Shown one piece after another: positions 1-26,553 of a stretch of 26,553 nucleotides of DNA. The stretch is taken from the IMG/VR virus record IMGVR_UViG_3300017761_007798, positions 1 to 26,553 of that record. One strand, given 5' to 3'. The notes under the pieces are model-generated. The model ran no database searches, had not been told where the DNA came from, and saw only the letters and a list, made by a program, of their open reading frames with translations. Position 1 is the stretch's first letter, and each line of letters opens with the position of its first letter. The stretch comes from a virus (lineage: Duplodnaviria > Caudoviricetes). The translations under genes and the position numbers were made by a program.

Positions 1-8
1 TAAACGGA

Positions 9-16
9 TATTTATA
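9..16 (+). promoter_or_regulatory. TATTTATA putative late-promoter box
   Basis: 5 nt upstream of ATG 22; recurring motif. Confidence 0.6.
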
Positions 17-21
17 ATGTG

Positions 22-2712
22 ATGGAAAATAATGGTATTTTAAAAAGTTTTGATTTACAGGACGAACTTAACAGTAAAATTTGGATTAAGGTAAAGGGTG
101 ACAACTACTTTATTTCACAAAAAGTTAGAGAAAAACTTTTGGAAATTGCTTACGAATTTATTGAGTTTCTAAATGTGGATATAATTGTTTCCGATGTTCA
201 TTTAACAGGGTCATTGGCAAATTATAATTGGTCACAATATTCCGATTTTGATTTACATATTATTGCAGATTTTGAACAATTCCCCAAAAACAAGTTGGAC
301 CTCTATAAGGAACTTTTAACACTAAAAAAAACAATTTTCAACTCAGACCAAAATATAAAAATATATGGGTATGATGTCGAACTTTACGCCCAAGACGAAA
401 ATGAAGAACATACCTCAACAGGTGTTTATTCTTTAATTTCAAATGATTGGATAGAAAAACCAAAAAAAGAAAAATTTGAAATTAACAAGTCGGTCCTTAA
501 AAAGAAGATAGACCAATGGACAGAAAAAATAGATAAAATTCTTGAGTCCGCCGAAGAAGAAAAAGACCTACAAAAATCCAAAAAAATTATTGATAACCTT
601 AAAACCAAATTAAAAGAATATAGAAAAATTGGTTTAGAGAAGGGTGGTGAAATGTCTTATGAAAATCTTGTGTTTAAATACTTGAGAAGAAGTGGACATA
701 TTGAGAAATTGTTTAGTTTCAAAAAAGAAAGATTGGATAAGGGACTTTCATTGAAGGAGTCTCTATTGGTTGAGATTGAGGTGTCAGATATTTCTAGTTT
801 ATCTAAATACAGAAGAGCAAAACTTCCAAAGAGGGAGTATTTTATGGTTCATCACACGGCAGGACTCGGAACTGCAGAAGGTGTTGTTAATGTTTTGAAT
901 ACTCCTACTCCCAAAAGACCTTACATATTGGGTGTACAGTGGGTTGTTGATGTCGATGGTAAAATTTATAGAACTTTACCGGAAGGTAATTTAGGTGCTC
1001 ACGTAGGAAACAACTCAAGAAATCCAAAAGTTTTTAATAGTAATACTGAAGGTGTTGAGGTTGTAGGTTTAGACGATGATGACATTAAAAAAAGACACGA
1101 TGAGGATATGTCGAAAGGTAAATTACCAAGACAAGCTGAAGCCGTTAGACAATTAGTAAAATCTTTGGGTTATTCTCTAAATCAATTAATTGGTCATGGT
1201 GAAGTATCAAATAATCGTCCACCGAGTGAAGGTAAAACAATTATTAATTATATAAAGAAGTATTGGGACAAGACTGGTGATTTTAAACTAGATATAACTG
1301 ATTTAAATAAGAACCAATCCACTTTACAACCGCCATTAGATAAATTAGTAATAACTAGTGGATATGGTAAAAGAGGGGGTAAAGAGCATGGAGGTGTAGA
1401 TTACGGAACCAAAACAGGAACACCAATAAAATCACCGGCAGATGGAAAAGTAACATCTGCAGATTTTGAGAATAATAACTGTGGTGGGACGCTTGCGATA
1501 CAACACGGAGATGGTTATAAAACTAGATATTGTCATGTAAGTGAATTTAAAGTATCCATCGGTGATGTCGTAAAACAAGGTCAAGTTGTTGCATTAACTG
1601 GAGGTGGTGAAGAAGATAAAGGAAAAGGAAATTCAAAAGGACCTCATTTACATTTTGAACTTTATCTAAATGGAAAAAACGTTAATCCTGAAGATTATTT
1701 GGGGTCAACAGTATCTACACCCGATTTTTCAAGAGGTGGCGGTAACGGTAGTTCAAAGGTTTTGGATGAGTTACTTGAAAATGCCGATAAGTCAGGGTTT
1801 TTAATAAAACTTAAAGAATTGGCAAAAACCGAAAAAAAATTATCGAATCAAAGTAGAAAAGGTAGTAGAATTCCTTACGATGAAGATGTGGAAAGGATGC
1901 AAATAGGTCTTCAATTTTTAGGTCACTCTTTACCTGTTTGGGGTATTGACGGTTTATTCGGCCCTGAAACCGAAAACGCTGTTACGTCTTTCCAAAAAAA
2001 GACTTCGTTGGATGAGAGTGGCGTTATGAGTCAGAAAGATTTACAATATTTATATGCAACATTAGTTAAAGAAGGTTTCGAAGAAGCTGACCTATCAAAA
2101 ATTGATTTCAAAGGAGGGTATAATGAAGATGTTCTTGATGTAAGTCCTGATGCGGTATCGTCCGATTTTGAAACTATGACTAAAATTATTGTGGATAATA
2201 TTGAGGGGGGTTATTATAATCCCGAATGGCACCGCCAATCAGCCATGGGACGTTCCGGTGAAACTATGTTCGGTATGGATAGAGTTTGGGGTTCAGATTT
2301 GTTTAAAACAGGGTCAGGTAAAGAGTTTTGGAGTATAATTGATAAAAATAAAAACGAAGACGTTTGGAAACACTATTACAAGGGGGGTTCTTTGGAGTCT
2401 GAATTATTAAAAATAGTTACACAGATAATGACTAAACATTATCAAGAATTATCTAATAGATTTTTATCGGATAAAGCAAAAAAACTAGTAGAATCTAATA
2501 ATGGATTAAAATTTCATTTTTATTATGCATCTTGGAATGGGAGTGGTTTCTTTGAATTATTCGCTAAAAAAATAAATCAAGCGGTTGATGATGGTATTGA
2601 AAGTCCTGAAAAATTATTGAGTATCGCTATAAACTCTAGACTTAATATGTCAACAATGAAAAAAAGTGGCGAAAAATTATTAAAAATATTCAAATCAAAT
2701 AATATTACATAA
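22..2712 (+). CDS. Multidomain protein: N-terminal Pol-beta-superfamily nucleotidyltransferase + Zn N-acetylmuramoyl-L-alanine amidase (Amidase_2-like) + M23 peptidase + peptidoglycan-binding domain + GH108-like lysozyme
   Basis: NTase motif TGSLANYNWSQYSDFDLH (GS-x-DxD, nt ~205-258) and YDVELY; amidase VHHTAG...GAHVG...NSNTEGVEVVG...LIGHGEV (~845-1230); M23 HGGVD...YCH...GPHLHFE (~1345-1700); PG_binding_1-like ERMQIGLQFLG...GIDGLFGPETENAVTSFQ (~1885-2050); IEGGYYNP...SGETMFGMD lysozyme-like motif (~2200 onward). ATG at 22 preferred over GTG at 19. Confidence 0.85.
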   Translation: MENNGILKSFDLQDELNSKIWIKVKGDNYFISQKVREKLLEIAYEFIEFLNVDIIVSDVHLTGSLANYNWSQYSDFDLHIIADFEQFPKNKLDLYKELLTLKKTIFNSDQNIKIYGYDVELYAQDENEEHTSTGVYSLISNDWIEKPKKEKFEINKSVLKKKIDQWTEKIDKILESAEEEKDLQKSKKIIDNLKTKLKEYRKIGLEKGGEMSYENLVFKYLRRSGHIEKLFSFKKERLDKGLSLKESLLVEIEVSDISSLSKYRRAKLPKREYFMVHHTAGLGTAEGVVNVLNTPTPKRPYILGVQWVVDVDGKIYRTLPEGNLGAHVGNNSRNPKVFNSNTEGVEVVGLDDDDIKKRHDEDMSKGKLPRQAEAVRQLVKSLGYSLNQLIGHGEVSNNRPPSEGKTIINYIKKYWDKTGDFKLDITDLNKNQSTLQPPLDKLVITSGYGKRGGKEHGGVDYGTKTGTPIKSPADGKVTSADFENNNCGGTLAIQHGDGYKTRYCHVSEFKVSIGDVVKQGQVVALTGGGEEDKGKGNSKGPHLHFELYLNGKNVNPEDYLGSTVSTPDFSRGGGNGSSKVLDELLENADKSGFLIKLKELAKTEKKLSNQSRKGSRIPYDEDVERMQIGLQFLGHSLPVWGIDGLFGPETENAVTSFQKKTSLDESGVMSQKDLQYLYATLVKEGFEEADLSKIDFKGGYNEDVLDVSPDAVSSDFETMTKIIVDNIEGGYYNPEWHRQSAMGRSGETMFGMDRVWGSDLFKTGSGKEFWSIIDKNKNEDVWKHYYKGGSLESELLKIVTQIMTKHYQELSNRFLSDKAKKLVESNNGLKFHFYYASWNGSGFFELFAKKINQAVDDGIESPEKLLSIAINSRLNMSTMKKSGEKLLKIFKSNNIT

Positions 2713-2765
2713 TCAATTAATTTCTGAAATTAAATTATTAAGTTGTCGATTTATTAAAATTGATA

Positions 2766-2773
2766 TATTTATA
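2766..2773 (+). promoter_or_regulatory. TATTTATA putative late-promoter box
   Basis: Intergenic, upstream of ATG 2790. Confidence 0.65.
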
Positions 2774-2789
2774 GAAAAATATTAAAACT

Positions 2790-2984
2790 ATGCCAGGATT
2801 CTACGTTACAGCTTGTACAACATATACCGCAGGTACATATACCTACCTGACAGGTACTTTTTCGGGAGGTTCAAATACTGCAAATCTGCGAACACCGTAT
2901 CCTATATACACTGACGTAAATAATTGCGTCGTAATCCAAAGAACGAGCGTTGCCATAGGAGGCTTCGACGGACTTAACTCTTAA
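2790..2984 (+). CDS. Small Thr/Gly-rich hypothetical protein (64 aa), possibly a virion component
   Basis: Fills the intergenic gap exactly, A-rich leader (aaaactATG), preceded by a TATTTATA box at 2766. Confidence 0.7.
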   Translation: MPGFYVTACTTYTAGTYTYLTGTFSGGSNTANLRTPYPIYTDVNNCVVIQRTSVAIGGFDGLNS

Positions 2985-3005
2985 ACAAAATAAAAACTAT
3001 ATAAA

Positions 3006-4397
3006 ATGGGAAAACTAAAACCTATCGGAAGTGAAAAGTTAGAAGGTCTTGAAAAAATCCAAAGAATAATGGAAATTGCAAGATATAAAGAAAATATACC
3101 CAACTCAATCAATGAGGTAAATTCAAATCATTACAATATAAAATTGGTTGACGGTAATACATACCATATCGAAAAAGAAAGAAATGGTTACGTAATTAAA
3201 AGAACCGTAAATGAGGGTCAGTTGGATTATATTGAACCTATGAAAAATAGAAAGTATTATCAATCTTATTCTCAAGCATTAAAACGTTTAAATTTGATTA
3301 CAAAAGAAGTTAATACTTTGTTAGGTAATGAAGAAGGAGTTTCATTGTTTTCTGAACAAAAAAAGTTTGTGTTAAAAACACCAAAGCCTGAAACACCACC
3401 GGCACCGGCACCGGCACCAATGCCGTCACCCGAACCAATGGCGGGAACAGAAACTACACCTGATATGGGTATGGACATGGGGTCTGAAATGCCAACTGAT
3501 GATATGCCTGATGATGATATGGGAATGGGTGAACCTTCAGACGATATGCCTGATGATGATATGGGAATGGGTGAACCTTCAGACGATATGCCTGAAGAGG
3601 ATGGTATTGTTTCATTCAAAACCATTCAGAAGTTAACCGGTAAATTAGGACAAAAATTAAGAAAAATTAATCAAGGTGAAGAACCAATATCTGCGGATGA
3701 TACAAAATATGTTATAAACTCTATTTTATCCGCACTTGATTTGTCTGTGTTGTCAGACGAAGATGTAGAAGAAATAATTGGTAGAATGGAAGATTCAGAT
3801 TTTGAATCTGAAGATGATTCTGATATGGAGGAACCGTCTGACGATATGGAACCTGAAGGACCGGAAATGGAAGAACCAATGCCTGAATTACCTGAAGGTG
3901 AAATGACTGAAGACGATATGAATGAATATCTTGAGGGTATGATTGGTGGAGAATATGATTTAGGGTTTAAAAAAGAACCAAAAGAAGTAAACATACCAAA
4001 GGCTATCGCTAGTGCATACGCCAAAGAAGCAAGAAATCAATTAGGAGATATGTTAGAATCGGACGATTTAGATGGAGTTGAGGGTATTTTTGACTCAGTT
4101 TTTTCAGAATCTAAAGTCGATAGTATTATTAAGTCATATTTCGTAAAAAACGATTCAGAAAAAAAATTCATACAAGAACAAAAACAAAAAAAGTTCTTAA
4201 CTGAAAAAGCGAAAAAAGTAAAAATTATGAGAGAGGTTAAAACATTGTCTGAATCATATCAGCAAGAAAGTATCTCATCAAAATTTTTGGACAGATATAA
4301 AAAAGCAAATTTCATAGGAAAAACTAATAAGAAAAATTTAGTTTTTGAAGTGAATGGTAAACAATACAAAATCACCCCAGACGGAGCAATTCTATGA
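3006..4397 (+). CDS. Acidic low-complexity protein, putative prohead core/internal head protein
   Basis: 463-aa ORF with Pro- and D/E/M-rich tracts, many L/I/F-x-E sites (SINEV, LFSEQ, FSESK, LSESY), located in the head module; ATGA overlap with the next gene. Confidence 0.7.
   Translation: MGKLKPIGSEKLEGLEKIQRIMEIARYKENIPNSINEVNSNHYNIKLVDGNTYHIEKERNGYVIKRTVNEGQLDYIEPMKNRKYYQSYSQALKRLNLITKEVNTLLGNEEGVSLFSEQKKFVLKTPKPETPPAPAPAPMPSPEPMAGTETTPDMGMDMGSEMPTDDMPDDDMGMGEPSDDMPDDDMGMGEPSDDMPEEDGIVSFKTIQKLTGKLGQKLRKINQGEEPISADDTKYVINSILSALDLSVLSDEDVEEIIGRMEDSDFESEDDSDMEEPSDDMEPEGPEMEEPMPELPEGEMTEDDMNEYLEGMIGGEYDLGFKKEPKEVNIPKAIASAYAKEARNQLGDMLESDDLDGVEGIFDSVFSESKVDSIIKSYFVKNDSEKKFIQEQKQKKFLTEKAKKVKIMREVKTLSESYQQESISSKFLDRYKKANFIGKTNKKNLVFEVNGKQYKITPDGAIL
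3501..3595 (+). repeat. In-frame 42-bp tandem repeat (about 2.3 copies; DMPDDDMGMGEPSD)
   Basis: gatatgcctgatgatgatatgggaatgggtgaaccttcagac at 3501 and 3543, partial copy at 3585. Confidence 0.95.
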
Positions 4398-4807
4398 GTT
4401 ATCTAATTTATGTTAATGGGCTTGGGCCAAACTATAAAGGTGATAACATTTATGAATTTATCTTTTCAGATGTTAAAGAAGAAGTTTGGGGAGAAGGTTG
4501 GGAATCAAAACCATCTAATGGGAATCCTCTACCCCCTAATATAGAGTTCATACGTAAAGTCGGGGTCTTGAAAAATGCGGAGATAAAACTCTCATTGATT
4601 CAGGACTCCGATTTTTTTTCAATGATTGACTCACTTGATGATGTAATAGCGTTGGCGTGGGAAAGTGATGACTCTGATATAAATTTCGACATCGAAAAAA
4701 GATTAGTTTTCAGATACGGTGAAGACGAAAAGAAAATAAAAGATAAACTATATGAACGAGATATAGTTTTAGAATTTGATAAACAAGTGGTTTATGAAAA
4801 AGAATAA
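4394..4807 (+). CDS. Hypothetical phage protein (137 aa)
   Basis: ATGA coupling with the upstream gene, globular-looking composition, overlaps the next start. Confidence 0.8.
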   Translation: MSYLIYVNGLGPNYKGDNIYEFIFSDVKEEVWGEGWESKPSNGNPLPPNIEFIRKVGVLKNAEIKLSLIQDSDFFSMIDSLDDVIALAWESDDSDINFDIEKRLVFRYGEDEKKIKDKLYERDIVLEFDKQVVYEKE

Positions 4808-5531
4808 ACTAGCATTTAAATTAATTGATATGGGACTCAAAGCAGAAACATTATCCAACTTAACAGAATCTCAATTAAGATTATTGTATAATAAATTAAA
4901 CGAGGGTAAAAAAGAAGCCAAAGAGGCAACAACCACCTACTCGCCTGATGAAAAAATACCTGCGGGTAAAGTTGACCCAAAAAAAGTTACAAAAAATTCT
5001 GATGGTTCTGTTTCGGTTGAGGAAACTAACGAAGCGAAGAAAAAAACAGGTAAAAAGAAATATAATCCTTTTGCAATATGTACAGCATCGGTTGGTCGTA
5101 AAGACAAGAAAAAATATGAAAGATGTGTAATGGGTGTTAAGGAATCAATTAGGGAAGGTAAAGACCCCGTAAATTTGTTTTTGGAAGAAAAGATTCTATC
5201 TTTGCTAGAAAAACATATTCAACCAAAAATAACTAAAGGAGAGTTTTTACAAATGATTTCAGAAACAGAAACCGCACCATCGAAACCAAAGGAGAAACAA
5301 AAAGAAAAGGAACGTAAGGGTCCTTTTGATGTTCCAAAAACAAGACCTAAAACCGCACCAAAGGCTATGGATGAGGCTGAAACGGCTGAACCTATTGTAA
5401 AACCTAAAACACCGACCACTAAACCAAAAACTCCATTTAGTCCTAAACCTGGAGTAAAACCGGCACCTAAAGCGGGTAAAAAATCAGTACCTACTTGGTT
5501 AAAGTGGGATAATATCGGTCTTAATTTTTAA
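4794..5531 (+). CDS. Lys/Pro-rich hypothetical protein, putative internal head protein
   Basis: ATG at 4794 (MKKNKL) preferred to TTG 4776; LTESQL helix, NPFAICTASVGR...YERCV Cys motif, duplicated P/K-rich tail. Confidence 0.75.
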   Translation: MKKNKLAFKLIDMGLKAETLSNLTESQLRLLYNKLNEGKKEAKEATTTYSPDEKIPAGKVDPKKVTKNSDGSVSVEETNEAKKKTGKKKYNPFAICTASVGRKDKKKYERCVMGVKESIREGKDPVNLFLEEKILSLLEKHIQPKITKGEFLQMISETETAPSKPKEKQKEKERKGPFDVPKTRPKTAPKAMDEAETAEPIVKPKTPTTKPKTPFSPKPGVKPAPKAGKKSVPTWLKWDNIGLNF

Positions 5532-5540
5532 TTTAAAGTC

Positions 5541-6773
5541 ATGGCAAAATATAGAAAAAACATTAGTGAAGCACCAATTGATTACGAAGGTCCTGAAAGA
5601 ATGGACCCAAGTATTGAGAAAAAAATTATAGATAAAACTACTCCTTATGCTGGCCATCCTGGTCTTCCAAAATTAGACCGCGACGTTGTTGAGATAATTT
5701 CATCCCAAAGATTCAAACAGTCTGTTGAGAACGTTAGAAGATTTATGGGTGACACCTCATCAATTCAAGGACCTCCACAACAAGTTCTTATGGGATTGAT
5801 GATGTCCGCCATGAAATTGTTTCCAAAGATTGCGAGTATTGAGCAAGACCATAAAGAATTTTTGGAAAAATTGGCGGTTGATTTAGTTGTTAAAGAAATG
5901 GCGATTCCTGATGGAGCCCTACAATTTGAAGCCGAATTGGAATCGGGTATGATGGGCGCCGCGGAAGGAATGAGAGGTGAGTCGGAAGAACCTTCACCTG
6001 ATGAAATTAAAGACGCATTTGGTGGTGCAAACGAAAATGCCGATGAATTAGAAGCGTTTATGGATGCCATGGAACAGTTTGACCAAGAAAAGGCGAAAAG
6101 AAGATTTATTAACGCATTAATTGGTGGAGCATCCAAAAAAGGTCACTATATGTATCAATTAGTTGGTGAAGAATTAAATAGATTACATCCTGAATTAGTT
6201 CGTCTATACGGTATGTCTCAATCTATATTAGACCATTTATATTGGATGTATCCTGAAAGTATGTCATCTGCTATGGCGGCCGGTGGTGGAGGTCAAGCAG
6301 GCCAATCAGAAATTGATACTGAAACCGACCCCCCTACTGTAAAGGCTCGTGGTATTACTTTCCCAATTTTATTACACGAATTAGTTAAAGGTGTTTTCGA
6401 AGTATTAGGAACGCACGGATTACCTGATGACCCTCGTCAAGCGGAAATGGTTATCGCATCACAAGATACACTTCCTTCTGAGATTTGGGACTTAAGATTA
6501 GGACCTATTTTTTGGGAGAAATTCACTGCGGCATATCCTGATGAATTATTTGATGAAGATACAAAATATATTCAACACTACTTATTCCAAAGATTTTCAG
6601 CACTTAATCCTAAGAAATTTTTCAAATTAACAAAATTCATTTTGTCGGATGACCCTAAAGGTAAACAAGTTCTTCAAATTATGGTTGATGAAATCATAGA
6701 GGAATTGAAACAACAAGATAGAGATTCTATGTTTGGAGGTAATGATGACGATGAGGATGAACCATTCGTATAA
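5541..6773 (+). CDS. Hypothetical protein upstream of terminase (410 aa)
   Basis: Long ORF with TAATG coupling to terL; contains LLHELVKG (HExxK). Confidence 0.8.
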   Translation: MAKYRKNISEAPIDYEGPERMDPSIEKKIIDKTTPYAGHPGLPKLDRDVVEIISSQRFKQSVENVRRFMGDTSSIQGPPQQVLMGLMMSAMKLFPKIASIEQDHKEFLEKLAVDLVVKEMAIPDGALQFEAELESGMMGAAEGMRGESEEPSPDEIKDAFGGANENADELEAFMDAMEQFDQEKAKRRFINALIGGASKKGHYMYQLVGEELNRLHPELVRLYGMSQSILDHLYWMYPESMSSAMAAGGGGQAGQSEIDTETDPPTVKARGITFPILLHELVKGVFEVLGTHGLPDDPRQAEMVIASQDTLPSEIWDLRLGPIFWEKFTAAYPDELFDEDTKYIQHYLFQRFSALNPKKFFKLTKFILSDDPKGKQVLQIMVDEIIEELKQQDRDSMFGGNDDDEDEPFV

Positions 6774-8548
6774 TGAGTTATACTAAAGAACAAGTATTAA
6801 TAGAGTATGTGAAGTGCGTAAAGGATACCCCTTACGCACTTCGCACATATTTAGAGACCTATGATAATACTGTTTCAAAATACGTTCCTTTAGAGTTATT
6901 TCCTGACCAAGTATCTTTATTGGCCGATTACGAAAATTACAATGAAAATATAGCGTTAAAGTATCGTCAGGCAGGTGTATCTACAGTAACTGCGGCATGG
7001 GCATCTAAAAAATTAGTGTTCGCCAAAAAAACAAAACCTGAAAAACTTCTAATCATTGCCAATAAACTTGACACCGCTCAAGAAATGGCAAATAAGGTTA
7101 GGGCGTTTGTTGGTCAATGGCCGTCTTGGGTTGATGTTGGATTTGCCAAAGAAAAAAATTCACAAAGACATTACAAATTAACAAACGGTTGTGAGGTTAA
7201 AGCAGTTGCAACATCAAAAGATGCGTTACGTGGATATACTCCAACTATACTAATTTTTGACGAGGCGGCATATATAGAAGCGGATGGTGATTTTTGGTCT
7301 GCTTGTATGGCGTCACTGTCTACGGGTGGTAAAGTTATTGTTATCTCAACCCCAAACGGTCACGACCCAATTTATTACGAGATTTATGACCAATCCATCA
7401 GAACGATGAATGATTTTAAAATCTCTGAAATGTATTGGTATAAAGACCCACGTTACACTAAGGATTTATATTTGGTACAAACGGAAGACATAATTGATTA
7501 TTTTTTAAATAAAGAAAATTATAGTCAAGATTTAATTAAAGTACTGGATGATTATGATGTAACAAATCCTGAACAATGTGAGAAACTGAAGCATTATATG
7601 TCCATAGGGTATAAACCATCGTCAACTTGGTTTGAATCTATGGTGAAAAAACTAAAGTACGACAAACGAAAAGTTTCTCAGGAGTTGGAATGTAATTTCT
7701 TGGGTTCGGGTGATAACGTATTTGATTCTAAAACATTACAAAAAATCAGAGAAAATCAGATTACGGAACCACAAAATAAAATGATGTCAAACTCTCTTTG
7801 GATTTGGAATGAGCCAGTGGCAGGTCATAAATACGTAATGGGTGTCGATGTATCAAGAGGAGATTCTGAAGATTTTTCAACTTTCCAAATTATCGACTTT
7901 GATACTAGAGAACAGGTCGCCGAATTCGTTGGGAAACTTCCTCCCGATACTATGGCAGAGATTTGTTTTAGATGGGCAAATATGTACTCCGCCTTTGTAG
8001 TAATTGATATCACCGGTGGTATGGGGGTGTCAACATCAAGAAAAATGCAAGAACTTGGTTATAAAAATTTATATGTCGATGGTGTAGATTATCAAAACAA
8101 ATGGAAATATGACCCAAAACAAGCCGAAAAAATACCGGGAATCAACTTTAACTCAAAAAGAGTTCAGATTATTGCGTCATTAGAGGAGTCAGTTAGACAC
8201 GATTTCAAATTAAAGAGTCCAAGGTTACTAAACGAGATGAGTAGTTTCGTATATATTAATGGGAGACCTGACCATCAAAAAGGTGGACATGACGACTTAA
8301 TAATGTCAATGGCAATGGCCATGTATGTTGCCGAAGCATCATTTAGTCAACTAACCAAAGTTACAGAACAAACAAAGGCCATGATAAATTCTTGGACCAT
8401 GCAAACTGATGACACTCCGTCAAAATCAATCGCCTTTAATCCACAAATCCCTAATTTTCCATCAAGATATGACGACCCTAATTTAAATTCAGGTGCGTCA
8501 AGAGAAGATTATATTAAATACGGTTGGTTATTTGGAGGGATGGGATAA
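6773..8548 (+). CDS. terL: Terminase large subunit (T4 gp17-like)
   Basis: LFPDQ adenine-binding motif, KYRQAGVST Walker A variant, ILIFDEAA Walker B, ISTPNG coupling motif, QELECNF, RNase H-type nuclease MGVDVSRG...DFS...HDDLIMS. Confidence 0.95.
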   Translation: MSYTKEQVLIEYVKCVKDTPYALRTYLETYDNTVSKYVPLELFPDQVSLLADYENYNENIALKYRQAGVSTVTAAWASKKLVFAKKTKPEKLLIIANKLDTAQEMANKVRAFVGQWPSWVDVGFAKEKNSQRHYKLTNGCEVKAVATSKDALRGYTPTILIFDEAAYIEADGDFWSACMASLSTGGKVIVISTPNGHDPIYYEIYDQSIRTMNDFKISEMYWYKDPRYTKDLYLVQTEDIIDYFLNKENYSQDLIKVLDDYDVTNPEQCEKLKHYMSIGYKPSSTWFESMVKKLKYDKRKVSQELECNFLGSGDNVFDSKTLQKIRENQITEPQNKMMSNSLWIWNEPVAGHKYVMGVDVSRGDSEDFSTFQIIDFDTREQVAEFVGKLPPDTMAEICFRWANMYSAFVVIDITGGMGVSTSRKMQELGYKNLYVDGVDYQNKWKYDPKQAEKIPGINFNSKRVQIIASLEESVRHDFKLKSPRLLNEMSSFVYINGRPDHQKGGHDDLIMSMAMAMYVAEASFSQLTKVTEQTKAMINSWTMQTDDTPSKSIAFNPQIPNFPSRYDDPNLNSGASREDYIKYGWLFGGMG

Positions 8549-8580
8549 TATTTATTATAACTACAAAACTATTGTTTATC

Positions 8581-8588
8581 TATTTATA
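8581..8588 (+). promoter_or_regulatory. TATTTATA putative late-promoter box (variant TATTTATT also at 8549)
   Basis: Intergenic, upstream of portal. Confidence 0.6.
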
Positions 8589-8608
8589 CTTGTAGTTAAT
8601 TTTATTAT

Positions 8609-10423
8609 ATGGAAAATAATCAAAATCTTACAGTTTGGCAGAGACTGAGTAAATCATTTGGACCGTATTCATTGTTAGGTCAGGACTACCCAACTTATCA
8701 ATATGACAAAACAGAGTTATTAAAAACAAACTCCAAACAACAATACGAAAAAGAAAAGTTACAGGCTCAACAAACTTTTTACTTAGCCAATCAGTGGACC
8801 AAAATTGAGAATAATTTATATACTCAAGCCACGTATTATGAACCAACAAGATTAGCCTCATTTTACGATTTTGAATCAATGGAATATACACCGGAGATTT
8901 CGGCGGCACTTGACATTTACGGTGAGGAATCGACTACTGTAAATCAAGATGGACAAATGGTTCAAATTTATTCTGATTCACAAAGAATAAAATCAATTCT
9001 AACTGATTTATTTAATAACGCCTTAGATATTAACACAAATTTAACGATGTGGACAAGAAATACTTGTAAATACGGTGATAATTTTGTGTATCTAAAACTT
9101 GACCCTGAAAAGGGTGTTGTGGGTTGTATGCAATTACCTAACATTGAAATCGAGAGATTGGAGATGGGTATGGCGTCCAAAACTTATAATACTGAAACGG
9201 ACCCGAAAAACACAGGACTGAAGTTCAAATGGAAGGTTAAAGATATGGAATTTAATTCTTGGGAAATCGCCCATTTTAGATTATTAGGCGATGATAGAAA
9301 ACTTCCATATGGAACATCTATGTTAGAAAAAGCAAGACGTATTTGGAAACAATTAATATTGGCAGAAGACGCGATGTTGATTTATCGTACATCGAGAGCA
9401 CCTGAAAGAAGAGTTTTCAAGGTATTTGTAGGAAATATGGACGACCAAGATGTTGAGGGTTACGTACAACGTGTGGCCAATAAATTTAAACGCCAACAAG
9501 TAGTAGACCATAAAACAGGAAATGTTGATATGAGATTCAACCAAATGGCGGTTGACCAAGATTATTTTGTTCCTGTTCGTGACCCGGCACAGGCAAGTCC
9601 TATTGATACACTACCCGGAGCGACTAACTTGGCGGAAATTGCTGATATTGAGTACATCCAAAAGAAATTATTAACAGCACTTCGTGTTCCAAAAGCGTTT
9701 TTAGGTTTTGAAGAGCCTGTTGGTGAAGGTAAGAATTTATCATTGATGGACATTCGTTTTGCTAGAACAATTAATAGAATTCAAAAAAGTATGTTGGCGG
9801 AAATGAATAAAATTGCCATTATACATTTATTCTTATTAGGTTTTGAGGACGAATTAAGTAATTTTACACTTGGGTTAAATAATCCATCTCGTCAAGCGGA
9901 TTTATTGGCAATTGATGTTTGGAAAGAGAAAATTATACTTTATAAAGACGCCGTAACCGCAATTGAGGGTATTGCTCCTGTATCTATTTCTTGGGCTAAA
10001 AAACACGTACTTGGATTCTCTGACGAAGAAATCAAACTTGACTTACAACAACAGAGAATTGAGAAAGCGGTTGCCGCTGAACTTACAAATACTGCAACAA
10101 TTATTGTCCATACGGGTATATTTGATAATGTTGATAAGTTATACGGTCAACAAAGTGGAACAACCGCAGCGGCAGGGGCAACACCACCACCACCTCCTGA
10201 AAGTGGAGGAGGATTAGGTGATATGGGAGGAATACCACCACCACCAAGTCCTGAACCAAGTGGAGATGCGGGAATGACCCCCGAATCAAAAAATAGGGAT
10301 AATATGAATATATTACTCGAAAGTAGTGATTTAATTAATGAAGATGACTTCATAGATTTATCGAGAGCAAGAAATTCTTTGGGTGATATTGGAGACGAAC
10401 TCGATAGAATATTAAATGACTAA
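8609..10423 (+). CDS. gp20: Portal protein (T4 gp20-like)
   Basis: PEISAALDIY, KQLILAEDAMLIYRTSRAPERRVFKVFVGNM, DYFVP, IDTLPGATNL...DIEYIQKKLLTALRVP are characteristic gp20-family motifs. Confidence 0.95.
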   Translation: MENNQNLTVWQRLSKSFGPYSLLGQDYPTYQYDKTELLKTNSKQQYEKEKLQAQQTFYLANQWTKIENNLYTQATYYEPTRLASFYDFESMEYTPEISAALDIYGEESTTVNQDGQMVQIYSDSQRIKSILTDLFNNALDINTNLTMWTRNTCKYGDNFVYLKLDPEKGVVGCMQLPNIEIERLEMGMASKTYNTETDPKNTGLKFKWKVKDMEFNSWEIAHFRLLGDDRKLPYGTSMLEKARRIWKQLILAEDAMLIYRTSRAPERRVFKVFVGNMDDQDVEGYVQRVANKFKRQQVVDHKTGNVDMRFNQMAVDQDYFVPVRDPAQASPIDTLPGATNLAEIADIEYIQKKLLTALRVPKAFLGFEEPVGEGKNLSLMDIRFARTINRIQKSMLAEMNKIAIIHLFLLGFEDELSNFTLGLNNPSRQADLLAIDVWKEKIILYKDAVTAIEGIAPVSISWAKKHVLGFSDEEIKLDLQQQRIEKAVAAELTNTATIIVHTGIFDNVDKLYGQQSGTTAAAGATPPPPPESGGGLGDMGGIPPPPSPEPSGDAGMTPESKNRDNMNILLESSDLINEDDFIDLSRARNSLGDIGDELDRILND

Positions 10424-10431
10424 TATTTATT
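10424..10431 (+). promoter_or_regulatory. TATTTATT putative late-promoter box variant
   Basis: In the 24-nt gap upstream of ATG 10448. Confidence 0.55.
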
Positions 10432-10447
10432 ATAAAATATTTGCAAA

Positions 10448-11173
10448 ATGAAAATAGGTGTATTAAAATCAAGAGTTGAAAAATTACTTTCCGAATCTTA
10501 CGGAAAAGGAACTTTTAAAGAAGAGATTAAAAATTTCAATAGAAATGTTTTGTCAAATAAAAACATATCTAAATTATTTTTTCTTTATGACGAGTTATCG
10601 ACAAATAAAGGATATGAACAAAAATTGGCTGAGGATTTTGTTTTTGAATCAATCACGATGTTTGAAAACATTATCAATAAGACAGACAAAAAAGATTTGG
10701 AAAAACTTAAAAGGTGGTCAATTGGTATTAACTCTCACAATCAATACACGGATATAGATAATTTGTTTTATAATACAGGAGATGTTTTACACTTGGAAAA
10801 CAAAGTTAGAAGTAAAAAAGTAATTGTTGAGGGATTAAAAAAGACCCCTATTGTTGGAAACAAGGAAACAATTCTTTTACCTTTGAGTTCTATGGTTAGA
10901 GTTGCAAATAAATCCATTGAAGAATTTGTATCTAATTTAAATGAATCAGAAAAGAAAGAACTTAATTTATTTCTTAAAGAGGATGAGTTAGTTTTAGTCG
11001 AACGATTTCAAAGCCTTAAGGACGAGGCGGTAGTTAAATTGGTCGTTGTTTTAGAATCTGAATCTGACGAATCAGTTAAAAGTACTATCAACGAGACAAT
11101 AGATAATATCAAAACTAAGAAATTTGACAGATTAGAGTATTTTAAGTTAAAGAACTTGGTTGATACCCTATAA
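10448..11173 (+). CDS. Hypothetical helical protein in head module (241 aa)
   Basis: Long ORF directly after portal, preceded by TATTTATT box; position analogous to T4 prohead core genes 67/68. Confidence 0.75.
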   Translation: MKIGVLKSRVEKLLSESYGKGTFKEEIKNFNRNVLSNKNISKLFFLYDELSTNKGYEQKLAEDFVFESITMFENIINKTDKKDLEKLKRWSIGINSHNQYTDIDNLFYNTGDVLHLENKVRSKKVIVEGLKKTPIVGNKETILLPLSSMVRVANKSIEEFVSNLNESEKKELNLFLKEDELVLVERFQSLKDEAVVKLVVVLESESDESVKSTINETIDNIKTKKFDRLEYFKLKNLVDTL

Positions 11174-11242
11174 ATTTTGACATTTTGACAAAATTCATCT
11201 AACTTTTTTTCAGAAAAAATAAACTCTGAAAAAAATGAGATA

Positions 11243-11695
11243 ATGAAGAAAGGGAAAACCGCTAAATTAAGCGGATTCAAATCGTCAAAAATTACTTATG
11301 GTACTGTAGATTCAAAAAATTTAAAATCAATTTACATTAACATTCAAACTTGGGTTCAACCAAAAGACGATTATGAGAAATGGACAAGAATTGTCCTAAA
11401 TATGTCAAGAGCAGTTAAACACACTGTATTTAATTGTCTTGACAAGGAAATATTTGACGAAAAATTTATCGCAGATTTAGACTTAAGAACGAGCGGAATT
11501 CAATACAAAAAAAGGTCTTTTATGAATTTAGAAATTAATCTTTATTTATTAGAAGAGATGGATTTCAAATCAACAGAATTAAAAAAATCAATTAAATCTA
11601 TTGTAAGTTGTATTCATTCAGACATCTTCAGAAAAAATGAATATTTTAATTTTCACTTAAGTAAAAAAGACAAAACTGAACTTGTGGAGGTATAA
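11243..11695 (+). CDS. Hypothetical phage protein (150 aa)
   Basis: Intact ORF between head genes, with its own upstream regulatory-looking region. Confidence 0.75.
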   Translation: MKKGKTAKLSGFKSSKITYGTVDSKNLKSIYINIQTWVQPKDDYEKWTRIVLNMSRAVKHTVFNCLDKEIFDEKFIADLDLRTSGIQYKKRSFMNLEINLYLLEEMDFKSTELKKSIKSIVSCIHSDIFRKNEYFNFHLSKKDKTELVEV

Positions 11696-11710
11696 ATATA
11701 AAGTTCGAGG

Positions 11711-11718
11711 TATTTATA
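11711..11718 (+). promoter_or_regulatory. TATTTATA putative late-promoter box
   Basis: Upstream of prohead protease. Confidence 0.65.
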
Positions 11719-11731
11719 TAAAAATATCGAC

Positions 11732-12460
11732 ATGAACGAACTTAAAATATTGAAACCCTATGAATCTGGAAAAGGGATTCTTATTGAGTATGATGCAGGA
11801 TATGTATCACCAAAAGAATTTGGAAATCAAAATATTTTGATGGAATCCAAAAGTTTCATGGACCACAGTAAACCTTTTGAGTTTTATGCGGTTCTACAAA
11901 AATATAATACACCAAATCGTAATGGTAGGATTTATCCTGAAAAAATATTAAAAAGAGAAGCTGAAAATTATAAGAAAATAATTAATAAGGGTGTTTCGCT
12001 TTCTGAGTTGAATCACCCTGAATCATCTTTAATTGATTTGGATAGAGTTTCTCATATTATCACTGAAGTATGGTGGGATGGAATAATATTGATGGGTAAA
12101 TTAAGATTACTAACATCACCCGGATTCCATGAAAGAGGGATTTGTTCTACAAAGGGAGATTTAGCAGCAAATTACTTAAGACAAGGCGTTACTTTAGGTA
12201 TTTCATCAAGAGGTGTTGGTTCCCTTAAAAAGATAGGAGAACAAAATGAAGTTCAGGACGATTTTGAATTAATTTGTTTTGACTTAGTTTCTTCACCGTC
12301 AACACCAGGTGCGTATCTTTTTTCTAAACCTGAAGAAAGGGGTAATTTTGAGGAGAACTTGGAGGAGGAGAATAAAACACAAAGAGAACGTCACGTAGGA
12401 CCCGAAGCAAACAATTCATTAGATTTAATGAAACGATTAAATACATATCTCGATAAGTAA
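11732..12460 (+). CDS. gp21: Prohead protease (T4 gp21-like)
   Basis: NRNGRIYP, ELNHPE (catalytic His), LDRVSH, GISSRGVGS (catalytic Ser), FDLVSSPSTPGA. Confidence 0.95.
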   Translation: MNELKILKPYESGKGILIEYDAGYVSPKEFGNQNILMESKSFMDHSKPFEFYAVLQKYNTPNRNGRIYPEKILKREAENYKKIINKGVSLSELNHPESSLIDLDRVSHIITEVWWDGIILMGKLRLLTSPGFHERGICSTKGDLAANYLRQGVTLGISSRGVGSLKKIGEQNEVQDDFELICFDLVSSPSTPGAYLFSKPEERGNFEENLEEENKTQRERHVGPEANNSLDLMKRLNTYLDK

Positions 12461-12509
12461 TCCTTGATTTTATAAAATGTTTTGATGATATTTTATAAAA
12501 AATAAAACT

Positions 12510-12725
12510 ATGAACGAAAAATATTTCATTGCAAAACTTTACTATGAATTTCCTGATGAAGAAACAGGTAAAGTAAAAAAAGTAAAAGAAGAAAAACTTG
12601 TAAAGGCATATAGTCCGACTGATGTTGAGGCTAAGATTACAAAAAGGTATAGTGAATTAACTTGGGATTGGAGAATCACATCAATTGCGGAAAGCAAAAT
12701 TGACGAAGTTATAGAAGTATTGTAA
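12510..12725 (+). CDS. Small protein resembling DUF4494 family
   Basis: YFIAKLYYE...GKVKKVKEEKLVKAYSPTDVEAKI...WRITSIAESKIDEV resembles, from memory, the DUF4494 pattern (KKVxExYLVDAxSFTEAEARI). Confidence 0.6.
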   Translation: MNEKYFIAKLYYEFPDEETGKVKKVKEEKLVKAYSPTDVEAKITKRYSELTWDWRITSIAESKIDEVIEVL

Positions 12726-12747
12726 ATTTTTTTCTTAAAAGTTTAAT

Positions 12748-12779
12748 AAAAAGGGGTCTCGAAAGGGTCCCCTTTTTTT
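12748..12779 (+). terminator. Rho-independent terminator
   Basis: AGGGGTCTC-GAAA-GGGTCCCCT stem (one mismatch, one G-U) followed by T7. Confidence 0.85.
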
Positions 12780-12840
12780 ATTTATTTAATTTATTTTTAA
12801 ATGAAAACCACAGAAAATGAATTTTTTACGTATATGACAA

Positions 12841-12848
12841 TATTTATA
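12841..12848 (+). promoter_or_regulatory. TATTTATA putative late-promoter box
   Basis: Between the terminator (12748-12779) and the scaffold/MCP genes, where a promoter is required. Confidence 0.7.
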
Positions 12849-12870
12849 TGAAAAATATACATTTAAAAAA

Positions 12871-14427
12871 ATGGCAAAAGAAAAAAATTTGGTTGAGGAC
12901 GCTCTTATTCAAATGAGAAATTTGGAAGAGGCGGTAGCCGAAAATGCAAAAGGAATACTTGCTTCTACGATGAAGCAAGAAATCAGAGAATTAGTAAAAG
13001 AATCTATTGTATCAGAACAAGGTGATGATGACGAGGAGATTAAAACAGATGATGAAATGGACATGGACATGGATTCTGATGAAATGGATATGGACATGGA
13101 TTCTGATGATGAAATGGATATGGATATGGATTCTGATGAAATGGATATGGATATGGATTCTGATATGAGTGATATTGGAATGTCCGATGATGATGATATT
13201 ATCGATTTGTCAGGAACTGACTCTGATGGTGAACCATTAATTTCTGATGAGGACCTTTTAAAGGTTTTCTTATCAATGGACCAAAATGACGGTATCATAG
13301 TAAAAAAAGATAACAATATGGTTAATCTAAAAGATGATAATACAGATAAAGAGTATCTAATTCAAATGGAATCTGCCGAAGGTGATGAGTTTATGGAATC
13401 TTATGACGAAATGGAAGAAGACTACGATATGGAAATGGAAGAAGACTACGATATGGAAATGGAAGAAGACGACGATATGGAAATGGGTATGGAAGACGAC
13501 AACATGGATATGGGTATGAAAGACGACAACATGGATATTGATTCTATTATAGATTCAGTATTTTCAAAAAAAGTTGGTTCTATGGATGAAGATGATACGA
13601 TGGATGAAGTCGTTTACGAAATTGAAATGGATGAAGATGATATGATGGATGAAGATGATATGATGGATGAAGATGATGATATCCAAATGGAATCTATGAA
13701 ACCTAAAATCGGTAGCGGTGCTAGAATTGGTAAACCTAAATTTTCATACAAAAAACCTTCAGGCGGATTCAAAGACGATATGAAACAAGGTACAAGAGGT
13801 GTTGGAATGGGTAAACCTAAATTTGAATTTAAAGAGGGAATGAAAAAAGAAAAGATGGATGGTTCTAAACTTATGAGTAAAGGAAAACCGTCATCTATGT
13901 TCTTCTCTGGTAAAAAAGAAGAAACTAAAGAAGCGTCTCGTACATATAAGTTCGGTTCGAAAGATGGAAGTCGCGGTCTTAGAAAAGGTATTACACCAAA
14001 CAGAAACCTTACGTTTGAAAACGAACAAAAATACGAAGAACAAATCAAAGTTTTAAGAGAGAAAAACGAAGAATATCGTAAAGCACTAAATGTGTTCAGA
14101 GATAAACTTAACGAAGTTGCTACATTCAATTCAAATTTGGCTTACGCAACAAGATTGTTCACTGAACATTCAACATCTAAACAAGAGAAAATTAACATCT
14201 TGAGAAGATTTGATGACGTTGAAACTATCAAAGAATCAAAAAATTTGTATCGTACAATTAAAAGTGAATTAACAACAACAAACAAAACGTCGATTACTGA
14301 ATCGATTGAAGGAAGAATCGAAAAAACTCCTTCTTCAGGTTCGGCTTCGACACTAATCGAATCTAAAACTTATGAGAATCCTCAATTCTTAAGAATGAAG
14401 GATATTATGAGTAAGATTATAAAATAA
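12871..14427 (+). CDS. Prohead scaffolding/core protein (T4 gp22-like position)
   Basis: Lies between protease and MCP; very acidic D/E/M repeats, coiled-coil C-terminus (EEQIKVLREKNEEYRKALNVFRDKLNEV), many L/I-x-E sites. Confidence 0.8.
   Translation: MAKEKNLVEDALIQMRNLEEAVAENAKGILASTMKQEIRELVKESIVSEQGDDDEEIKTDDEMDMDMDSDEMDMDMDSDDEMDMDMDSDEMDMDMDSDMSDIGMSDDDDIIDLSGTDSDGEPLISDEDLLKVFLSMDQNDGIIVKKDNNMVNLKDDNTDKEYLIQMESAEGDEFMESYDEMEEDYDMEMEEDYDMEMEEDDDMEMGMEDDNMDMGMKDDNMDIDSIIDSVFSKKVGSMDEDDTMDEVVYEIEMDEDDMMDEDDMMDEDDDIQMESMKPKIGSGARIGKPKFSYKKPSGGFKDDMKQGTRGVGMGKPKFEFKEGMKKEKMDGSKLMSKGKPSSMFFSGKKEETKEASRTYKFGSKDGSRGLRKGITPNRNLTFENEQKYEEQIKVLREKNEEYRKALNVFRDKLNEVATFNSNLAYATRLFTEHSTSKQEKINILRRFDDVETIKESKNLYRTIKSELTTTNKTSITESIEGRIEKTPSSGSASTLIESKTYENPQFLRMKDIMSKIIK
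13051..13164 (+). repeat. In-frame 27-bp tandem repeat x4 (DEMDMDMDS)
   Basis: gatgaaatggayatggayatggattct repeated four times, with one extra GAT codon. Confidence 0.9.
13408..13538 (+). repeat. In-frame 24-bp x3 (EMEEDYDM) and 27-bp x2 (GMxDDNMD) tandem repeats
   Basis: gaaatggaagaagactacgatatg repeated, followed by ggtatgraagacgacaacatggat repeated. Confidence 0.85.
13628..13682 (+). repeat. In-frame 18-bp tandem repeat x3 (MDEDDM)
   Basis: atggatgaagatgatatg repeated. Confidence 0.85.
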
Positions 14428-14455
14428 AAATAAACTTAAAAAATAATTCCAAAAA

Positions 14456-16261
14456 ATGGGAGCATTATTAGAATCAGGTCTTGTTGGTAACATCGGGTTA
14501 AAACACCTTAAAGTTATCAAAGAAGATACTATCAACAAATGGGACAGATTAGGGTTCCTTGAAGGTCTTAAAGGCCACCTAAAAGAAAATGTTGCACAAC
14601 TTTATGAAAACCAAGCATCACATTTGATTAACGAAGCATCTTCAGAATCTTCTAACGGAGCATTCGAAACAGTTGTTTTCCCAATCGTGAGACGTGTTTT
14701 CTCTAAATTGTTAGCGAACGAAATCGTATCAGTACAAGCGATGAACTTACCAATTGGTAAATTGTTCTACTTCGTACCTAAAATCCAAGGATATTCAGGT
14801 GGTACATCTGACATGTCAGGAGAACATTATTCACCTGTAGGTTCACCAGGTAATTATCCGGGTAATCCAAATTCAGGTTATGATGGTTCAGGAGCATATG
14901 CTAAAAATCTTTATGATTTATTTTATGAAGGTGGTGAAGCAGGACTTGACCCTCCAGGATTGTTCGATTATTCAAAAGGTCGTTGGTCTGCGGTAACAGG
15001 TGTAACTGTTACTTATGCATGGAGTCCAACAACCGGAGAGTTAGTATCAACTGGTTATACAAGTGGCTCATACAGAAAAGCTATCATCGTTATGTCAGGT
15101 TTTTCTAATTCAGGTGCAGGAAAATTAATTGGCCCTGATGGTCAAGAGATTGATTCTGAAACATTCCTTTCTGACCTTAAAATTATCGGTGTTACAACTA
15201 ACACAACTACATCGGCAAATGCTTTAAATCCATATTTATTCAGAGTTGTAACTCAAAAATATGGAAAAGGTATGGTACAATACGGAAGTAATGCATCGAC
15301 AACATTCCCAGGTTCAGGAAATGGTGGTTCATATAACGATATCTGTACTGCGGCAGGTTTCATCTTCTTAGAAGTTGACTTACAAGTTCCTGCAAGTTTA
15401 GGTTCAGATTCTATGGACGGATACACAGGTTCAACATTCTCTTCGTCGACAGCTACAAACAACGCATTTACTGCGGTTTGGAGACGTTATCAAGAACTTG
15501 AATTTGAAGATAAGATTGGTGAGGTTTCTTTTGACCTACAGTCAGTAACTGTATCGGTTTCTGAAAGAAAACTAAGAGCACAATGGTCACCTGAACTTGC
15601 ACAAGACGTTGCAGCATTCCACAACATCGATGCGGAAGCTGAATTGACAGCGTTATTGTCTGAACAAGTTGCAGCTGAAATCGACCGTGAAATTTTACGT
15701 GACTTACGTAAAGGAGCGGCTTGGAACCTTCGTTGGGATTACAACGGATGGAAGCGTCTGTCTTCTACAGGTGCTACACCATACACTCAAAAAGACTGGA
15801 ATCAAACTTTGATTACTGCAATTAACCAAATTTCTGCACAAATTCACAAGTCAACTCTTCGTGGTGGTGCTAATTGGATTGTAGTATCTTCTGAGGTTTC
15901 TGCAATTTTTGATGACTTGGAATATTTCCACGTATCAAACGCTTCACCTGAGCAAGACCAATACAACATGGGTATTGAAAGAGTAGGTACATTAGCAGGT
16001 CGTTACCAAGTGTTCCGTGACCCTTACTTCCCACCAAACACGGTGTTGATTGGTCACAAAGGTACTTCGTTACTTGACACAGGTTACATTTACGCACCGT
16101 ATGTACCTCTACAATTAACTCCAACTATGTACAATCCATTTAACTTCACACCTATCAAAGGTATTATGACACGTTACGCTAAGAAAATGGTTAATAACCG
16201 TTTCTACGGACGTATCACAGTTGATGGTGTACGTACATTCGACTTGAGAGAATTGAGATAA
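14456..16261 (+). CDS. gp23: Major capsid protein (T4 gp23-like, HK97 fold)
   Basis: QLYENQ, PIVRRVFSKLLANEIVSVQAMNLPIGKLF, RKLRAQWSPELAQD...HNIDAEAELTALLSEQVAAEIDREI, YAPYVPL, GIMTRYA. Confidence 0.96.
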   Translation: MGALLESGLVGNIGLKHLKVIKEDTINKWDRLGFLEGLKGHLKENVAQLYENQASHLINEASSESSNGAFETVVFPIVRRVFSKLLANEIVSVQAMNLPIGKLFYFVPKIQGYSGGTSDMSGEHYSPVGSPGNYPGNPNSGYDGSGAYAKNLYDLFYEGGEAGLDPPGLFDYSKGRWSAVTGVTVTYAWSPTTGELVSTGYTSGSYRKAIIVMSGFSNSGAGKLIGPDGQEIDSETFLSDLKIIGVTTNTTTSANALNPYLFRVVTQKYGKGMVQYGSNASTTFPGSGNGGSYNDICTAAGFIFLEVDLQVPASLGSDSMDGYTGSTFSSSTATNNAFTAVWRRYQELEFEDKIGEVSFDLQSVTVSVSERKLRAQWSPELAQDVAAFHNIDAEAELTALLSEQVAAEIDREILRDLRKGAAWNLRWDYNGWKRLSSTGATPYTQKDWNQTLITAINQISAQIHKSTLRGGANWIVVSSEVSAIFDDLEYFHVSNASPEQDQYNMGIERVGTLAGRYQVFRDPYFPPNTVLIGHKGTSLLDTGYIYAPYVPLQLTPTMYNPFNFTPIKGIMTRYAKKMVNNRFYGRITVDGVRTFDLRELR

Positions 16262-16282
16262 TCAATTTTATATTTAATACTG

Positions 16283-16311
16283 AAAAGGGACGAGAAATCG
16301 TCCCTTTTTTT
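16283..16311. terminator. Bidirectional rho-independent terminator between MCP and a convergent small gene
   Basis: Perfect AAAAGGGACGA-GAAA-TCGTCCCTTTT hairpin with T7 on + and A4 on the left side. Confidence 0.92.
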
Positions 16312-16534
16312 ATTTAGACAACAATCTAATACATTTTGATATTACCTCAGTTTCTCCTATATTATATAGTCCCCGTTCATAAGCATATTTAACCGCATGA
16401 ATAAGAAACACTGTTGCAATTTCACTATTAAGGGTTTGTAATATAGTCTCTAACTGTTCTTCCGTCTGTATTTCCAGTCTCCCGAACAAAACTGCTAGGG
16501 GTTGGTTTGATTCGTCTTCCATTTCCATTTCCAT
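16310..16534 (-). CDS. Hypothetical protein (70-74 aa; start ambiguous among three ATGs)
   Basis: Helical protein-like sequence; stop codon abuts the terminator. Confidence 0.65.
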   Translation of the reverse strand: MEMEMEDESNQPLAVLFGRLEIQTEEQLETILQTLNSEIATVFLIHAVKYAYERGLYNIGETEVISKCIRLLSK

Positions 16535-16664
16535 TTTTAATTTTTGATTTTACGAATTCAAAAGTTGCAACATCAATATCATCTATGTAATGATAATTGT
16601 CCAATATAACTTTATTAAATTCTTGTGTTAATTCGGGTGTCCAAACAAAATTTTCGTACAACAT
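16428..16664 (-). CDS. Possible small hypothetical protein (MLYENF..., 78 aa)
   Basis: N-terminal part fills the otherwise empty 16535-16664 gap, but the 3' part overlaps the next gene by 107 nt. Confidence 0.3.
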   Translation of the reverse strand: MLYENFVWTPELTQEFNKVILDNYHYIDDIDVATFEFVKSKIKNGNGNGRRIKPTPSSFVRETGNTDGRTVRDYITNP

Positions 16665-16683
16665 AAAATTGATAGTGTTATGA

Positions 16684-16691
16684 TATTTATA
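16684..16691 (+). promoter_or_regulatory. TATTTATA putative late-promoter box
   Basis: Upstream of the isolated + strand gene at 16714, where a promoter is required. Confidence 0.7.
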
Positions 16692-16713
16692 ATAATAAGA
16701 ATATTTTTTCAAA

Positions 16714-17427
16714 ATGACAAACGATAAAAAAATAAATGAGGCAACTTCAACATCCATTTCTTCGGGTAAATACCAACAACCTATGGGTCCTGGTATTCGT
16801 TTATTTAATAAACAGGAAATGCAACCCTATTATATACCAACATCAAAATATGATGATGCAGAATTGGCTTACGATAGTTATGATGGTAAAATGTCTACAC
16901 CTAAAAATGAAATAAAGAAAAAAGAATCTCAAGCAAGAAAAATGTCTAAATATATTAAAAACCACCCAACCGAAAGTGATGATGAAGGTAATAATATTAA
17001 TAGTGGAAACGGACCTTCAAAACCTTTAAAAAAAGAAAACATTGACCAACTTATTCATAATATATTAAAAGAAGATTTAGCCGTTTGGTTTGGAACCAAA
17101 AAGAAACCTAAAGGTTCAAAACAACCGGGAGGTCCTTGGGTTAACATTTGTCGTAAAAAAGAGGGTGGTGGACATCCTCCTTGTGGTAGACCTGAAGCAT
17201 CTTCAAAAGGTTATCCGAAATGTCGTGCCGCAGGTGTTGCCTCCAAAATGACTGATTCACAAAAGAAAAGTGCTTGTCAACAAAAAAGAAGTGCTGAAAA
17301 ATCAGAACCTAAGACGGGTACGGGGAACAAACCAACAATGGTTTCTTACAAACCTAAGAAGAAAAAAACAAACGAAAACTTAAGAAGTGTCATTAAGAAT
17401 ATTCTTAATGAAATTAAATCTTCTTAA
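16714..17427 (+). CDS. Basic, Cys-containing hypothetical protein, putative internal head protein
   Basis: TATTTATA box at 16684; INEA/LKED/LNEI sites; WF...WVNIC...HPPCGR...YPKCR domain. Confidence 0.8.
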   Translation: MTNDKKINEATSTSISSGKYQQPMGPGIRLFNKQEMQPYYIPTSKYDDAELAYDSYDGKMSTPKNEIKKKESQARKMSKYIKNHPTESDDEGNNINSGNGPSKPLKKENIDQLIHNILKEDLAVWFGTKKKPKGSKQPGGPWVNICRKKEGGGHPPCGRPEASSKGYPKCRAAGVASKMTDSQKKSACQQKRSAEKSEPKTGTGNKPTMVSYKPKKKKTNENLRSVIKNILNEIKSS

Positions 17428-17833
17428 GAATATCGGTTAGAGAACAATTGATTTGTGAGTGGATTACCGTTTCATAGGATTTTCTACGTAACTCAATTTC
17501 GTTATTAAATAAGAAATTAACTCTTTGCCAAACTCTAGCGTCCATTATTATAGAATAATGATATACGTGGTTTGTAACAAACGCCTGTTGGTGTTGTAGA
17601 GTTAAATAAATACCCAATCTATCATTTATAATGATTTTCTTTTCTGATACAGGAGCAAAGATTAATTCAGTGTCGTTCTGTTTAAGTAGTTTTCTTGCAA
17701 TATGAAAACAGGTTTGCTGATACCTGTCCATCGTAGGGTCAATTTTTTGGTCCAAAGGTCTTCTATGTATCCAAAGATAATATCTAAGAAATACTCTTTT
17801 GATTTTTCTTTTAACAAATTGATAAAGTGTCAT
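17414..17833 (-). CDS. Hypothetical protein (139 aa, start MTLYQF)
   Basis: The ORF-track start at 18016 overlaps another gene; ATG at 17833 follows a TATCTTTG promoter-like element. Confidence 0.7.
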   Translation of the reverse strand: MTLYQFVKRKIKRVFLRYYLWIHRRPLDQKIDPTMDRYQQTCFHIARKLLKQNDTELIFAPVSEKKIIINDRLGIYLTLQHQQAFVTNHVYHYSIIMDARVWQRVNFLFNNEIELRRKSYETVIHSQINCSLTDILKKI

Positions 17834-17852
17834 AGGGGATGTTTTGTGATTA

Positions 17853-17860
17853 CAAAGATA
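17853..17860 (-). promoter_or_regulatory. Bacteroidota-type housekeeping promoter -7 element (TAnnTTTG)
   Basis: Minus strand reads ...cttttaTATCTTTGtaatcac... 19 nt upstream of ATG 17833, within a short intergenic gap; -33 element imperfect. Confidence 0.65.
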
Positions 17861-17876
17861 TAAAAGTTTTTTGTAA

Positions 17877-18380
17877 TTAACAGTACGGTGGAGAACATCT
17901 TTTTTTACCATCTGAACCTGGCATTGTTCCTTTACAAACCTGTACTCCGTAACCGTTCGAATATGCCGAGGGAAATACTTTGTATTTTGATTTGGCGGCG
18001 GAATACCCCCTCGCACACAATTTTGTTCCTGTTTTTTTTCTTCCTGTTTTTTTTCTTTCTTCTTCCATCATACCTGTGAAAGATTCATCCTCAATATCTT
18101 GTTTACCATCTCCTTTAGTATGATTCATCATAAAATCAAACACTTGGTCCATATTATTTTTGGCTTCAGATATATGGTCCTGAGCCCAATCGTGACCGTC
18201 ATCTAATATCTCAGTTACCATATCTTGGTCTAACTCTAATAACATATCACATTGTCTTCTCATTTGTTCTAAATTTGAAAAGAACATATATCTATCAGAA
18301 TAATCTTCGTGAGATTCATTTAATACTTTTTTAACAATACGACTTAAATCGGATTCCGTTAACTTAACTACTTTTTTCAT
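17877..18380 (-). CDS. Hypothetical protein with N-terminal KLTESDL helix and C-terminal PSAY/Cys domain, putative internal head protein
   Basis: MKKVVKLTESDLSRIVKKVLNES; KLCARGYSAAKSKYKVFPSAYSNGYGVQVCKG; ATGA coupling with the upstream gene. Confidence 0.8.
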   Translation of the reverse strand: MKKVVKLTESDLSRIVKKVLNESHEDYSDRYMFFSNLEQMRRQCDMLLELDQDMVTEILDDGHDWAQDHISEAKNNMDQVFDFMMNHTKGDGKQDIEDESFTGMMEEERKKTGRKKTGTKLCARGYSAAKSKYKVFPSAYSNGYGVQVCKGTMPGSDGKKRCSPPYC

Positions 18381-19870
18381 TTTTTATTTACAATTTGAAA
18401 TTTTATTTGTTTTTTATATGTTGTTACTTCACTATTAATATTCAACTTTAAGTCTACAAAATACTCGTTTGGAATTTTATCCCTTGTATCGAATATAAAA
18501 TAATATTCATTTGGTGTTTTGTTTACTTGTGTCCAATCTTGAACTTGTACTTCTGTTTGTCCTTCCTTAACATATATCCTATAATATGCTTTGATTTTGT
18601 TAAGTGGTTGATTTGAGGTATATTCTTTTTTGATGATAACACCAACTTTTCTTATGTCGGTATTTAATATCTTTTCATCTTGTTTTATACCATAGTAATC
18701 AAAACCATAAGAAGAGGGTTCGTTAGTTGACGTACCGATTGAAATTGAGGACGAATAAGGTCTCATAATCAACTCATTTTCAACATCAGGTAACTCAACA
18801 CCATTTAGAGATAAATTACTCCATACATCGGTAAATGTACAAGGCGTTTTATATCCTAAAAGAGCGGGTATTGTGACTTCATAAACACCTTGAGATTTTC
18901 TACATGTTGTAAGGGCTGTAAGTCCTTCTATAGGGTCACCTGTACTATCGTAAATTGTAACAGATGGATTTGAATCCAAATTAATAGGACTTCCGTCTTC
19001 GTACAAATACAAATATAATTTATTCACTCTCCCTAATGAGAATAAATCTCTATCGTCTTGAATTAAATCATCGTAATTTGTTTGTAAATAAGGTTCGTAA
19101 AATGTTTGTGTGTGACGAGTAAAAAATCCTACAGAATAGTAAGATGTTAATCCTGTTAACAATTCAATGTTAGGTTTAAACGCAACACCCCAACCAGTAA
19201 CACCTGTAATAGAACCATTTAATATTCCGTTTATTTCATCTGACATATCAAAAGAAATATTTTCATTCCCAAATTCAAAATGTTGTTCTGATATAATTGT
19301 AAGGGCCGAATAATTTAAACCTGTAAGACCTGTTAAGGAATTTTCATTATCATAAATTCCTGGTGTTGTCCAATCATTCATTAACATTCTTTTGAACCAA
19401 TTTGAGGCTTCTGTAGAATAGTTTTCTCTTGCAAAAATTGACTCAGTATCGTTTAGTTGTATACCTAAATCATATACGGACGACAATCCCTCATCCCAAG
19501 TCTGTTCACCACCTGTAGTCCCCGACGATAAAGGGATTCTAAATAAAACCAAATCAAACCCACTACCTCTTGTTATATCCCCACCGAATCTAAGAGACTT
19601 TAACAAATCAGGGGAAGAAAACGCAGTATTAGTCATAATAAGAGTATGAGTCATCGCGGTTGTACATCCTGTTTGGATTATACCGTCTAAAATTTTTTCT
19701 TGTAATAGTGATAGGTCTATATCAAAAATAAATCTTGAGTAGACAGGGGTTGGATTTTCAGGATTAATGTTTCCAAAATATAATTGTGTTACAGGAGCCT
19801 TTCCTGTATTAGTATAGACATTAGATAATATCGTATTATTTCTGTTGAAATATGAATTATTTATAGACAT
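18377..19870 (-). CDS. Putative virion structural protein, beta-rich with Ig-like C-terminal part (497 aa)
   Basis: Start revised to ATG 19870 (MSINNSYF), which follows a TATTTATA box; YSRFIFDIDL motif, LTGLTG repeats, GVYEVTIP Ig-like strand; adjacent to the spike gene. Confidence 0.65.
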   Translation of the reverse strand: MSINNSYFNRNNTILSNVYTNTGKAPVTQLYFGNINPENPTPVYSRFIFDIDLSLLQEKILDGIIQTGCTTAMTHTLIMTNTAFSSPDLLKSLRFGGDITRGSGFDLVLFRIPLSSGTTGGEQTWDEGLSSVYDLGIQLNDTESIFARENYSTEASNWFKRMLMNDWTTPGIYDNENSLTGLTGLNYSALTIISEQHFEFGNENISFDMSDEINGILNGSITGVTGWGVAFKPNIELLTGLTSYYSVGFFTRHTQTFYEPYLQTNYDDLIQDDRDLFSLGRVNKLYLYLYEDGSPINLDSNPSVTIYDSTGDPIEGLTALTTCRKSQGVYEVTIPALLGYKTPCTFTDVWSNLSLNGVELPDVENELIMRPYSSSISIGTSTNEPSSYGFDYYGIKQDEKILNTDIRKVGVIIKKEYTSNQPLNKIKAYYRIYVKEGQTEVQVQDWTQVNKTPNEYYFIFDTRDKIPNEYFVDLKLNINSEVTTYKKQIKFQIVNKK

Positions 19871-19882
19871 TTTAAGTTTATC

Positions 19883-19890
19883 TATAAATA
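19883..19890 (-). promoter_or_regulatory. TATTTATA putative late-promoter box (minus strand)
   Basis: Plus-strand TATAAATA, 12 nt upstream of minus-strand ATG 19870. Confidence 0.65.
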
Positions 19891-19904
19891 TCAATAAACT
19901 TAAA

Positions 19905-21467
19905 TTAGTTTATTCTAATGTTTTGATTAAGGATTGTTTGATTTGAATTTAGAATTTTTTGGAGTATGTCTGAAGCCAAAGTACCGTCTTGGGCGGTAGG
20001 TACTGGAGGTAAACCATGATAAGGGTGAACGTGGGCAATCATAAATTTAACAATTAGATTAAGTAAATCCATTAGTGCCTCACCTCTAACCATTGGTTCT
20101 GTAAGTTGTTGTATTCTTGATAGTTTGTCTTCTTTAATACCATATATCGTATCACGTAAATCTATTGAGCCTTTTTGAGTTGCACTTTCGTGTGATAACA
20201 AATAAATTTTATCCGAACCCAGTACACCATATGTTACAGGTTTTGACGATATATTTTCGGGTTTTATAGAACTTTTTGTTTTTTTTATTGGCGGGGTTGA
20301 GGTGTCTTTTGAATATAAAATACCGAATCCGAAATCTTTTGCTCCGGGGTTAAGTTTAATATTATTATAAAATCTTGATATGTTAATACCTTCAATCAAT
20401 TCTGAACCCGCAGAGTTTAAATTATTTGTATCTGTCCATTTAAGAAATAATGGTCTAGCAGGTCTAAATGCGAACGGAAACGCCGATTTACCACCATACT
20501 CAAATTTAGCATTATTCCACTCGTTTATAAAATTATTTATTTGAGTGATTGTATTATCAAATGAATCAGGACCTGTATCTAGTTGTTTAACTATTTTACT
20601 TGAATCGATTATTGTTTTGATGTCGGTATCAACTTTGAAGTTTTTAGTGTTGATTTTTTCATCATTACTTTTTATTTCATAGACTCTTACGTTTGTTCTA
20701 AAAGCATTTTGTTCGTTTTCAGGATTAACGATATCCCACTCAATGAGATAAGACAAATTAGGGTATTGAGTTGTGCGTTTTTCAGTTTGTTGTGCTTTTT
20801 CGATTACAGTTCTTGATTTAAAAACTGACATCTGTAAAAACGCTCTTTTATCGTAAACACTTGGTTGTCCCGAATCAGAAGGAACTAAATTCAAGGTCTT
20901 ACCGGCTCTTAGTAATAAATCATCTTCTTTTAAAATAATATCCGTTGAGCCACGACCAAGAATTGCATTATCGTCAGGTTCGGGGAATAACCCAAATACA
21001 CTTTTAGGTATAACTCCACCAACTTCTTTATAACTTTTTGATTGTTTTATATTATCACCAAGTGGGGTATTTCCTTTGGTAACATTATAATTTTCGAAAC
21101 CGGCTCTGTTAGGTGTCGTTGGAGACATGGGTACATAATACTTAAAATTATCAGTATACCTTTTAAATGTGGAGTGCGAGTTTTGAGCAATCGGATAAAC
21201 TAACATTACAAGTTCATCAGTCTTTGGGGTTACGTTGAGTGCGAAAGGGAGTAGAGGTCTGACTAAAAATGGGTCATCTTTTGTCCATTTACATGAATCT
21301 TTTATACCAACGGTAGTTCCATTACTTTTTAATGCACATTTGTCAGGAATAGATACTTCGATTACTTTTTGATTTTCATCTAAAGGCGCAACCCGTAGCC
21401 GGCCTAATCTATCAATATCATCATTATCGAGTACCTTACCAAAATATATTATCCTATTTAACTCCAT
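19905..21467 (-). CDS. Baseplate central spike/hub protein (T4 gp5 / VgrG OB-fold N-terminus, HxH tip)
   Basis: GKVLDNDDIDRLGRLRV...PLLP...TPKTDELVMLVY OB-fold signature; DNAILGRGSTDIILK beta-helix-like segment; EPMVRGEALMDLL...AHVHPYH C-terminus. Confidence 0.75.
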   Translation of the reverse strand: MELNRIIYFGKVLDNDDIDRLGRLRVAPLDENQKVIEVSIPDKCALKSNGTTVGIKDSCKWTKDDPFLVRPLLPFALNVTPKTDELVMLVYPIAQNSHSTFKRYTDNFKYYVPMSPTTPNRAGFENYNVTKGNTPLGDNIKQSKSYKEVGGVIPKSVFGLFPEPDDNAILGRGSTDIILKEDDLLLRAGKTLNLVPSDSGQPSVYDKRAFLQMSVFKSRTVIEKAQQTEKRTTQYPNLSYLIEWDIVNPENEQNAFRTNVRVYEIKSNDEKINTKNFKVDTDIKTIIDSSKIVKQLDTGPDSFDNTITQINNFINEWNNAKFEYGGKSAFPFAFRPARPLFLKWTDTNNLNSAGSELIEGINISRFYNNIKLNPGAKDFGFGILYSKDTSTPPIKKTKSSIKPENISSKPVTYGVLGSDKIYLLSHESATQKGSIDLRDTIYGIKEDKLSRIQQLTEPMVRGEALMDLLNLIVKFMIAHVHPYHGLPPVPTAQDGTLASDILQKILNSNQTILNQNIRIN

Positions 21468-21657
21468 TACGTTTCTGATATTCTTTTAATAATTGATTAT
21501 AGGTTTTTTCTAAAGTATCTAAATAATAGGTAGAATCAATAATACTTTTTTTAGTTTTATTAATTTCTTCATTTATATAATCCATAACCAAAGTAAGGTC
21601 TTTATTTGGTTTATTTTTATAATCTTGGATTATTTCTTTTATTTTTTCAGTCTCCAT
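21454..21657 (-). CDS. Small coiled-coil hypothetical protein (67 aa)
   Basis: Tightly packed between neighbouring genes; heptad-like pattern. Confidence 0.7.
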   Translation of the reverse strand: METEKIKEIIQDYKNKPNKDLTLVMDYINEEINKTKKSIIDSTYYLDTLEKTYNQLLKEYQKRNGVK

Positions 21658-21659
21658 AA

Positions 21660-23555
21660 TTAAGTTGGTATTCCTGAGAATTTTGATGGTGCGGTTGATA
21701 CAACACCCACTGCTAAAGGAGGAATCGCAAATTCAACCTTACCATTTTCTTGATTTTCTTTTGACGACCCTTCAAGCTGACTTGTTATTGCGATTAACGC
21801 CAAATTTGGTGAACCATCGGGTAGAGGCCCTGTCGGTAAACCATTTTTTTGTAATTCCTCGATTGTATTTTTTAACGCTCTTTTTTGTGAAAATCCTGAA
21901 CGTAAAGGCGCAGTAAGCAACAACGGTAATGGTATACTAGTTGGTAATCCTGGTAGTTTTAATAACGCCAATATTTGGTCCAATATACTCTTACATTGCC
22001 TCCAATCATTTATAATTTGTGCTACCTGAATCAAGAGTTTTACTAATGATAAAATAATAACAATTTGATTGTTGGTTTTCTCTTTTTTTAAGTCTTTAAT
22101 AATAGTTTGTAAAAGTTGAGTAATTTCTTTTTTCAAAATCTTAAACAATTCTTTAATGAATAAACTACCAATTTGTGATGATACCTCAACAAAAAATTCT
22201 TTATACTTTTTCGCAAAATCCATCATTGAATTAATTTCAAGTTGAGCCGTCGCGGCACTAGCCTTTAACATAATCAATATCGGTAGAAATATTTTAGGAG
22301 TAAAAATTGAAAATATTAAAGATTTCGGTATCTCTTTTATTATTGAAAAATCAAAAGATAATTTAAGATTTAAATTACCACTGATACCAATACCTTCCGC
22401 ACTATTTGTAAAAGTATTGGACAAATTATCAAAAGCCTTTAATAAATCACCGTCATTATTATCATCCACCTTATTAATTTCTTCAAGAGCGTTCAGTAAC
22501 TCGAACGAATTAACCGGAAATTTTATGTTATCACAACCCTCCAATTCAACAGATTGGTTTTGTATGTTCGCAATTCTTTGGTCTACTTTAAGTAAATCTA
22601 ATTGAGATAGTTCAAAAAAACTATCGTCAAGATTATCTAATTCACCAACTTTTGCAACACCACTAATGTCAATTTGTTTTCTATTATCAAAACATAAACC
22701 TAAAATCCTCGCCAATATTAAACCGAATTTTGATTGGTCTTTCATAGTTTCTAACCCTGCATTGGCTTGAATGGAAACGGCTCCAAGTATTATGTCAATT
22801 AATATTGCAAATATATTTGTATATTCAACAAACCTCATTTTCTTATAGTAGTCTTTTACAAAGTCCGCTATTCTATTATCTAATGTTAATCTGTTTTTTA
22901 GTACCACTTTAAAAAAATCACCGGTTTGACCCAAGTCATTTGTTATTTCATAACTAATGTCAAATAAATCTTGTCCTGACGCTCCTCTGAATGTATAAAC
23001 CTCCCCTTGGTTAACAATTCTTTGGAATAATTGTCGGTTCATTGGGTATTTACTCTGAGCACTATTTAAGTCTTTTTGTTTTTCGTATTTTACTGAACCT
23101 ATTTTAGTGTTTGGGTCAGTTTTTAATAAATTAATAAAATCAACACTACTAACCTTAAGATAAATTGCCTGATTCGCTTGATACTCTTGTTGTTCAGAAC
23201 ACCCCAAAGTTCTTATAACTTCTGTAACAACTATGTTTTCAATGTCAGGTTTTATTTTTCTGAAAGTTTTTATTAAAGTTCTTTTTAAATATTTTGTTGT
23301 ATCGGTACCTTTACCTGTTTTTGAGGTTATCAATTTAATCATTTGGTCAAATTGAGATTGGACCTGTTGCTGCGCTTTATTCTTAATCTTCTCAACTTCA
23401 CTTAAACTATTTGAAATTGCAGAATTAGCCTCCTCCATTGAGGAGTTAGCGTTTTTTTGCAAATCCTTTAAATCAGTACTTACTTGATTGTAAGTTTGAA
23501 TGCCTTGAATTTGTTTGTTAGCGTCGTTATACCCTTGATTTAAGTCTGTAGGCAT
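21660..23555 (-). CDS. Large helical hypothetical protein, likely virion/baseplate associated (631 aa)
   Basis: Long ORF co-transcribed with the spike gene; N-terminal coiled coil, hydrophobic C-terminal helices. Confidence 0.7.
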   Translation of the reverse strand: MPTDLNQGYNDANKQIQGIQTYNQVSTDLKDLQKNANSSMEEANSAISNSLSEVEKIKNKAQQQVQSQFDQMIKLITSKTGKGTDTTKYLKRTLIKTFRKIKPDIENIVVTEVIRTLGCSEQQEYQANQAIYLKVSSVDFINLLKTDPNTKIGSVKYEKQKDLNSAQSKYPMNRQLFQRIVNQGEVYTFRGASGQDLFDISYEITNDLGQTGDFFKVVLKNRLTLDNRIADFVKDYYKKMRFVEYTNIFAILIDIILGAVSIQANAGLETMKDQSKFGLILARILGLCFDNRKQIDISGVAKVGELDNLDDSFFELSQLDLLKVDQRIANIQNQSVELEGCDNIKFPVNSFELLNALEEINKVDDNNDGDLLKAFDNLSNTFTNSAEGIGISGNLNLKLSFDFSIIKEIPKSLIFSIFTPKIFLPILIMLKASAATAQLEINSMMDFAKKYKEFFVEVSSQIGSLFIKELFKILKKEITQLLQTIIKDLKKEKTNNQIVIILSLVKLLIQVAQIINDWRQCKSILDQILALLKLPGLPTSIPLPLLLTAPLRSGFSQKRALKNTIEELQKNGLPTGPLPDGSPNLALIAITSQLEGSSKENQENGKVEFAIPPLAVGVVSTAPSKFSGIPT

Positions 23556-23559
23556 ACTG

Positions 23560-23922
23560 TTACTTCAATTTGAAAGTTTTATTATTCTCTACGTCTTTTT
23601 TAATTAAATCATCAATTAAATCATCATCCATATCTGAAATCGAAAATGACTCCTCTCTATTTGCGGATTTTTCCCAAATAGATGACTGTAGTTTGGATAA
23701 CTGTAGTTTTTTCTCAACACAATCATTAATTATTTTTTGTTGTTTTTCTATAACTGGACCTATCAAGGTCATATCTTCAGGGTCTTTCATCATCGACAAC
23801 ATCTTGTTTTGTATCCTGAGAGCCGTACTCCGTTGTTCGACTAGTTCATTATATATCTCTTGCATGAGAGACAATAAAGACTCTTTTGTTAGTTCAATTT
23901 TATTTTTTTGTGGTCTAGCCAT
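23560..23922 (-). CDS. Coiled-coil hypothetical protein (120 aa)
   Basis: Two long amphipathic helices and acidic tail; TATTTATA box immediately upstream. Confidence 0.75.
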   Translation of the reverse strand: MARPQKNKIELTKESLLSLMQEIYNELVEQRSTALRIQNKMLSMMKDPEDMTLIGPVIEKQQKIINDCVEKKLQLSKLQSSIWEKSANREESFSISDMDDDLIDDLIKKDVENNKTFKLK

Positions 23923-23925
23923 ATC

Positions 23926-23933
23926 TATAAATA
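23926..23933 (-). promoter_or_regulatory. TATTTATA putative late-promoter box (minus strand)
   Basis: Occupies most of the 12-nt gap between the sigma gene and the gene starting at 23922. Confidence 0.6.
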
Positions 23934-23934
23934 C

Positions 23935-24681
23935 TTATTTTGCCATATTTTGAATTAAATCAAAATAAACTTTTTTATACTTTTTCATACTTGACCTAAT
24001 TTCTTTGGTTGATAAATTTGTCATATCTCTCAATGAGAGTAATATAATGTTTTTATTGAACTTGTTGTTATCGGTACTTACGAATATTTGGTCGTAATTA
24101 ATGAACACCTCGTAAAGAGATTCTCCTAATTTTTTTTCGTTTTCTGATAAATTTTGGTCCTGTAAAATTACATACAATCTTGCCAAAAAAGATTCTATAA
24201 TCCTTTCAGTGTTAAAATCATCATCATTATCTATGTAGTAGATTAAATCCTCACGGTCGTTGTTCTCCAAATCTGAAGATATATCTTCATAAGAGATTTT
24301 CCTATTCATTTCTTTTTGGTCTTTTATTATTTGACCCATAAGATAATTTTTACAAATAGTACCGAAATAGGAGTACGCTTTCTTTTCTTTTGACGGTTTG
24401 AATTTGTCAATTTTCGTCATCAAAAAAGAGTGAGTGTCAGTATGGATTTCTTGGAAGTCCATATCTTTTCGGTATAATTTATATCGTCTAATAATTGACG
24501 ATATCATCTTATCTAATGGTTTTCTAAGACTTAGGTTGTATATTTTGTTTTTTTCCTCAGATGTGGAAGCTGACAAATATAATCTTACCGCAAGTTCTTC
24601 TTTTTCATCAAAATAATTATCCGATTTTGGTTTTCTCCCTTTCTTTTTTAAATCATCAGTTTGTGTTTCATCGGGATTCAT
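23935..24681 (-). CDS. Phage sigma-70-family factor, T4 gp55-like late sigma
   Basis: NYF N-terminal motif and KIDKFKPSKEKKAYSYFGTICKNYLMGQIIK, matching sigma region 2.3-2.4 (KFDPxKGxKFSTYA; gp55 FDETKYKNPHAYIT). Confidence 0.7.
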   Translation of the reverse strand: MNPDETQTDDLKKKGRKPKSDNYFDEKEELAVRLYLSASTSEEKNKIYNLSLRKPLDKMISSIIRRYKLYRKDMDFQEIHTDTHSFLMTKIDKFKPSKEKKAYSYFGTICKNYLMGQIIKDQKEMNRKISYEDISSDLENNDREDLIYYIDNDDDFNTERIIESFLARLYVILQDQNLSENEKKLGESLYEVFINYDQIFVSTDNNKFNKNIILLSLRDMTNLSTKEIRSSMKKYKKVYFDLIQNMAK

Positions 24682-25487
24682 TAAACAGTTTCAGGTTCAA
24701 ATTTTATATCCCTGTCGACAGCGAAGAAATGTTCTTTTTTTGCGGAATCAATCCAAAATTTTATTTCTTCAGGCGTCATAACATCAGAGCCGTTTTTATA
24801 ATTCCAAAAAATTGACCCTTCTCTGAGATTAAGGTGTTTATAACCAATTTTTGGTATGGTCATAATCTTTAAATTGTTATACGTTAATCTCAACATTAGT
24901 TCATAAACAAATGTTAGTTTTATCGAAGGTTTAAATTTACCGTGTTGTTCAAAAACTTCTTTTTTAATAACCATGCCAGATGATTGGAAATTTTGATAAT
25001 TTTGTAGAGTTTCGTTTGTTAAAATCCCCATCTCTTGTGAGAAATTTGCTGCGAATGTTGCCTCATTAGTAAATCCTGCAAATAATCCTTTACTATCTAC
25101 GTCAACAACAATTGGTAAAAACGCATCAACATCTGAATAAGCGTCAGAATAACGTTTTACATTCTTAAACCAAATATTAGAGTATTCGTCATCAAATTCA
25201 TAAAAAGAAACCCATTTAGATTTAGAATTCTCTACACCATGATTAATCTGTGCTTGATAATTAGGGGTATCCTTCCAAACTAATTTTTTAACATTAAGTT
25301 CTCCAAAATCAAAACTTTCTAAATGACTAACTAATTTGTCTTCGTCGGTATGAACAATAATTAATTCATTGAAATTAGTTTTTTGTGTTTTTAATGCTTC
25401 GATGCTTTTCTCGAACAATTCTGTAAAGTCTTTAGCCGATGCTGACTTTATTGGTAGTATTACTGATAAGTCTATAAAGTTTTCCAT
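24681..25487 (-). CDS. Glycosyltransferase, GT-A fold (GT2-like)
   Basis: DLSVILPI, ELIIV, INHGVENSKSKWVSFYEFDDEY (acidic DxD-like motif), SSGMVIKKEVFEQHGKF. Confidence 0.85.
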   Translation of the reverse strand: MENFIDLSVILPIKSASAKDFTELFEKSIEALKTQKTNFNELIIVHTDEDKLVSHLESFDFGELNVKKLVWKDTPNYQAQINHGVENSKSKWVSFYEFDDEYSNIWFKNVKRYSDAYSDVDAFLPIVVDVDSKGLFAGFTNEATFAANFSQEMGILTNETLQNYQNFQSSGMVIKKEVFEQHGKFKPSIKLTFVYELMLRLTYNNLKIMTIPKIGYKHLNLREGSIFWNYKNGSDVMTPEEIKFWIDSAKKEHFFAVDRDIKFEPETV

Positions 25488-25488
25488 A

Positions 25489-26553
25489 TTAAGATTCTGT
25501 TGTTTCTAATTTATTATGTTGTTCAACAAACGATTCTAATCTAACACTTAAGTAGTTTTTAAAAGTTTCTAAAGTGGTGGTTTCGAATTTTTTAATGTCA
25601 GAAAATCCGTCTGATGTCGTCTGAATGTTATTGTATAATTCTTCGTTAATATTATCCTCCAACCAATTGTGTATGAAATCAGAAACAAAATCCACAATTT
25701 GGTTTGTTTCTCTAATCCAGACACCATTATCTTCGTTCATCCAAGATGGGAATAGATTTGGAATTTTACCAATTACAGGTACTCCGACTTTCATTGATTC
25801 TAATGGGAATGTACCAAAACCACTTGTTGGGTCAATCCAAACCGAAAGGAAACAATCTTGTAACCCCTTAGCGAATTCAACTTCAGTTAAATTTCTCATA
25901 TCTCTAAAGGTTACCCAACGATACTGAGGAAACTTTAGATAAAACGTCTTAATCAAAGTCATTGTATCTCTTTGGTCTCTAGAATGAATCGCAATAATTG
26001 GTTTAGGTGGTAATTCTTGTTTTTTGAAATTCTCTGAAATAACAGGTTCAATAATATCAAAAGATACGTTCTTCATAATGTCCGATACATATTCTTTTTG
26101 TAGTTCAGATGTTACGATACATTTGGTAAAACCAAATTGTGCCCAAGTTTGTCCGGGTTGGAGAGTTTCGACAACATGGTCGTATGCTTGACACAATACA
26201 ATTTTAGCACAAGGTAAATTTGTAAGTTGTGGCATAACAAAACCATAAAGTTCAGGTACGATGATAAAATCTTCAGGGGATACCTCCAAATTTTGACCTT
26301 CAATAACTTTGTGAGGTAATTCATCCATAAACTCTTGACCTAACCAACTTGCCACACCGAAATAATCTGATTTTTCATGAAGGATAATTGGGTTGTATCC
26401 ATTTTTCTTTAGAGTCATGGCCATCCTATAGATATAGGAAACCGATGCTTTAGCGTTACCTTTTGTGTCTTGAACCATAAAATAAATTCTTGCGTTTTTA
26501 TTTTTTAGGTTATCAATAGAGTTTTCTAATTTTTGAATTAATTCTTGATTCAT
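25489..26553 (-). CDS. Glycosyltransferase, GT-B fold (GT4-like)
   Basis: DFIIVPE, SGFGTFPLESMKVGVPVIG nucleotide-sugar-binding motif; ATG at the window edge, so the start cannot be confirmed. Confidence 0.8.
   Translation of the reverse strand: MNQELIQKLENSIDNLKNKNARIYFMVQDTKGNAKASVSYIYRMAMTLKKNGYNPIILHEKSDYFGVASWLGQEFMDELPHKVIEGQNLEVSPEDFIIVPELYGFVMPQLTNLPCAKIVLCQAYDHVVETLQPGQTWAQFGFTKCIVTSELQKEYVSDIMKNVSFDIIEPVISENFKKQELPPKPIIAIHSRDQRDTMTLIKTFYLKFPQYRWVTFRDMRNLTEVEFAKGLQDCFLSVWIDPTSGFGTFPLESMKVGVPVIGKIPNLFPSWMNEDNGVWIRETNQIVDFVSDFIHNWLEDNINEELYNNIQTTSDGFSDIKKFETTTLETFKNYLSVRLESFVEQHNKLETTES

Follow-up and report, generated by a model that had tools for sequence, protein, structure and literature searches.

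The window, i.e., the whole stretch of 26,553 nucleotides that was analysed, comes from a large freshwater virus of bacteria. Its first positions hold a single open frame of 896 amino acids, in which a nucleotidyltransferase (NTase) is followed by a cargo of cell-wall hydrolase domains. Residues of this protein are counted from the ATG at 22. The following features were considered:

9..15, + strand: TATTTAT box, 13 nt before the ATG, a likely late promoter element
22..2712, + strand: open reading frame for NTase and hydrolase cargo, from ATG 22 to TAA 2712
22..759, + strand: NTase of the Pol-beta superfamily (aa 1–246), with catalytic core G63/S64, D75, D77, E120 and a C-terminal helical bundle
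751..759, + strand: L244-K245-E246, predicted prohead-protease site and point of cargo exchange, from the end of DNA similarity and motif enrichment
766..774, + strand: L249-V250-E251, second candidate site
835..1209, + strand: Amidase_2 domain (H277/H278, E345, H392; conserved E403)
1384..1689, + strand: peptidase M23 domain (H456-x-x-x-D460 and H542-x-H544; Pfam)
1879..2034, + strand: PG_binding_1 domain (Pfam E 1.9e-8, above the curated cut-off)
2158..2709, + strand: glycosidase domain of the lysozyme superfamily (invariant E728 and T748; folded model and structure alignment)
11732..12460, + strand: T4 gp21-like prohead protease (Peptidase_S77), predicted processing enzyme (Pfam E 1.5e-22; PHROG)
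14627..14635, + strand: I-N-E60 in the Gp23-type capsid protein, predicted propeptide cut

The initial annotation had read the frame as a fusion of NTase, amidase, M23 endopeptidase, PG-binding and GH108-like muramidase domains; the first four were borne out by motifs and by Pfam or PHROG profiles, whereas the assignment to GH108 was not. A mis-assembly joining two genes, which had been named as an objection, was ruled out, since X4 contigs, from reads of another sample, cross the joints at 447–1123 (0 differences) and 1100–1934 (1 difference), an X5 contig (681–1079) likewise crosses the joint, and the homologue P0002 has the same domain architecture at 91% identity. Run X2, possibly the source itself, contains the entire stretch. 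Three contigs identical to the frame were found in an RNA run (X20) at a depth of 2.3–2.5; such contigs show neither level nor strand, and DNA carry-over is possible. Transcription of the NTase family in Lake Rotsee was weak in two of five phages looked up and absent in the other three.

As to the "late box" claimed previously, TATTTAT is not over-represented in the window (19 copies, 17.1 expected), but its placement is better than that of its permutations: 10 of the 19 copies lie at most 60 nt upstream of a start on the same strand, as compared with 4/24 for the best letter permutation. Copies also precede the portal, protease and scaffold genes, and among related loci, TATTTA[TC] precedes the NTase gene in 50 of 55 cases. 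The claimed place in the head module was confirmed, the gene order in the window being that of the head module of bS21-encoding phages, namely KTSC, fam14, hypothetical genes, TerL, portal, protease, DUF4494, scaffold and capsid (PMC9723584). The major capsid protein is of the Gp23 type (profile E 2e-72); its site, which reads I-N-E60-A, is conserved and was present in 34/34 capsid N-termini examined. At the site of the bS21 gene (reverse strand, between portal and protease) the window has a gap of 70 nt without bS21; in related loci this interval holds a frame of 59–64 amino acids in 48 of 67 cases, one of which is Ribosomal_S21 (E 8e-9). Hosts of the bS21 phage group are predicted to be Bacteroidetes.

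The nucleotidyltransferase domain

By motif and predicted fold, residues 1–246 are an intact NTase of the Pol-beta superfamily. The motif hG[GS]-x9-13-DxD and a third acidic residue are present (G63-S64, D75-x-D77, E120), and R201, N215, K219 and R222 of the helical bundle are invariant. All 211 long forms keep G63, D75, D77, H79 and E120, and D75 and D77 are kept in all 133 short forms as well; a dead NTase serving as a carrier was ruled out by the invariance of the catalytic residues in the long forms. Family phrog_36119 matched residues 11–245 with E 1.4e-42; Pfam NTP_transf_2 and Polbeta matched the window protein weakly (E 0.003–0.005, under the cut-off), and NTP_transf_2 was found in 47/53 family members at E ≤ 0.05. 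The N-terminal region had been expected to model as an NTase fold, and it did: the AlphaFold model of residues 1–248 reached a pLDDT of 87, and its Foldseek matches were mostly Pol-beta NTases, each with E > 0.001 (best 1.2e-3). A wide VIA structure search with this model returned helical bundles alone, and the ESM Atlas viral clusters only, either labelled NTP_transf_2 or unlabelled.

The family is large, with 3853 clusters at 50% identity, and essentially viral. Members occur in Lak megaphages, cluster C cyanophages, Molly/Colly and Cr30, and the gene was single-copy in all five near-complete genomes tested. A cellular enzyme family was also considered and rejected: the 16 loci from a profile search of genome contigs (alignment A1) were nearly all metagenome-assembled or uncultured records, plausibly binned phage DNA.

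Hydrolase domains and the joint

The Amidase_2 profile matched with E 5e-10 (40.2 bits; curated cut-off 26). Zinc amidases of this type usually have a triad of His, His and Cys/Asp. Here, the two His are present, no Cys/Asp follows H392, and E403 is found in 10/10 close copies; thus, the third zinc ligand would appear to be atypical. Peptidase_M23 was recognised with E 7.5e-27, above its curated cut-off. For the last domain no credible match to Pfam or PDB was obtained by sequence. Its model (pLDDT 91) aligns to the lysozyme superfamily, with SagA, which we take to be a GH108 member, as first match (Z 8.7 and rmsd 3.5 over 136 aligned residues), level with a chitosanase (Z 8.4) and followed by chains of the T4-lysozyme type. 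A hallmark of GH108 muramidases is an EGGY motif which carries the catalytic Glu; E-G-G-Y is invariant in 62/62 members of the last-domain family, and the glycoside hydrolase 108 model matched none of these 62 at E ≤ 0.1. The alignment thus supports a lysozyme fold, with GH108 as a candidate family. The earlier proposal that all three bond classes of peptidoglycan could be cut is therefore not secure, the amidase being without the usual Cys/Asp ligand as well. The last domain is also encoded by separate genes; where these have a long N-terminal extension, L/I/V/M-x-E occurs at residues 15–30 in 15/20 (dereplicated), as against 30/189 background windows.

The cargo is swapped at the joint. An exchange of the C-terminal part between phages had been suggested as a check, and the NTase was indeed found constant and the hydrolase set exchanged: in 5/6 close loci the DNA similarity to the window stops at nt 749–758, i.e., at the codons of L-K-E246, and in the sixth, which shares the amidase, it extends to 1284. 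In relatives the NTase either stands by itself or is joined to hydrolases from at least seven further families. Since the gene at this locus encodes nothing but the NTase in many relatives, the NTase needs no hydrolases. Among the matches listed (120 of 599), all 120 fusions contained a Pfam family related to peptidoglycan; the combinations were many, even at an NTase identity of 95–99%.

Enrichment of a predicted cleavage motif was found at the same place. Of the 90 fusions left after dereplication at 70%, 71 had [LIVM]-x-E at offsets 28–32 (46/62 at 60%), with a background of 8.0% within the NTase body and 6.7% within the cargo; these counts overstate independence, because homologues are related, and only the Glu is informative, because the hydrophobic residue belongs to the conserved domain end. 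A Glu at offset 27–28 was present in 81/90 fusions versus 26/51 proteins which end with the NTase, 15 of the latter stopping before offset 28. The joint Glu is thus found also in half of the stand-alone forms.

The link itself could perhaps be a tolerated by-product, neighbouring head-cargo genes having been joined by stop loss or recombination, with the protease re-separating the products and the hydrolase tail nearly neutral for fitness. This explanation, which leaves room for packaging and departs from the main one only on the question of selection for the link, is considered improbable. In its favour, the NTase tree has fused and stand-alone members intermixed (14 changes as compared with 28.9 with shuffled labels; 108 rows), some fusions have only a PG-binding domain left as cargo, and P0037 and P0040 retain a leader of the L-x-E type behind the joint; yet one subclade consistently has the wall-related partners described above, and the catalytic residues of M23 and glycosidase are intact.

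Packaging, processing and possible delivery

T4 gp21 cuts after L/I-X-E, according to the accessible part of PMC9026906. The joint fits this rule of a T4-type capsid protease, and the protein is thus likely to be packaged in the head, separated into its parts and passed on to the host during infection. Support for packaging in virions, as had been proposed, comes from this joint, from the variable cargo and from phage S-CREM2. Its ORF156 (126012–126725), a stand-alone form 35% identical over 239 aa to the NTase of the window, was detected in the virion proteome with 6 unique peptides and a low coverage of 15.2% (PMC10665884, Table 3); its authors caution that such proteins may be carry-over from the CsCl gradient. 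ORF156 starts with M-K-K-L-I-S-E, and by inspection its virion-detected neighbours gp154 and gp155 have early L/I-x-E sites, the undetected gp157–159 none. A homologue, P0279, has its NTase fused to a module which matches a stretch of the S-CREM2 virion protein gp160 with 83% identity over 35 aa; for the window frame at 16714–17427, similarity to gp160 was not significant (E 0.06). No virion proteome is reported in the accessible part of the Molly paper. T4 internal head proteins need a cleavable N-terminal leader, the capsid targeting sequence of 10–19 aa (accessible parts of PMC9026906 and PMC5694885). In the window protein no [LIVM]-x-E followed by a small residue was found before residue 175, and the NTase domain begins at residue 3, which speaks against packaging; several distant NTase homologues have motif-bearing leaders.

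Late timing, packaging and cutting of a head polyprotein, with the prohead protease as the cutter, are considered likely. The single enzyme of four activities envisaged originally was not upheld; the protein is rather probably a polyprotein cut in the head, many relatives having the NTase alone. As a whole, we judge the following course of events probable, with some reserve. The chain would be expressed late and likely loaded into the prohead, where the gp21-like protease of the phage would cut at L-K-E246 and so separate the NTase from the hydrolase part. During infection both would exit from the head; the hydrolase part could loosen peptidoglycan around the entry site, and the NTase, on arrival in the cytoplasm, would move a nucleoside monophosphate onto a host target, most likely a protein. 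Ejection with digestion of the wall at entry is the more delicate part, to which we give a little less than an even chance. T4 internal proteins enter the cytoplasm (accessible part of PMC9026906), a destination where a wall hydrolase has no substrate, and this counts against the model.

Alternatively, the cargo might be a late multi-domain endolysin or wall remodeller, which acts from inside at lysis and remains unpackaged, the fusion coupling expression only. Domains such as these four are typical of endolysins, an N-terminal targeting leader is absent, and the complete genome G005, with a fused NTase, gave no match to a GH19 endolysin, which is present in 3/4 genomes with a short NTase. However, the fourth of these (G003) likewise gave no GH19 match, and G005 has a separate amidase of 201 aa without a leader, beside genes resembling membrane proteins; therefore, a lysis enzyme exists elsewhere than in the NTase fusion. 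Such an enzyme was present in 5/5 near-complete genomes. Since the homologous NTase was found in virions, and since the L-x-E joint and the leader-bearing stand-alone cargo genes would be left unexplained, an endolysin is considered improbable.

As to the substrate of the packaged NTase, sequence comparisons favour a protein (NMPylation), although only tentatively; RNA ends and other substrates are each less probable, and a signalling nucleotide as product less probable still. The AMPylase domain of DrrA/SidM (E 2e-4) was the sole PDB match by sequence with E < 0.001, and SidM_N matched 11/53 family members, GlnD and MntA six each (E at least 0.004). All named families (GlnD/GlnE, SidM, MntA, ANT, CD-NTase, CCA, RlaP) gave weak partial matches only. 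The protein might be packaged and cut alike while its NTase acts on RNA, repairing tRNA or extending 3' ends, or produces a nucleotide that serves as signal or decoy. MTPAP-like_central matched 32/53 members (best E 5e-4), and CdnE was first in Foldseek, with further CD-NTases, aminoglycoside NTases, the CCA-adding enzyme and TENT5 in the list; all of these are weak (query TM ≤ 0.27, Foldseek E at least 1.2e-3), and the only protein of known structure below E 0.001 is the protein AMPylase mentioned. Fusion partners among distant members include 2H/Acb1-like, RNase_T and NUDIX domains; these follow the L-x-E rule at the joint as well and could be no more than co-cargo. The Cr30 homologue has tRNA genes on both sides, and other Pol-beta NTases serve RNA repair in jumbo phages (PMC7824862). 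As a whole, this alternative is regarded as unlikely.

Comparison with known systems

The best sequence matches to the catalytic core, i.e., DrrA/SidM, GlnD and the MntA antitoxin, cover about 85 residues (E at least 2e-4; NCBIfam matches weak, E at least 0.004), with no shared C-terminal architecture shown. A description of the fusion or its family was not found in titles and abstract openings, a search with most subscription journals outside its scope. That the architecture might be annotated already proved true of one label: fam14 of the bS21 phages, matched by position and label rather than sequence, bears the automatic label "putative peptidase M23 (7%) // NTP_transf_2 (21%)" in 42 rows of Supplementary Table 2 of Chen et al. 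2022 (PMC9723584). The main text, searched for M23, nucleotidyl and peptidase, gave no match, so the pairing is a table label only; the window phage differs from this group in having no bS21 gene.

As far as the accessible part of Iyer et al. 2017 (PMC5512222) goes, polyvalent proteins of phages and conjugative elements also combine unrelated activities in one chain, with proposed processing into units, and among them are lysozymes and DD-peptidases, for which a part in breaching the wall at entry has been proposed. In contrast, the window protein has a 246-aa NTase with a helical bundle, in a head module of a lytic-type phage, and no such peptidase was found: MPTase/LPD domains were absent by Pfam (E ≤ 0.05) from it and from 50 + 80 homologues (best 5 families per protein).

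Further counterparts are T4 IPI-III and Alt, as described in the accessible parts of PMC9026906 and PMC5694885, which share the T4-type head module, a gp21-like protease and L/I-x-E at a domain boundary. Like Alt, the NTase is predicted to modify host molecules, and a homologue of it was found in virions; Alt is an ADP-ribosyltransferase, and an injected NTase would be its nucleotidylating counterpart. Unlike the T4 internal proteins, the window protein has a predicted internal cut which frees two functional pieces, a peptidoglycan-hydrolase cargo and no cleavable leader. On the boldest reading, which is rather doubtful, a single injected enzyme, so far undescribed, would be common to thousands of phage lineages and would disarm or rewire the host within the first minutes; with S-CREM2, cultured and with the protein in its virion, the question of injected cargo is directly testable. 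The cargo should also be a pool of new peptidoglycan hydrolases, including a lysozyme-fold family outside the assigned families.

It is conceivable, if rather doubtful, that T4-like phages of lake Bacteroidetes carry in their heads a hypervariable wall-cutting kit, held by a protease-cleavable joint to an injected NMP-transferase. A contractile-tailed phage would then open its way into the cell with enzymes borne in the head. The podoviral head lysins T7 gp16, SP6 gp36 and phiKMV gp36 resemble it in being peptidoglycan hydrolases inside the head (a location predicted here), and the head-internal lysins listed in the accessible part of PMC5380687 are all podoviral; thus, a swappable head set in a T4-type phage would widen the modes of wall penetration known from that source. 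Those lysins make up an extensible tail and are structurally essential, whereas the cargo described here is optional and hypervariable, in a group reported as myoviral.

The fusion gene and its nucleotidyltransferase

A single frame of the 26.5-kb virus record, from the ATG at 22 to the TAA at 2712, encodes 896 amino acids (numbered from this ATG). Pfam matches above the cut-off were Amidase_2, Peptidase_M23 and PG_binding_1; the N-terminus gave only weak matches to nucleotidyltransferase (NTase) models, and residues 11–245 correspond to phrog_36119 (PHROGs; function unknown). The fusion of NTase and wall-hydrolase domains ("cargo") proposed in the initial annotation is real, since contigs of sequencing runs X4 (0 differences) and X5 (4 differences) cross the NTase-amidase joint and the homologous protein P0002 (91% identity) has the same architecture. 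The entire stretch is present in contigs of run X2, which may be the source of the record.

The NTase was correctly recognized as intact. Its catalytic residues G63-S64, D75, D77 and E120 are present; G63, D75, D77, H79, E120, R201, N215, K219 and R222 were invariant in 211/211 forms of at least 400 aa, and D75 and D77 also in 133/133 forms of at most 280 aa. The predicted model (54 sequences, pLDDT 87) consists of an alpha/beta core and a helical bundle; Foldseek searches against PDB yielded CdnE, AAD(9), ANT(6), CdnG, CCA-adding enzyme, TENT5, MNT and DrrA, none reaching E ≤ 0.001. Among 53 diverse members, NTP_transf_2 matched 47, MTPAP-like_central 32, SidM_N 11, and GlnD and MntA 6 each. 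On the basis of residues, model and profiles, membership in the Pol-beta superfamily is therefore secure, and matches to named NTase families are weak and partial. The best PDB sequence match was the AMPylase domain of DrrA (E 2e-4; 0.002 with a wider profile). From weak sequence kinship, transfer of NMP to protein (protein NMPylation) is preferred as its job, a possible but rather doubtful assignment; the alternative would be RNA end addition or synthesis of a nucleotide signal.

The family comprises 4934 proteins of 136–434 aa and 599 of 492–1568 aa (3853 clusters at 50% identity) and is represented in 45 phage records, among them Lak, cluster C cyanophages, Molly/Colly and Cr30; a prokaryote genome collection yielded only 16 loci. 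Two tandem NTase copies were seen in the homologues P0266, P0284, P0311 and P0354.

Cargo domains and the joint

Zinc ligands of Amidase_2 enzymes are usually His, His and Cys/Asp. The amidase domain retains both His as well as the G-V-E glutamate; no Cys/Asp follows H392, and E403 is kept in 10/10 close copies, so that its catalytic activity is uncertain. Both zinc motifs are present in the M23 domain. In the last domain, E728 and T748 were invariant in 62 sequences, and its predicted fold (pLDDT 91) resembles lysozyme-superfamily structures (SagA, Z 8.7; chitosanase, 8.4; then T4-lysozyme types). The earlier designation as GH108-like muramidase holds for the superfamily fold; GH108 itself is a tentative assignment, as a Pfam search gave no family match and chitosanase was similarly close.

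A wall-related Pfam family was found in 120/120 fusions among the matches listed (of 599); rescanning 50 of the 120 gave M23, Amidase_2, VanY, Phage_lysozyme2, GH19, Glucosaminidase and Beta-lactamase2, in widely varying order. The C-terminal part does vary between homologues, as the initial annotation had suggested checking: the cargo of P0002–P0005 differs despite 95–99% NTase identity. In a set of 80 longer representatives, out of 85 chosen, wall domains occurred on the closer members, and distant members carried GNAT, NUDIX, 2H/Acb1-like, RNase_T, ParB, methyltransferase, ankyrin or no known domain. In a tree built from 108 dereplicated NTase rows, where some of the short entries may stem from truncated gene calls, wall-cargo fusions were confined to one subclade and interleaved with stand-alone forms (14 fused/stand-alone changes versus 28.9 with shuffled labels). 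P0006, P0023 and P0034 contain an unannotated cargo segment, S-x-H ... A-V-D ... H-I-H, without Pfam match, which we take to resemble an M15-type peptidase.

The NTase ends with L-S-L-K-E246. With 370/377 proteins anchored, [LIVM]-x-E was found at offsets 28–32 in 71/90 fusions (dereplicated at 70% identity), in 55 exactly at the E246-equivalent position, against 7–8% in stretches of equal size elsewhere. Two caveats apply: the hydrophobic position belongs to the NTase domain, and the sequences are related. Glu at offset 27–28 was present in 81/90 fusions versus 26/51 proteins ending with the NTase, 15 of which stop before offset 28. DNA similarity of the window to 5/6 close loci ends at nt 749–758. 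The capsid protein has I-N-E60-A in 34/34 N-termini among the matches listed. According to the parts of the T4 literature considered, gp21 cleaves after L/I-X-E (PMC9026906), and Alt, which is trimmed at both termini, is ejected together with the internal proteins (PMC9026906, PMC5694885).

Gene order, TATTTAT boxes and hints of packaging

The position in a head module, noted initially, is borne out by the genes downstream: TerL, T4-like portal, S77 protease, DUF4494 and Gp23 capsid. A 137-aa neighbour is common to 51/58 IMG/VR loci, most of which have a stand-alone NTase (~245–270 aa) at the place of the fusion gene. The order agrees with that in the bS21-encoding phages reported by Chen et al., described in the portions consulted as myoviruses of 293–331 kb with predicted Bacteroidetes hosts (PMC9723584). 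Supplementary Table 2 of that work lists the corresponding gene as fam14, labelled M23 // NTP_transf_2 (42 rows); the main text contains no mention of it. A bS21-like ORF occupies the corresponding spot in 48/67 related loci and is absent from the window (11173–11243), its closest relatives and altogether 19/67 loci (L078 among those compared); between the same pair of genes, its gain or loss appears to have been clean.

TATTTAT precedes the fusion ORF, portal, protease and scaffold genes; 10/19 copies in the window lie within 60 nt of a start, and 50/55 related NTase genes have a box of this type.

9–15, 2766, 8581, 10424, 11711, 12841, 16684, 19884, 23927 (sense strand): TATTTAT(A) boxes upstream of genes

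The box reads as the T4 late promoter in reverse-complement orientation. The NTase homologue of cyanophage DSL-LC03 has a T4-oriented A-rich box in its place, and a distinct late sigma factor may be at work in the window's phage group. Since the box is shared with portal, protease and scaffold genes, we infer late timing of the fusion gene. In the portion of the Lake Rotsee data considered, the family, looked at by itself, was transcribed at a low level in 2/5 phages and not at all in 3/5.

Several other features were observed. A 64-aa ORF (2790–2984) with its own TATTTAT box lies between the NTase gene and a 463-aa gene; it occurs in the related loci L005, L007 and L009 and is apparently absent from L006, L008 and L033. 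Four conserved hypothetical genes between NTase and TerL (3006–6773), kept in most related loci, had no credible Pfam or PHROG match; two of them, rich in L-x-E sites, may be core or scaffold proteins. The 601-aa capsid protein (14456–16261) has a Gly/Ser/Thr-rich insertion of ~200 aa between its Gp23-matching parts. At 24681–26553 on the minus strand, a cluster of otherwise unknown genes is headed by two glycosyltransferase genes (GT2, E 6e-6; GT1-like, weak).

Virion packaging, as initially suggested, is partly supported: S-CREM2 gp156, a homologue with 35% identity, was detected in the virion proteome of this cultured phage (Table 3, 6 peptides; PMC10665884), but it is a stand-alone form, and the authors, in the sections considered, warn of possible carry-over. 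By eye, L/I-x-E sites occur in the detected gp154, gp155, gp156 and gp160, at an early position in gp154–gp156, and the undetected gp157–159 have no early site. The last-domain glycosidase is also encoded by separate genes, with L/I/V/M-x-E at residues 15–30 in 15/20 of those with long extensions versus 16% background, and a TATTTAT-type box at 24/48 distinct loci. In P0037 and P0040 a leader of this glycosidase type is still found after the joint, which suggests that their cargo was once a separate gene, later fused. Separate genes of the lysis type occur in near-complete relatives (PG-binding with GH19 in 3/5; a 200-aa amidase in 5/5, including G005 with its fused NTase).

Small Cys/Lys-rich modules behind L/I-x-E sites (17877–18380, minus strand; 16714–17427, plus strand) are likely further head cargo; the former, which begins with a helical leader whose last residues are L-N-E22, is similar to a part of the S-CREM2 virion protein gp160 (E 5e-4). 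Several recurring leader types of 20–25 aa ending L/I-x-E precede many unrelated domains in these phages (loci L144, L147, L150–L227, L234, L236) and may form a family of capsid-targeting sequences that exceed those of T4 in length.

Proposed mechanism and known systems

The fusion chain would probably be made late, enter the prohead and be cut at E246. Ejection of both pieces, with local digestion of the wall by the cargo, has a little less than an even chance; it is less sure because T4-type cargo enters the cytoplasm and the head-internal lysins named in the part of PMC5380687 considered are podoviral. An N-terminal leader is absent in the window's NTase subclade, which the mechanism leaves unaccounted for.

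A literature search, judged at title and abstract level, found no published description of the NTase family or the fusion; a jumbo-phage survey, in the portion considered, names RlaP, CCA and Thg1 NTases (PMC7824862). The protein would work like T4 Alt and the T4 internal proteins and like polyvalent proteins as described in the sections of Iyer et al. considered (PMC5512222).
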